The position numbers were made by a program, and so were the translations under genes. The notes beneath the pieces were generated by a model that was not told where the DNA came from, made no database searches, and saw only the letters and a program-made list of their open reading frames with translations. Below are positions 1 through 64,000 of a DNA stretch of 64,000 bases, piece after piece. The DNA is from Dehalococcoidia bacterium (GTDB lineage Bacteria > Chloroflexota > Dehalococcoidia > GIF9 > AB-539-J10): positions 5,327-69,326 of the forward strand of contig JAUWYX010000007.1 in NCBI GenBank assembly GCA_030615625.1. The letters are read 5' to 3'. Each line of letters begins with the position of its first letter. Position 1 is the first letter of the stretch.

Positions 1-1
1 A

Positions 2-70
2 CCCCTGGAAGTGACCATTTATGATGCCCAAGGCAAAGAGCTTAAAAAACTGAGCCAGGGTATCTCATAG
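2..70 (+). CDS. C-terminal fragment of a [NiFe] hydrogenase large subunit (MvhA/VhuA/VhuU-like tail), truncated by the window edge
   Basis: Frame 2 reads PLEVTIYDAQGKELKKLSQGIS*, resembling the cleaved C-terminal extension of group 3c large subunits. It lies directly upstream of a hydrogenase maturation protease. Confidence 0.55.
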   Translation, partial: PLEVTIYDAQGKELKKLSQGIS

Positions 71-89
71 CAAGTTTTCGCAAATCGAA

Positions 90-545
90 ATGAAAACCCT
101 GGTTTTGGGCTTGGGGAATCCTATTCTCTCCGATGATGGGGTGGGGATCAGGGTGGCCCAAGAGGTAGGGGAGAAGCTCAAAGATCCCCAAATAACTGTA
201 GCTGAAACAAGTGAAGCTGGCCTTAGCCTTTTAGATTCTATTGTAGGCAATGATAAGGTTATTATCATTGATGCCATCCAAACCGAGAAAGGGCAAGCAG
301 GACAGATATATCGTATGGGGGCTGAAGACTTCTCTCTCACCAAGCACCTTTCCTCACCTCATCAAATAAATCTAGCTACCGCCCTGGAATTGGGCAAGAT
401 GCTCAACTTAGCCATGCCCCAAGAAATCACTGTATTCGCTGTGGAAGCCAAAGACATTACTAACTTCAGCGAGAAATGCACACCTGAGGTAGAGCAAGTA
501 ATTCCCGAAGTGGTTAAGATGGTGCTGAAAGAATTAAATGAATAG
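90..545 (+). CDS. Hydrogenase maturation protease (HyaD/HybD family)
   Basis: Motifs VLGLGNPILSDDGVG, IIIDA and SPHQ. Confidence 0.93.
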   Translation: MKTLVLGLGNPILSDDGVGIRVAQEVGEKLKDPQITVAETSEAGLSLLDSIVGNDKVIIIDAIQTEKGQAGQIYRMGAEDFSLTKHLSSPHQINLATALELGKMLNLAMPQEITVFAVEAKDITNFSEKCTPEVEQVIPEVVKMVLKELNE

Positions 546-705
546 CATAATCAATGGGGGGAAATTGGTGGCTTATTGCCGCGACAGGCATGTAAAGAGA
601 TTTTTGACTTTTACCATTTACCCCTAGCATAAGATATATTATTCCAGAACTTTTGCGAGGTAAGAGTCTGATGTATGGCAGTTTACAAGAATAGAGGATA
701 AAAGT

Positions 706-1365
706 ATGCTTACAGTTTGGGAAGCAATAAAAATGAGACGCAGCATCCGTAAATTTGTCCCGGATGATGTCCCGGAAGATATGGTGACCAAGATGCTTGA
801 AGCAGCCAGACTGGCACCATCGGCAAGCAACCGTCAGCCGTGGCGCTTCCTGGTAGTGCGAGACAGAGAAATCAGGAAGCAACTCAGCCGTATATGCCTG
901 GGACAGCGATTTATCGAGGAAGCACCGGTAGTAATTGTCTGCTTCGGTGATTTTGAGCGATACTCCGACATAGCCAGGAAGAAGAGACGACAGGAATCTG
1001 TGGATGCAGGAGTGACGAATACGGCATCAGGTCGGTTTGCTGATCCTGAGTTTATTGCCTATATATACTCTTTACCTGTTCCACCTCGCGAGCAATTGAT
1101 TACGCCGGTGGTGGCGAATACTTATATTGCTATTGAGCATCTAGTGTTGATGGCTACGGAGCTGGGGTTAAGCACCTGCTGGGTAGGGGCATTTGAGGAC
1201 CCTGCTGAGATAAACCGCTTGTTTGGCCTGGGTGATACGTTATTGCCAGTGGCCGTAATACCGGTAGGCTATGCTGCCGGGGAGATTCCTCCACCTCGGC
1301 CGCGGCTTCCCCTTGAGGAAATACTGGTCAAACCACGGATGCACGCTGCGGGCAGAGAAGAGTGA
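706..1365 (+). CDS. Nitroreductase family protein
   Basis: Motifs RRSIRKF, APSASNRQPWRF and LGLSTCWVG. Confidence 0.92.
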   Translation: MLTVWEAIKMRRSIRKFVPDDVPEDMVTKMLEAARLAPSASNRQPWRFLVVRDREIRKQLSRICLGQRFIEEAPVVIVCFGDFERYSDIARKKRRQESVDAGVTNTASGRFADPEFIAYIYSLPVPPREQLITPVVANTYIAIEHLVLMATELGLSTCWVGAFEDPAEINRLFGLGDTLLPVAVIPVGYAAGEIPPPRPRLPLEEILVKPRMHAAGREE

Positions 1366-1396
1366 AGCTGGAATTGTCTAAGGTTGTTCCTTCATC

Positions 1397-1855
1397 CTAT
1401 CCGCCAGCGACATAAAGCCCGCTTTTACCTCCACTCTTCCTCACCAGGCGAATCTCTCCAATGGTCATACTTCTGTCCACTGCCTTACACATGTCATAAA
1501 TAGTCAGAGCACTTACAGATACCGCTACTAGCGCTTCCATTTCAAATCCTGTTTTCCCTACTCCCTTAGCGCTGGCAGTAATCTCAACAAAATTGCCGTT
1601 TTTAGGCAGATAAAATTCAACTGCAATGTGGGTGAACTGGAGAGGGTGACACAAAGGTATAAGATGGTGAGTTTCTTTTGCGGCCATGATTCCAGCTGTT
1701 TTTGCCACGGCTAAGACATCTCCTTTTTCTAGTTCCCCTTTACGGATAAGTTTTAAGGTAGCGGGCTTCATCTGCAACTTACCTTTGGCTACTGCTTGGC
1801 GTTGTGTTTCTCTTTTCTGTGTAACGTCTATCATGTGAATTTGCCTTGACTCCAT
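1397..1855 (-). CDS. moaC: Cyclic pyranopterin monophosphate synthase MoaC
   Basis: Motifs LIPLCHP, GKTGFEMEAL, LTIYDMCKAVD and KSGGKSG. A GGAGG SD precedes the ATG at 1855. Confidence 0.96.
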   Translation of the reverse strand: MESRQIHMIDVTQKRETQRQAVAKGKLQMKPATLKLIRKGELEKGDVLAVAKTAGIMAAKETHHLIPLCHPLQFTHIAVEFYLPKNGNFVEITASAKGVGKTGFEMEALVAVSVSALTIYDMCKAVDRSMTIGEIRLVRKSGGKSGLYVAGG

Positions 1856-1857
1856 TC

Positions 1858-2835
1858 TCAACCTCCAATCTGCGACATTTTTCGCTTCACCAGCCTGACA
1901 TTGCTTCCCTCTAAATGATGATGCTCCGGCTTAAAAGCAACTGCCTTCAGAATCAGACGTTTTAGCTCCTCCATCGAAGCATTATTGCGTAGCGGCATTT
2001 TTAAGTCAATCTCATCTTCTCCCAGAAGGCAAGGGCGTAGTCTGCCATCTGGAGTAAGTCGCATACGGTTACACCGGGAGCAAAAAGAAAGCTCGGTGAG
2101 CGGACTGATGAAGCCTATAGTGCCCTTGGCTCCAGCCAAGTGATAATACATAGCAGGTCCGTTGCCAGTTATGGACGCACAAGACTTAAGCTTGCCAAGC
2201 AAACTAATATGTTGTCGCAATTCGGCGGAAGATACAAACTCTGCTACACCCTTGAAGGGCATAAGCTCGATGAATCGGACATGACATCTCTCTTCATAGG
2301 TCATCTTGGCAAAATCCAGTATCTCATCGTCGTTTATGCCCCGCATGACCACTGTGTTTATCTTGACCGAATGGAAGCCAGCTTCCTTTGCTGACTCGAT
2401 GCCCTCAAGAACATTTTTCAATTTTCCAAGACGGGTTATGTATTGAAATTTATCGGCTTTAAGCGTGTCCAGACTCACGTTAACTCTAGACAAGCCTGCT
2501 TGCTTAAGTTCCAGAGCATAGTTCTTCAGAAACATCCCATTTGTCGTCAAAGACAGCTCTTGAATTCCCTTTATTTGAGAGAGCATCTTAATAAGCTTGG
2601 GCAACTCAGCTCTAACCAGGGGCTCGCCACCAGTGAGCCTTATCCTGTTGATGCCCAGCTCTGCCGCTGCTTGGACGACAGTACGAACCTCCTCGTAAGA
2701 AAGAATCTCGCTATGTGGCATCTGGGGGACACCTTCAGGTGGCATACAATAGAGGCAGCGCAGGTTGCAACGGTCAGTAACTGAAATCCGGAGGTAGTTT
2801 ATGCTCCGTCCGAAAGAATCAAGAGGTCCAGTCAT
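1858..2835 (-). CDS. moaA: GTP 3',8-cyclase MoaA (radical SAM)
   Basis: LRISVTDRCNLRCLYCMP, C-terminal CSRC-x13-C and terminal IGG. Start placed at MTGPLD, which overlaps the tupC stop (ATGA). Confidence 0.96.
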   Translation of the reverse strand: MTGPLDSFGRSINYLRISVTDRCNLRCLYCMPPEGVPQMPHSEILSYEEVRTVVQAAAELGINRIRLTGGEPLVRAELPKLIKMLSQIKGIQELSLTTNGMFLKNYALELKQAGLSRVNVSLDTLKADKFQYITRLGKLKNVLEGIESAKEAGFHSVKINTVVMRGINDDEILDFAKMTYEERCHVRFIELMPFKGVAEFVSSAELRQHISLLGKLKSCASITGNGPAMYYHLAGAKGTIGFISPLTELSFCSRCNRMRLTPDGRLRPCLLGEDEIDLKMPLRNNASMEELKRLILKAVAFKPEHHHLEGSNVRLVKRKMSQIGG

Positions 2836-3920
2836 TGGCGAATTTCCTTTTCCATAATATGCACCCCGGTAGCTTTGAAAGTAGCATAGACTTCCCTGCC
2901 CTCTTGTAAATTCAATTCTTCTGCTGATATTTTGGTGACTAAGGCTACTAGGCGGAAGCCACAATTTATTTCCACCCGGCTAAGGGGGCCAAGAGTGGTT
3001 ACTCGGCTAACCTTGGCCTGAAAGGAATTCCTCGCCGAGCTTTGGGTGCTGGATAAAGCTAGAGTGATATCTTCAGGCCTGATGCAAGCATATACTTCCT
3101 TTCCCACGGGGTAGTTAGAAACTGCCTGTATGGCATTGCCACCTATATTTACCATGGCTATACCTTCGTTGTTTGCAATTATTACGCTTTCTATGATGTT
3201 CTCCATACCGACAAAATGAGCCACCTCTTCGTTTTGGGGTGAACGGAATATGTCGGTGACATTGCCTGTTTGAACAAGTCTGCCATCAAGGAGCACCCCT
3301 ATCCTGTCAGCGAGTTGCTGCCCTTGAGACATATCGTGCGTTGCCATTATCATGGTAGTGTTACGTTGCCGGGCAACGTATGAAATTAGCTGCGCAATCT
3401 TTGCTGTGGAAATAGGGTCAAGGTTAGCTGTCGGCTCGTCCAATAACAACACCTCAGGTTCGAGCACCAGGGACCTGGCTAAAGCTACTCTCTGCGCCTC
3501 CCCACCAGAAAGTGTCCGGGCGTTTCTATTCTCATAGCCTTTTAACCCAACCATTTCCAGAATATGGTCAACTTTCTCGGCAGTCTTGTTCTTTCCCTCT
3601 CCCCTCCATCTTAAGCCACAGGCAACATTGTCGTAGACACTCAAATTAAATACCTGAGGTTTCTGGTGTATAAATGACATCCGACGACGTATCTCCAATC
3701 TTTGTTTCCCCGACCGGGGGATGCACTTGCCATCAAAATAGATTTCCCCCGCGCCAGGGACTTCCAGAAGGTCTATAATACGTAAAAGCGTTGTTTTGCC
3801 CGCCCCGGTGGGCCCGATTAAAGCAAACACTTCGCCTCTATCAACGCTAAGGTTGATATTCTCCAGTATCGCCCGCTCACCATATCTGTGGTTTAGTCCC
3901 GTTACTTTTATTAAAGACAT
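2832..3920 (-). CDS. tupC: Tungstate/molybdate ABC transporter ATP-binding subunit with C-terminal TOBE domains
   Basis: Walker A GPTGAGKT, LSGGE and LLLDEPT, a TOBE-like C-terminus (FKAT), and operon position. Confidence 0.85.
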   Translation of the reverse strand: MSLIKVTGLNHRYGERAILENINLSVDRGEVFALIGPTGAGKTTLLRIIDLLEVPGAGEIYFDGKCIPRSGKQRLEIRRRMSFIHQKPQVFNLSVYDNVACGLRWRGEGKNKTAEKVDHILEMVGLKGYENRNARTLSGGEAQRVALARSLVLEPEVLLLDEPTANLDPISTAKIAQLISYVARQRNTTMIMATHDMSQGQQLADRIGVLLDGRLVQTGNVTDIFRSPQNEEVAHFVGMENIIESVIIANNEGIAMVNIGGNAIQAVSNYPVGKEVYACIRPEDITLALSSTQSSARNSFQAKVSRVTTLGPLSRVEINCGFRLVALVTKISAEELNLQEGREVYATFKATGVHIMEKEIRQ

Positions 3921-3923
3921 CTC

Positions 3924-4610
3924 TTACCTCTGCTGCAACCTATTCAAGACAATGTTAATGATGAGCGCCAGGAATAGAAGAATTATGCCTAGCGCTATAG
4001 CTAGTTCCAGCTCACCCTTACTTGTCTCCAGATATGCCGCTGTAGTCAACACCCTGGTGACGCCCTTGAAATTTCCACCGATCATCAGAGCACATCCAAC
4101 TTCCGATATGGCTCTGCCAAAACCCATTATCACAGCAGCCAGCACGGCATACCTTGCCTCCCTCAGCACGAGCCAGATGGTCTGAAAGCCGCTGGCACCA
4201 AGCGATGTAGCGGTATCCACAATCTCCTTACTTACACCGCTCAACGCAGAAATGGTCAAACCAAGCAGTAAGGGAGTGATTAATATCATCTGGCCAATCA
4301 CCATGACAGTGGGAGTGAATATTATGCCAAGGACACCCAGTGGCCCGGCCCGGGAAAATAGCACAAAAACAAACAAGCCCACAATAACAGTGGGCACGCT
4401 GAACAGCGTCTGGATGATATTTGTTAAGGCCCTTTTGCCACGGAACTGATGGAAGTGTATTAAGCTCCCCAGTGGCAGGCAGATCAGAGAAGCCAGAAGA
4501 CAGGCGGTCCCCGAAATCCTCAAGGACCTCCCGGCTATCTGCATTACCTCGGGGTCGAGGGATATTATGAGTTCTATGGCCTTGGTAAGGCCGTGCCATA
4601 TTTCAGTCAA
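3924..4610 (-). CDS. tupB: Tungstate ABC transporter permease
   Basis: Motifs FGRAISEVG, GGNFKGVTRVLTTA and LETSKGE are typical of TupB. Confidence 0.9.
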   Translation of the reverse strand: MTEIWHGLTKAIELIISLDPEVMQIAGRSLRISGTACLLASLICLPLGSLIHFHQFRGKRALTNIIQTLFSVPTVIVGLFVFVLFSRAGPLGVLGIIFTPTVMVIGQMILITPLLLGLTISALSGVSKEIVDTATSLGASGFQTIWLVLREARYAVLAAVIMGFGRAISEVGCALMIGGNFKGVTRVLTTAAYLETSKGELELAIALGIILLFLALIINIVLNRLQQR

Positions 4611-4633
4611 TTGCTCCTACCTGCTTTAATATG

Positions 4634-4765
4634 CTATTTCTTGGCACAGGCTTCGTACTTGCCGGTGCAGGTAATCTTGTCAGCGCAGTTAGGGCAGAAC
4701 TTCCAGTCTGACCTTACCTCAGCACCGCACTTCTTGCACTTCACTACTGCTGCTATGACTGGCAT
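4634..4765 (-). CDS. Small (43 aa) Cys-rich zinc-ribbon protein
   Basis: MPVIAAVVKCKKCGAEVRSDWKFCPNCADKITCTGKYEACAKK, with an AAAGGAGA SD upstream of the ATG at 4765. Confidence 0.7.
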   Translation of the reverse strand: MPVIAAVVKCKKCGAEVRSDWKFCPNCADKITCTGKYEACAKK

Positions 4766-4790
4766 GTCACATCTCCTTTCCTTAAGATTA

Positions 4791-5690
4791 TTACTGGCAA
4801 ATCGCTGGATCACAGGGGTAGAATAGCGGTTCTCCATAATCTGGCACGCCAAATCCGGCGATTAAAGCCTGGATTTCAGGTGCTCTGAGGAAATCTACCA
4901 GATTTTGAGCCATCTCAGGATTGCTACCGTTCTTGCAGATGATCACCGAGTAGACATTGAGCAGGATATTCCCTGTGTCTACCAAGGATACCAAATCCAA
5001 GTCGCCTTGGTAAGCAAGGAAGGTTCCCTTGTCTGTCAGGGTGTAAGCAATTTTCTCGTTAGCCATAACCAGTGTTGCCCCCATGCCTGACCCAGCTTCG
5101 ATATACCAGCCAGCGGTCGCTCCAGTTCCTTGAATATCCTCTGTATAATTATAGCCGGCTGCTGCCCAGACGGCTTTTTCTTTGCCGTGAGTTCCCGAGT
5201 TATCCCCTCGAGAGACGAATTTGACCATCTCCGGGTCATCCTCCCCCACTTGCTGGATTTTTTGGAAGCCTTCTTCTGGACTCAAGCCACTAACGCCTGC
5301 GGGGTCAGCCTCAGGGCCTACGATGATGAAATAGTTATAAGCCCAGGGGACTCGCTCCACACCATATCCTGCTGCTTCAACAGCGTAGCCACCGGCTATA
5401 AATGCTGCCTCTTGAGAGGGGTCATGGACGGTAACCACATCCACATCACCCCTTTGACCTAATTCCAAGGCCATACCGGTGCCTTTAGCTGTTATCTGCA
5501 AGTCGACGTCGTATCTTTGCTCAAATAGGGGCTCCAGAGCATCCCACAATTCGGTGTCGTCAAGGCTGCTAGTGGTTGCTACCCTTAGTCCTGCGGGAGC
5601 AGATGTCATTACAATGACACTAATGATTATGGCAACTGCTATGACAGCCACTGCGATAACTTTCGTCTTTATACTTACCTCCAGAGTCAA
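4791..5690 (-). CDS. tupA: Tungstate ABC transporter substrate-binding protein; the true start may be ATA at 5672
   Basis: N-terminal hydrophobic anchor and motifs ATTSSLDDT, GTGMAL, FVSRGDNSGTH and YTLTDKGT. Confidence 0.88.
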   Translation of the reverse strand: MTLEVSIKTKVIAVAVIAVAIIISVIVMTSAPAGLRVATTSSLDDTELWDALEPLFEQRYDVDLQITAKGTGMALELGQRGDVDVVTVHDPSQEAAFIAGGYAVEAAGYGVERVPWAYNYFIIVGPEADPAGVSGLSPEEGFQKIQQVGEDDPEMVKFVSRGDNSGTHGKEKAVWAAAGYNYTEDIQGTGATAGWYIEAGSGMGATLVMANEKIAYTLTDKGTFLAYQGDLDLVSLVDTGNILLNVYSVIICKNGSNPEMAQNLVDFLRAPEIQALIAGFGVPDYGEPLFYPCDPAICQ

Positions 5691-5731
5691 AAATACTTCT
5701 GCTTAATGAATTAGCGAAATTGCGACACGGT

Positions 5732-5803
5732 TTAAAGGAAGCAACAAGCGGGAATAAAAAAGCACCGCCACAAAAACGGTGCCGTCCAAAAACCAAGCTT
5801 CAT
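5732..5803 (-). CDS. Putative 23-aa leader peptide downstream of the Moco riboswitch SD
   Basis: GGAAAGGAGGGATT-ATG followed by MKLGFWTAPFLWRCFFIPACCFL*. The ORF spans the terminator hairpin. Confidence 0.45.
   Translation of the reverse strand: MKLGFWTAPFLWRCFFIPACCFL
5755..5782 (-). terminator. Intrinsic terminator in the tupA leader
   Basis: Minus strand GCACCGTT-TTTG-TGGCGGTGC hairpin followed by TTTTTT. Confidence 0.75.
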
Positions 5804-5805
5804 AA

Positions 5806-5918
5806 TCCCTCCTTTCCTAGCACGGGAGGCACAGACATTTCTATCTGTGCCCTCGAGGCTTTTTAGCCTACCGGCTGCTTGCCATGGTTATTCTTTAGGC
5901 AAGACAGCTCGGAGAGAG
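5806..5918 (-). ncRNA. Molybdenum cofactor (Moco) riboswitch motif
   Basis: Minus strand CTCCGAGC..CCTAA..ATGG, a GAAA-capped P4 (GGCACAGATA-GAAA-TGTCTGTGCC) and CCTCCCGT..GGAAAGGAG. This matches the architecture of the E. coli moaA leader and lies upstream of tupABC-moaAC. Confidence 0.9.
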
Positions 5919-5937
5919 CTAATAGTCAGTCTTGGAT

Positions 5938-5966
5938 ATTGTATCAGGGACTCGCTAAGCAAACAA
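5938..5966 (-). promoter_or_regulatory. Sigma70-type promoter for the Moco leader
   Basis: TTGTTT-17 nt-TACAAT with an extended -10 TG. Confidence 0.5.
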
Positions 5967-6017
5967 GTGCCGCATATAGATATAGATACAGAAGCGACAG
6001 CCGGGTAAGTGAAAAGA

Positions 6018-6662
6018 TTATGCCTCTTCTGCTTCTTCACTTGGCGCAGCCTCTTCGGGAGCTTCAACCGCCTCCTCCGCCACCTCTTCTTCTATCTTTT
6101 CCACAGGTCGCGAACTAATTTTCACCACAACCAACTCTGGGTTGTTAAGAACGGTAATATCTTTATCTAGGGCGACATCTTTGATGCGTATCGTTTGCTC
6201 CGGCTCAGTGAGGGAACTGATGTCCACTTCCAGGCTAGTGGGGATTTTTGCTGGCAAGCACTCTACAGTCAAAGTCCCAAGCTCATGCTCCAGCATATAG
6301 GTTTTAGACTTCAAGGCTGGCGCTTCTCCGACTAAGACAACAGGAACCTCTAACTTTATCTTTTCCTCCATTTTTACCTGATAAAAGTCTACATGGAGCA
6401 ATTGTCCCTTCCGCCAATCTCTATCAAATTCGCGAATCACAATGGTCCTTGGCTTCTTCTCCTTGTCGAGCTTGAGGCTAATAAGCCTTGTCTGCCCAGC
6501 TTGACCTAACACTCGCTCAAGTTCACCAGTGTCGCACTGTAGTGCTAGAGACTCGATGCCGTGCCCAAAAAGATGCACCGGAGTAATTCCCTGGCGGCGC
6601 AAATGCTTGACTTTTTTACCGAGAATCTCCCGGTTGGTAACCTTTAACTCTATTTTGTCCAT
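6018..6662 (-). CDS. rplY: 50S ribosomal protein L25/Ctc
   Basis: Motifs LRRQGITP and LLHVDFY, a C-terminal beta domain and an acidic tail. Confidence 0.95.
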   Translation of the reverse strand: MDKIELKVTNREILGKKVKHLRRQGITPVHLFGHGIESLALQCDTGELERVLGQAGQTRLISLKLDKEKKPRTIVIREFDRDWRKGQLLHVDFYQVKMEEKIKLEVPVVLVGEAPALKSKTYMLEHELGTLTVECLPAKIPTSLEVDISSLTEPEQTIRIKDVALDKDITVLNNPELVVVKISSRPVEKIEEEVAEEAVEAPEEAAPSEEAEEA

Positions 6663-6846
6663 TCTATTTTTCCAATCATACCAGACAAGGCTTCCCTCTG
6701 CAAGAAACTGGGCTCGTTCATCTGAGTAGTGATTCGAAAAACCTGCGCTTTAAAAGGGTAATTATGATCTATGCCTACACTGTAGAGAAGAGGCATGAAC
6801 AAGCTATGGCAACTATAGGGTTTTCTATCGTGTTTCAACAAGCCTT

Positions 6847-7770
6847 TCAGGCGTTTTGTGCTAAGTACTCCAAAACTTGCTCCAAGTCCATAGGTAAGGG
6901 CGAGGTGAATTCCTGGTATTGCTTAGTTGATGGTAGACGAAAGCCAAGGCGATAGGCATGAATAAATTGCCTGTTAAGATGAGCCGATTTTATTCCATAA
7001 GTGGGGTCACCGACGACCGGACAGCCGATGGCTGACAGGTGTATTCTGATTTGATGTGTGCGCCCCGTTAGTGGGGTGACTTCGACTAAAGTGTAGGTAT
7101 TCAGGTATTTTCGGACTTGATATTGGGTAGTAGCCTCTTTTCCTGCTTCTACTATCGCCATTCTCCGTCTACTATGAGGGTCTCGCCCGATAGGTGCTTC
7201 AATTATCCCCTGTTCCGGGGATAGCCTTCCTTTAACAAGGACAAGATATCCTTTGGTTACAGTGCGGCTTTTGAACTGTGCGGCTAGATATTCTCGGGCA
7301 AAGTCGTTTTTGGCAATGACTATGAGCCCCGATGTATCTTTATCTAGTCTGTGAACTATGCCTGGGCGCATCAGCTCGTTGCTCATGGCCAGGCCGGGGC
7401 AATGAGCTAGGACAGCATTGACTAAAGTATGGCTGGGATGCCCCGGGGCAGGGTGAACTGTCAATCCAGCAGGTTTATCTATGACCAATATGTTCTCATC
7501 TTCATAAATTATGGCTAAAGGGATTGGTTCAGCTAAAGGACGGACTGGTAGGGGAGGAAGCTCGACTGTTACCCTATCGGCTTTATTTAGCCGCTGACTC
7601 GCTTTTGTCCTTTGCCCGTTGACTAAAACACAACCTTGCCCAATTAGTTTCTGCAAATAAGCGCGCGAGAATTGTGGAAGAATCTGGGTTAAATACTTAT
7701 CAAGGCGGATGTTGGGAATAGGTGAGATGAATTGCAATGTCTTAATTTTGGGGTCTGTGGTTGTGTTCAT
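6847..7770 (-). CDS. rluD: RluA-family 23S rRNA pseudouridine synthase (S4 domain)
   Basis: RLDKYL S4 domain and motifs [16 protein letters not shown] and TGRTHQIR. Confidence 0.92.
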
Positions 7771-8311
7771 GTGCTTTTCTAAATATCCCTGACTTATAAA
7801 AGTAATAAATGAGAGTAAAGACCCCCACCGTTATAGCTACGTCAGCGATGTTGAAGGCAGGCCAATGGAAGTTACCCCACAAACGGAAGTAAATGAAGTC
7901 AGTGACATAACCAAAACGGAGGCGGTCTATGAGATTGCCTACAGCACCGCCTAGAATCAAACCGATAGATACCATGCTCAGGGTAGTAGCTAGGGATAAG
8001 TAACGAAGAAACAGCAAGATAATGAACAAACTAGCTATGCTAATAGTGATGATAAGAAAGGTTTGATTGGCAAGTAAACCAAAGGCAGAGCCCGTATTTC
8101 CAATATAGATCAAACTTAAGTGGTCAGTTATGGGGAGCGATTCCCCAAGTGCTAAGTGAGCTCTGATCCATAGCTTGCTCAATTGATCTGAAGCGCTTAC
8201 CAAAGCAATGAGGATGAGACATAATGTTGCTTTCTTGATGCTGTCACGCAAAGACAGTTTCGAATTATCTTTGTCCACAACAAAGTCGCCGATTTTGTCG
8301 GGGCACAACAC
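7742..8311 (-). CDS. lspA: Lipoprotein signal peptidase II (start uncertain)
   Basis: Motifs DQLSK, NTGSAFG, GNLIDR, VTDFI and PAFNIAD. Confidence 0.95.
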
Positions 8312-8324
8312 AGGCGAACGCCCT

Positions 8325-8693
8325 TTATCTTGTCCCTTTTGTTTCCTTTGCCTGCTGAGCCTTACAGTTCAAACATAAGCTTGCTTGAGGGATAGCTTCA
8401 AGGCGAGCTCGCTCTATAGTTTGCCCACAGGAATCGCACAATCCATAAGTGCCGTCTTCATATTTTTGTAAGGCATGCTCAACCTCATTAAGAGACTCTC
8501 CCAGCCTTTCTTCCAAGGCCAGTCTTTTCTCTAGTTCGGAGGCTTCATCGGCTCCTTCTTCCCTTTTGCCGAATGGACTGCCTTCCTTTCTCTCTGCCGA
8601 CGGTTGACCGAGAGCTCTCAACTGTTCCAGCTTCGCTAACAGCTCTGCTTTCTCCTTCTTTAACCTTTCATAAAGTTCAGCGGATTCTATCAC
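8325..8693 (-). CDS. TraR/DksA C4 zinc-finger protein
   Basis: [30 protein letters not shown], preceded by a coiled coil. Confidence 0.93.
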
Positions 8694-8767
8694 TTCTTGT
8701 TCTCCCTATGATTTACAGCTATCCGACACCAAAATTCCACACGAACTGTGTGAGACTTGCAGTTCTA

Positions 8768-10378
8768 CTATACGATGTTGGGCTTGCTAAAAACCTCCCT
8801 TATATCAGGATGTAAGGAGTCTCCGAGTTCTTTCACGGATTCGTATCTAATTTTGTTAAGTTCCCCTTGCTTTTCTTCAAATTCAGTTCTGGAGTAAAGT
8901 TTCTCAGGGTGCAAGTAAATATCATCTACATATCTTATCGCCCTAGGCACCTTAAAGCCCGTGGGGGAATCTACCCAATCTTCTAAACCTCCTCTCAGTA
9001 AAGAATCGAGTATTGCCATGGTAAATTCCAATCTTACATCTTTGTAATATTCCCCTTCTCCTATTCCTCCAGTATTTATCAAATAGTAATTTAGGTGGGG
9101 AATACCTTTTATTATCTCATAAAATATATTAGCATGCTCGGCCAGGTCTCCGGCGACAAAGGGGTCGTAGAAAAACTCGCCTCTAATTTTCCCTGCCTGG
9201 GTTGGGTCACCAGCCGAGGATTCCATTGCCTGTCCCAGAACCATCAAGGCTGCTGCTTGCTCCCGGGTTAGCTTTGATATTGCCGGAATCAGCGGCCCCC
9301 TGGTGATAAGAATCAGATTGTCAATTCTATCCACATCGATATAGGGACTGGCATGCATAAAATCTCTTCTTAATACCACTGCTCTGCCATTGGATGTTCT
9401 TTCGAAATTGAAAAGGTCAAAATCTCCGTCTTCGGTTACGTAAACATTCTCGCAGACAGTTTCCGGTTTCAACAGTCCGTAAAATATTTCGGTTTGCTCC
9501 CCGGGGTTCACACCCTCTGTTTTTACAAATATTCCCCCGGCTTCAAAGCCATGAAAAGAACCATCGGGCATGAGAGTCCCCCCGTCGTCCTGAATAAGCC
9601 AGGATTTCTCCTTCCCTTTTCTGGCCAGGATTCTACAGGTTGTAGTTGTTTTCCCGTTGGCACTCAATGCCACAAGTAACGTCCTCGCCATCCGATAGTC
9701 TCCGTGTGCTGATTGAAGGTAATCCTCTCTACAGCCAGTATGTAAGAAGATGCCCCCCCTTCTCGTCTTAACTACCCAATCCTCAGCGGCGAAAACCCCC
9801 TTCTTATATTCACCTATGTAGTTACCATTCCTGATTATCTTGACAAACCTTCCGTCATCCAGCATAGCCAATCTGATAGTGATATCTCTCTCGGGGAGCG
9901 GCTTTGACCGGTTAGTTTCAAAAGCCTCGTCAGCAAAGAATAAGATGTGGTAGGTTGGCTTTTTGACTTCCCCCTTTGAGGGTATAAAAAGGTTCTTGCC
10001 TCCGTAGGCAACATGGGCAAACCGCTCAGGAACAATTAACCTGACTGTGGTGTTACTATTTTCATTGCCCACAATTCTGTCTATGGAAATCAATCTTCCC
10101 TTGCCCAAAGCCTTTTCACACTGAGCTAATAGCTTTAGTTCATCCTCGCCAAAGGGGTGGTCAACACTGTTTTTGGTGAACATTGCTGACCTGGAAGTAG
10201 GCTCACTTCGGGCGGCAAAGTTTCCATATATCGTTTCCCTAACCCCCGGCTGTTTTTCCACAAGCCCTCTCAGTTCCTCATCAGGGGGATTATGAGTCAA
10301 CCGTTTTTCTTCTCGTGCCTTTTGCCAAATTCTGTCGGCAGTTATGACGAATTGTTCTAGCTCAAACGTTACCATCAT
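8768..10378 (-). CDS. pckA: Phosphoenolpyruvate carboxykinase (ATP), divergent
   Basis: Motifs YIGEYKKG, LHTGC, LSANGKTT, IQDDG, FEAGG, TSNGR and YLINTG. Confidence 0.85.
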   Translation of the reverse strand: MMVTFELEQFVITADRIWQKAREEKRLTHNPPDEELRGLVEKQPGVRETIYGNFAARSEPTSRSAMFTKNSVDHPFGEDELKLLAQCEKALGKGRLISIDRIVGNENSNTTVRLIVPERFAHVAYGGKNLFIPSKGEVKKPTYHILFFADEAFETNRSKPLPERDITIRLAMLDDGRFVKIIRNGNYIGEYKKGVFAAEDWVVKTRRGGIFLHTGCREDYLQSAHGDYRMARTLLVALSANGKTTTTCRILARKGKEKSWLIQDDGGTLMPDGSFHGFEAGGIFVKTEGVNPGEQTEIFYGLLKPETVCENVYVTEDGDFDLFNFERTSNGRAVVLRRDFMHASPYIDVDRIDNLILITRGPLIPAISKLTREQAAALMVLGQAMESSAGDPTQAGKIRGEFFYDPFVAGDLAEHANIFYEIIKGIPHLNYYLINTGGIGEGEYYKDVRLEFTMAILDSLLRGGLEDWVDSPTGFKVPRAIRYVDDIYLHPEKLYSRTEFEEKQGELNKIRYESVKELGDSLHPDIREVFSKPNIV

Positions 10379-10443
10379 GCTCCTTGGGAGAAATGCGATT
10401 TCGCGTTCCTAATTTCTAGGAATTAGGTGTTAATATTTATTGC

Positions 10444-12327
10444 TTAGACCTCGCGAAATTCCCCTTCCACCGTGCCTTCTCCTTCTCCACCGGGTTCCTC
10501 TCCACCAGGCGGCGGCTGCTCTGGTTGCTGGTAAACCGATGCTCCGACCTTCTGCATAACCTGCGATAGCTCTTGCATCGCATTACGAATGGCGTTTACG
10601 TCCTGCCCTTGAAGAGCCGACTTCACACTGGCTAGCTTAGCATCTATTTCCTGTTTTGCATCGGCGGGTATCTTATCTCCGTGGTCACGGAGAGTTTTTT
10701 CTGCGGTGTAAGCCAAGCTGTCAGCAGAATTGCGTACCTCTATTTCCTCTCTACGTTTGACATCCTCAGTAGCATATTGTTCAGCCTCTCGTTTCATCTT
10801 CTCCACTTCTTCTTTGCTCAATCCGCTAGAGGCGGTAATAGTGATTTTTTGTTCTTTCCCCGTGCCTTTATCACGAGCGCTAACATTAAGGATGCCATTG
10901 GCATCTATATCGAAAGTCACCTCAATCTGGGGCAGACCTCGTGGCGCCGGTAGAATGCCATCGAGCATAAAGTGCCCCAGTGTTCGGTTATCAGCAGCCA
11001 TAGGACGTTCCCCTTGAAGAACGTGTATTTCAACGCTTGGTTGGTTGTCACTAGCAGTGCTGAAAATCTGGCTCTTCGAAGTTGGTATAGTGGTATTGCG
11101 GGGGATAAGCGGTGTCGCTACTCCTCCTAGTGTTTCTATCCCTAGAGTGAGTGGGGTGACATCGAGAAGAAGGACTTCTCCGACTTCACCCTTAAGGACC
11201 CCAGCCTGAATGGCAGCACCTAAAGCTACTGCCTCATCGGGATTGACTCCCTTGACAGGCTCCCGGCCAAAGAATTGCTTTAAGGTATCCTGAACTTTGG
11301 GCATCCTTGTCTGACCACCGACGAGAATTACATTATTGATTTGGCTTGCCGTCAGCCCGGCATCGCTCAGTGCCTGGCGACAAGGCTCGATACTCTTTTC
11401 TATCAAATCAGCGGATAGTTGTTCTAGCTTGGCTCTAGATAATGTCATGCTGAGATGCTTGGGACCGCTGGCATCGGCAGTAATGAAGGGGAGGCTTATC
11501 TCTGTTTGAACCACTGTAGATAGTTCCTTCTTCGCCTTTTCAGCAACGTCTTTCAACCTCTGTAATGCCATCTTGTCCTGCTTCAAATCGATGCCTTGCT
11601 CCTTCTTAAATTCAGCACATACCCAGTCCATAATCCTCTGGTCGATGTCATCGCCACCGAGGTGGGTATCACCATTGGTTGACTTAACTTCCAGACCGCC
11701 CTCCTTCCATACATCAATGATAGAGATATCGAAGGTTCCACCACCAAGGTCATAGACGGCAATGGTTTGATCTTGTTTCTTGTCCATTCCGTAAGCCAGT
11801 GATGATGCTGTAGGCTCGTTAATAATACGCAAAACGTCAAGCCCGGCTATGGTGCCGGCATCTTTAGTGGCATTTCGCTGGCTATCGTTGAAATAGGCTG
11901 GCACGGTGATCGCAGCATCAGTGACTTCCTCTCCAAGGTAAGCCTCAGCATCAGTCTTCAACTTTTGCAATATCATGGCTGATATTTCCTGGGGACTATA
12001 CTCCTTGCCCCCCATTACCACTCGGCAATCACCATTGGAAGCCGCGGTAATCTTATATGGTAGGCGCTTCATATCTTCCTGAACAGTATGGTTTTTAAAT
12101 TTACGCCCGATAAGGCGCTTTATGCTGAATATAGTATTCTCGGGATTGACTATTGCCTGGCGCTTGGCTAACTCTCCTACCAATCTTTCCCCACCTTTAC
12201 CTATAGCTACCATTGAAGGAACGAGATTGCCGCCTTCAGCACTTGGTATGATCTTAGGGTCGCCTCCCTCCATCACCGCTGCAACACTTAATGTAGTACC
12301 TAAGTCAATTCCTATCGCTCTTCCCAT
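10444..12327 (-). CDS. dnaK: Chaperone DnaK
   Basis: Motifs [24 protein letters not shown] and NPDEAVA. GGAGAAG SD before the ATG at 12327. Confidence 0.98.
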
Positions 12328-12877
12328 TTCTACTTCTCCTCCTGAGTTGCTTGCTCTTTGCCTCTTTTCTTTCCCCTTTACCAACTATCACCAAGCTAGG
12401 ACGAATCACCGTTCCTTTAAATTTATAGCCTTTTTGTGTTTCATCAATAACCATCCCCTCTTCCCCCTCTTGCTGCATTACAGCTTCGTGCAGGCGAGGA
12501 TCAAAGGGTTCTCCTCTAGCTTTAATCTCGGTCAGCCCTTGTGCCTCCAGGGTTGCCTTAAATTTATTATAAATGAGCTTGATACCTTCAGTCCAGTTTG
12601 ATTTATTGAGCTCAGCAGGAACTGAAGCGAAAGCTCTCTCCAAGTCATCTATGACAGGCAGCAGGTTACAGATAAGCATGCTATTGGCAAACTCAATAAT
12701 CTCCCCTTTTTCTTGCTCAGCACGTTGTTTATAATTAACAAAATCCGCCTGGCATCTTTGCCAATTGGCTAAATATTTTTCTGCCTTTTCCTTCTCCTCA
12801 GCTAGAGCTTGCTGTAGTGTATCTATAGCCTGGGCTTGCTCAATTCCTGCTTCAACTACCTCGTCACTCTCAGCCAA
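12305..12877 (-). CDS. grpE: Nucleotide exchange factor GrpE
   Basis: Motifs [21 protein letters not shown] and RPSLV. Located between hrcA and dnaK. Confidence 0.96.
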
Positions 12878-12890
12878 CGTTGGACCTCCT

Positions 12891-13907
12891 TTAGATGTAT
12901 TCAGCCACTGAGTTGCTTAGCAATGCTGAAAGGTAGTTAAGCGAAGAGATAGCCTTGGCGTAGTCCATCCGTTTGGGGCCAATCACTCCCACAATGCCAC
13001 TGGCCTTATCAAGTAATCCATACTGGCTAGCTATTAAGCTCAAGTCATGTAATGCTGGTTCTGGGTTTTCTTCACCAATGACTACCTTTACCCCTCCCTT
13101 GCTAGATTCCTGGCAAAATATATTTCTAAGCCAATCCTCCCCTTCCAGCACCTCTAAAATTCCAAGTATTCTGGGACTGTTGGTAAACTCTGGTTGACTC
13201 AGCAGCAAACGCAGTCCTTCAAGGTAGGGCTCACCATATTCTAGCTTGTCTTCAGCAGCCATAATTTCTGCTAAAGATTCAGACAGCTGCCTTTCTTCAG
13301 AAGAAAGTCCCTCTTTTTTAGCCAAGATCTCGCTGCTGGTCATCCCGGCATAAATAGAAGTAAGCTTATTAGCTAGCTTCGTTAGCTCATCCTGGCTAAC
13401 CTTTCTACTGAAAGATAAGACCTGCCGTCTAACTTTTGTTTCATACAAAACCACGATCAGCAAAGCCATGAAATCCTGCAAGGCTACCAAATCGAGATGC
13501 TTAAAGCGGCAGCGAACCGCTTTGGGAGTGGTTATTACTACCAGGTTGTGAACAAGGCGCGCTAAAAGCGCTGCCACCGTTTTTAGCCATTGCTCTAGCT
13601 CTTCTTTTGCTTCCTGAGATATCTGATGAATTAGATACTGCTCAACACGGGGAAGTTCAATCTCTTCCCCTATCAATTCCACATAGTAGCGGTAAGCCTT
13701 ATCAGTAGGTACGCTTCCGGCTGAACGGTGAGGGTGGATAACATATCCTTCTCGTTCTAAGTCTGCTGTATCATTGCGGATGGTAGCCGGGCTTACCTTC
13801 AAGCCATACCTTTCCACGATAGCATTTGAAGCTACTGGTACTGCTCTAGTGATATAATCTTCAATTATCACCCTGAGAACGGTTTCTCTTCTTTCCCTTA
13901 AAGCCAT
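12891..13907 (-). CDS. hrcA: Heat-inducible transcription repressor HrcA
   Basis: Motifs SPATIRND, HRSAGSVPTDKAYRYYV and GVIGPKRMDY. Confidence 0.96.
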   Translation of the reverse strand: MALRERRETVLRVIIEDYITRAVPVASNAIVERYGLKVSPATIRNDTADLEREGYVIHPHRSAGSVPTDKAYRYYVELIGEEIELPRVEQYLIHQISQEAKEELEQWLKTVAALLARLVHNLVVITTPKAVRCRFKHLDLVALQDFMALLIVVLYETKVRRQVLSFSRKVSQDELTKLANKLTSIYAGMTSSEILAKKEGLSSEERQLSESLAEIMAAEDKLEYGEPYLEGLRLLLSQPEFTNSPRILGILEVLEGEDWLRNIFCQESSKGGVKVVIGEENPEPALHDLSLIASQYGLLDKASGIVGVIGPKRMDYAKAISSLNYLSALLSNSVAEYI

Positions 13908-13934
13908 TTAGCACTCTTCCCTTTTAATTGCTAA
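13908..13934. promoter_or_regulatory. CIRCE element (HrcA operator) abutting the hrcA start codon
   Basis: TTAGCACTC-N9-AATTGCTAA. One arm is perfect and the other has two mismatches to the consensus TTAGCACTC-N9-GAGTGCTAA. Confidence 0.88.
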
Positions 13935-13940
13935 ATAAAT

Positions 13941-13969
13941 TAATTTATCACTATAAACACGTTCTGTCA
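13941..13969 (-). promoter_or_regulatory. Sigma70 promoter of hrcA-grpE-dnaK
   Basis: Minus strand TTGACA-17 nt-TAAATT immediately upstream of CIRCE. Confidence 0.65.
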
Positions 13970-14048
13970 ATGGTGCTGCGGGAATCCACTTTGATGGGTT
14001 TTTCTTATTGACCGCGAATGAAATATCAAGTACTATTATAACACAAAT

Positions 14049-15305
14049 GTGAAAACCGCGAAGACATTTTCCTTGGCGCAGCGTGATAGCAAAGTAGCTC
14101 AAATCCTAAGCTTGGAGGCAGCGAGGCAAGCAAGCACCATAAATCTTATTGCCTCTGAAAACCATGCCAGCCGGGCAGTGCTTGAGACCCAAAGCTCGGT
14201 GCTAACTGACAAATATGCTGAAGGATACCCCGGGTATCGCTATTATGGCGGTTGTGTCCACATAGACGAAATTGAAAATTTAGCTATCGAAAGAGCTCAA
14301 AAGCTCTTTAAAGCCGAACATGCCAATGTCCAGGCCCATAGTGGCAGTCAAGCCAACATGGCAGCCTATTCAATTCTATTGGAACACGGAGATACTGTTA
14401 TGGGGATGAGCCTCAGCCATGGCGGGCATCTCACCCATGGCTCTGAGGTAAATTTCTCCGGAAAATGGTATAACTTTGTCCCTTACGGAGTTGATCCTAA
14501 AACCGAGATGCTCAACTACGATGAAATCGAAAGGTTAGCTCTGGAGCATAGACCTAAGTTAATAATAGCTGGGGCGAGTAGTTACTCTCGTATTATTGAT
14601 TTTGAGAGACTTCGCTATATAGCTGATAAGGCGGGTGCCAAGTTATTGGTTGACATGGCTCACATAGCGGGAATAATAGCCGCTGGACTTCATCCCTCCC
14701 CTGTATCCTATGCTCAAGTTACTACCGCCACCACGCAAAAGACCTTGCGGGGACCCAGAGGTGGCTTTATTTTATGTGATAAAGAGATGGCTTCAGCTAT
14801 TGATGCTGCAGTTTTCCCCGGGATGCAGGGTGGTCCTTCCATGCATATCATCGCCGCCAAAGCCGTGTGCTTCTTTGAAGCTATGCAACCCGAGTTTGTT
14901 GATTACCAGAAGTCAGTGCTGGAGAATGCCCGCGTTTTGGCTTCCGAACTCCAGAGATATGGGATGCGTATTGTTTCCGGGGGCACAGATAACCACATTG
15001 TCCTCGTTGACCTTTCCCCTCAGGGAATAAACGGCAAGGATGCTGAGGAAGCCTTAGAGGCAGCGGGCATCTCGGTAAATAGAAATACCATTCCTTTTGA
15101 CCCCAAGCCACCACTGATTACAAGCGGTATCAGGCTGGGCACCCCAGCGGTGACCACGAGAGGTTTTGGCATAGAGGAGATGAAGCGCATTGCCTCTCTC
15201 ATTGTCAAAGTGCTTTCTCCTTCGGGGGATAAGCGTGCACAAGAACAAGTCCACCAGGAAATACGAGAGATGTGCCAACAGTTCCCCATTCCTGGGCTGG
15301 CATGA
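14049..15305 (+). CDS. glyA: Serine hydroxymethyltransferase
   Basis: Motifs [25 protein letters not shown] and [12 protein letters not shown]. Confidence 0.97.
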
Positions 15306-15454
15306 GACACTTCTTCCCTTAATTAGTTACCCCTAAAGGCTTCGTTTTTCAGGAAGTATGGATTAATTTCTTTACTTGCTTTTACTAACCCTTCCCAAGA
15401 AACAGCGATGATTTCATGATATAATCAAGTTAGTATTCAGATAGCTAAGAGGTA

Positions 15455-16396
15455 ATGATGGACGAATTAAAAGTGTTCAGCGGCACTGCTCACCCTGCCT
15501 TAGCAGGGTCTGTGTGTGATTACTTAGGCATACCCTTGGGGGAGGTTGAGGTCTTTGAGTTTAGCAATGAGAACATTTTTGTGCGCATCCTCGAGAATGT
15601 CCGGGAACGGGACGTTTTTGTCATTCAGCCTATTTGCTCTCCAGTTAACAAAAGCCTGGTTGAGTTACTTATCATGCTCGATGCCTTCAGGCGAGCTTCA
15701 GCGGGGCGAATTACCGCTGTCGTTCCCTATTATGGCTATAGCCGCACTGATAAAAAAGACCAACCCAGGGTTCCTATCACTGCTCGCTTGATTGCCGACC
15801 TGATTACTACCGCTGGAGCTAATAGATTGCTCACCGTAGACCTCCACGCCCCTCAAATTCAAGGATTCTTCACCATACCTGTGGATGAGCTCACCACTCG
15901 GCCCATCGTGGCTCAGTATTTCAAGGAAAAGGCTCTGGATAATCTGGTAGTGGTTGCTACTGATATTGGTATTTCCAAGGTAGCCCGTGATATGGCTGCT
16001 AAACTTGGAGCCCCCCTGGCTATCATTGAAAAGAGGCGCTTGGGAAATGTCGATGCCACTGAAACCCTCAACGTAATTGGCGAGGTTGAGGGAATGCGTG
16101 CCCTGACGGTTGATGATGAGATTGATACCGCTGGGTCTCTGGTCGGGGTGGTGAATGCTCTTTTAGAACATGGCGTTACTGAGGTTTATGCTTGCTGTAC
16201 TCACCCCGTTTTCTCTGGTTCCGCTATCCAGAGGATAGCCACGAGCCGGGTGAAAGAGGTAGTCGTTACTGATACCATACCTGTTAATGGCGATAAGAAA
16301 CTGGCTAAGATCACCGTCTTGCCCATAGCTTCGCTTATTGGCGAAGCCATTCATCGCATTCACACCGGCTTATCAGTGGGAGCGATGTTTGAGTGA
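15455..16396 (+). CDS. prs: Ribose-phosphate pyrophosphokinase
   Basis: Motifs PYYGYSRTDKK, DLHAPQIQGFF and VDDEIDTAGS. Confidence 0.97.
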   Translation: MMDELKVFSGTAHPALAGSVCDYLGIPLGEVEVFEFSNENIFVRILENVRERDVFVIQPICSPVNKSLVELLIMLDAFRRASAGRITAVVPYYGYSRTDKKDQPRVPITARLIADLITTAGANRLLTVDLHAPQIQGFFTIPVDELTTRPIVAQYFKEKALDNLVVVATDIGISKVARDMAAKLGAPLAIIEKRRLGNVDATETLNVIGEVEGMRALTVDDEIDTAGSLVGVVNALLEHGVTEVYACCTHPVFSGSAIQRIATSRVKEVVVTDTIPVNGDKKLAKITVLPIASLIGEAIHRIHTGLSVGAMFE

Positions 16397-16445
16397 TAAT
16401 GGAGTAGTCAACAGTTAGCTGAAAACTGAGGGCTGATAGCCGAAA

Positions 16446-19046
16446 ATGTTTAAGTGGCTTAGCAATCTGCTTGATTCCAATGAGAAAGAACTGAAACGCC
16501 TTCAGCCTTTGGTTGACCACATAAACTCGTTGGAGTCTGAGTTTGAAAAGCTCAGCGACGCTGAGCTTCGAGCCAAAACTGATGAGTTTAAGGCGCGGCT
16601 GAAGGATGGCGAGAGTCTGGACGAGGTTCTGCCCGAGGCTTACGCTGCTGTTAGAGAAGCAGCCAAGCGAACCATAAGACAGCGGCATTTTGATGTCCAG
16701 TTAAAGGGGGGAATCGTCCTTCACCAGGGGAAGATAGCCGAGATGAAAACTGGTGAGGGAAAAACCCTGGTAGCTACCTTGCCCCTCTACCTCAATGCCC
16801 TCACCGGGCAAGGCAGCCATCTGATTACCGTTAATGATTACCTTGCCAAGCGGGATTGCCACTGGATGGGTCCTATTTACCACGCCCTGGGTATAAGCGT
16901 GGCCAGCATTAATGCCCAGCAAACAACCGACCAACCTGCCCCTTCCTATATCTATGACCCCAGCTATGAATCGGAAGACCAGAAGTGGAATTTTCTCCGC
17001 CCTGTCACCCGCCGCCAGGCTTATGAGGCAGATATAACTTATGGCACCAATAACGAGTTTGGCTTTGATTACCTCAGAGATAATATGGTCTGGGATTTGT
17101 CTCAATGCGGGCAGCGTCCCTTGAACTATGCCATCGTCGACGAGGTTGATAACATCCTTATTGACGAAGCCCGTACACCGCTAATTATCAGTGGTGCTGC
17201 CGAGGAAGCAACTAAGAGGTATTACACCTTTGCCCAGCTAGTTTCCCACCTTAGCAAAGATGCAGACTATACCATTGACGAGCGTACGCGTACTACCAAC
17301 CTTACCGAGATTGGCATGACCAAGATGGAGAAGATGCTAAAGCGGGAGGGCTTGCTCAAAGCACCTGACCTTTATGACCCCTCCAACTACTTTCTCACTC
17401 AATATCTGGAGAGTGCCCTTAAGGCTCGTGTCTTGTTCAAGAAGGACAAGGACTATGTGGTTAAGGATGGACAGGTCATCATCGTGGATGAATTCACTGG
17501 CAGATTGATGTTCGGCAGGAGGTATTCTGAGGGATTGCATCAAGCCATCGAGGCCAAAGAGAGGGTAAAGATTCAGCGAGAATCAGTTACCTTAGCCACT
17601 ATCACATTCCAGAACTATTTCCGCCTGTATCAAAAACTGGCGGGCATGACCGGTACCGCGGCCACGGAAGCCGAGGAGTTCCACAAGATTTATAAGCTGG
17701 AAGTGGTAATCATACCCACAAACAAGCCCTTGATTCGCACTGAATACCCTGACCAGATTTACAAAGACGAGAAAACCAAGTTTGCCGCCGTAGCCAGGGA
17801 AATCAAGCAATTAAATGACCAGAGAAGGCCTGTCCTTATCGGCACGACCTCTATTGAGAAATCAGAGGATTTATCTGACCTCCTGAGGAGAAATGGCATC
17901 CCCCATCAAGTGTTAAATGCCAAGAATCACGAAAAGGAGGCAGCCATAATCGCTCAAGCCGGAAGTCTCGGAGCGGTAACTGTGGCCACAAACATGGCTG
18001 GGCGGGGTGTGGATATCATACTTGGTGGCAATCCTGAGGGGCGTGGTGAAGCGGAATGGCAGGAAGAGCATAATAAGGTGGTTGAGCTTGACGGACTTCA
18101 CATTGTAGGTACTGAACACCACGAAGCCAGACGCATTGATAATCAGCTCCGGGGAAGGGCAGGAAGGCAGGGAGACCCGGGTAGCTCTCGTTTTTATGCT
18201 TCCTTAGAAGATGAAATTCTTCGCCGCTTTGGCGGTGAACGTGTTAAGGGAATTATGCAGTGGGCAGGTATGGATGAAAATACCCCCATTGAACATCCCT
18301 TTGCCACTAAGGCTGTGACCAATTCCCAGGTCCAGACCGAAGGCTATCATTTCAATATTCGTAAACACCTTGTGGAATATGACGATGTCATCAACAAGCA
18401 CCGCGAGGTGATTTACGCCGAAAGGAGAAAAATCCTCAGTGGCGCCGACCTTAAGGCAAATATAATATCTATGGTTCAGGATGAAATCCAAAGCCTGGTA
18501 GCCAAACGTCTCAGCAGCGCTAGCTACGAGCTGGAAGAAGAGCAATCCAATTTATCCGGCTTACTTGAGGATGTATCCACCATCTTCCCCTTGCCTCCGC
18601 ACTTCAGAAGCGATGGGCTTTCCGAACTCAGCGCCAAGCAAATCGCAGAAAAGTTGACCAATTATGCCACCGAGCTTTACAACCAGCGGGAGCAAGAGCT
18701 AGGTCCTGATAATATGCGAATAGCGGAGCGACTGGTAATGTTGCGAGCTATTGACCTGTTATGGAAGGAGCATCTTACTGACATGGATCACCTGCGCCAG
18801 GGGATAGGTCTGCGGGCTGTCGGTCAAGAACAGCCGCTGATGGTGTATAAGAGGGAAGGTCATGCCTCTTTTGAAGCCCTCTTAGCTGGCATTCAGCATG
18901 ACGTTGCCCATACCATTTACCGCGTCGGTATTGCCAAAGAAGCTCCAAAAAAGAAGGAAGCGGTTATGGTGGGCAAAAAGGTTGGGCGTAATGACCCCTG
19001 CCCGTGCGGCTCAGGCAAGAAATACAAGCATTGCTGCGGGAAATGA
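16446..19046 (+). CDS. secA: Preprotein translocase ATPase SecA
   Basis: Motifs [23 protein letters not shown] and [10 protein letters not shown], and the SEC-C motif [17 protein letters not shown]. Confidence 0.98.
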
Positions 19047-19051
19047 TTAGT

Positions 19052-19076
19052 ATCCTCTCCCTTTGTGGGAGAGGAT
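19052..19076. repeat. REP-like palindrome or terminator after secA
   Basis: ATCCTCTCCC-TTTGT-GGGAGAGGAT. A degenerate relative occurs near 42272-42297. Confidence 0.55.
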
Positions 19077-19115
19077 TAAGAGCATATCTTGAATTTATCG
19101 AAGGAGGATGGTGCA

Positions 19116-19376
19116 ATGCCAATTTATGAGTATAAATCAAAAAACGGTGCTCATTGCAGACTGTGTAAAGGAAAGTTTGAGGTCAGGCAGGGAATAAATG
19201 ACAAGCCACTTAGCAAATGCCCCGAATGCGGCGCCGAGATAAGGAGGCTCTTTTCCCGCCCATTCCTAGGCCGAAAAGAATCCTTTAGCCATGAAGGCCC
19301 CTTCAATTATATGGAGAACGAGGCCGACGAATTAGGGCTGGAAGAAGACCTCGCCGAAGACGAAGTCTGGGAGTGA
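19116..19376 (+). CDS. FmdB-family zinc-ribbon protein
   Basis: MPIYEY..CRLC..FE..CPECG, an acidic tail and an AGGAGG SD. Confidence 0.88.
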   Translation: MPIYEYKSKNGAHCRLCKGKFEVRQGINDKPLSKCPECGAEIRRLFSRPFLGRKESFSHEGPFNYMENEADELGLEEDLAEDEVWE

Positions 19377-19657
19377 GTGGGCTGGGTGGGAAAATGTTGC
19401 TGTGGAAGGTAAGGCTTATGACCAATAAAGAACTACAAAAGGCAATCAAGGACGCAACTGATGATGTGAAGAGTTTATCTTCGTCTCTACTTAGTGGGCC
19501 TTTCCCGCAACAAGAGGTAAGGTGCAGGGAAATGATTTTATTGAGGCAATTGACTCTCTACAAGATAGAGGATGCCAGGAAATGTAAAAGAAAAGACTTG
19601 GAGCGCTTTAATTCTGAAATTTACAATTTAATAACAGCTTTTGTAAAGTCACAGTAG
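19373..19657 (+). CDS. Hypothetical protein (possible start at 19418)
   Basis: The ORF fills the gap between the FmdB and EVE genes with a GTGA overlap. No recognisable motif. Confidence 0.55.
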   Translation: MSGLGGKMLLWKVRLMTNKELQKAIKDATDDVKSLSSSLLSGPFPQQEVRCREMILLRQLTLYKIEDARKCKRKDLERFNSEIYNLITAFVKSQ

Positions 19658-19674
19658 TAATCTGATAGTACGGA

Positions 19675-20562
19675 ATGACATTGAGTGATTATTGGTTAGT
19701 CGTAGGTTCTCCCCACAATTGGAGAACTGCTTTTGAGCACAAAAACATTTGGGGCCTAAAACAAACACAAAGACATCTTTGGGAGAGACTAAATGAAGGA
19801 GATGTGTTGTTTTTTTATGTCACAAGCCCTGTCAGTGGGATAATCGGCCATGGCATTGTTCGTACAAAATTTCACCAAGATCAACCTCTATGGCCTCAGG
19901 AGATTAAAGAAAAGAAGGTTATATGGCCATTGCGCTTCGAATTTAATGTGGAGCGTTGCCTTCCCCTTAATAAGTGGCAAGCATTCAAAATAACTTCTGG
20001 GGAACTGTTTCCTCGGGGAGGGTTCCAGGCGTTAGATCATGGCATAGCCCGGCAACTTATTTCAAAGTTCACATCCTTACCTAAAGAATATCGTGTGGAG
20101 ACTCCGACGCCAATCTCCCTAACAGAGACTCCTTCTATCTATCTTGGCGAACCCCAGCAAGTAGAGCAAGCTTTACCTTCGCACGATGAGCTTAAACATA
20201 GACTGGTGGAAATTGGGCAACTTCAAGGTTATCTTGCCGATGAGGAATATGTCTTTGATATTGGCAAGCTTGATGTCGTGTGGAGGAGAGTAGTACATTC
20301 CGTACCTACCTATGCTTTTGAAATTCAGGTTGGTGGAGACGTATACCATGCTCTAGCAAAACTAAAGCATGCCTTCGATTTATGGAATAGCCACATCTTT
20401 CTCGTCGCACCTCAAGCGGATCATGGTAAGGTTGAGAATTTGCTATCAGGGACTTTTCATGAGATTAGTAGTCGGATCAAATTTATTGAGTTGGAAAAGG
20501 TAGAGGAGCTTTATAGACGTAAAAAGGCCTATTTAGACTTTGAAGAGGAACTGGGCATATAG
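19675..20562 (+). CDS. EVE domain fused to a PD-(D/E)XK-like nuclease domain
   Basis: N-terminal YWLVV..NW..IWG..GDVLFFYVT (EVE/PUA-like). C-terminal EEY..LDVVW..AFEIQ is a restriction-endonuclease-like motif. Confidence 0.75.
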   Translation: MTLSDYWLVVGSPHNWRTAFEHKNIWGLKQTQRHLWERLNEGDVLFFYVTSPVSGIIGHGIVRTKFHQDQPLWPQEIKEKKVIWPLRFEFNVERCLPLNKWQAFKITSGELFPRGGFQALDHGIARQLISKFTSLPKEYRVETPTPISLTETPSIYLGEPQQVEQALPSHDELKHRLVEIGQLQGYLADEEYVFDIGKLDVVWRRVVHSVPTYAFEIQVGGDVYHALAKLKHAFDLWNSHIFLVAPQADHGKVENLLSGTFHEISSRIKFIELEKVEELYRRKKAYLDFEEELGI

Positions 20563-20602
20563 TTTTTCTAGGAAGAAATAGATTTGTCGAAAGAGGCAAA
20601 AG

Positions 20603-22556
<1,954 letters not shown>

Positions 22557-22638
22557 CTAGAGCCTGTTCAGAAGCTCTTAGATAGGAGTCCCGACAAAGG
22601 AAAGGGCCACTTTGCTCATATCCTCAGCTATCTTGAAC

Positions 22639-23145
22639 TTAAGTTTCGGCTATGCCGCACTCGCCTGCTTGGCCTTTAAGCGTTTCCACAGCATGAGGCA
22701 GCGCCGGCAGTATCACTTCAAGGCATTCGCGTACTGCCTTGGGGCTTCCCGGCAGGTTGATAATTAAGCATTTCCCGCGAGTGCCCGCAACTGCCCGACT
22801 GAGCATGGCCATGGGGGTTTTCTTCAGGCTCTCAGCCCTCATCGCCTCGGCAAAACCGGGGACAATTCTATCCACCACGGCAAGAGTCGCCTCAGGAGTA
22901 ACATCTCTAGGAGTAAGTCCTGTTCCTCCCGTGGTGATGAGCACGTCTAAATCATCTTCATCTACCCACTTAACCAGCTTTTCAACAATAAGCTCCTTCT
23001 CATCAGGAACGACGTCGTAATTTACAATGCGGGCATCCATACTGGAGAGGATTTCTCGAATAGCCTCTCCGCTCTTATCCTGACGCTCCCCTCTTGAGCC
23101 TTTGTCACTGATGGTTAATATCCCTACGGTAAACATTTTCTTCAC
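22639..23145 (-). CDS. mogA: Molybdopterin adenylyltransferase (MogA/MoaB)
   Basis: Motifs TISD, TTGGTG..PRDVTPEA, LSR and NLPGSPKA. Confidence 0.92.
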   Translation of the reverse strand: MKKMFTVGILTISDKGSRGERQDKSGEAIREILSSMDARIVNYDVVPDEKELIVEKLVKWVDEDDLDVLITTGGTGLTPRDVTPEATLAVVDRIVPGFAEAMRAESLKKTPMAMLSRAVAGTRGKCLIINLPGSPKAVRECLEVILPALPHAVETLKGQAGECGIAET

Positions 23146-24953
23146 CTAACCCTTTTCCTTCCTCGGGGTAGAAAGGCACCGTCCTGGCTTTTCAACACAA
23201 AATTCTTTTCTATAAAATCAGCCACTGTTACTGTATCACCCCATGGAAGCTGAGGGATATCAGTATCCAATGACCCATCAGTAACAATAGCCGAAAGTTC
23301 CTCGGGAGAACACAATAAGTCATCGCCGAGTTCTTTTTTATGCACTTCGATTTTAGGAGTTTTGCTTTTCCTGAATCCTTCGACGAGGACGAGGTCGAAT
23401 TCAGCGCCAACAATGGGCATAATTTCCTCAATATCAAGCTCGTGGTCCAAACTTTTAATAAAGGCAAGCTTGCCAGGCGAGCTAACAAATACGGCATCGC
23501 TGCCCGCTTGAGCAAACCTCCAGCTATCTTTTCCGGGGTGGTCTATTTCCATCCTGCCTCGACTATGCTTTAAGGCAGCGACTTTATATCCTCTTCCTTT
23601 AAACTCGGCAATAAGTTGCTCCATAAGCACTGTTTTACCAGATCGTGATTTGCCCACGATTGAAACAATCGGCAACGTTTTCACCTCGCCTTGCCCCTCT
23701 CCCCAATCCAACATCTGCACCTCGACCATGTCTCCGGCCTTAACCCCCTTGCTACTTTCGGGGATAACAGCCAAACCATTGGCTCTGGCCATGGATGTAA
23801 GGATTCCCGAGCCCTGGGGGCCGGTGACGGAGGCATGATATTGACCACCGCGCCTGGTTACATTTACCCTGGCAAAGAGGCGGCGGCCATCAGTATTCAC
23901 AACATCATCCTCAATAACCGCTCGGACGGCTGGCTTTGCCAGAATTTCCTTACCCAGCATTTTTAGTATGGCAGGACGGGCGAATTGTTCAAAGGTAATC
24001 ATGGAGCTGACGGGATTGCCCGGCAATCCCAAATGAGGCACCTTCCCCTTTTTCCCTCCTTCCACCTTCTTCATAACCCCAAAGGCAAGCGGTTTTCCGG
24101 GCTTCATACAAACCGTCCAGAAACCAACCTCCCCATGCTCTGCCAGGACATCCTTTACTATATCGTAGTCTCCCTTGGACACACCGCCGGAGGTAATGAG
24201 CATATCTGCGTCCAAACCCTCATCGATTTTCTCGGTTAGAGACCGAACCGAATCGCGCCCTATGCCCAGGATTTTGGGAATCCCACCATAGCGAGAGACT
24301 TCGGCGGCAATGGCATAGTTATTGCTATCATGAATCTTACCCGGAGCCAATGGCTGGTCAACACCAATGAGCTCGTCTCCCGTAGCTAGAATAGCCACAA
24401 TCGGCCGACGGATAACCAGCGCAGTGGAGAGCCCCAGGGAGGCCAGCACTCCTATCTCTTGAGGGCGAAGCACCTTTCCTTTTTTAAGAATTAAATTTCC
24501 CTTGGCAATATCCTCACCTCTACCTCGGACATTCAATCCCTCCTTCGCCTGGCACAATATACCGATTTGCGACAAGTCTCCCCTAGCTGATTTGCGGCTA
24601 ACTTCATCGGTGTCCTCAAATCGAACTACGGCATCAGCCCCTTCAGGCAATGGCGCTCCTGTCATAATGCGGATAGCCGTCCCCGGCCTGACTTCTTTTG
24701 TGGGCATAGACCCGGCAGCAACCTCTCCGACCACGACCAAATATCTCGGTGATGATTCACCAGCCCCCCGAGTATCCTTGGCTCGCAGGGCATAACCATC
24801 CATGGCGGAATTATCCAGCGGGGGAATATCTATAGTGGAATAGACATCCTCAGCCAGAACCTGTCCCAGGCAGTCCAAAATAGGCTTCCGCTCGGGCTCA
24901 AGAACCTCAACATAGCTCAAAACCTTCTCCAGGGCTCCTTCCACAGAAATCAT
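23142..24953 (-). CDS. moeA: Molybdopterin molybdotransferase MoeA fused to C-terminal MobB
   Basis: MoeA motifs SAMDGYA, ATGDE, SGGVS, KPGKP and LPGNP, followed by MobB motifs IVGKSRSGKT, LKH..DHPGKDS and VLVEGF. Confidence 0.92.
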   Translation of the reverse strand: MISVEGALEKVLSYVEVLEPERKPILDCLGQVLAEDVYSTIDIPPLDNSAMDGYALRAKDTRGAGESSPRYLVVVGEVAAGSMPTKEVRPGTAIRIMTGAPLPEGADAVVRFEDTDEVSRKSARGDLSQIGILCQAKEGLNVRGRGEDIAKGNLILKKGKVLRPQEIGVLASLGLSTALVIRRPIVAILATGDELIGVDQPLAPGKIHDSNNYAIAAEVSRYGGIPKILGIGRDSVRSLTEKIDEGLDADMLITSGGVSKGDYDIVKDVLAEHGEVGFWTVCMKPGKPLAFGVMKKVEGGKKGKVPHLGLPGNPVSSMITFEQFARPAILKMLGKEILAKPAVRAVIEDDVVNTDGRRLFARVNVTRRGGQYHASVTGPQGSGILTSMARANGLAVIPESSKGVKAGDMVEVQMLDWGEGQGEVKTLPIVSIVGKSRSGKTVLMEQLIAEFKGRGYKVAALKHSRGRMEIDHPGKDSWRFAQAGSDAVFVSSPGKLAFIKSLDHELDIEEIMPIVGAEFDLVLVEGFRKSKTPKIEVHKKELGDDLLCSPEELSAIVTDGSLDTDIPQLPWGDTVTVADFIEKNFVLKSQDGAFLPRGRKRVR

Positions 24954-25127
24954 GCGGTAAACTCCCAAACCTGTATTATAGATTATCTTTGTCCTCTATA
25001 CCAACTTCCTTGAGGACAAACTAGCTTGGTGATAATACTGCCCAAGAGCAGGCCGGTGCCTCAAGTTCAGCTTAAGTTGACAATTGGCAGCTTTAGCCCT
25101 ATTATTTAACAAAGTAAGGAGGTAGAA

Positions 25128-25346
25128 ATGCGAGAAAAGGTACAAGCAGCCCTGGAACAAGTGAGACCGGCATTGTTAGCTGATGGAGGGGATGTCCAAC
25201 TAATAGATGTCAAGGATGGAGTGGTGACATTAAGGTTGACTGGTGCCTGCGGTGGCTGCCCCATGGCAAGTATGACCTTGAAGGATGGGATTGAACGGGT
25301 GCTCAAGGAACAGGTGCCTGAAGTTAAGGAGGTAGTAGCCGTCTAA
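25128..25346 (+). CDS. NifU/Nfu-type Fe-S carrier domain protein
   Basis: Motifs [11 protein letters not shown] and [16 protein letters not shown]. Confidence 0.93.
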
Positions 25347-25399
25347 CCTGCGGCAGCATTTCAAAAAGAGGTCAGAAGTGAATCAGGCTGGAGATTTAA

Positions 25400-25633
25400 A
25401 TGCCCCAGGGATACTTTATCTGCCACTCTTGTGGTAAAACGGTAGAACATACAGGAGAGGAGCGACCTTGCCAGGTGCTCAATGGTTGGCTCATGGTTTC
25501 ACGATGGAAAGGTCCAGGAACAGTTGAGCATTATAATTTTTGCTCCTCGATTTGTCTCAAAAGATGGACGGATACCCAGGTTCCTCAAGTCCCTGACGTA
25601 TTCTTAAGAGCTTTTGAGCAAGGAAAGGATTAA
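25400..25633 (+). CDS. Small treble-clef (TRASH/FCS-like) metal-binding protein
   Basis: CHSCG ... FCSSICL, with a GGAG SD. Confidence 0.65.
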   Translation: MPQGYFICHSCGKTVEHTGEERPCQVLNGWLMVSRWKGPGTVEHYNFCSSICLKRWTDTQVPQVPDVFLRAFEQGKD

Positions 25634-25635
25634 AA

Positions 25636-25869
25636 ATGCCCATCTATGAATATTTTTGCCCTGATTGTAACTTCAAGTTTGAATTGCTTCGCCACCAAGC
25701 CCGAGCAAACGAAAGTGCCTCTTGCCCCCACTGTCACAATGGTGCTAAACGGATATTCTCTTCTTTTGCCTCTTTTTCTAAAAGCAGTGAAGGGCCATCT
25801 ACCCCGATTGGGGGAAGTTCCTCTTGTAGCTCCTGCTCTGCCACAAGTTGTGAAACCTGCCAAATATAG
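25636..25869 (+). CDS. FmdB-family zinc-ribbon protein
   Basis: MPIYEYFCPDC..FE..CPHC and a C-terminal CSSC..SCETC. Confidence 0.9.
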   Translation: MPIYEYFCPDCNFKFELLRHQARANESASCPHCHNGAKRIFSSFASFSKSSEGPSTPIGGSSSCSSCSATSCETCQI

Positions 25870-25970
25870 CTCCCTCAACAAGAAACTGTAAATAGCCCAA
25901 ATTAAGAGAACACTAAATGACCGGCCTGTGAAAATAAATCCCAAACATGTAACCACATTGGTGAGCCGAG

Positions 25971-26339
25971 ATGATTGAGGTAAGAAGAGAAGACTTCTCC
26001 ATCGATGAGATAACCAAGAAGATGAAGGACCCCAAAATAGGGGCGATATCAATTTATCTAGGCACTGTACGTGAATTCCCTTCGGGTAATGGACTGGAAT
26101 TTGAGGACGATAACCACGCTGTCCGGAAACTAGAGGAGATAGAAAAAAGAGCAATCGATAGATTTGATGTCGAGGATGTAGCCATAATACATCGAGTGGG
26201 TTTCTTAGGCATATCAGCCAATATTCTATTAGTAGCAGTTTCCGCCTCTCACAGAGAGCCAGCTTTCGATGCTTGCAGAAGCATAATAGACGATATAAAG
26301 GATTTCCACAAATCATGGAGAAAAGAAGTATCGAAATAG
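25971..26339 (+). CDS. moaE: Molybdopterin synthase catalytic subunit MoaE (shortened)
   Basis: Motifs GAISIYLGTVRE, IIHRVG, SASHREPAF and WRKE. Confidence 0.85.
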   Translation: MIEVRREDFSIDEITKKMKDPKIGAISIYLGTVREFPSGNGLEFEDDNHAVRKLEEIEKRAIDRFDVEDVAIIHRVGFLGISANILLVAVSASHREPAFDACRSIIDDIKDFHKSWRKEVSK

Positions 26340-26998
26340 AAACTTTAGGAATTTCCAAGGATGCTAAGTGGAGGAAGACAGATGAGCTTGCCCATGAAGA
26401 AGAGATTATCGTTAAGCTCAATGGAGAAATTCAAAAATTCTACTGCATTCCCGTTGACCTGGAAGAGATGATAGCTGGCTATTTGAAATCAAGAGGCATA
26501 GACCCTTCTTTGTCCCGGATCAAGAAACTTAGCAGCAGCGAGTTTGAGGTAAATTTTTCTGAAGAATTGGTTAAGACTCCCCAGAACTGTGATTCGAAGA
26601 AAAAGTTAACCAAAAGCGAAGTTTTTAATTTGGTAAAAAGTCTCAATGAAAACAGTTTTTTGTATGAAAAGACTGGCTGTACACATGTTATTGGGATCTG
26701 CGAGGACAAGGAGATTTTTGTAGAGGACGTAAGTAGACATTGCGCCATAGATAAAGCCATCGGCCTGGCAATTAGAGATGGAATCAATTTGGCAAACAGT
26801 TCCCTGATTACCTCGTGCCGACAAACGGCTTCCATAATAAGAAAGGCGATCTTTTGCCAAATACCAATAGTTATAAGCATCACTGCCCCCACGGACCTAG
26901 CTATAAAAGAAGCCAATAAATACGGGATAACACTTATAGGTTTTGCCAGTTCAAAAATGTTTAACATATACTCCCACGATTGGAGAATCGAAACCTAA
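26315..26998 (+). CDS. fdhD: Formate dehydrogenase accessory sulfurtransferase FdhD
   Basis: Motifs TGCTH, EDVSRHCAIDKAIG, TAPTDLA and ITLIGF. Confidence 0.88.
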   Translation: MEKRSIEIETLGISKDAKWRKTDELAHEEEIIVKLNGEIQKFYCIPVDLEEMIAGYLKSRGIDPSLSRIKKLSSSEFEVNFSEELVKTPQNCDSKKKLTKSEVFNLVKSLNENSFLYEKTGCTHVIGICEDKEIFVEDVSRHCAIDKAIGLAIRDGINLANSSLITSCRQTASIIRKAIFCQIPIVISITAPTDLAIKEANKYGITLIGFASSKMFNIYSHDWRIET

Positions 26999-27122
26999 AA
27001 ATATATAGAGTGGGGAAATAACAGGTTTTATCGTACCGCGGTATCCAAACTGGAACCTTTCGCTGGATTGAAATTAAAGCAGGGAGTAGTTTACAATATA
27101 GCAGCTTGCTTTGCTTCACCAA

Positions 27123-27464
27123 ATGCATGAACTTGGAGTAACTGAAAACATAGTTAATATTGCTTTAGCCAAAGCTGGTGAGGCGCAAGCTAGCAAGGTC
27201 ATCCAAATTAACTTAGTAATTGGCGAGATGTCAGGATTTGTCCCCGATTGTATTCAGTTTTATTTCGATCCTCTCAGCAAAGATACCATCGCTCAAGGAG
27301 CAGTACTCCACTTTGAATTAGTGCCAGCTCAATTGCGTTGTCGGAATTGTTCCACGATTTTCCACCCCCAAGATACTCTGTGGGCTTGCCCCAAATGCCG
27401 GGGCCAGAGCGTAGAAATATCCAAGGGACGAGAACTCTATATTGAAAGCATGGAAGTAGAATGA
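27123..27464 (+). CDS. hypA: Hydrogenase nickel metallochaperone HypA
   Basis: MHE start and motifs CRNC..CPKC and GRELY. Confidence 0.96.
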   Translation: MHELGVTENIVNIALAKAGEAQASKVIQINLVIGEMSGFVPDCIQFYFDPLSKDTIAQGAVLHFELVPAQLRCRNCSTIFHPQDTLWACPKCRGQSVEISKGRELYIESMEVE

Positions 27465-28135
27465 AAAAAATAGAGGTTATCCAGAACGTTCTGGAGGCTA
27501 ATGAGACCATAGCTAAGCGAAATCAACAGCTATTGGATAGGCACAGGGTTTTTGCTATTAACATTATGTCAGCTCCAGGTGCCGGCAAGACGAGCCTTAT
27601 TCTACAAACTCTGACGAGGCTGAAAGGCAGGCTGAACATGGCTGTTATCGAAGGCGATGTTGCTTCCACAGTAGATGCTGAGAAAGTGCAGAGCGAGGCA
27701 AAAGCAGTAGTTCAAATAAATACCCGAAATATGCCGGAAAGTTGTTCTTTAATGGCTGCCATGATTGAGTCAGCTCTAAAGGACATGCCCCTGGATAACA
27801 TAGACCTACTCTTAATCGAGAATGTAGGCAATCTCATTTGCCCCTCCGAATTTACCCTGGGAGAACACAAACGAATGGTGATTTCCAGCCTGCCTGAAGG
27901 GGATGATAAACCCATTAAATATCCCTTGATCTTTATCGATGCCGATGCTGTGATAATAAATAAGATGGACCTTCTTCCCCATGTTGATTTCGATATTGCC
28001 GCCTTTCACCGTTCCGTTGAAGGACTAAATCCTAAAGCCGAGGTTTTTCAACTTTCCTGCAAGACCAGCGAGGGGATAGAAAGGTGGTGCTCCTGGGTAT
28101 TAGAACAAGTGAAAACCAATGCCATAAAGCGATAG
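27461..28135 (+). CDS. hypB: Hydrogenase nickel-incorporation GTPase HypB
   Basis: Motifs APGAGKT, IEGD, ENVGNLICP, EGDDKP and NKMD. Confidence 0.95.
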   Translation: MKKIEVIQNVLEANETIAKRNQQLLDRHRVFAINIMSAPGAGKTSLILQTLTRLKGRLNMAVIEGDVASTVDAEKVQSEAKAVVQINTRNMPESCSLMAAMIESALKDMPLDNIDLLLIENVGNLICPSEFTLGEHKRMVISSLPEGDDKPIKYPLIFIDADAVIINKMDLLPHVDFDIAAFHRSVEGLNPKAEVFQLSCKTSEGIERWCSWVLEQVKTNAIKR

Positions 28136-28365
28136 AAGTTTCACATATCTGGTAAACCTCATCATCTTGAGAACGTTAAGCGACACCAAGGCAACTAGCT
28201 GATATTCTGTCTCCGTGCAAAGGTGGAAAATAGGGGGGCTTGATAATTTCCGGCGGATGATATATAATTCATGTCAAGCTTTTGAGGAAACTAAGCTATT
28301 ACAGCTAAGTAACCAGCCCTGAAATAGAATCCCTCTCAGCAGAGAAGCTGTTTACGCGGTAAAGC

Positions 28366-28878
28366 ATGAAGTTTCTAATTACAACGGCAGTCGCTTATGT
28401 GGTTTATCTCCTTCTCACTATTGGTAGCGGCACCGTTTTTTTATGGAGTAATGCCGAGCTCATCATCGGGGCAGTGTTCGCCGTGGTGGTTGGTGCCCTG
28501 CTCAAGAACCGGTTCATCGGCAAAGACCTGCGCATGCTGAACCCGGTGCGGTGGTTTACCTTCCTCGTTTACCTGTTCCCCCTTTTCTTTGCCATGGCCA
28601 AGGCCAATGTTGACGTGGCCTACCGTGTCATCACCGGCCGGATTAATCCGGCCATCGTGAAGATAAATCCCAACCTGAAGACCGACTTGTCACTTACCAT
28701 CCTGGCCAATTCCATCACCCTGACGCCCGGAACACTGAGCGTGGACGTTGACGAGAAAACCAACGAGCTATATGTTCACTGGATAAATGTTGACCCTGAG
28801 GTGCTCAAGGACATGCCGAGAGACTACCATCCGATATGCCACAATTTCCCTGACTGGGCGAGGAGAATCGCGGGATGA
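28366..28878 (+). CDS. mbhA: Mrp/Mnh subunit E-like (MbhA)
   Basis: Motifs LANSITLTPGT and LYVHW. Confidence 0.88.
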   Translation: MKFLITTAVAYVVYLLLTIGSGTVFLWSNAELIIGAVFAVVVGALLKNRFIGKDLRMLNPVRWFTFLVYLFPLFFAMAKANVDVAYRVITGRINPAIVKINPNLKTDLSLTILANSITLTPGTLSVDVDEKTNELYVHWINVDPEVLKDMPRDYHPICHNFPDWARRIAG

Positions 28879-29129
28879 ACTGGCTTCCGGCGGTCATAGT
28901 TATGGCGGTGTGTATTATCATCGCCGTGGCACGCATCCTTATCGGGCCGGGAGCGCCGACGAGGCTGGTGGCTTTTGACACCACCAACACTCTGGTGGTG
29001 GCCAGTCTGGTCATTGTGGGGATGATGTTCAATCATGCGATTTTTATTGACGTGGCCATCGTGTATGCTTTGCTCTCGTTCACCATGACGCTGTATGTGG
29101 CCAAATTCATTGGGGGGAGCAAGTTTTAG
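28875..29129 (+). CDS. mbhB: Mrp/Mnh subunit F-like (MbhB)
   Basis: Motifs GP..RLVAFD and DVAIVYALLSF. Confidence 0.87.
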   Translation: MNWLPAVIVMAVCIIIAVARILIGPGAPTRLVAFDTTNTLVVASLVIVGMMFNHAIFIDVAIVYALLSFTMTLYVAKFIGGSKF

Positions 29130-29488
29130 TGGCGGCGCTGAACATAGTAACCTATATATTCATAGGAATTGGCCTTTTCTTCAATCTAATCGGAGTCGTC
29201 GGTCTCCACCGTTTTCCCGACATGTACACCAAGCTGCATGCCGCTACCAAATGCACCACCTTTGGCTCCATCTTCCTCATCATGGCGGTAATCATGCAGG
29301 CCGCCGGAATCTGGGCACAGGGAGGGACTTCTCAGTCTGTAATGTGCGTACATGCAGTGCTGGTGCTGGTGGCGCTGCTGGTCACCAATGCCACCGGCGC
29401 TCACGCCATTGCCCGGGCGGCGCATCGCAGCGGAGAAAAGCCCGCCAGGGCGGTGGTGGATGACCTGGGAGGGAAAGAGAATGATTGA
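29129..29488 (+). CDS. mbhC: Mrp/Mnh subunit G-like (MbhC)
   Basis: Motifs RFPDMYTKLHAATK and AHAIARAA. Confidence 0.88.
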   Translation: MAALNIVTYIFIGIGLFFNLIGVVGLHRFPDMYTKLHAATKCTTFGSIFLIMAVIMQAAGIWAQGGTSQSVMCVHAVLVLVALLVTNATGAHAIARAAHRSGEKPARAVVDDLGGKEND

Positions 29489-29726
29489 AGCTGGGCCTCT
29501 GCATATCATTATACCGGTGGTACTGGTTGTCTGTGCCATATTTGTCGCCGTATCTCGGGATCTCTTGTATGCGGTCGTGGCGCTGGCTGTGCTGAGTCTG
29601 TTGTTAGCCTTTCAGTTTTATCTTATGAAGGCTCCTGACGTGGCCATTGCCGAAGCGGGAATCGGGGCGGCTGTGACCACAGCTATCCTTATCATCACCA
29701 TCAGAGCGACCAAGCGTATGGAGTGA
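29481..29726 (+). CDS. mbhD: MbhD (DUF4040/MrpA-segment) membrane subunit
   Basis: Motif APDVAIAEAGIG. The ATG at 29481 follows a GGAGGG SD. Confidence 0.85.
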   Translation: MIEAGPLHIIIPVVLVVCAIFVAVSRDLLYAVVALAVLSLLLAFQFYLMKAPDVAIAEAGIGAAVTTAILIITIRATKRME

Positions 29727-29729
29727 ATA

Positions 29730-30014
29730 ATGAGACAAGTTACAGGCCTGATTTTGTTGCTTGTTCTGGTAGCCCTTCTGGTGTGGGGGGTGCTGCCTCC
29801 AATCATGCGTGACTTTGGTTACCCTCCATCCGATATGGACGATTATATAATTGAGAACGCCCAAGAAGAAACCGGGAGCAACAACGTGGTAGCGGCGGTG
29901 CTCTTTGACTACCGCGCGCTTGATACACTGGGGGAGGCCACGATACTGTTCACGGCGGTGATGGGGGTGTTGCTTCTGTTACGAACATTGAAACGCAAGG
30001 AGGAGAGTTCCTGA
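29730..30014 (+). CDS. mbhE: MbhE (MnhB-related) membrane subunit
   Basis: Motif NVVAAVLFDYRALDTLGE. Confidence 0.86.
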   Translation: MRQVTGLILLLVLVALLVWGVLPPIMRDFGYPPSDMDDYIIENAQEETGSNNVVAAVLFDYRALDTLGEATILFTAVMGVLLLLRTLKRKEESS

Positions 30015-30475
30015 TGCTGTCAAAGATTGTGCGCACCGTGGCCAACCAGCTTATCCTGTTCATCCTCATCTTCGGCCTGTATGTTATTGCACATGGACAT
30101 ATTACCCCGGGCGGAGGCTTTCAGGGTGGTGCTATCATCGTTTCCGGTGTAATCATGTTGCTGGTGGCCTTCAGCTCTAAGGAACTTAAAAAATCGCTGC
30201 GTGAGCGTGTTTTATCAATAATGGAAAGCACCGGGGCCTTAATCTTTGCCGCCCTAGCTTTTGCCGGGATAGGCACTGTCTTTTTTTATAACTTCCTAGT
30301 GGGCACGCCAATCTTCGGCAGGATTCCTGTCCCCGGTCCTGGCCCGGGGGATATCTGGACGGGAGGGGTCATTCCCCTGATGAACTTCGCTGTGGGCCTT
30401 AAGGTGATAGCCGGCCTTTCAGCAGTGGTTCTGGCTATAGCGCTATTTTCCAGTGGTGAGGAGGTGGAAGAATAA
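30014..30475 (+). CDS. mbhF: Mrp/Mnh subunit B-like (MbhF)
   Basis: Motifs GHITPGGGFQGG and GLKV. Confidence 0.88.
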   Translation: MLSKIVRTVANQLILFILIFGLYVIAHGHITPGGGFQGGAIIVSGVIMLLVAFSSKELKKSLRERVLSIMESTGALIFAALAFAGIGTVFFYNFLVGTPIFGRIPVPGPGPGDIWTGGVIPLMNFAVGLKVIAGLSAVVLAIALFSSGEEVEE

Positions 30476-30828
30476 TGGAGTACATTCCTCTCAATTTCCC
30501 CTTTCTAGCGGCAGCGCTGCTGGTGGGGGTATCTTTTTATATAATCATATTCAAAAAGAATTTGATTAAGCTCATTATGGGCATTGCCATGCTGGCGGCA
30601 GGGGTCAATCTGTTTCTGGTGTCGCTGGGCTACCGGGCAGGAGGGACGGCTCCTATCTATACCGATGTGCCAGAAGGACCCATGGTCCTGTCCGTGCCCC
30701 AGGCACTCACCCTGACCAGTATCGTCATCAACGTTGCAGTGTTGGCCTTGATGCTGACCATGGTGATACACATTTACCGCCATACCGGAAGCCTAGATTC
30801 AGAAAAATCTAGAAAGATGAAAGGATAG
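30475..30828 (+). CDS. mbhG: Mrp/Mnh subunit C-like (MbhG)
   Basis: Motifs NLIK, GVNLF and PQALTLTSIVI. Confidence 0.88.
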   Translation: MEYIPLNFPFLAAALLVGVSFYIIIFKKNLIKLIMGIAMLAAGVNLFLVSLGYRAGGTAPIYTDVPEGPMVLSVPQALTLTSIVINVAVLALMLTMVIHIYRHTGSLDSEKSRKMKG

Positions 30829-30832
30829 TGAT

Positions 30833-32401
30833 TTGGATACTCTAATAACTCACTCCTCCATCTTGATTATAGCCATACCTCTGGTGACAGCATTTTTAAT
30901 ACCACTAGTAGGTATGACAAGTAAAAAAGCCAGAAATGCACTTGTAATAGTTAGCCTGGCATTTGTAGCATTTCTGGTTTTTGCTCTGGCAAAGGATATC
31001 GCCATCAATGGAATCCACATTTATACTCTTGGTGCCACTTCCCCTGACCTTACTACCCCCACGGGATTCATGGCGCCGGTGCGGATAATCCTGGAAGTAG
31101 ATGGCATGTCCATACTTATGGGCATAATTTGGTCGATTGTTTCCTTAGCTGCAGCTATATTTTCTTTTTCTCATATAGCAAGTGAGACAGGACAAAACAG
31201 GTTCTATACCCTTTTATTGCTTATGGTGACCGGCGGTTTCGGAATGATGTTCACTGGTGATTTATTCAATTTGTTCGTCTTTTTAGAAATAGCTTCTATT
31301 TCTGGGGCAGCGCTGATAGCTTTCAGAACCAAGTTTGCCGACACCCAAGAAGGCGGATTCAAATACATAGTCGTATCTGCCATTGCGTCTCTGATGGTTT
31401 TATTTGCTATTGGTCTACTTTATGCCCAGTATAACTCGCTCAATATAGGGGCTCTCGCCCAGGTAATTCAATATACAACGCCAGACAAGATAGCCTTAGC
31501 CCTGTTATTAATAGCGTTTACCATGAAAGCGGGGATGGTACCCTTACACCTGTGGTTTCCTGATGCCTATTCCGTTGCCCCGGCGAGTATAACTGGCATG
31601 CTGGTAATAACAAGCCACGCTTGTATGTATGCTGCTTTCAGAGTTTGCTTTACCCTATATGGGGGTATGCTAGGCACGTCTGTGGTGGGTTGGATACTAA
31701 TAATCTTCGGGCTACTAAGCATGTTTGTTGGAGTTACCATGGCTGTCTTTCAGAAAGATGTCATGCGCTTTATGTCCTATCATGCTATCTCTCAGCTGGG
31801 GTATATGTGGGTTGGGGTAGGTGTGGGGCTGGCTGTTTTGGGCAACCCAGCACTTCTAGCCACCTATGGTAGAGACGCTATAAGCGGAGGTATTTTCCAT
31901 ATCTTAAATCATGCCATGTATAAGCCACTTCTATTCTTCACTGGTGGAGCTCTGTTCTACTGCACCGGTACCAGAGACCTTACCAAAATGGGTGGCTTAG
32001 CCCACAAGATGAAGTGGACTACTATACTGTACATAATTGGAACCTTGTCTATTTCCGGTATCCCTCCTCTCAACGGATTTTCATCAAAAATACTAATTTA
32101 TGAGTCTGTGTACCAATTTCATCCAATCCTTACTATAACAGGTATAATAGTCTCGATCTTGACTCTGGCATCCTTTACCAAGGCTTTTCATTCAGCATTT
32201 ATGGGAGCGGAACTGCCTGAATATAAAGAGGTGAAAGAGGTTCCGAGGTCCATGATAATTGCCATGGTGATACTAGCTGCAGGCATTATCTTCATTACTC
32301 TGTTTCCAGCGCTAATTGTTAATTGGATAATTAACCCTGCTGCCGATGCTTTAATAAACCAGGGAGCATATATCAACGCAGTTACGGGAGCTACACCATG
32401 A
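30833..32401 (+). CDS. mbhH: Mrp/Mnh subunit D-like proton-pumping subunit (MbhH)
   Basis: Motifs GDLFNLFVFLE, KAGMVPLHLWFPDAY, NHAMYK and GIPPLNGFSSK. Confidence 0.9.
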   Translation: MDTLITHSSILIIAIPLVTAFLIPLVGMTSKKARNALVIVSLAFVAFLVFALAKDIAINGIHIYTLGATSPDLTTPTGFMAPVRIILEVDGMSILMGIIWSIVSLAAAIFSFSHIASETGQNRFYTLLLLMVTGGFGMMFTGDLFNLFVFLEIASISGAALIAFRTKFADTQEGGFKYIVVSAIASLMVLFAIGLLYAQYNSLNIGALAQVIQYTTPDKIALALLLIAFTMKAGMVPLHLWFPDAYSVAPASITGMLVITSHACMYAAFRVCFTLYGGMLGTSVVGWILIIFGLLSMFVGVTMAVFQKDVMRFMSYHAISQLGYMWVGVGVGLAVLGNPALLATYGRDAISGGIFHILNHAMYKPLLFFTGGALFYCTGTRDLTKMGGLAHKMKWTTILYIIGTLSISGIPPLNGFSSKILIYESVYQFHPILTITGIIVSILTLASFTKAFHSAFMGAELPEYKEVKEVPRSMIIAMVILAAGIIFITLFPALIVNWIINPAADALINQGAYINAVTGATP

Positions 32402-32739
32402 CGTTAATTCTAGAATCTGGCTACGCCTTTTGGAACCCTATCATCTTGATCATTGCTTTTGCAGTAGTGATGGTAGTAGTCTACTTCTTCAGGAGGCGAG
32501 GACAGAAAAAATATAAGAAGGATACGGCTCAAACACAGATCTTTCTATGTGGGGAAGAGGTTCCCGAAGCAGGGCAGCGCCACATAAGGGTAGGCAATAT
32601 ATACTGGGGATTCTTTGAAACTCTTAAGGAATACTATAACCAGGTCCTAAGACCCCATACTGGAATAATAAATGACTATGTACTCTGGTTCGTAGCTGTT
32701 ACGGCCATAAGTGCCATAATACTCCTTATCGCGGGCTAG
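32398..32739 (+). CDS. mbhI: MbhI membrane subunit
   Basis: Motifs FLCGEE, YWGF and HTGIINDY. Located between the H and J subunits. Confidence 0.8.
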   Translation: MTLILESGYAFWNPIILIIAFAVVMVVVYFFRRRGQKKYKKDTAQTQIFLCGEEVPEAGQRHIRVGNIYWGFFETLKEYYNQVLRPHTGIINDYVLWFVAVTAISAIILLIAG

Positions 32740-32771
32740 CTAAATAGTTTGAACTAATATAGGAGAGATAT

Positions 32772-33203
32772 TTGAGCTTAAAGGCATTTAAAAGAGCATT
32801 GTGGGTCTACCACCTTAACACTGGCTCGTGCAATGGATGCGATATCGAGATTCTAGCCGTGCTTACCCCCCGTTACGATGTCGAGCGCTTTGGCATCATG
32901 CTGGTGGGCTCACCCCGCCATGCCGATGTATTACTGGTGACGGGTCCGGTGGTTAAGCAGATGGTGCCGCGAGTCAAGCGCATATACGAACAAACACCTG
33001 ACCCCAAGCTGGTCATGGTAGTTGGTAACTGCGGCATAGAAGGGGGGGTATTCTACGAATCGTATAATTTGGCGGGACCCGTAGACCAGATTATACCGGT
33101 GGATGTGTATGTCCCGGGATGTCCGCCGCGGCCGGAGGCCATTATTCACAGTGTGGTCATGGCCTGGGTAAAGCTCGAGAAAGCTGAGCAGGGAGTAAGC
33201 TAA
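32772..33203 (+). CDS. mbhJ: Group 4 hydrogenase small subunit (MbhJ/NuoB-like)
   Basis: Motifs GSCNGCDIE, SPRHAD, GNC and PGCPPRP. Confidence 0.92.
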   Translation: MSLKAFKRALWVYHLNTGSCNGCDIEILAVLTPRYDVERFGIMLVGSPRHADVLLVTGPVVKQMVPRVKRIYEQTPDPKLVMVVGNCGIEGGVFYESYNLAGPVDQIIPVDVYVPGCPPRPEAIIHSVVMAWVKLEKAEQGVS

Positions 33204-33740
33204 ATGGAATTACTGACTCCTGAAAAAATAATTGATAGCTTCAAGACAGCTCTGGGAGATAGCTTTATTGACGCCAAAATCTATCAGTGCGAGGTTGCCG
33301 TCAAGAAGAATAAGTTCCGCAGCCTCTGGGTCGAGGTGAAAAAGAGCGCCTTCCGCGACGCTGTTGACCATATCTGCCACCTCCAGCAATACCCCCACCT
33401 GGCCATTATCTCCTCGAGCGACCTGGGCGCTGAGGTAGAGCTCATCTACCACTTCACCATTTACTATGGCCATCACCTGGAGGAGTTGAGCCTGGGGCTG
33501 CGGGTGAAGCTGCCCAAGAGTGACCTGAAGATACCAACGATTACCGACCTCATCCCCGGGGCACTATTTACCGAGCGTGAAACCCAGGAAATGATGGGAG
33601 TAGAGGTGGTCGGTATCCCGGATAAAAGACGATTATTCCTGCCTGAGGACTTTCCCGAAGGTGCTTATCCCTGGAGAAAAGATGAGAAGGGCCCACCGAA
33701 TGACATGCTTAGGGTTCTGCCGGGAAGGGAGCCAAAATGA
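33204..33740 (+). CDS. mbhK: NuoC-like subunit (MbhK)
   Basis: Motifs LIYHF, ERETQEMMG and PEGAYPWRKD. Confidence 0.88.
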   Translation: MELLTPEKIIDSFKTALGDSFIDAKIYQCEVAVKKNKFRSLWVEVKKSAFRDAVDHICHLQQYPHLAIISSSDLGAEVELIYHFTIYYGHHLEELSLGLRVKLPKSDLKIPTITDLIPGALFTERETQEMMGVEVVGIPDKRRLFLPEDFPEGAYPWRKDEKGPPNDMLRVLPGREPK

Positions 33741-34981
33741 CACTGGAAGAGACGAAAAAGGCAACGTATACCATCCCTGTAGGTCCAATTCATCCGGCGC
33801 TGAAGGAACCGATTCGGCTTGCTCTTAGCGTTGATGGTGAAGAGATTGTGGATGTGGATATCTTTGCGGGACAGGTTCACCGCGGTATCGAGTGGCTCGG
33901 TATGAATAGAAATAACCCTATCCAGAGTATATACCTAGCGGAACGGATATGTGGTATCTGCAATATATGTCATCCGTTCGCATTTGTTATGGCTGTTGAG
34001 CACGCTGCTGGAATCACTCCACCGGCGCGTGCTGAATATATAAGGACGATTACCGCTGAAATGGAGCGCATACATTCCCATCTACTGTGGGCTGGGATTG
34101 CCGCTCACGAGATTGGCTTTGACACCATTTTTTATCTTGCCTGGCGGGTTAGGGAAGAAATAATGGATTTAATTGAATACGTGACCGGAAACCGGATTAC
34201 CAAGGCTATGTTTCAAATTGGTGGGGTGCGGAGAGACATTACTGAAGAGCAATTCCCCAGGATTAGACAATCCTTGGATTACTATAAGAGCCTATTTGGC
34301 CAGCTAAAAAGGGTATTCTTAGACGATAGGACGATACGGATGCGGACAAAGAATGTAGGCGTCCTGAAGAGGGAAGATGCGTTGAAATTGCTCACGGTTG
34401 GACCAACAGCCAGGGCAAGCGGCGTCCCCAAAGATGTGAGGCAGGACCAGCCTTACGCTGCCTATGCCGATTTGGATATCAAAGCCATGACTCCAGACAT
34501 GGTCAGCGGGACTGTAGTCGGCGATGTGTATGACCGGATTATCGTTCGATTACTGGAGGTTAAGCAGGCGATTGAAATCATTGAGCAGTGTTTGGAGAAA
34601 ATGCCACCCGGTCCGATACTGGCACAACCAAAGACAGCGGTGCTTTTAAAGACGCTGACCCAAGCAGAAGGTGAAGGTATCGGGCGAGCCGAAGCACCTA
34701 GGGGTGAAGTCATACATTATGTTCGTCTGGAGGCTGGGCAGAGCACCCTGGCCACCTGGAAGGTGAGGGCGCCCACCTATGTTAACCTGATGGCGGTTCC
34801 CACTATACTCAAAGGCATGCAGATTGCCGATGTGCCCATCGCTTTTGCCTCCATTGACCCGTGTATGTCCTGCACCAACCGGATTGTGGTAACGGACAGA
34901 GCCGTCGGCCGGAAGTCGGTGGTGGGCTACGAGGAACTCCACCGGCTTTCTGTAGAAAAGACGAAGGAGCTGCCGCGATGA
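33737..34981 (+). CDS. mbhL: Group 4 [NiFe] hydrogenase large subunit (MbhL)
   Basis: L1 motif ERICGIC and L2 motif DPCMSCTNR give all four Ni-binding Cys. There is also a cleavable C-terminal extension and the motifs GPIHP and APRGE. Confidence 0.93.
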   Translation: MTLEETKKATYTIPVGPIHPALKEPIRLALSVDGEEIVDVDIFAGQVHRGIEWLGMNRNNPIQSIYLAERICGICNICHPFAFVMAVEHAAGITPPARAEYIRTITAEMERIHSHLLWAGIAAHEIGFDTIFYLAWRVREEIMDLIEYVTGNRITKAMFQIGGVRRDITEEQFPRIRQSLDYYKSLFGQLKRVFLDDRTIRMRTKNVGVLKREDALKLLTVGPTARASGVPKDVRQDQPYAAYADLDIKAMTPDMVSGTVVGDVYDRIIVRLLEVKQAIEIIEQCLEKMPPGPILAQPKTAVLLKTLTQAEGEGIGRAEAPRGEVIHYVRLEAGQSTLATWKVRAPTYVNLMAVPTILKGMQIADVPIAFASIDPCMSCTNRIVVTDRAVGRKSVVGYEELHRLSVEKTKELPR

Positions 34982-36009
34982 ACTTACTGGGAGAAAATAT
35001 CTGGATAAACGGCGTGATTATCATTGTTGGCTCCGCCGTACTGGTGTTCATCGGCGGTGTTTTCGGCATGCTCTACCGCGGCATCGACCGCAAGCTGGTG
35101 GCGCATATGCAGGGGAGGGTGGGACCTCCCATAGTGCAGCCCTTCCGAGACGTGCAAAAGCTGCTGATGAAAGAGAGCATCATACCTGATGGTGCTGTCT
35201 CCTGGCTGTTCACGGCAGCCCCATTTATTTGCCTGATAACTTCGGCTTTACTATTACTTTACATACCTTTGTTTGGGCTGCAAGCGCTTTTAGGTGGATT
35301 TGGTGATGCCCTATTAATAGTATACCTGTTGATACTACCGTCTCTTGCTTTTGCCGTAGGTGGTTTTGCCTCCAGTTCACCATATGCCACCGTGGGGGCA
35401 CAGCGGGAGATGGTCGTCTTGATGAGCTATGAATTCCCTCTGGCAGTAGCTATAGTTTCTCTCGGCTGGCGCATAGGTCACGTTACCACTCAGCTAACTC
35501 CACCCGCCAACCCATTTATGTTTTCTACGATTGCCGAATATCCTATATGGAGTTTGGTTGGCCCGCTAGGAATAATCGGCTCGCTGATTCTGGTATTTAC
35601 CCTCCTGGTGGTTACATCAGGTAAAGGTGCCAAGGTGCCATTTGATGTAGCTGAGGCTGAAACTGAACTCGCTGGCGGAATACTGGTTGAATATTCGGGC
35701 AGAAACCTGTGTTTGTTCTACCTCGCTGATATAATAAAGGCTTTTGCCATGTCATCATTAGTAGTGGCTCTATTCATTCCATATAACCTCTCCCCTTTGG
35801 TTGGAATTGGCACGCCAGTCCTCGCCGGCATAGTGGATGGCTTATTCTTTCTGGTCAAGGTCTTTGCTGTGATGTTCATTAGTATGTCGGTGATACGCAC
35901 GGCAATGGCACGATTCAAGATAAGTCAGGTAAGCTGGGTCTACATAATAGCCATGACCCTCATCAGTCTCGTCGGTCTGATACTGATAGCAGTCGATTTG
36001 ATGGTGTGA
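34978..36009 (+). CDS. mbhM: NuoH-like membrane subunit (MbhM)
   Basis: Motifs DRKLVAHMQGRVGPP and PFDVAEAETE..EYSG. The ATG at 34978 overlaps the mbhL stop. Confidence 0.92.
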   Translation: MNLLGENIWINGVIIIVGSAVLVFIGGVFGMLYRGIDRKLVAHMQGRVGPPIVQPFRDVQKLLMKESIIPDGAVSWLFTAAPFICLITSALLLLYIPLFGLQALLGGFGDALLIVYLLILPSLAFAVGGFASSSPYATVGAQREMVVLMSYEFPLAVAIVSLGWRIGHVTTQLTPPANPFMFSTIAEYPIWSLVGPLGIIGSLILVFTLLVVTSGKGAKVPFDVAEAETELAGGILVEYSGRNLCLFYLADIIKAFAMSSLVVALFIPYNLSPLVGIGTPVLAGIVDGLFFLVKVFAVMFISMSVIRTAMARFKISQVSWVYIIAMTLISLVGLILIAVDLMV

Positions 36010-36491
36010 TGAAAATGTTTGAAGCAGCAAGAACGATATTAAAGCAGCTCTTTCTAAATCCAGCGACAAATAAGTTTCCGGCAAAATATGCTCCAGCATC
36101 AACCATTCAATTCCTAAACAGTGTTACAAAAGGCGAATTGAAGATGATTCCGCCAGTGCCGGTGCCGTCTAAATTTCGGGGAAAAATCGCACTTAATAAG
36201 GAGAGGTGTACCGGATGCAGGTTGTGCATTGAGGTCTGCCCGACAAAAGCCATAGAATTTATACCCGAAGAGAAAAAGGTGAAAATATTCGTCTCCAGAT
36301 GTTGCTTCTGCGCTCAGTGTGTTGAAATCTGCCCACCCAAGGTGCTATCCATGACAGAAGAGTTTCTGCTAGCCACCTATGATAAGTACGCCGACGAGCT
36401 GGTAATCGTTGACAGCGGCGGGCTACCGGGCTCGGTGGAGAGAAAGGAACCAGACACCGGAGCCGCAGAGAAGCCGGCCGAGCAGAGCTAG
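36006..36491 (+). CDS. mbhN: 2[4Fe-4S] NuoI-like subunit (MbhN)
   Basis: Motifs CTGCRLCIEVCP and CCFCAQCVEICP. Confidence 0.9.
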   Translation: MMKMFEAARTILKQLFLNPATNKFPAKYAPASTIQFLNSVTKGELKMIPPVPVPSKFRGKIALNKERCTGCRLCIEVCPTKAIEFIPEEKKVKIFVSRCCFCAQCVEICPPKVLSMTEEFLLATYDKYADELVIVDSGGLPGSVERKEPDTGAAEKPAEQS

Positions 36492-36496
36492 CTCCT

Positions 36497-36991
36497 TTAC
36501 CCCAGCAGCGGAATTTCAGCTATCCGTCCTTCCAGAATAGCCTCAGCCAGTTTCTTCACGCTTTTGCGCACCGCTTTGGAAATACCACTGCCTGTCTCTG
36601 TCCGCTCAGGCTGCACGCCGACAAGCAGGACCTTCCCGCAAAATTCCTTTACATAAGATATAAACATGGAAAGGGGCATGTGGTGTGTGGAAAAGGACAA
36701 AATGCTGATTTTCTCTGGCGCGATTGTGCGCAGAGCACCGGGGGGTAAGCCCATATCGGCGGCATCTACCAGTATCAATAAGTCAGGCCGGTGCTGGCGG
36801 ATAACCGAGGTATAGCTTTCCGGAGCAGTGCCAGCGTCTATGGCCATAATCTCAGTGGGGAGGAGAGACTTGGCTCTGTGCCGCCTCCGGTTGAGCATGT
36901 CCACCACACAGGTGCCGGCGGCGTCATCGCCGCCCAGCCGGTTGCCGATGCCCAGAACTATCGTACCGCTCACCTGCTGTCCACAGCTCAC
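36497..36991 (-). CDS. hycI: Hydrogenase maturation endopeptidase (HycI-like)
   Basis: Motifs LGIGNRLGGDDAAG, GTAPE, VDAADMGL and STH. Convergent with the mbh operon. Confidence 0.9.
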   Translation of the reverse strand: MSCGQQVSGTIVLGIGNRLGGDDAAGTCVVDMLNRRRHRAKSLLPTEIMAIDAGTAPESYTSVIRQHRPDLLILVDAADMGLPPGALRTIAPEKISILSFSTHHMPLSMFISYVKEFCGKVLLVGVQPERTETGSGISKAVRKSVKKLAEAILEGRIAEIPLLG

Positions 36992-37307
36992 AACTTTCGA
37001 CCATGCTTACTTTTGTGAGTATTCTATTCCCATTTCACGCCTTTTAGCAACAAGACCTTTCCCCAAACTAATTGACACAACGCGCTTCTTGGTGGCTTGA
37101 CCGTGTGGGAAGTATATGTTATAGGCTGGGATTTCGGAAAGCTAAACTGTTATCTTTTAGCCGTTGACAAGCCACTGCTGTGGGTGTTAACATCTCACTG
37201 TTTCTACTGGTGCGGCGCTTTGCGAGCTGCCCGACTGAAAGGAGGAGGTATAGCGATATTAAAGAAATCATGGCGCCGGTGGAAAATCTCAAAACAAGGA
37301 GGAACTC

Positions 37308-38084
37308 ATGGCTTATGAGAATTTAATTGTAGAACGAGAGGAAAATGTCGGCATAATCACCTTGAACCGGCCGCCGGCAAATCCGATAAATCTGGCTGTG
37401 CTTGATGAGCTGGATACGGTTCTGACCGAGTGGGAAAAGGATAAAGCGGTGAGAGCCATAATCATCACCGGAGCCGGCGAAAGAGGATTTTCAGCCGGCT
37501 TTGATTTAAAAACGGCCGGGACGCCGGAGGGTGAGAAGTCTATGTCCCGGGGGCAAGAGGTGTTCAGCCACATCGAAAAGTATCCCAAGCCGGTAATCGC
37601 TGCCGTGAATGGCTTTGCCCTCGGTGGTGGTTGCGAGCTGGCAATGTCCTGCCACTTTAGGATAATGCTCAACTCCGAGCAGGTGGTGATGGGACAGCCC
37701 GAGATTGACCGAGGTATTATACCTGGCTGGGGTGGCACCCAGCGGTTGCCCAGGCTGGTGGGGAGGACCAAAGCACTTGAAATGCTTCTACTCGGCACCA
37801 GAATCAACGCTCCCGAGGCTTTGAGCATCGGGCTTATAACCAGGGTGTCTCAGCCAGGGCAGTTGATGAATGATGCTAAAGAACTTGCCAGGGCGCTGGC
37901 GAAAAAGGCCCCGGTTGCTATACAGGTAATCCTCGACGCAGTGACCCGGGGACTTGAGACCACCACTGACCAGGGCGTGAAAATAGAACTGGAAGGCTCA
38001 CAACGGATAAGCAAAACGAAGGACGCCATGGAAGGCGCGATGGCGTTTATTCAGAAACGAGAGCCGGTCTTCACCGGAGAATAA
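37308..38084 (+). CDS. Enoyl-CoA hydratase (crotonase)
   Basis: Motifs FSAGFD, NGFALGGGCE and PE..GIIPGWGGTQRL. Confidence 0.93.
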   Translation: MAYENLIVEREENVGIITLNRPPANPINLAVLDELDTVLTEWEKDKAVRAIIITGAGERGFSAGFDLKTAGTPEGEKSMSRGQEVFSHIEKYPKPVIAAVNGFALGGGCELAMSCHFRIMLNSEQVVMGQPEIDRGIIPGWGGTQRLPRLVGRTKALEMLLLGTRINAPEALSIGLITRVSQPGQLMNDAKELARALAKKAPVAIQVILDAVTRGLETTTDQGVKIELEGSQRISKTKDAMEGAMAFIQKREPVFTGE

Positions 38085-38126
38085 CTTTCTGGGGCGAAAG
38101 TAAAAAATAAAAGGAGGTTTTCTGTT

Positions 38127-39275
38127 ATGAAAGTTGAAGACATCAAGAAAATTGCGGTTATGGGGGCTGGCGACATGGGACATGGCATTGCCGAGGTGGC
38201 GCTGCTTGCGGGCTACAAGGTAGCACTGCGGGACATCGAGCAAAGATTTGTTGACAGGGGGCTTTCCAGAATTAAGGAGAGCCTGGATAAGCTCGCGGGA
38301 AAGCAGAAAATCACTGAAGAGAACAAAAAGGCGATGGTGGCTAACATCACGACCTTTGTTGATATTGCTGAGTCTGTTAAGGACGCTGATTTTGTTATTG
38401 AGGCAGTTCCCGAGATTATGGACCTCAAGAAGCAGGTTTTCCAGGCGCTGGATGCAGCCGCTCCAAAACATGCCATACTGGCTTCGAATACCTCCAATAT
38501 GAGCATCACGGAGATTGCCGCGGCTACGAAGAGGCCGGAGCAGGTCGTCGGCATGCATTTCTTTAACCCGGCTGTCCTGATGAAGCTCGTCGAGGTCACA
38601 AAGGGAGGAAAGACAACCGAGGAGACAATGCAGGTGGCATATAATCTGGCGCTGAAGATGAACAAGGTGCCGGTCAGGGTTGAGAAAGACTCTATCGGAT
38701 TTGTTTATAATCGGATCAACGCGCCGGCCCAGATTCTACTTAGCCTGATGGTAGAAAAAGGCGTGGCTGCCCCGATGGAAATCGATGCCAAGATGAGAAA
38801 GATAGGTATGCCTATGGGGCCATACGAGCTGATGGACTATGTGGGGCTGGATGTCGCCTATCACGGCGCTCTTTATTTTGCTGACAAACTCTCTCGCGAC
38901 TACGCGCCGCCCAGCTGGCTCAAAGCTAAGATTGACGCTGGTACGCTGGGGAAGAAGACAGGAAAGGGCATTTTTGACTGGTCTAAAGGCAGGCCAGAGA
39001 TAGACTTATCCAAGGCGAAAGAAGACTTCGACCCCACTGCCTTGATTGCCCTTCAGGTTAACGAGGCGACAAAGTTGCTCGAGGCCGGAGTAGTCAAGAG
39101 TCCGGACGAAATTGACAAGGCGATGGTTAATGGAGGCGGTTCGGTGATTGGTCCCTTTCAGCTTGCCAAGGGGATAGGGTATGATAAATTAGCCAAAATA
39201 TGTGAAGACCTTGCCCAAGAGTTTGATGTCAAAGTTTTCGAGCCCACTGAGACATTGAAGAAGGGGAATATCTGA
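38127..39275 (+). CDS. 3-hydroxyacyl-CoA dehydrogenase (two C-terminal domains)
   Basis: Motifs GAGDMGHGIA, EAVPE, ASNTS, GMHFFNP and PMGP. Confidence 0.93.
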   Translation: MKVEDIKKIAVMGAGDMGHGIAEVALLAGYKVALRDIEQRFVDRGLSRIKESLDKLAGKQKITEENKKAMVANITTFVDIAESVKDADFVIEAVPEIMDLKKQVFQALDAAAPKHAILASNTSNMSITEIAAATKRPEQVVGMHFFNPAVLMKLVEVTKGGKTTEETMQVAYNLALKMNKVPVRVEKDSIGFVYNRINAPAQILLSLMVEKGVAAPMEIDAKMRKIGMPMGPYELMDYVGLDVAYHGALYFADKLSRDYAPPSWLKAKIDAGTLGKKTGKGIFDWSKGRPEIDLSKAKEDFDPTALIALQVNEATKLLEAGVVKSPDEIDKAMVNGGGSVIGPFQLAKGIGYDKLAKICEDLAQEFDVKVFEPTETLKKGNI

Positions 39276-39435
39276 TTAAGAAGCATAAGGGCCTGCTTAA
39301 GTGACTTGAATCAAACCAGGGGCTGCATCACAAGAATTGCTTCTCTTTTGGTGTGGCCTTGGTTCGGTTGTGGTGTCAACCTTCTTCATAGTCTGGCTTT
39401 ACCTCCTTCTAAAGTTGAGCTTGTTTAATAATCCT

Positions 39436-39515
39436 CTCTGCGATTCTGAGGTCGCCCTGGGCAGCCGAAGAATATAGAGACCCTCTCCTTCGGTTCACTC
39501 AGGGTCAGGGTGACA
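39436..39515. repeat. Degenerate REP/MITE-like element
   Basis: GATTCTGAG..GCCGAAGAAT..GAGA..CTTCG..CACTCAGGG..TGACA has a layout similar to the element at 63351. Confidence 0.4.
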
Positions 39516-39831
39516 ATTAAACGGTCTAAAGGTTTAACCAGACCAAATCATAACTTTCGGTTAGATTTTAGATGATTTAAACCACCACTCATAATTTGCC
39601 GACTTTTTTTACCGGATGGCATGAAATTCTGGAAGAATCCTGAAAAAACCTGACAGTGTGGGGATGATATACTATAAGCAGTTTGGGCAGTATTTGTCAC
39701 TTTACTGTGAGTGGACTGAAGGATTATAGACAGTCTGTTCAGTGACAAAAGAGAGGTTAATAAAAGGCAAGAGTTTTAAGGTTTTATCGTAAGAGAGTAA
39801 AAATAATGGCTAATTTAACGGATGAGAAGAG

Positions 39832-42162
39832 ATGAAGAAAGAGAAAAAGCTTCTATTGTTCTTAGCACTGATTCTTGTTGGTGTGCTGCTTTTTGGCGCT
39901 GTCCCGGCTTTGGCCGGTGAAAATCCTGGTCGTGGAAAGTCACTGGCGGAAGCCAGAAAGGCGCTGGAACAAGAACTTTTGCCTCTGGCGGGAGCCGGCT
40001 TTGTTGGCATCGCCCATTCGGAAGCTGAGGGCGAAATCACCGTCTTTGTCGAGAATGAACAGACGAAGCAAAGAGTGCCGCGCTCCTTTGAAGGCTACGC
40101 GGTGCGGACGGAAGTTACCGGGAAAATACAAGCATTTTCTACTCAGGTAGCGGAGCCCCTAAACGGCGTTAGTCCTGAGAGACGACACGAGGTCAGCCCT
40201 CTGGTTGGCGGGATAAGCCTGTCAGCCTACGTCCCGGACCTGTATTATGCCGGAACCCTGGGCATGGTCACCTATGACGACAAGATTCTGTCTAATGCCC
40301 ACGTTATCGCTATGGATCCGGATACGCATGAGTTTCTCGCCCTAGGAACAGACATCATCCAGCCCGGAAGTGGCGACGGAGGAAATATGGGAGATCGGGT
40401 GGGGGAACTAGAAGCATACATACCTATTGACTTTGACCCTGGTGCGGAAAACTATGCTGATGCTGCTATAGGCAGTATTGATGAGGGTGTTGATGCGTCC
40501 TACGGTGAGCAGTTTGATGAAGGAGATAATTACTGGGTTGAAGGGTGGACCGAGGTCTCTACGGGAGATATCGTACGAAAATCTGGGCGCACGACTGGAG
40601 TAACCACCGGCGAGGTGTATCAAACCAATGGCTCTGTCTGGGTTGAGTACGACGGCCAAGCAGCTCATTTCGTGGACCAAATTATAGTAGAGCAAGTGAA
40701 TTGGTCCTTCTCAGGGCACGGTGATTCAGGCTCCGCGGTGGATAAAGATGGAGAGTTCGTGGGGCTGGTTTTTGCTGGCTCCCACGACTACGCGTTCATT
40801 AACAAGGCAGGGCACATTATTAATGGGCTTGGTATCGCTGTTGAGCCTCTGGAGGGTCAGTATAGCCTCTCCATCTCCAGCACCCCTGGCGGTGAGGTGA
40901 CCACCCCCGGTGAGGGAATGTATATCTACGATGCCGAGGAAGTGGTCTCCCTTGTCGCTGAGGCTGACGTTGGCAACCACTACCACTTTGTGGAATGGAC
41001 TGGCGATGTGGAGGAAATCGACAATCCTGAGGCTGCCTCGACCAACATAACCATGAATGACTCTTACTCCATCACCGCTAACTTTGAACTAGACCCAGGT
41101 TGGTATAGCCTCACCATCTCCAGCACCGAAGGCGGCTCGGTAACCGAACCCGGTGAAGGGCCTTTTATCTATGCCGCTAGCATGGTGGTCAACCTTGTTG
41201 CTGAATATGACGAACACTACCACTTTGTGGAATGGACTGGCGATGTGGATGAAATCGACAATCCTGAGGCTGCCTCGACCAACATCACCATGAACGGCTC
41301 CTACTCCATCACCGCCAACTTTGAACTAGACGAAGGTTGGCATAGCCTCACCATCTCCAGCACCGAAGGCGGCTTGGTAACCACCCCCGGTGAGGGGACT
41401 TCTGTCCATGCCGCTAACACGACGGTCGACCTTGTCGCTGAGCCTAACGTAGGCTACCAGTTTTTGAGGTGGACTGGCAATGTAAGTACCATCGCCGATG
41501 TCGATGCTGCCGAGACCACCATCGCCATGAACGCTTCCTATTCCATCACCGCCACTTTTGAGACGTCGCACCCCGAACCCATCATGGTGATATTGACGGT
41601 ATCCAGCACCACTGGTGGCTCGGTAACTACCCCCAGTGAGGGGACATTCTCGTGTCCTCTCGGCTCTGCAGTCAACCTTGTGGCTGAGGCAGTGAGTGGC
41701 TACCGGTTTACCAACTGGTCGGGCGATGTGGGCACCATTGCCGATGTTAACGATGCCACCACCACCATCACCATGGACAGCTCCTACTCCATCATAGCCA
41801 ATTTTAGTGGGGCTGGCTCGCGGTGCTTCATCGCCACCGCAGCCTACGGCACGCCCATGGCAGAGGAAATAGAAATTTTGCGTGACTTCAGAGATGAATA
41901 CTTGCTCACCAGCCCGGTAGGGAAGGCTTTGGTGGAGTTTTACTACAGGGTCAGCCCACCAATAGCTGAGTTCATAACTGAGCATCCCAGCCTGAAGCCA
42001 ATAGTGAGGGCTGGGCTGCTGCCGGCTGTGGCCATGAGCACCATAGCCGTCAACACTACTCCGGCCGAGAAGATGGTTATAGCAGGCTTGCTGGTGCTGG
42101 TTTCAGTGGCACTGGCTGTCTGGGCAACGAGGCGGCGAGATAGAGGCCCAGAGTATACCTAA
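39832..42162 (+). CDS. Secreted trypsin-like (S1) serine protease with four InlB-B/Flg_new-type repeats and a CFI-box C-terminal anchor domain
   Basis: Signal peptide and catalytic triad motifs SNAHV, DAA and GDSGS. Four ~79-aa LTISS..WTGD..YSITANF repeats. RCFIATAAYG..RDFRD..YY..SPP domain, then a TM segment and RRR. Confidence 0.85.
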   Translation: MKKEKKLLLFLALILVGVLLFGAVPALAGENPGRGKSLAEARKALEQELLPLAGAGFVGIAHSEAEGEITVFVENEQTKQRVPRSFEGYAVRTEVTGKIQAFSTQVAEPLNGVSPERRHEVSPLVGGISLSAYVPDLYYAGTLGMVTYDDKILSNAHVIAMDPDTHEFLALGTDIIQPGSGDGGNMGDRVGELEAYIPIDFDPGAENYADAAIGSIDEGVDASYGEQFDEGDNYWVEGWTEVSTGDIVRKSGRTTGVTTGEVYQTNGSVWVEYDGQAAHFVDQIIVEQVNWSFSGHGDSGSAVDKDGEFVGLVFAGSHDYAFINKAGHIINGLGIAVEPLEGQYSLSISSTPGGEVTTPGEGMYIYDAEEVVSLVAEADVGNHYHFVEWTGDVEEIDNPEAASTNITMNDSYSITANFELDPGWYSLTISSTEGGSVTEPGEGPFIYAASMVVNLVAEYDEHYHFVEWTGDVDEIDNPEAASTNITMNGSYSITANFELDEGWHSLTISSTEGGLVTTPGEGTSVHAANTTVDLVAEPNVGYQFLRWTGNVSTIADVDAAETTIAMNASYSITATFETSHPEPIMVILTVSSTTGGSVTTPSEGTFSCPLGSAVNLVAEAVSGYRFTNWSGDVGTIADVNDATTTITMDSSYSIIANFSGAGSRCFIATAAYGTPMAEEIEILRDFRDEYLLTSPVGKALVEFYYRVSPPIAEFITEHPSLKPIVRAGLLPAVAMSTIAVNTTPAEKMVIAGLLVLVSVALAVWATRRRDRGPEYT
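40860..41810 (+). repeat. Intragenic tandem repeats with a ~237-bp period
   Basis: CCACTTTGTGGAATGGACTGGCGATGTGGA recurs at 40983 and 41220. Four units in total. Confidence 0.85.
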
Positions 42163-42344
42163 GGGTGAGATTGTACATTTGCCTGCTGTAATACCTCCAC
42201 GACCCTGGCAGTGCTCTGCAATGGCGAAATAAAGGAATGTAATTGCCATGCTTTGTTCACCCTCACTTTAATCCTCTCCCATCAAGGGAGAAGAGATGCC
42301 CCTTTTAAGAAAGTCCGTTTTTTGCTACAATTGTCCACCGAGCA

Positions 42345-45300
42345 ATGAGTTATTTCCTGGGCGTAGATATTGGATCTGTCAATGCTAAGCTGGCGCTCAT
42401 AGACGAGAACTGCAGGGTCGTTCAGTTTGATACTGAGAAAGTAAGCTCCAGCCCCAGGGCCGCCGTCAGTTCACTTATCGCCAGGCTGGGCGAGAGATTC
42501 AATGTTGAAGAGATTGTCGCTGCTGGTGTATCCGGCTCAGGCAGGGCTGTTATCCCCAAGGAGCTTGGCTGGACGGAATACAGCAGCTCACTGGCGATTG
42601 CCTCTGGGCTGCTCCATCGTTACCCCGACGTTAAAACTATCATACAAATCGGCGGCCAGAGCACCCTGGTGATAGAGCTGGAAGATGGCTTGAGAAAACC
42701 GTGGAAGGTGGCATCCAATCCCCTTTGTGCTGCGGGCACGGGAAGGTTCCTGGAGCAACAGGCCTACAGGATTGGCATCAGCATGGAAGACTTCGCCACC
42801 CTGGCCCTGAAATGTAAGGGCACTCCTCCTAGGATAGCCGCCCGATGCAGCGTCTTTGCCAAGACCGACCTCATCCACCTACAGCAGAAGGGAGCCCCGC
42901 TGGACGCCATGCTCTACGCACTCTGCGAAAGCGTGGCCCGAATGGTCGCCTCTTTGAAGAAAGGAACTTTCCAGGAGCCGGTCTATTTTGTGGGCGGCGT
43001 TGCCGCCAATCCTGCCGTGGCCAAATCCCTCAACGATATGATTTCTGCCAGGAATGGGCATCCCGTTGAGATAATCATTCCCGAAGATTACCTTCACATG
43101 GAGTCCCTGGGTTCGGCATTACTGTCCATAGGAAAAACTTCTCAGGGCGTTACGCTGTCAGGAACAGATGCCAGGCAGCGCCATTTTGAAATGCCCAGGC
43201 TGGAAATTGTCGCCGTTCAGGACGGTAAGGATGGTCAGAGGATAGAAGAACCATGTGTTGGCTACCTCGGGGTTGACGTTGGCTCCACCAGCACCAAGGC
43301 TGTGATAATGGATGAATCGGGCACACGATTGCTGGGGAAGAACTACCTGATGACTGCGGGAAGGCCAATTGAGGCTGTCAGGCAGGTCTTCAGAAACTTG
43401 CTTTGGGAGGGTGCAGACAAGGTCAAGATAGCTGGCGTCGGCGTTACCGGCTCTGGTAGATATCTGGTGGGTGGCTTCATCGGGGCAGACTTGATTAAGA
43501 ATGAGATAACGGCACAGACCAGGGCTGCCGCCGAGTTGGACACTGAAGCAGACATTATCGAGATTGGTGGGCAGGACTCCAAGCTGGTCATCAAGAGAAA
43601 CGGCGTGGTCGTGGACTATCATATGAACAAGGCCTGTGCCGCGGGGACAGGAAGCTTCATTGACGAACTAGCCGAGATGCTCGGCATTTCCGTGACCAAT
43701 GGTGAGTTTGCTGACCTGGCATTTGCTGCCCCCCATACCATTGAGCTGGGGACGAGATGTGCTGCTTTTATGGGTCAGGCGGTGGCCTCGGCACAGCAAG
43801 AAGGCGTGCCGCTGGAAATAATCACGGCCAGTCTGGCTAACTCCATAGCTAAGAACTATCTCTCCAAGGTGGTGGAGCACAGAAAGCTGGGCGACAAGGT
43901 TATCCTCACTGGAGCGGTATTCTACAACAAAGCCGTAGTCTCTGCCTTCCACCAGCAGCTTAAAGGTAAAACATTGACCGTGCCGGAGCACAAGGAAGTC
44001 AGCGGCGCCATAGGCGCAGCCCTACTGGCAAAAGAGGCCATGGCCGGCCAGGAATCGAAGTTCAAGGGCTGTCAGGAGGTTGTGGACAGAGAGTGTAAAC
44101 TTACTACATTTGTGTGCAAAGGGTGCGACAACAACTGCACCATTACCAGGATGGAGATGCCCGGTGAAGAGCATAGCTATTATGGCAGCAGGTGCGACAA
44201 GTACGACGCCATAGCCAGCCATGCCAAGAGAGAGACCTTCTTCGATAAGCGGGAACAGTTGCTCTTTCGAGAGTACAAAAAGGATTCCGGCACAGGGCCT
44301 GTGGTGGGCATTCCCAGAGCATTGCTGGTCTATGACTATGCTCCGCTTATTATCGGGTTCCTTAATGCCCTCGACGCCAAGGTTGCCCTTTCCAGCCAGA
44401 CCAACAACGCAATCATGGAGCAGGCCATCGAGCTAAGCTACACCGACAGTTGTTTTCCCATGAAGCTTCTCCACGGGCATGCGGCAATGCTTAAGGATGT
44501 GGATTACATCCTTTATCCCTGCGCCATTCGCCTGGGTAGCAAAGATGGGGATGCGAACCAGAAATACTCCTGTCCCTTAGTTCAGGCCTCTCCGTTCATA
44601 ATACGCAATGTGCTTGGCTTTGGGGAACGGCTGTTGATACCCATAATTGATTTCAGTCGAGGCGATGACGATGTGATAAAGAACCTGGCGGATGTCGCCG
44701 TGAAGATGGGGTTCAGTAGAAAGAAAGGCAAGGAAGCAGCCCTGGCTGGCATTGAATCTCAGCGGAGATTCGAGGCCGACCAGGCAGTGCTGGGCAGGGA
44801 ACTATTGAAGCAACTGCGCCAAAGCGACCAGTTGGGCGTGGTCCTCTTCGCCAGGTCTTATATGTCGCAGGATGCCGGGGCAAATCTGGGCATAGCGGAG
44901 AAGCTCGCTCAGCTTGGGGTGGTGCCCATACCGCTGGACTTTTTGCCCCTGGAGTCGGTGAATGCCAAGGATTACTCCGACCGACCGTACTGGTTCTATG
45001 AGAACAAATATATAGCCGGCGCGGCTATAACTGTCTCAGACCCGCAGCTTTATGGGTTGTCGCTGACAAACTTTGGATGCGGCCCGAACTCCTTTATCCT
45101 CCACCTTGTAGAAGATATCATGGGGGGCAAGCCTCTGGGGCAGTTGGAAATAGACGAGCATGCCGCTGAGGCTGGTATCGTTACCCGCCTCGAAGCCTTC
45201 GTCGACACCATTGAAGGATTTGCCCACTCTGCCGGGAAGCAGGAAGCGCCACATAAAGAAGATATCTATCGGAGAGCATTTCCGGCCGTCATTGATACCG

Positions 45301-46484
45301 CGAAGACCTTCATTATTCCCAGGATGGCGCCGCACATTGAGCTTGTAGGTGCGCTTCTAGAGGGCAGCGGCTTCCGAGCAGTTGTGCTTCCTGAGGCCAA
45401 TGAACGCAATCTACTCTATGCTGATAAGATAACATCGGGCATGGAATGTTTGCCCTATCGGGTAACCCTGGGCGACTTTCTGAGGTTCAGTTACGAAGAT
45501 GGCACTGACTTGAAAAACGTAGAGGCAGTTATGGCGGGGGCATATGGTCCCTGCCGCTTTGGGAAATATGCGCTGGAACAAATCAAGATACTTAAGGACG
45601 TGGGCATTGACCTTCCCATACGGACCACTGTGTCGAACAATGCGTATCGGGATACAGACATTAGCCCTCGTTTTGCCCGCCTCGCCTGGAAGGGCTGCGT
45701 GGCTATTGACTATCTCCAAAGGTCACTCTGGCGCACTCGCCCTTATGAAAAGAAGTCGGGCTCGGCAGACGAATTGTTTGATGAATATCTGGGCAGAATT
45801 GTCGGTCGCGTCCGTAAGAAAGAAAGTCTCGATGATATCCTGAGCCACGTAAATTCTGATTTTAGGTCTCTCATTGACCCTGAACTGCCCCGCAAGCCTC
45901 TAGTGGGCATTAATGGCGAAATCTTTTTGCGCTCCAACAGATTTAGCAACCAGGACCTGGTCAGGGAATGTGAAAAGGCTGGATTGGAGGTCGTCGTCTC
46001 TTCCATAGGAGAATGGATAAAATATATCTTCTACCGGCATGTTGAGGATGCTGTAAGGGACCGCAAATTCCTGAAGGCGCTGATTAGCTATATTATAAAA
46101 CGTGTCTGGGAACATGACGAGCACAAGGTAGTCAAACATTTCCAGAACCTCGTTGATATGAAAGAGCCCTCAACGGAGGAAGTACTGAGGTGGACAAGTG
46201 AGTGGCTTTCCCCAAAATGCGGAAGTGAGGCAGTTCTCAGTATAGGTAGTGGAGTCGAATGGATGGAGAATCCTAAGTTTGCTGGTGTGATATCAGTAAT
46301 GCCCCATGGTTGTATGCCCGGTGGAATTGTAGCTGCGATGTCAGAAAAATTCAGTGTTCTGTATCGTAAGCCCTGGATCAATCTCACATATGACGGCTTT
46401 GTGGAAAGCACCAACCTTACGAGAATCAATAATTTTGCCGAGGTGCTTAGATTTTGTAGCCAGGAAAGGAATGAAGGTATTTAG
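42345..46484 (+). CDS. Multidomain acyl-CoA dehydratase activase (two BadF/BadG/BcrA/BcrD ASKHA domains plus DUF2229/HgdAB-like domains)
   Basis: Motifs GVDIGS/GVDVGSTSTK, IGGQ, CAAGTG (twice), CKGCDNNC, CFPMK, FGCGP and GPCRFG. Confidence 0.9.
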   Translation: MSYFLGVDIGSVNAKLALIDENCRVVQFDTEKVSSSPRAAVSSLIARLGERFNVEEIVAAGVSGSGRAVIPKELGWTEYSSSLAIASGLLHRYPDVKTIIQIGGQSTLVIELEDGLRKPWKVASNPLCAAGTGRFLEQQAYRIGISMEDFATLALKCKGTPPRIAARCSVFAKTDLIHLQQKGAPLDAMLYALCESVARMVASLKKGTFQEPVYFVGGVAANPAVAKSLNDMISARNGHPVEIIIPEDYLHMESLGSALLSIGKTSQGVTLSGTDARQRHFEMPRLEIVAVQDGKDGQRIEEPCVGYLGVDVGSTSTKAVIMDESGTRLLGKNYLMTAGRPIEAVRQVFRNLLWEGADKVKIAGVGVTGSGRYLVGGFIGADLIKNEITAQTRAAAELDTEADIIEIGGQDSKLVIKRNGVVVDYHMNKACAAGTGSFIDELAEMLGISVTNGEFADLAFAAPHTIELGTRCAAFMGQAVASAQQEGVPLEIITASLANSIAKNYLSKVVEHRKLGDKVILTGAVFYNKAVVSAFHQQLKGKTLTVPEHKEVSGAIGAALLAKEAMAGQESKFKGCQEVVDRECKLTTFVCKGCDNNCTITRMEMPGEEHSYYGSRCDKYDAIASHAKRETFFDKREQLLFREYKKDSGTGPVVGIPRALLVYDYAPLIIGFLNALDAKVALSSQTNNAIMEQAIELSYTDSCFPMKLLHGHAAMLKDVDYILYPCAIRLGSKDGDANQKYSCPLVQASPFIIRNVLGFGERLLIPIIDFSRGDDDVIKNLADVAVKMGFSRKKGKEAALAGIESQRRFEADQAVLGRELLKQLRQSDQLGVVLFARSYMSQDAGANLGIAEKLAQLGVVPIPLDFLPLESVNAKDYSDRPYWFYENKYIAGAAITVSDPQLYGLSLTNFGCGPNSFILHLVEDIMGGKPLGQLEIDEHAAEAGIVTRLEAFVDTIEGFAHSAGKQEAPHKEDIYRRAFPAVIDTAKTFIIPRMAPHIELVGALLEGSGFRAVVLPEANERNLLYADKITSGMECLPYRVTLGDFLRFSYEDGTDLKNVEAVMAGAYGPCRFGKYALEQIKILKDVGIDLPIRTTVSNNAYRDTDISPRFARLAWKGCVAIDYLQRSLWRTRPYEKKSGSADELFDEYLGRIVGRVRKKESLDDILSHVNSDFRSLIDPELPRKPLVGINGEIFLRSNRFSNQDLVRECEKAGLEVVVSSIGEWIKYIFYRHVEDAVRDRKFLKALISYIIKRVWEHDEHKVVKHFQNLVDMKEPSTEEVLRWTSEWLSPKCGSEAVLSIGSGVEWMENPKFAGVISVMPHGCMPGGIVAAMSEKFSVLYRKPWINLTYDGFVESTNLTRINNFAEVLRFCSQERNEGI

Positions 46485-46513
46485 GCAACCTTACCTCCAG
46501 CTAATGTGCAATT

Positions 46514-48664
46514 TCAACCCTGGGTTTGTGTTGGACTTCTAGTTCTTCTGCCCCTTCTACGCACGAGATAAATCACCAGTCCCACTACTACTGCCGCCGC
46601 TATAATGCCGCCGATGAGAGCCCAATTTATCGGTGGTTTCCGCTCAAAGTTAGCTGTTATAGAATAATTATCGGTCATGGCGATGATGGTTGTGGCGGCA
46701 TTCACATCGAAGATGGCACCCACGTCACCCGTCCAGTTGACGAAGCGGTAGCCCGCATCGGGTTTGGAAACCAGATGAACCATCGCCCCGGCATTATAAT
46801 CGAACGACTCCTCGCCAGGGGTGATTACGGCCCCGCCAGCTGTACTGGATATGGTAAGGGTGTGGTGGGTGATAGTCCCCAGATTCCATTTGACAAACTC
46901 GACCCCGGCGCCTGCGGCGACCGCAGTGCCGTCAGATTTGAGCCCCACCGTGTGCCCGGCTGCGGCGACCTGGACGATATCTCTCCAGTCGCTGACATCG
47001 CACTGCTCAAAGAAATTACGCCCCACGGCGACCACGGTGCCGTCCTCCTTAGCTCCCACCGTATAATCATAGCCAGCGGCGACCTGGACGATGTCTCTCC
47101 AGTCGCTGATATCACACTGCCCCCGGTTGTTGTATCCCACGGCGACCACGGTACCGTCGGATTTAAGCCCCACAGTGTGCTCGCTACCAGCGGTGACCTG
47201 TACGATGTCGCTCCAGCCGCCCTCGCATTCCCCAGCGTAGTTAAGTCCCACCGCGACCGAGACGCCGTCGGCCTTAAGCCCCACCATGCACCGGTCGCCT
47301 GCGGCGACCTGTACGATTTGTATCCAGTCACCGACATCCAACTGCCCGTAATCGTATCCCACGGTGACCAGGGTGCCGTCGGACTTAAGCCCCACTGTGT
47401 AAATGTCGCCTGCGGCGATCTGGACGATGTTTGTCCAGTGACTGACATCGCACTGACCGTAGTATTTGTATCCCACGGCGACCACGGTGCCGTCCGCCTT
47501 AGCCCCAGCGGTATGGTAGCCGCCTGCGGCGATCTGGACGATGTTCGTCCAATCGCCGACATTGCACTCCCCATACTCGTTTCTTCCCGTGGCGACTACG
47601 GTGCCGTCGGCCTTAAGCCCCACCGTGTGAAGCCCGCCTGCGGCGATCTGGACGATGTCTGTCCAACCACTGACATCGCACTGCCCCTGGTCGTTGGATT
47701 CCACGGCGACCACGGTGCCATCGGACTTAAGCCCTACTATGTGATCCCTGCCAGCGGTGACTTGGACGATGTCCGTCCAGCTGCGCACATCCATCACCCC
47801 AAAGCGGTCGGGTCCCGCGACGACCACTGAGTCGTTGCTCTTAAGTGCCACTGTATGCTCGTAGCCTGCGGCAACCTGGACGATGTCCTTCCAGTTACTG
47901 ACATCACATTGTCCCTGGTCGTTTGATCCCACGGCGACCACGGTGCCGTCGGCCTTAAGCCCCACCGTGTGAAGCCCGCCTGCGGCGACCTGGACGATAT
48001 CTGTCCAGTCGCCGACATTGCACCTTCTGTCATCATTGTATCCCACGGCGACCACGGTGCCGTCGGATTTAAGCCCCACCGTGTGCGCCTTGCCCGCGGA
48101 GAACCGGACGATGTCTGTCCAGCCGCCGACGTCGCACTCCCCGCAGTAGTTTTGTCCCGCGGCGACCACGGTGCCGTTGGATTTAAGCCCCACCGTGTGC
48201 GCTCCACCTGCGGAGACGCGGACGATGTCCGTCCAGCCATCGACATCACATTGGCCATATTCGTTGTATCCCACGGCGACCACGGTGCCGTCGGCTTTTA
48301 GCCCCACAGTATGACCCCCGAAAGTTTCGCCGCCTGCGGCGACTTGGATGATGTCCGTCCAGTCACTGACGTCACACTCCCCCCGGTAATTGTATCCCAC
48401 CGCGACTACGGTGCCGTCGGATCTAAGCCCCGCCGTGTGCCTCCAGCCTGCGGCAACCATAGGCGTTACGTTTCCTTGAAGGGTGTTCAATGCCATTGTG
48501 AGAATAAGACTGGGGTTATCTACCGTCGAATGACTAATAGAATGGTCATCTGTCACAGGCACAGCTGCCGAAGCCGCTGCCATCGATACAGGAAGAATCG
48601 GACTGAAGACCAGAACAATGGAAAGTAAAACTCCTGGGAAGCTCCTCCTTTTCTTCATTGCCAT
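46514..48664 (-). CDS. Surface protein with 14 RCC1/BLIP-II-like repeats, one InlB-B/Flg_new repeat and a C-terminal membrane anchor
   Basis: Signal peptide, fourteen IVQVAAGxxHTVGLKxDGTVVAVG units, and a NWALIGGIIAAAVVVGLVIYLVRRR tail. Confidence 0.88.
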   Translation of the reverse strand: MAMKKRRSFPGVLLSIVLVFSPILPVSMAAASAAVPVTDDHSISHSTVDNPSLILTMALNTLQGNVTPMVAAGWRHTAGLRSDGTVVAVGYNYRGECDVSDWTDIIQVAAGGETFGGHTVGLKADGTVVAVGYNEYGQCDVDGWTDIVRVSAGGAHTVGLKSNGTVVAAGQNYCGECDVGGWTDIVRFSAGKAHTVGLKSDGTVVAVGYNDDRRCNVGDWTDIVQVAAGGLHTVGLKADGTVVAVGSNDQGQCDVSNWKDIVQVAAGYEHTVALKSNDSVVVAGPDRFGVMDVRSWTDIVQVTAGRDHIVGLKSDGTVVAVESNDQGQCDVSGWTDIVQIAAGGLHTVGLKADGTVVATGRNEYGECNVGDWTNIVQIAAGGYHTAGAKADGTVVAVGYKYYGQCDVSHWTNIVQIAAGDIYTVGLKSDGTLVTVGYDYGQLDVGDWIQIVQVAAGDRCMVGLKADGVSVAVGLNYAGECEGGWSDIVQVTAGSEHTVGLKSDGTVVAVGYNNRGQCDISDWRDIVQVAAGYDYTVGAKEDGTVVAVGRNFFEQCDVSDWRDIVQVAAAGHTVGLKSDGTAVAAGAGVEFVKWNLGTITHHTLTISSTAGGAVITPGEESFDYNAGAMVHLVSKPDAGYRFVNWTGDVGAIFDVNAATTIIAMTDNYSITANFERKPPINWALIGGIIAAAVVVGLVIYLVRRRGRRTRSPTQTQG
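46900..48460 (-). repeat. Intragenic tandem repeats with a ~114-bp (38-aa) period
   Basis: The motif GGCGACCACGGTGCCGTCGG..TTAAGCCCCAC recurs on the + strand. Confidence 0.9.
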
Positions 48665-48764
48665 CCCTCTTATTTGTGCGCGCTGTTTCATTTTGGGCAG
48701 TTTTGACCGCCAAAATGTCTGGCTTTTAATATTATATCATACGCTCCGTATAATCCTTGCCGTG

Positions 48765-48792
48765 TTGACAATTAGATTTTAGATGATATACT
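48765..48792 (+). promoter_or_regulatory. Sigma70 promoter of the PadR gene (nearly leaderless transcript)
   Basis: TTGACA-16 nt-TATACT with an extended TG. The ATG lies 9 nt downstream. Confidence 0.6.
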
Positions 48793-48801
48793 AAAAGGGT
48801 T

Positions 48802-49134
48802 ATGGCTCAATCTTATGTTCGCCTATTGTTAAGGGGTGTCGTGGAGCCTTTGCTGCTCTTTATTATAGGCGAATTACCCATACATGGCTATGAGATTGCC
48901 AGAGAACTAGAGCGGAGGAGCGAAGGCTACTTTGATCTTACGGCAAGCACCCTTTACTCCGCATTACGCCGTTTGGAGAGCAGAGGACTTGTGGCAAGCT
49001 CGTGGCAGCTAGTTGCCAAGCAAAGGCGCCGATGTTATGAGTTGACCGAGAAAGGTCGTCAGATTCTGGCTGAAGAATTAGCTCAGTGGCAGAAGTTTCT
49101 TGGTGCTACTGACAGAGTTATAGACAGCCAGTGA
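48802..49134 (+). CDS. PadR-family transcriptional regulator
   Basis: Motifs HGYEI, TLYSALRRLE and RRCYELTEKG. Confidence 0.93.
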   Translation: MAQSYVRLLLRGVVEPLLLFIIGELPIHGYEIARELERRSEGYFDLTASTLYSALRRLESRGLVASSWQLVAKQRRRCYELTEKGRQILAEELAQWQKFLGATDRVIDSQ

Positions 49135-49135
49135 A

Positions 49136-49912
49136 GTGGAAATTCAAATCTTAGGGGCCCATCAGCTCGAGTTAAAAGGGGCGCGGCTAACTTCTCTATT
49201 AATTGATGGTACTTTGGTTGTAGACGCTGGTGGACTCACTTCGGCTCTTTCTCTGGCTGAACAGAAAAAAATAAAGGCCGTTTTGCTTACCCATCACCAC
49301 TTCGACCATATTCGGGATCTGGTTACTCTGGCTGCTAACGCTGCTTACTATTGGCGAGGGCAACTAGTAGCCTACGCCTTGCGCTACACGCTTGATATTG
49401 TCACTACTGGCCTTTTTGATGGCCAGATATATGCCAATTTTCTGGAATATCCCAGTAAAGAGAAGCCGACTCTCATACTCAAGGCTATTGAGCCTTATAG
49501 CAGAAAAACTATCGCTGGTTTTGATGTCTTAGCAGTGCCGGTAAAACATTCCGTACCTGCTGTCGGCTATCAAATTACCTCTTCGGATAATAAAAGCTTG
49601 TTTTACACCAGCGATACCACAGTGGGAATATCCGATTGCTGGCAGCATATTTTCCCTCAGTTGCTTATTACTGAAGTTGCCGGACCCAATAAGTATGGGG
49701 ACTGGCTCAAGAAAGCTGGCCATCTTTGTGCTGAGTTTCTAAAAGAGGAACTCATACAATTTCGCCGACTCAAAGGGTATTTACCTCGCGTCATTGTTAT
49801 TCATATCGGGAATCCTTTTGAGCAAGAGATTAAGGAAGAAGTAGCTCGAGTGGCTCAGGAACTAGAAGCTGATATAAGCCTGGGCTATGAAGACATGAAA
49901 ATTACCTTGTAA
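49136..49912 (+). CDS. MBL-fold metallohydrolase (class II cAMP phosphodiesterase-like)
   Basis: Motifs VDAG, THHHFDH, HSVPAVG, YTSDT and GH. Confidence 0.85.
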   Translation: MEIQILGAHQLELKGARLTSLLIDGTLVVDAGGLTSALSLAEQKKIKAVLLTHHHFDHIRDLVTLAANAAYYWRGQLVAYALRYTLDIVTTGLFDGQIYANFLEYPSKEKPTLILKAIEPYSRKTIAGFDVLAVPVKHSVPAVGYQITSSDNKSLFYTSDTTVGISDCWQHIFPQLLITEVAGPNKYGDWLKKAGHLCAEFLKEELIQFRRLKGYLPRVIVIHIGNPFEQEIKEEVARVAQELEADISLGYEDMKITL

Positions 49913-50020
49913 TTGCCACCCATGGAGTTACTGTTATTCTTTTCTACTGGCAAGTATTTATGGCGTTGCGCCTGAAGGCTGGCGCCATGGCAAGAGTTGC
50001 TATGGCGCCAGCAGTTTTCT

Positions 50021-51385
50021 TCAGCCTACCTTGGGCAGTTCAAGCTGGGCCTTCCTTACTTCTTCCTCGGGATAGGCATAATCTTCAAGTTGCCCCGTTA
50101 GGTATTTCTCATAGGCAGCCAGGTCAAAGTGCCCGTGCCCGCTATGGGCGATAAGGATGGTCTTTGACACACCCTCTTTTTTGCACTTAAGTGCTTCATC
50201 AATAGCTACCTTGAGATTGTGGCATGGCTCAGGACCGCTGATAATGCCCTCGGTGCGGGCAAAGTGTACTCCGGCGGCAAAGGCGGCAGTTTGAGGCACA
50301 GCTACAGCTTCAACCAACCCCAGTCTATGGAGGTGGCATATAGTAGGTGCCATGCCATGATAGCGCAGTCCGCCGGCGTGAATTGGTGGCGGGATAAAGC
50401 CGTGCCCCAGGGTATACATTTTAATCAGGGGCGTCATCCCGGACAGGTCACCAAAATCATAGGCATAAAGTCCCTTGGTCACACTAGGACAGCTTTCCGG
50501 CTCACAGCAGATAATGCGCATGTCTGGCTTCTTGCCGCTAATCTTATCCCGAATCCAGGGGAAGAATTGCCCGGCGAAGTTTGAGCCACCGCCAATGCAG
50601 CCGACAATAATATCAGGGTAAGCGTCTGCCATCTCCATCTGCTTCCGGCATTCCTCCCCGACGATGGTCTGATGGAGCAGGACATGGTTAGCCACGCTGC
50701 CAATCGAATATTTAAAGTCTGGATGTTCTATCATATAATCTACTGCCTCGCTAATAGCCAGACCTAGACTACCGGGACAATCAGGCCATTTTTCCAGCAT
50801 AGCTCGCCCTGACTTGGTCTCTGTACTGGGGCTGGGGACACAGTTAGCCCCCCAGGTCTCCATGGCGATGCGGCGATAAGGCTTCTGGTCATAGCTAATC
50901 CTGACCATATAGACCTTTATCTCTAAACCAAAGAATGCGCCGGCCAGAGCCAGGGCACTGCCCCACTGCCCGGCACCGGTCTCAGTACATAAGCCCTTGA
51001 GCCCTTGTTTCTTGGCATAGTATGCCTGAGCCGTGGCGGTATTGGGCTTGTGGCTCCCCGCTTGGTTTGTCCCCTCGTATTTATAGAAAATCTTGGCTGG
51101 AGTATCCAAGGCTTTCTCCAGCCGATACGCCCGGTGCAACACCGTTGGTCTCCAGGTACGGTAGACCGCCTGCAGTTCCTCAGGGATTTCAATCCAGCGG
51201 TCTGTGGTGTTGAGCTCTTGCTCGGCACATGCCCTGGAAAATAGACCGGCGGCGTCATCTACGGTTGCTGGCTTTCCCGTTCCTGGGTGCAAAAGTGGCG
51301 GCATTGGCTCGGGCATATCAACCATAATGTTATACCACTTGGTTGGCATGTCCTTTTGGTCAAGAAACCACATTGCTCTTTCCAT
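50021..51385 (-). CDS. trpB2: TrpB2-type tryptophan synthase beta-like enzyme
   Basis: Motifs GSHKPNTA, TETGAGQWG, PGSLGLAISEA, HAGGLRYHG and SGHG. Confidence 0.93.
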   Translation of the reverse strand: MERAMWFLDQKDMPTKWYNIMVDMPEPMPPLLHPGTGKPATVDDAAGLFSRACAEQELNTTDRWIEIPEELQAVYRTWRPTVLHRAYRLEKALDTPAKIFYKYEGTNQAGSHKPNTATAQAYYAKKQGLKGLCTETGAGQWGSALALAGAFFGLEIKVYMVRISYDQKPYRRIAMETWGANCVPSPSTETKSGRAMLEKWPDCPGSLGLAISEAVDYMIEHPDFKYSIGSVANHVLLHQTIVGEECRKQMEMADAYPDIIVGCIGGGSNFAGQFFPWIRDKISGKKPDMRIICCEPESCPSVTKGLYAYDFGDLSGMTPLIKMYTLGHGFIPPPIHAGGLRYHGMAPTICHLHRLGLVEAVAVPQTAAFAAGVHFARTEGIISGPEPCHNLKVAIDEALKCKKEGVSKTILIAHSGHGHFDLAAYEKYLTGQLEDYAYPEEEVRKAQLELPKVG

Positions 51386-51454
51386 TTCTCCTCCTTTCGA
51401 TTTCTTGTTCGGCTAACATTTCGGAACTAAGTTACCCTACATATTGACCTCCTT

Positions 51455-52228
51455 TTACAATAAGGCAGCTCTCAGGCATTTAATAAAAGAGCAGGCACTT
51501 CCAAGTGACTTGTCCTCGTCGAGCAACTGTATAATACGGCTGCCCACGATGACCCCATCGGCTACCTTGGCTATTCTTCGGGCTTGCTCTGGAGTGGAGA
51601 CTCCAAAGCCAACACAAAGGGGTTTTTCAGTCCTCTTTCTCACGTTGGCTACGAAGCTTTCCAGTTCCTCGGGGAGTTTAGCCCTGGCGCCAGTGACACC
51701 GGTCAGCGAAACTAAGTAGATAAAGCCGCTTGACCTGCTGGCCACTAGTTGGATGCGTTCTTCGGTGCTAGCCGGGCTGAGAAGATAAATAAGGTCGAGC
51801 CCGTGCCTTTTAGTTGATTGTTCCAGGTCCTTTCCTTCCTCGGGTGGGAGGTCAGGTATTATTAGCCCATCAATCCCCACCTCGGCGCACTTCGAACAGA
51901 ATTGCTCCAACCCGAACTTCAGCACAGGGTTGTAATAGGTCATAAACACCAGCGGAATTTCTACTCGCTGCCTTAGCTCTTGGACCAGTTCAAAACAGAG
52001 TTTGGGGGTAATGCCTTGCCTGAGCGCTTCATAACTTGCTCGCTGGATGGTGGCACCGTCAGCCAGGGGGTCGGAAAAGGGGATGCCAAGCTCGATGATG
52101 TCACACCCGCTGCTGGCAAAAAGAGGCACTACTTTCAAGGTTGTTTCAACACTGGGATAACCTACTGTGATGTAGGGAATAAGAGCAGTATGGCTTGCTT
52201 GGGCAAAAGATGAAGCGATGCGGCTCAA
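51455..52228 (-). CDS. trpA: Tryptophan synthase alpha chain
   Basis: Motifs [21 protein letters not shown] and VIVGS. Confidence 0.97.
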
Positions 52229-53430
52229 AGCTTCACCCCCAATGCCTTGACTACAATATCCATATCCTTATCGCCATGCCCACTCAAGTTGACTACAATA
52301 ATTTGTTCCTTATTCAGGGAACCTGCCATTTTGGACGCATAGGATATAGCGTGGGCTGGTTCAAGCGCCGGAACAATGCCTTCGGTCTGGCAGAGAAGCT
52401 GGAAAGCTTTCAGCGCCTCCTTATCATCCACTGCCACATAGGTGGCACGTCCAATACTCTTGTAGTAACTATGCTCGGGACCTACTCCGGGATAATCCAG
52501 CCCGGCGGAAATGCTTTGAGTCCCCAGGATCTGTCCGGCATCGTCCTGGAGGACATAGGATTTCGTCCCATGCAAAACTCCTACCGTACCGGCAACCAGA
52601 GAGGCGGCGTGTCTTCCAGTCTTGATTCCCCTTCCTGCCGCTTCTACCCCGATGAACTTGACGTTTTTATCGTTCACAAAGGGGTGGAAAATCCCGATGG
52701 CGTTGCTTCCTCCGCCCACGCAGGCGATGATATAGTCAGGCAAACGATTGCACTTAGCTAAAATCTGCTCTCTGGCTTCTTTGCCTATGATTGATTGAAA
52801 ATCACGCACCATTACCGGGTAAGGATGAGGCCCCACTGCCGAGCCCAGAAGGTAGTAAGTATTTCTGACGTTGGTCACCCAATCTCTAATCGCCTCATTG
52901 ATGGCGTCTTTCAGGGTTCTGGTACCTGAGGAAACAGGACGCAGCTCGGCACCTAGCAGCTTCATACGGAAGACGTTGAGGGCTTGACGCTGCACATCTT
53001 CCTCACCCATATAGACAATACAATCCAGGCCCAACTTGGCACATATGGTGGCAGCAGCTACCCCGTGTTGTCCAGCACCAGTCTCAGCAATAATCCTTCG
53101 TTTTTTCATCCTCCTGGCGAGGAGACCTTGTCCCAGAGCATTGTTTATCTTATGGGCTCCAGTGTGAAGCAGGTCCTCCCTTTTAAGGAAGATTTGTGCC
53201 CCCCCGCAATGCTTGGTAAGCCTTTCAGCGAAATAAAGTGGCGTTGGCCTTCCCGAATAATCACGGGACAGGGAATCGAATTCAGCCCAGAAGGACGGAT
53301 CACGCTTTGCCTCTTCGTAAGCTGTTTCCAGTTCGCCCAAGGCCGGCATAAGAGTTTCAGGCACGAATTTGCCGCCAAATTCCTCGAAATAACCGTGAGA
53401 ATCAGGTAGCTGCTTGTCTTCTCTCATCAA
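52225..53430 (-). CDS. trpB: Tryptophan synthase beta chain (TrpB1)
   Basis: Motifs [29 protein letters not shown] and NLSGHGDKD. Confidence 0.97.
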
Positions 53431-54085
53431 CTTTCCTTACCTCTTCGATGAACGTTCTTATTTTGGCTATATCCTTGACCCCTCCCGTCTCTACGCCGGA
53501 GGAGACATCCACTCCCCAGGGTGCCACCCTCTGGATTAGCTTAGCTACATTCTTCGGGTCGAGTCCACCGGCAATAATGACCGGAAACCTCTTAGCTACC
53601 TGCTGAGCTAAGTTCCAGTTGAAGCTTTCTCCTGTTCCGCCATATTTGCCTTCAACTTGGGAGTCAAGGAGGGCGATAAACCTTTGTGCGGGAAGTAATT
53701 TGCCTCCGGCGGATAGTTCAGCGTAGAGTTCTGCGGGGGATTGCTGGTCTATTCGAATTGCCTTGATAACCGGTCTAACAACCTCGCGGCAATACTCCCA
53801 GGATTCATCGCCACTTAGCTGAACCCAATCTAAAGCACAGAAATCGGCGAGCTCATTTACCTGGGAACCCGGTGCATTGACAAAGACGCCGACCACTTTT
53901 GTGGCATTGCTGCTTTTTTTAACTGCACTGGCTATCTCACATGCCTTGGCAGGACTTACCTGTCGTTGACTGGGAGCGAAGACTAACCCGATAAAATCAG
54001 CACCAGCCTCAACCGCTGCTAGAGCATGGGTCTTATCTCTAATCCCGCAAATCTTGACACGGGTAGATGATGAAAATTCCTTCAT
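53402..54085 (-). CDS. trpF: Phosphoribosylanthranilate isomerase
   Basis: Motifs VKICG, GGTG, AGGL and DVSSGVE. Confidence 0.95.
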
Positions 54086-54849
54086 CTTAGCAACTCCTTC
54101 ATCTTAGCCAGGACATCACCGGCGGTAACCAGAGCCTCGCCAACAAGTACAGCATCAACTCCCCATTTCCCGAGCTTTTCAATATCTCTTTTGCTTTTAA
54201 TGCCGCTCTCGCTAACTACAATCCGCTCCTGGGGAATGAGAGGCCGCAATCGGCGGGTCATATTGATGTCAATAGAAAATGTATTGAGGTCTCGATTATT
54301 AATTCCGATGATTTCCGCTTCACTGAGAACTGCTCTTTCCACCTCGCCTTTATTGTGCGCTTCAACTAGGCACCTTAAACCAAGGCTGTGACTCAGCGAG
54401 ATGAGTTCCTTAAGCTGTTCCTGGCTCAGGATGGCTACTATTAACAACAAAGCATCAGCGCCATAGGCCCGAGACTCATATACCTGATAAAGGTCGAAGA
54501 TGAAATCCTTTCTCAGCAATGGAAGCCCAACCACTTCTTTGATTGCTGCTAGGTGCTCAATGCTGCCCATAAAATAATTTGCCTCAGTGAGCACTGAAAT
54601 AGCAGCAGCACCACCTTCGGCATAGGTCTGGGCTAACTCGATGGGGTTGAAGTTGGGACTTAGCATCCCCCGTGATGGGGAGGCTTGCTTCACCTCAGCA
54701 ATCAGTCGAATGTGGTCGCCCTTGAGAGCCAGGGCGAGGTCAAGCGCCGGCTTCTGCCGGGCAATATGTTGTTGCAAATAAGTTATGGTAGCTACCTTCT
54801 TTCTTTGCTCAACCTCTTCCCTTTTTTGAGCGATAATTTTATCCAACAT
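54082..54849 (-). CDS. trpC: Indole-3-glycerol phosphate synthase
   Basis: Motifs IAEVKQASPS, SVLTE, LRKDF, GINNR and ESGI. Confidence 0.96.
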   Translation of the reverse strand: MLDKIIAQKREEVEQRKKVATITYLQQHIARQKPALDLALALKGDHIRLIAEVKQASPSRGMLSPNFNPIELAQTYAEGGAAAISVLTEANYFMGSIEHLAAIKEVVGLPLLRKDFIFDLYQVYESRAYGADALLLIVAILSQEQLKELISLSHSLGLRCLVEAHNKGEVERAVLSEAEIIGINNRDLNTFSIDINMTRRLRPLIPQERIVVSESGIKSKRDIEKLGKWGVDAVLVGEALVTAGDVLAKMKELLR

Positions 54850-54901
54850 TTCCTTTTCCCAGCTTCCAGCAATCAGTTACCAGCTAAACGCCGAATGCTG
54901 G

Positions 54902-55924
54902 CTACTCCTCATTTAGGCTGTGGCTGAGCTTGATTAGCTCGTCGAGTTTAGCCAAAGCTTTTCCATTGTCGAGCGTCTTCTCGGCAATGGAGGCACCTTC
55001 TTTGAGGTCTGATGCTTGGTTGCCAGCCACCAGCGCGGCAGCAGCATTCATGATAACTATGTTCCGCCTGGCTCCCACCTCTCCGCTTAATATGCCGCGC
55101 AGTATCTTAGCATTTTGCCTGGCTGTTCCTCCCTTAATTTGGGTCATGCTTGCCTTCATAAACCCCAAATCATCAGGAGAAACTTCGTAGGGTGGCGATA
55201 CTCGATGTTGAGTGATATCCCACACCAGAGATTTCCCACTGATGGAGATTTCATCCATGTCATCTGTGCCGTGTACCACCAGGGAATGCTCTGTGCCCAG
55301 ACGGTGGAGAACAGAGGCAATCTTCTCTCCCAGTTCCTTAGAGGGAACACCGATGACCTGAAACTTGGCTTTGGCGGGGTTAGTAAGGGGACCGAGAATA
55401 TTAAACACAGTACGAATTCCGATTTCGCGTCGGGGGGCAGCGGCATATTTCATCGCTGGGTGAAAGCTGGGAGCGAATATGAAGCCGATGCCTATTGTCT
55501 CCAGACATTGAGCGACAGCCTCAGCATCAAGGTCAATCTTCACCCCCAATGCCTCCAGGACATCGGCACTGCCGCACTGGCTGGATATTGCCCGATTACC
55601 ATGCTTGGCCACCTTGAGTCCTGCGCCGGCGACAATGAAAGCGGCTGTTGTGGAGATATTAAAGCTAGAAGAGCCATCGCCCCCTGTCCCGCAAGTGTCA
55701 ACCACTGGTGAAGTGACCTGAACCGGCGTTGCCTTAGCCTGCATGACGCTGGCTAAGCCAGCAATCTCGTCCACCGTCTCTCCTTTAATACGCAGGGCGG
55801 TGACGAAAGCGGCAAACTGGGCTGGCGTGGCCTCGCCAATCATTATCTCCTCCATTACGGCTGCCCCCTGCTCAAAGGTCAGCGAGCGACCGTTGACCAC
55901 AGTTTCAATGGCTTCTTTAATCAT
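54902..55924 (-). CDS. trpD: Anthranilate phosphoribosyltransferase
   Basis: Motifs DTCGTGGDG, NIST, KHGN, GSAD and FNILGPL. Confidence 0.97.
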   Translation of the reverse strand: MIKEAIETVVNGRSLTFEQGAAVMEEIMIGEATPAQFAAFVTALRIKGETVDEIAGLASVMQAKATPVQVTSPVVDTCGTGGDGSSSFNISTTAAFIVAGAGLKVAKHGNRAISSQCGSADVLEALGVKIDLDAEAVAQCLETIGIGFIFAPSFHPAMKYAAAPRREIGIRTVFNILGPLTNPAKAKFQVIGVPSKELGEKIASVLHRLGTEHSLVVHGTDDMDEISISGKSLVWDITQHRVSPPYEVSPDDLGFMKASMTQIKGGTARQNAKILRGILSGEVGARRNIVIMNAAAALVAGNQASDLKEGASIAEKTLDNGKALAKLDELIKLSHSLNEE

Positions 55925-56015
55925 CACTGTGCTCCTTGTTTTAGAAAATTCTTCAACAAACCTTTCCCACGACGGTCATAATTAATTCAGGGCAAAACCG
56001 AACGCGTAAAAGCAT
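55924..56015 (-). pseudogene. trpG: trpG remnant (internal deletion plus frameshift)
   Basis: Reads MLL-RVRFCPELIMTVVGK then, after a frameshift, LLKNFLKQGAQ*. This matches the TrpG N-terminus (MLL) joined to the C-terminal GVQFHPES..G..LLKNF motif, in the canonical position between trpE and trpD. Confidence 0.8.
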
Positions 56016-56017
56016 AG

Positions 56018-57445
56018 CTAATCAGCCTCCGCTTGGTCAATAGCAGCGAGCAATGCTTGCGCTTTTGTCAGGCTTTCCTGGTATTCGCGCTCAGGGATGC
56101 TATCGGCGACGATGCCAGCACCCGCTTGGATATAAGCGATGTTATCTTTGATAATAACGGTACGTATAGTGATAGCGGTATCCAGGTTGCCCGAGAAGTC
56201 GAAATAGCCTACTGCGCCGGCATAGGGTCCCCGTTTCTCTCTTTCCAGTTCGGCGATGATCTCCATAGCCCGAATTTTGGGAGCGCCGGAAACAGTGCCG
56301 GCAGGAAAGCAAGAGCGGAGGGCATCAAACTGAGAAAGTCCAGCCCTGAGCCTGCCCTGAACGTGAGATACTAGATGCATAACATGGGAATAGCGTTCCA
56401 CATCCATAAGCTGAGTTACCTCGACTGTGCCCGGCTCGCTAATTCTCCCGATGTCATTACGCCCCAGGTCAACGAGCATGATATGTTCAGCACACTCTTT
56501 TTTATCCTTCTTGAGTTCCTCTTCCAAAGCCAGGTCTTCAGTGGTATCCTTACCCCGAGGGCGAGTGCCGGCAATAGGATGAGTGGATACTATGTCATCC
56601 TCGACTCGCACCAGAAGCTCGGGAGAGGCTCCGGCGATATAGAAATCACCTAAGTGGAGGTAGTACATGTAGGGAGAAGGGTTAATAGAGCGCAACGCCC
56701 GATATATGGCAAAGGGATTGGCATAGGTAGGTCTTGCCAACCGCTGTGATAAGACAGCCTGAATTATATCGCCGGCATAGATATACTCCTTGGCTTGAGA
56801 TACTATAGCCTCGAACTCTGCCGGAGAAAAATTTGATGACACTTCAGACCTATTTGGTGGCGCATTCTTAAGAGTCTTAGAATGAATCGGCTGCTCCAAC
56901 CTGTCCACCAGGTCGTCAATTTTACAAGTTGCCTCCCGATACGCTGTGTCAACATCCCCATCTAAGTGAACGTGAGAGACAACCTTGATTTTGTGGGTAA
57001 TATGGTCGAAAACAAGCAAGGTATCTGCCAGCATCAACACAGACTCGGGGAGTCCTTGGGGATCTTGATCGGGACAGGGCAGTCTCTCAAAGTGGCGGGC
57101 AACCTCGTAGCTCAAGTAGCCAACCATGCCACCATGGAATCGGGGAAGGTCGGCAACGGACACGGGACGAAGTCGAGCGAACTCCCTCTCCACCAGATTC
57201 AATGGGTCAACGGGATTCTCATTTCCTGTCCTTAAGACAAGAGAGGGCTCGGTGCCAATGAAGCTATAGCGGGCCAGTCGCTCACCACCCTCAACACTTT
57301 CTAGAAGGAAGGAGTAATTGCCGCGGGCTATCTTAAGGTAAGCGGATACCGGCGTCTCCAGGTCGGCCTGAATGTCACGGCAAACTGGTACCAAATTGCC
57401 ATACTTCTTCAGTTGGCGAACCTCTTCCAGTGTTGGATAATACAT
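56018..57445 (-). CDS. trpE: Anthranilate synthase component I
   Basis: Motifs LLES, NPSPYM, PIAGTR, EHIMLVDLGRND and PAGTVSGAPK. Confidence 0.97.
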   Translation of the reverse strand: MYYPTLEEVRQLKKYGNLVPVCRDIQADLETPVSAYLKIARGNYSFLLESVEGGERLARYSFIGTEPSLVLRTGNENPVDPLNLVEREFARLRPVSVADLPRFHGGMVGYLSYEVARHFERLPCPDQDPQGLPESVLMLADTLLVFDHITHKIKVVSHVHLDGDVDTAYREATCKIDDLVDRLEQPIHSKTLKNAPPNRSEVSSNFSPAEFEAIVSQAKEYIYAGDIIQAVLSQRLARPTYANPFAIYRALRSINPSPYMYYLHLGDFYIAGASPELLVRVEDDIVSTHPIAGTRPRGKDTTEDLALEEELKKDKKECAEHIMLVDLGRNDIGRISEPGTVEVTQLMDVERYSHVMHLVSHVQGRLRAGLSQFDALRSCFPAGTVSGAPKIRAMEIIAELEREKRGPYAGAVGYFDFSGNLDTAITIRTVIIKDNIAYIQAGAGIVADSIPEREYQESLTKAQALLAAIDQAEAD

Positions 57446-57454
57446 ATCACCTCA

Positions 57455-57730
57455 CAATAAAAAAACCTCTCGCCAAGGGGCGAGAGGTTTAACCTTCGCG
57501 GTGCCACCCTTTTTCGGCCTTTTCGGCCATCTCTTTTCAGGTACAGCCCAATTTGGCGATACCCTAAGCTGTGATAACGCTGTCCCTGCGACAAAGCCTA
57601 CTAGGTGTTAACCTTTCGGTTTGCGGCTCCCAGGTCCATTCCAGCCTCGCGCAAGTATCGGCTCACACCTTCCCCGACTCTCTGAACTCCGCCTTAAGCT
57701 GTACTAGTCCTGTTCTCAGCCTTTTCCCAT
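57455..57730 (-). promoter_or_regulatory. T-box riboswitch with a Trp specifier and transcription terminator
   Basis: Minus strand AGTA and CAGAGAG boxes, specifier GAA-TGG-A (57636-57638), T-box AGGGTGGCACCGCG (57497-57510), and terminator AAACCTCTCGCC..GGCGAGAGGTTTTTTT. Confidence 0.93.
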
Positions 57731-57744
57731 ATTTAATTGTTTAA

Positions 57745-57773
57745 AATATAAACCTTGTCCTTTAGTTTGTCAA
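57745..57773 (-). promoter_or_regulatory. Sigma70 promoter of the trp operon
   Basis: TTGACA-17 nt-TATATT. Confidence 0.7.
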
Positions 57774-57834
57774 TAGCGTGATTTAAATGGGGCTCAATGG
57801 ATAGAATAAAGGACCTTCAGTATAGTGTTCAGCC

Positions 57835-58452
57835 TTATTTTTTATTTGTGTTTTCGGGCCAGTATCTAGGGATAAGGTCACAATGAGTATGAGTCAAACT
57901 CCACCGCATATCTTGCCGGCTCGTGCTTTGCTTGTCTCCTTTGGCTATCGTTAGTGTGAGCGAGCCAGTATAAAAGGCGTCATTGTCAAACGATATGGGA
58001 AAAATTACGCTCATTGCAAGGTCAGCAGCATTATCATCTCTCCGAGGGTCAATTATGGAGAAGTGTGCGGCTACCTTATGTCTCCATAGATAGACCTGGG
58101 GTAAAACACGCTCCATATATTCTCGGGCCTTACTTGAGTCGCCATTATTGGCCAGCCAACCCACCATCTTCACATAGTTGCATGCTGTCACTGCGTACCA
58201 GTGGAAAGCGCATGCCACTAAGTTTTGGTTAATTCCTTGCATCTCTGGGGCATTACCAAACATAACAACCTGTTTGTTCTCCGGTAATCTCTTAATTACC
58301 TCGGCTTCCACCCTTTGCACTTGCTCATATAAAAACCTAAGGCCCATGGCGAGATAAGCTAAGGAGTGAACTTCGTTAAAGTACTCTTTTTCTTGTTCGT
58401 CCGACAGTTTGAGATTAGCGATATGGTCGATAACTCTCACGAGGCCCTCCAA
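57835..58452 (-). CDS. Hypothetical protein, possible HEPN-domain RNase
   Basis: Predominantly helical-looking sequence containing WRHKVAAH (R-x5-H). Confidence 0.55.
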   Translation of the reverse strand: MEGLVRVIDHIANLKLSDEQEKEYFNEVHSLAYLAMGLRFLYEQVQRVEAEVIKRLPENKQVVMFGNAPEMQGINQNLVACAFHWYAVTACNYVKMVGWLANNGDSSKAREYMERVLPQVYLWRHKVAAHFSIIDPRRDDNAADLAMSVIFPISFDNDAFYTGSLTLTIAKGDKQSTSRQDMRWSLTHTHCDLIPRYWPENTNKK

Positions 58453-58566
58453 TAATATCTTTAGCTACTTCGCTAAATTCTGCAGGTGAGAAATGATGCC
58501 TTATTTCTAGCTCACCAAAATTGAAAAAACTAGTCGGGGAAACTAATAATGGGGGAAACCTCTTCC

Positions 58567-59394
58567 TCATTGAAGCCCAAACACTCGTTTGGCATTGTCA
58601 CAGAGGAACAATTTCTTCACGTCATCGCTGAGTTCAAGGGTATCAAGGTCTTTTAAACACCTCTCTGCTGTAACCATCGGGTAATTAGTTCCGAACATAA
58701 CCTTCTTTTTGCCGTTCTTCTTCATGTAATTCACTAATTCCACCGGATATCTTTTAGCGATATAGGCCGAGGTATCTATGTATACATTTTCGTGTTTCGT
58801 TGCCACCGCTATCATTTCCACCGTCCAGGGATACCCGATGTGCCCCCCCACGATTTTGAGTTCGGGAAATTCAATGGCTACCTCATCAATATAAGGGATA
58901 GGCCGTCCTGGTTCGGAAGGACAAAGAGGACCAGTATGGCCGACCTGGCAACAGAATGGAATCCCAAGCTCGATACACTCGGCGTATAGGGGATAATAGC
59001 GCCTGTCAGTCGGGGGCAGGTTCCAGTACCATTGGACAATTCTCAAGCCCTTAAAGCCAAGCTGACGCACGCAGCGTCTCAGCTCTCGAATGCCATCCAT
59101 AGGTCGGTACAAATTAACCGACGCTATGCCCACAAAGCGGTCAGGATACTGTTTGACAATAGCTGACACCTCGTCGTTTGATATGGTTGGCCCCTGAGGG
59201 CCCCACCAGGCACATATTAGACCCAACTGAACACCCGCTTCATCCATGGCACCGATGGTGAGTTCTACCGGAACATCCTCAGTCAATTCCCCTGTGCCTG
59301 TCCATCTGCGAAGAGAATCAAAAATAGGCTGGTTTAAATGTTTAGGTGTCGGGTGCTGCATCCAGACATCAATGATTCCATAATCTTCTGCCAT
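58567..59394 (-). CDS. Amidohydrolase_2 family protein
   Basis: Motifs SNDEV, YPDRF, GHIGYPW, YIDTS and MFGTNYP. Confidence 0.9.
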   Translation of the reverse strand: MAEDYGIIDVWMQHPTPKHLNQPIFDSLRRWTGTGELTEDVPVELTIGAMDEAGVQLGLICAWWGPQGPTISNDEVSAIVKQYPDRFVGIASVNLYRPMDGIRELRRCVRQLGFKGLRIVQWYWNLPPTDRRYYPLYAECIELGIPFCCQVGHTGPLCPSEPGRPIPYIDEVAIEFPELKIVGGHIGYPWTVEMIAVATKHENVYIDTSAYIAKRYPVELVNYMKKNGKKKVMFGTNYPMVTAERCLKDLDTLELSDDVKKLFLCDNAKRVFGLQ

Positions 59395-59539
59395 GATATC
59401 CTCCGATTGGTAACACCTTAAATCTTATGCCTTGGACATATTACAATTATAATAGGAAAATTGCAACGTGGCCCTTTCCCCAGCCCTCTGTGATAAGCCC
59501 TGGCTGCCGACCTAAGTGAGGTGAATAAAATTAACGAGA

Positions 59540-59616
59540 TGGTGGGCCATGATGGACTCGAACCATCGACCCCGGCCTTATCAGGACCGTGCTCTAACCA
59601 ACTGAGCTAATGGCCC
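59540..59616 (-). tRNA. tRNA-Ile (GAT)
   Basis: GGGCCATTAGCTCAGTTGGTTAGAGC..CT-GAT-AA..GGTTCGAGTCC..GGCCCACCA, with an encoded CCA and its own TTGACA/TATATT promoter. Confidence 0.97.
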
Positions 59617-59662
59617 TTAGCAGTTAAAATATAGCCTTTGTGGTAAGCGACTGTCAAGCTAT

Positions 59663-60835
59663 TCAAACCATGGACATGAATATTCCAGCAACCACTGAGG
59701 TGGCGATGGCACCCGCCATATTGGGCCCCATGGCGTGCATCAGCAAGAAGTTTCTGGGGTTCGCCTTTTGCCCCTGTACCTGAGCTACCCTGGCTGCCAT
59801 GGGAACCGCCGAGACACCTGCTGCACCAATCAACGGATTTATCTTCTCTTTTAAGAATAAATTGGCTATTTTCGCTCCCCAGATGCCGCCAGCGGTACCA
59901 AAGGCAAAGGCTACTACAGCCAGACCAATAATTATCAAAGTCTTGGGATTCAAGAATACCGCCGCCGGCATCAGTGCCCCAACGGTCAGCCCTAACAAAA
60001 ATGTTGGTACATCTACGAATACGCCACCTGCTGATGTTGCTAACCTATCAGTAACGCCGGTAACAGAAAGTAAATTGCCAAACATAAGCATGCCGATAAG
60101 AGGTGCTGAGGCAGGGACAAGTAAAGCGGACACCACGAAGACGGCTATAGGGAATATGACCTTCTCTAACTTGGAAACCTCTCGCATCTGGGGCTTCATA
60201 TATATCTGGCGCTCCTTCTTCGAGGTAAGCAGCCTTATTACCGGTGGCTGGAGTATGGGTACCAGCGCCATATAAGAATAAGCTACCAGCGTAATAGGGC
60301 CCAGCAACTGGGGCGCCTTAGCTACGGTAAGGTAAACCGCAGGAGGACCATCGGAGCCCCCGATAATACCAACACAGATGGCTTCGTTGATGGTGAACCA
60401 TCCTGTAAGGTAAGCAATAAGGAATACAATGAAAACTCCTAGCTGTGCCGTAGCCCCGAACATAAAAGACAAGGGGCGAGCTATAGCTGGGGAGAAATCC
60501 GACATGGCACCAATTCCGAGGAAGATAAGTAAGGGAATTATTTTGCTCTCTAACCCATACCGGTAAAGCAAGTTTAAGAGTCCTATTTTCCCTTCGGCTA
60601 TCTCCTTCAGTCCGCCTGAGGCTGGCAGTGGGATAGCACCGGGCTCTGCTGGGGCATAAACCATTAATCCAGCAAAGGGTATATTAACCATCATGATGCC
60701 TAGACCGATGGGTACTAATAAAACGGGCTCCATCTTCTTGGCTACGCCAAGATAGATGAGGCCACCCCCGATGAAGAGCATCAGGATATTGCCCCAGGTT
60801 AACCCGCCAAAAGCCATTTCGTATAAGCCAAACAT
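59663..60835 (-). CDS. oadB: Na+-translocating decarboxylase beta subunit (OadB/MmdB/GcdB family)
   Basis: Motifs EPVLLVPIG, GAMSDF, IIGGSDGP, AYSYMALVP, GVSAVPMAARV and MHAMGPN. Confidence 0.92.
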   Translation of the reverse strand: MFGLYEMAFGGLTWGNILMLFIGGGLIYLGVAKKMEPVLLVPIGLGIMMVNIPFAGLMVYAPAEPGAIPLPASGGLKEIAEGKIGLLNLLYRYGLESKIIPLLIFLGIGAMSDFSPAIARPLSFMFGATAQLGVFIVFLIAYLTGWFTINEAICVGIIGGSDGPPAVYLTVAKAPQLLGPITLVAYSYMALVPILQPPVIRLLTSKKERQIYMKPQMREVSKLEKVIFPIAVFVVSALLVPASAPLIGMLMFGNLLSVTGVTDRLATSAGGVFVDVPTFLLGLTVGALMPAAVFLNPKTLIIIGLAVVAFAFGTAGGIWGAKIANLFLKEKINPLIGAAGVSAVPMAARVAQVQGQKANPRNFLLMHAMGPNMAGAIATSVVAGIFMSMV

Positions 60836-60862
60836 CTTAAGTTATACCTCGATCAATTAAAT

Positions 60863-61000
60863 TCAGCCCTTATCCCTTGGGGCTCTTCTTCGTACCACAA
60901 GCCCTATTATCCAGATTATAATACATAGAATCGCCAGGATGAGGAGGGTAGATCCAAAACCACCACCAGCGATTTTTGCGATTAATTCCCAGTCTATCAT
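60863..61000 (-). CDS. Small single-TM OadG/MmdD-like subunit (not in the ORF track)
   Basis: MIDWELIAKIAGGGFGSTLLILAILCIIIWIIGLVVRRRAPRDKG*, located directly upstream of the beta subunit. Confidence 0.72.
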   Translation of the reverse strand: MIDWELIAKIAGGGFGSTLLILAILCIIIWIIGLVVRRRAPRDKG

Positions 61001-61001
61001 C

Positions 61002-61475
61002 CTAGCCTTCTTCCCTTTCCTGCCAGACAAGAGCAGCCGTATGCTTTATGACTTCGTAACTAAAACCGCGGTAAGCAAGGTAACTTGATAGACGTCGGTA
61101 AAAGTCTGGATAATCGAGATAGGCAAGGGCAGGCATCCGACTAGAGCCTAGCTTATAAGCAATCTCTTCGTCATCTATGTCCTCAGTCACCTGTTCAATG
61201 ATTTCTGCGGCTACTTTTTTATCTCTTAATTCCTTTTTTATCAATCTTTTGCTCTTAGGCCTGAATGATAAGCGGTTATCCTTCCAGAATTGGGCGAAGG
61301 TAAGATCATCGATCAAGTTTTGCTCCCTGAGTTTGACAATTGTTTTCTCTGCCACTTCATTAGCAAAACCGCGCCGGTGAAGCCACTGCCTGATTTCCCC
61401 TTCGCTGCGCGGGCGATAACTGAGATAATAGTAGGCTGTATTGAGACAGTCCTGCAAGGAATTATTATCTGTCAA
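61002..61475 (-). CDS. recX: Regulatory protein RecX
   Basis: Motifs LSYRPRSEGE, IDDLTFA and YLAYRGF. Follows recA. Confidence 0.93.
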   Translation of the reverse strand: MTDNNSLQDCLNTAYYYLSYRPRSEGEIRQWLHRRGFANEVAEKTIVKLREQNLIDDLTFAQFWKDNRLSFRPKSKRLIKKELRDKKVAAEIIEQVTEDIDDEEIAYKLGSSRMPALAYLDYPDFYRRLSSYLAYRGFSYEVIKHTAALVWQEREEG

Positions 61476-61496
61476 CTGGCTTCTTCCTGAATCACA

Positions 61497-62534
61497 TCAA
61501 TCTTCTTGTGATAAGGTTTCTGAACCTTTTTCGAGAGAGATGCTGGGAATAGCTGTTGAAGCTCTTATTGTGCTTTCTAGTTGTGCAGCTAGTTCAGGGT
61601 GCTGCCTCAGGTAATCCTTGGCATTTTCCCTGCCCTGCCCCAACTTCGTATCACCGTAAGTAAAGAAGGCACCAGCTTTCTTTATCACACCTGTTGCCAC
61701 CCCAAGGTCAACCAAATTTCCCTCCTTGCTTATCCCGTGATTAAACATAATATCAAATTCAGCGCTGCGGAAGGGAGGAGCTACCTTATTCTTAACCACC
61801 CTGGCCCTTACCCTTGTGCCTACCATTTCTGTGCCCTGCTTGATGGATTCACGCCGCCTTAAATCTATCCTCACCGAACTATAGAACTTAAGCGCCCTTC
61901 CCCCGGGAGTTACCTCCGGATTACCGAAAACAATGCCCACCTTTTCTCGCAACTGGTTAATGAAAATAACCGCTGTTTTAGACTTACTGATAGCAGCACT
62001 CAATTTTCTCAGTGCCTGGGACATCAATCGTGCCTGCAAACCAACATGGGCATCGCCCATCTCGCCTTCTATCTCAGCTCTGGGCGCTAGGGCGGCCACA
62101 CTGTCGATGACTACTACATCTACAGCACCGCTTCTCACCAGGGTTTCAGTAATTTCCAGGGCTTGCTCGCCGGTGTCAGGTTGGGAGATAAGTAAATCGC
62201 GCAGGTTGACACCGCAGTTAGCGGCATATCTAGGGTCAAAGGCATGCTCAACATCAATATATGCAGCAATACCGCCAGTTTTTTGAGTTTCAGCGATTAT
62301 ATGCTGGGCGAGGGTAGTTTTACCTGAAGCCTCAGAACCAAATATCTCGGTAACTCGCCCTTTAGGTATGCCACCTATTCCTAAAGCCAGATCGAGAGCC
62401 AGTGCCCCGGTGGAAATGGCATCTCCAGCTACTCTGGCTGGAGCTTCGCCTAACTTCATAATCGAACCCTTGCCATATTGCCTCTCGATTTGCTCAATGG
62501 CCAATTCGACTGCCTTCTCTTTCTCAGTAGCCAC
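61497..62534 (-). CDS. recA: Recombinase RecA
   Basis: Motifs [31 protein letters not shown] and ALKFY. Confidence 0.98.
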
Positions 62535-62659
62535 TCCTTAAATATTGTATCATGGGGACTATAACCCAATCAATGGGGAAATAATGCAGGGCCCTTTTTA
62601 GCGTGAAAATTTGCCTTAGTTTACTATTGTCGCTAAAAATCGAAGCTTTTCAAGGGCAA

Positions 62660-63298
62660 CTACTTATAGCCTAGGAGTTCCTCCAAGCCTTTAGCTTGTT
62701 CCACGTGATAAGGGCCCACTCTAGTGCGGCGAACTTCCACTACAGTAGCGCCCACCCCGAGTTTCTCTCCGATATCATGAGCAAGACTTCTAACGTAAAA
62801 TCCTGAAGACACCTCACAGGCAAAAGCGAAATAGGGAAACTGGAACTCCTTGAGTTCCAGAGAATAAATGCTTACCTTTTTAGGTGGTATATCTACGATG
62901 ATACCCTTTCTGGCTAGTTGGTAAGCTTTTTGACCTGCCATTTTTTTAGCTGAAAACGGTGGAGGGGTCTGCCAAATATCACCATAAAATTCCTTCAAGA
63001 CCCTTTCCAATTCCTCTCTGGTTACTTCGTTATCGCTTCGCCGCAAAACCCTTCCTTCAGAGTCAAAGGTATCTGTCTCGATACCGAGAACAGCCTTAAC
63101 TTCGTAAGCCTTGTCCAGCTTAAGAAACAAAGAGGCGTTTTTCGTCCGCTTGCCGGTGAGAATAACTAAAAGCCCCGTAGCTAGGGGGTCTAAGGTCCCC
63201 GTATGACCAGCCTTCACGTTGAATTTCTTTTTTATCCGCTGTACCACTCGGGAAGAGGTAAGCCCTTTAGGCTTGTCCACCAGTAACATTTCGTCCAT
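62660..63298 (-). CDS. truB: tRNA pseudouridine(55) synthase TruB
   Basis: Motifs DKPKGLTS, GHTGTLDPLATG, QTPPPFSA and SGFYVRSL. Confidence 0.94.
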   Translation of the reverse strand: MDEMLLVDKPKGLTSSRVVQRIKKKFNVKAGHTGTLDPLATGLLVILTGKRTKNASLFLKLDKAYEVKAVLGIETDTFDSEGRVLRRSDNEVTREELERVLKEFYGDIWQTPPPFSAKKMAGQKAYQLARKGIIVDIPPKKVSIYSLELKEFQFPYFAFACEVSSGFYVRSLAHDIGEKLGVGATVVEVRRTRVGPYHVEQAKGLEELLGYK

Positions 63299-63350
63299 CC
63301 CCCTAAGTATACCGAAAAACCTGGAGCTTATCACTCCCCATTTTAGGTTT

Positions 63351-63476
63351 TGTCATTGCGAGGCTGAGGAAGTCAGCCGAAGCAATCTGGGAGGTGGTAA
63401 TGAGATTGCCGCGCACCTTTCAGGTGCTCGCAATGACAAGTGAGGTGCTCGCAATGACAGCCCGCTGGCAATGACA
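63351..63476. repeat. REP/MITE-like palindromic element with a reiterated right end
   Basis: TGTCATTGCGAG...GCAATCT...AGATTGC...CTCGCAATGACA, followed by two further GCAATGACA copies. Confidence 0.75.
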
Positions 63477-63614
63477 AAAGAGGTGCATGGTAAATCAAAC
63501 AACTACAAAAATCTGGGCGAGATACGCTGCTTTACTTCGATTTTCTCAATGGATATGCTAAGCTGATTATGATACACCAGGTGAAATCCTACTATTTTTG
63601 ATTTCGGTATCGGA

Positions 63615-64000
63615 ATGGTAAAGCTTACGTTCTACGGAGGCGTCAGGGAAATCGGAGGCAATAAAATCCTCCTTGAAGATGATAAGGGGAAGCTTTTCCT
63701 GGACTTTGGCTATCCCTATAGTAAGTATCGAGTCTTCTACGAGGAATATTTAAAGCCTCGACCCGGAGCAGGACTCCTCGACCTGTTAGTAATGGGGCTG
63801 CTTCCCCAGCTTGAGGGCATTTACCGCACTGATTTAGAGACAGAAAACCTGTGGCAGCAGTTTCGCCGAGCCGAGCATTATCGCAAACTTGAGGATATAG
63901 ATGGAATTTTGTTAACCCACGCCCATCTCGACCACTCAGGCCACATATCTTTCCTGAGAGAGGACATTTCGGTATATGCCACTGCGACCACAGCATTTAT
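63615..64000 (+). CDS. MBL/beta-CASP (RNase J-like) metallohydrolase, truncated by the window end
   Basis: MVKLTFYGGVREIGGNKILL..LDFG..THAHLDH, with no stop codon before the window end. Confidence 0.85.
   Translation, partial: MVKLTFYGGVREIGGNKILLEDDKGKLFLDFGYPYSKYRVFYEEYLKPRPGAGLLDLLVMGLLPQLEGIYRTDLETENLWQQFRRAEHYRKLEDIDGILLTHAHLDHSGHISFLREDISVYATATTAF

Follow-up and report, generated by a model that had tools for sequence, protein, structure and literature searches.

In the window, that is, the whole 64,000-nt stretch of DNA from a Dehalococcoidia bacterium analyzed here, a Moco riboswitch aptamer is followed on the minus strand by a short leader ORF, which runs across a conserved intrinsic terminator in front of genes for molybdenum/tungsten (Mo/W) transport and cofactor synthesis. 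As judged from sequence comparison, a ribosome loaded by the free Shine-Dalgarno (SD) sequence is the only visible link from the conserved aptamer to the conserved terminator. The best reading, to which we give close to an even chance, is that the riboswitch would gate translation of the leader and that the ribosome would in turn block the terminator.

Aptamer, leader and operon

The aptamer matches the Rfam model RF01055 over its full length (model positions 1-135; 5926..5793 on the minus strand) with 78 bits against a gathering threshold of 36 and an E-value of 2.2e-18. It is the only Moco match in the 1.62 Mb genome, and a match is found in 47 of the 52 species genomes of the genus. The RNAalifold consensus of 45 congeners recovers P1 to P5, including the 2-bp P5, and the Rfam alignment contains the GAAA tetraloop on P4 and the conserved junction. 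GGAGGG within the 3′ strand GGAAAGGAGGG is both the 3′ half of P1 and a strong SD sequence; each column of this strand changed 0-2 times by parsimony in the 45 congeners. Upstream, a probable sigma-70-type promoter consists of TTGTTT (5966-5961), a 17-nt spacer and TACAAT (5943-5938), from which the riboswitch transcript would begin a few bases 5′ of the aptamer. A consensus scan did not call a promoter at 5966..5938; TTGNNN-16..18-TANNNT is found at the equivalent site in 25 of the 40 congeners with enough upstream DNA, many of them in the form TTGACA-17-TATAAT. The gene for ribosomal protein L25 lies upstream and ends at 6018.

The leader ATG, located 5 nt past GGAG, opens an ORF whose translation is MKLGFWTAPFLWRCFFIPACCFL. 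It lies 20 nt before the terminator stem and 47 nt from the end of the T-run. Codons 8-9 (GCA CCG, Ala-Pro) are the 5′ arm of the terminator, and codons 8-16 span the 9-bp hairpin and the six-T run, the ORF thus covering the entire hairpin. The ORF is as long as 23 codons because codon 12 reads TGG (5770-5768) instead of the stop codon (TGA, TAG or TAA) found in most relatives. On the same strand, 3′ of the aptamer, are the genes for Mo/W transport and cofactor synthesis, namely TupA-like, permease, ATPase, MoaA and MoaC (Table 1). The tupA-like gene starts at TTG 5690 or at the SD-proximal ATA 5672-5670, where relatives carry ATG, which places its start 113 to 131 nt past the leader ATG.

The original prediction, made from the letters of this DNA, had described a Moco motif ending in its SD, an ATG opening a 23-aa ORF other than tupA across a GC-rich hairpin with a U-tract, and a tupA..moaC operon beginning about 110-130 nt past that ATG. 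All of these parts were recovered; the feature lies on the minus strand, and the aptamer starts at 5926, not at 5918.

Promoter, aptamer and terminator form a compact unit, a point in favor of the idea that aptamer and terminator are mainly a stable small RNA and that the operon is transcribed from a separate downstream promoter. Such an arrangement is very improbable: no promoter-like site was found between the terminator and the tupA-like gene, and across the genus the first gene behind the unit is of three different kinds, which fits a cis-acting leader.

Table 1. Features of the riboswitch platform and of the operon downstream.
Feature	Coordinates	Strand	Basis or remark
Probable sigma-70-type promoter	5938..5966	-	Read by eye; function inferred
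Moco (molybdenum/tungsten cofactor) riboswitch aptamer, P3 stem form	5793..5926	-	RF01055, RNAalifold consensus
GGAAAGGAGGG, conserved 3′ strand of the aptamer	5807..5817	-	Rfam alignment
Leader mini-ORF, 23 codons	5732..5803	-	ATG 5803-5801, stop TAA 5734-5732
Intrinsic terminator	5756..5783	-	Stem 5783-5761, 9 pairs, 5-nt loop; T-run 5761-5756
Pyrimidine-rich stretch after the T-run, ATTCCC...GCTTCCTTT	5737..5755	-	Complementary to the GGAAAGGAGG strand of the aptamer
TupA-like tungstate-binding protein, first gene of the operon	4791..5690	-	NCBIfam NF041772 TupA, E 1.7e-48, 165 bits, under the 400-bit cut-off
ABC permease, TupB-like	3924..4610	-	NF038017, 235 bits, over the cut-off; TupB model E 1.7e-50, under the cut-off
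ABC ATPase, WtpC-like	2832..3920	-	NF040840, E 2.9e-95, 319 bits, under the 440-bit cut-off
MoaA, GTP 3′,8-cyclase	1858..2964	-	TIGR02666, 376 bits, over the cut-off
MoaC, cyclic pyranopterin monophosphate synthase	1397..1861	-	TIGR00581, 194.6 bits, over the cut-off

Conservation of the terminator

The stem at 5783..5761 (GGCACCG..CGGTGCT) has five G-C pairs and is followed by a run of six Ts ending at 5756. Its calculated energy is -13.2 to -15.2 kcal/mol (z -2.75), and 3 of 200 shuffled sequences fold as well. Within an 800-nt region, one terminator-like site is found against 0.9 expected from shuffles; because this single-sequence count is no better than chance, the case for the terminator rests on conservation. 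Indeed, the hairpin with its T-run, claimed by the original prediction, is present right after the aptamer in all 45 canonical platforms of the genus. On the tree of these 45, stem columns changed 0-3 times by parsimony, compared with 3-8 times for columns of the linker. The changes in the stem include one compensatory double change (L012) and G-C to G-U wobble changes in six loci (L022, L035, L036, L049, L026, and L041). From these sequence comparisons, it is concluded that the terminator is real and under selection. A U-run 5′ of the stem is variable in the 45 congeners, and a bidirectional terminator was rejected because the plus-strand reading is without a T-run.

The T-run is followed by the pyrimidine-rich stretch, with which the GGAAAGGAGG strand of the aptamer pairs in the minimum free energy (MFE) fold of 5930-5680. 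The columns of this stretch changed from 4 to more than 10 times in the 45 congeners, and no function is claimed for it. A relay in which the stretch would mask the SD of the first gene was also rejected, since both the stretch and the first gene vary among the congeners. In a search of sequencing runs, all hits were Logan contigs, with a highest share of sampled words of 0.21; four runs could be aligned (85% likeness) as contigs of relatives, one of them over 5593-6090, and such contigs show neither transcript ends nor transcription.

Search for an RNA antiterminator

An RNA antiterminator fully explaining the regulation, an outcome that the original prediction had itself named as refuting it, was looked for in the 45 platforms of the genus by pairing-energy, consensus-fold and covariation tests, and none was detectable. 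In a classical terminator/antiterminator platform, the 5′ arm of the terminator pairs with the 3′ strand of P1 or a neighboring segment; the window does not have this pairing. When the 5′ arm is paired upstream, the gain within the genus is 0 to -6.8 kcal/mol, and the partners are inconsistent. In the RNAalifold consensus of the 45 sequences, the aptamer and the terminator fold as separate units, and the 5′ arm is unpaired (probability ≤0.37) with the 3′ arm withheld. In sister genera, the 5′ arm is plainly complementary to the GGAAAGGAG strand of the aptamer (for example, L002, L060, L077, and L085), and the same 5′-arm test gives a gain of -12.7 kcal/mol in L002 and -6.5 in L060. The duplex between the arm and the aptamer strand has an energy of -5.6 kcal/mol in the window, as against about -10 to -17.6 kcal/mol at the clearly complementary loci.

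Five individual pairings were considered and rejected. GUGCU in a small aptamer loop, opposite AGCAC, is lost in about 15 of the 45 sequences. For the 5′ strand of P2 opposite the GGACAGC flank, a suggestive double change occurs in L003, but the pairing breaks down in L012. Only some species have ACGGUG in J2/3, and an extension of P1 (AGCU/AGCU) shows no covariation. Finally, pairing of GGGAAYA with URUUCCC, which follows the T-run, would form too late to prevent termination, and the C columns of this candidate vary.

These results bear on the view that the platform is an ordinary transcriptional Moco riboswitch, in which P1 is connected with the terminator by an RNA antiterminator or by kinetic folding that the tests missed, and the ORF arises by accident because an ATG happens to follow the SD-like 3′ strand of the aptamer. 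Riboswitches that carry terminators are built this way by default, and terminators behind Moco aptamers are known according to the available text of an earlier study (PMC2408646); furthermore, both arms of the terminator are kept nearly letter for letter, as if each had another partner. We nevertheless regard it as unlikely, because no candidate pairing survives, the candidates in P2 and J2/3 vary without compensation, the alifold consensus leaves the 5′ arm free, and the same tests do detect clear antiterminators in sister genera. It would also leave unexplained a codon-phase pattern in the leader and a class-level excess of start codons, both described below.

The leader ORF in the genus

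The leader ATG is kept in 34 of the 45 congeners and absent in the other 11, where it is replaced by ATA (six), AAG (three), ACG (one) or ATG-TAA (one); the aptamers and terminators of the ATG-less species appear intact. By parsimony, presence of the ATG changes 10 times among the 45 platforms, and its three columns change 1, 4 and 7 times, compared with 3-8 times in linker columns. On this comparison of sequences, the start codon is without detectable constraint in the genus of the window. An excess of ATG changes on terminal branches is not significant (11 of 12, versus 65 of 83 for the linker); terminal losses as a sign of purifying selection were rejected on this account and because the tree resembles a star, its tips making up 72% of the total length. 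ATA as a usable start codon was rejected as well, as it is not enriched at SD-proximal, ORF-opening sites of this genome (5, versus 18 for AAA and 10 for AAT). The frame is shifted by indels of 1 or 2 nt in L011, L023, L040, and L049, and a frame-0 ORF is missing in 22 of the 71 distinct platforms of the window type among the matches listed. The variation in ATG, frame and ORF length within the genus is what an accidental ORF in an RNA-only switch would look like.

In the 34 congeners that bear the ATG, the ORF has 11 codons in 21 cases and 23-67 in 11, with single cases of 10 and 5 codons, and in all 34 it reaches the stem or ends 2 nt short of it. The stop codon in the terminator loop was rejected as evidence of coding, since ATG-less species have T[GA][AG] there equally often. 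A codon-phase signal is seen in codons 2-6: for 44 distinct sequences of the platform family to which the window belongs, the entropies at the first, second and third codon positions are 3.18, 1.51 and 4.05, respectively. Second positions are thus the most conserved, followed by first and then third positions (P=0.003 versus a random 5 of the 15 columns). For example, the third leader codon is Leu, written CTT, CTA, CTC or TTA.

Conservation of the leader ATG and frame in relatives, by which the original prediction had proposed to judge itself, is accordingly mixed: the 34 congeners with the ATG and the codon phase speak for a translated leader, and the 11 losses at the linker rate and the four frameshifts against it. 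Its further suggestion, sulfur sensing by three Cys codons, is unsupported because these codons lie past the stop position of 21 of the 34 ATG-bearing relatives.

Comparison across the class

A wider sample from the same class comprised 137 loci, from which 42 were dropped (those with no called terminator, with a terminator beginning at a distance of over 60 nt, or with the long gene itself opened by the SD); the 95 loci used form 47 clusters. A start codon 3-10 nt past GGAG is found in 22 of the 25 clusters with weak complementarity between arm and aptamer strand, versus 10 of the 22 with strong complementarity (Fisher test, 0.004). For ATG alone, the numbers are 18 of 25 versus 7 of 22 (P=0.009), and in a control window 11-18 nt downstream 8 of 25 versus 7 of 22. 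Mini-ORFs ending at the very foot of the stem are found in L007, L076, L104, L078, and L116.

With coarser clustering of the class loci, P ranges between 0.04 and 0.32; automatic clustering at a distance of 0.40 merged unrelated platforms. When 57 loci of other phyla are included, duplex energy gives P values from 0.016 to 0.07 and a folding-cost metric gives 0.64; this is a weak test, since the CCGAG filter used across phyla removed 69 of 126 loci, including true Moco RNAs. The apparent link between a missing antiterminator and an SD-proximal start codon at the class level is therefore fragile, depending on clustering and metric. In the cross-phylum sample, weak-complementarity terminators without a start codon also occur (L147, L159, L177, L207, L241, and L248). 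Since terminators with neither detectable complementarity nor a start codon exist outside the class, the metrics used here must miss some mechanisms, and this is a further point for a purely RNA-based switch in the window.

Platforms with R-A-P-P leaders

Support for the general idea also comes from a related group of platforms. A scan of metagenome contigs for an aptamer end followed by an AGCACC arm gave at least 119 loci, at least 114 of them distinct. Together with the genome loci, at least 160 distinct platforms are available, of which 71 belong to the window type, 41 to a sister type and 44 to a third type, with 4 that fall outside these types. The arm of third-type terminators reads (A/C)GAGCACCTCC, and all 20 aptamers tested from this type are RF01055 matches of about 119 nt without P3.

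Among the matches listed, the SD-proximal ORF of the third type enters the arm in frames 0, 1 and 2 in 36, 2 and 1 of the 44 platforms, with no such ORF in 5; counted by linker cluster, the frames are 14, 1 and 1 of 21 (binomial, 1.2e-5). The starts in these listed matches are ATG, GTG or TTG at a spacing of 3-10 nt, and the distance from start to arm is 17, 20, 23, 26 or 29 nt. Because these distances vary, a fixed linker hairpin cannot explain the frame of the third type. Frame 0 encodes Arg-Ala-Pro-Pro in 33 of the 44 and Lys-Ala-Pro-Pro in 3, again among the matches listed, where the Arg codon is AGA in 27, CGA in 7 and AGG in 2, with GGA in none and TGA in one. In 15 of the listed platforms a stop codon directly follows the motif, resulting in leaders of 9-12 codons. 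R-A-P-P is also written in other codons behind further Moco aptamers, as CGC GCA CCT CCT TAA in L114 (genome G188 of the same class) and CGG GCA CCA CCT in L217 (a Dehalococcoidia genome record). L073 (genome G051 of the same order) has the motif as well, and its paralogue L072 is frameshifted and without it.

R-A-P-P is a known ribosome-arrest motif, which according to the available passages of two studies is insufficient without a suitable N-terminal part (PMC10951233; PMC12992588). Arrest by the 9-12-residue R-A-P-P leaders is thus putative. If a ribosome stalled at R-A-P-P, its P and A sites would be occupied by the 5′ arm of the terminator, and its mRNA channel by the 3′ arm. The arm of the third type is also complementary to the aptamer strand, and the R-A-P-P family may use both RNA and ribosome.

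The window shares with this family the AGCACC arm and its frame (ACA GCA CCG, versus AGA GCA CCT), and a typical length of 11 codons with the stop at the start of the 3′ arm is common to the platform family of the window and the R-A-P-P family. It is without both the arrest motif and the complementarity between arm and aptamer: no RAPP-type motif (R-A-P-P, RGPP, RAGP or RAPG near the C-terminus) is found in the peptide of the window, which has T-A-P-F (..T-A-P-F-L..) instead. From this resemblance in sequence, the leader of the window may be a weakened relative of the R-A-P-P platforms.

Such a relationship leads to another possibility, namely that the platform is decaying. The mini-ORF and the terminator would descend from a translated, possibly RAPP-type, leader whose coupling is now weak or lost; the terminator would act as a fixed attenuator, and the aptamer, if it acted at all, would do so at another level (Rho, the stability of the mRNA, or long-range pairing to the pyrimidine stretch). 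Not only the shared and missing features just described but also the repeated loss of the ATG and the pairing of GGAAAGGAGG in the MFE fold agree with this idea. We consider it improbable, however. The aptamer core shows 0 parsimony changes per column in 45 species, the ATG-less ones included; selection thus maintains the sensor, which must have something to control. The pyrimidine stretch varies, and the P3-less aptamers of the R-A-P-P family put common descent with the window in doubt.

Proposed mechanism and its meaning

In the favored reading, in which the ribosome connects aptamer and terminator, P1 would hold GGAGGG when the cofactor is bound, and no ribosome would be loaded. The terminator, 20-47 nt past the ATG, would then form, and transcription into the tupA-like, tupB, ATPase, moaA and moaC genes would stop. 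When the cofactor is absent, the strong SD would be free and a ribosome would start at ATG 5803; a few codons on, it would cover the 5′ arm of the terminator (codons 7-9), so that RNA polymerase would read through. We infer here that the leader is translated, that the ribosome is timely, and that termination is altered thereby.

In Escherichia coli, the efficiency of a terminator falls from ~90% to <10% when ribosomes stop no more than a few bases from it, as reported in the available text of PMC4824070. The same text states that, unless the polymerase pauses, an E. coli ribosome will rarely catch up with it in the first 100 bp. Kinetics count against the ribosome model, with 47 nt from the ATG to the end of the T-run and no conserved pause element shown.

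The riboswitch-attenuator hybrid of the original prediction is hence supported in part: the anatomy, the lack of an RNA antiterminator, the class link and the R-A-P-P frame speak for it, while the ATG and frame are poorly kept in the genus. More generally, it is possible, at rather less than an even chance, that Moco riboswitches of the class Dehalococcoidia use a third kind of platform, in which a P1-gated SD would start a leader of 9-23 codons running onto the terminator arm, with parking of the ribosome at R-A-P-P in one family and simple occupancy in the window.

If this is true, the ribosome can be the link, and riboswitches have outputs other than RNA refolding or Rho. An SD-hiding switch could shut a five-gene operon at the level of transcription, and terminators behind riboswitches without an antiterminator would be explained. 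R-A-P-P leaders would furthermore tie the biology of arrest peptides to riboswitches. The surveys of RAPP used annotated proteins, according to their available text, which would exclude ORFs of about 10 codons; regulatory ORFs of this size, invisible to gene callers and to such surveys, would be findable by frame conservation alone.

Comparison with known systems

The original prediction knew of no description of this arrangement for Moco RNAs, a claim that holds in a narrower form: intrinsic terminators following some representatives of the Moco RNA motif were reported in 2008 (Regulski et al., 2008; PMC2408646), and no publication with a translated leader over the terminator turned up, as far as the text available for these sources goes. 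The new element is the leader ORF over the terminator; the terminator behind a Moco aptamer was already known. In the open-access papers and preprints found, to the extent of their available text, there was no leader ORF or arrest peptide between a riboswitch and its terminator, and none of these papers placed a RAPP peptide downstream of a riboswitch or on the arm of a terminator.

The described Moco RNAs share with the window the aptamer, the purines resembling a ribosome-binding site in P1, and the genes for Mo/W transport and Moco synthesis; unlike in the window, the accessible part of the paper describes no leader ORF between aptamer and terminator (PMC2408646). In pyrBI-type attenuation, as outlined in the accessible text of PMC4824070, a leader ORF likewise enters or crosses an intrinsic terminator, whose hairpin is kept from forming by a ribosome that follows closely. 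There, pausing sets the coupling between ribosome and polymerase, and this coupling acts as the signal, whereas in the window the signal would be access to the SD gated by an aptamer; the leader has 11-23 codons in the platform of the window, compared with a 135-bp leader gene in that system.

In Mycobacterium tuberculosis, uORFs have been described at B12 switches (PMC11260477) and the Mbox (PMC12810186), where translation of the uORF controlled by the riboswitch decides downstream expression, as proposed here. These systems work by termination-reinitiation or Rho-dependent termination, and the available passages mention no intrinsic terminator under the uORF. The known RAPP peptides, ApdA, ApdP, CruR and others, are longer and precede genes for protein localization or metals, according to the portions available (PMC10951233; PMC12992588; PMC7897499), and the window leader differs from them in having T-A-P-F in place of the arrest motif.

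Leader module and start of the first gene

In the genus of the window (L001-L056), three different first genes stand downstream of one promoter-aptamer-terminator unit: the tupA-like gene, a gene with an MTGMSSWKKP-like start, and a lipoprotein gene with an MKGILPKIAS-like start. This leader seems to travel as a module. A promoter-like TTGACA-17-TGATATAAT lies immediately 5′ of the aptamer and is near-perfect in many congeners (L005-L056), and the corresponding site in the window is weaker. As its SD-proximal start, the tupA-like gene of the window has ATA where congeners have ATG; one congener locus, L011, has ATT at this position and ATG further along. A TTG in frame with the gene is also found in the window, without an SD. 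No sign of ATA as a general start codon was obtained in a genome-wide test of the window's genome.

Positions or sources of the features and Moco riboswitch loci
Feature	Locus	Position or source	Strand
Promoter-like site, TTGTTT-17-TACAAT	window	5938-5966	-
ATA of tupA-like gene	window	5670-5672	-
In-frame TTG	window	5690	
uORF platform	L083	G188:C1:1247827-1247951 region	
P1-terminator platform	L238	genome_contigs record	
Paralogues with changed 3′ strand	L105, L106, L110, L111, L117, L120, L122, L124, L130	G088	
R-A-P-P leader	L073	G051:C5:295580-295697 region	
R-A-P-P leader	L114	G188:C1:1598973-1599117 region	
R-A-P-P leader	L217	genome_contigs record	
R-A-P-P leaders	L264-L378	metagenome contigs	

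Other platform designs

At L083, a uORF of 15 codons starts from the SD of the aptamer and ends in a TGA that overlaps the moaA ATG (ATGA). Here the main gene, moaA, seems to be translationally coupled to a uORF gated by the riboswitch. At L238, from another phylum, the P1 3′ strand itself and the linker form the terminator 5′ arm, so that ligand binding would prevent termination and the element would be an ON switch.

Genome G088 has 13 Moco matches in 1.5 Mb. Nine of these paralogous aptamers carry an altered 3′ strand (GGAAAGAAGA and similar). After this strand come a conserved box of the GGGAGGTG type and about 80 A/T-rich bases; no terminator was called at these nine, and the products of their downstream genes begin with twin-arginine-like signal peptides.

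R-A-P-P leaders

At the R-A-P-P loci of the table, leaders of 9-25 codons that follow Moco aptamers encode this motif on the terminator 5′ arm, often with the stop immediately next. In the family of L264, L278, L280 and similar loci, a small hairpin is located in the SD-terminator linker immediately 5′ of this arm, with the leader start codon inside its 5′ foot (CATGCTA..TAGCATG). The hairpin also occurs in covarying forms, among them TGGCAA..TTGCCA and GACGC..GCGTC, and may serve as a pause hairpin or a start-masking hairpin. Among the matches listed, the frame is conserved in 36 of 44 distinct platforms, despite variation in start codon, spacing and linker length. R-A-P-P (Arg-Ala-Pro-Pro) is a known ribosome-arrest motif, in place of which the leader in the window has T-A-P-F.
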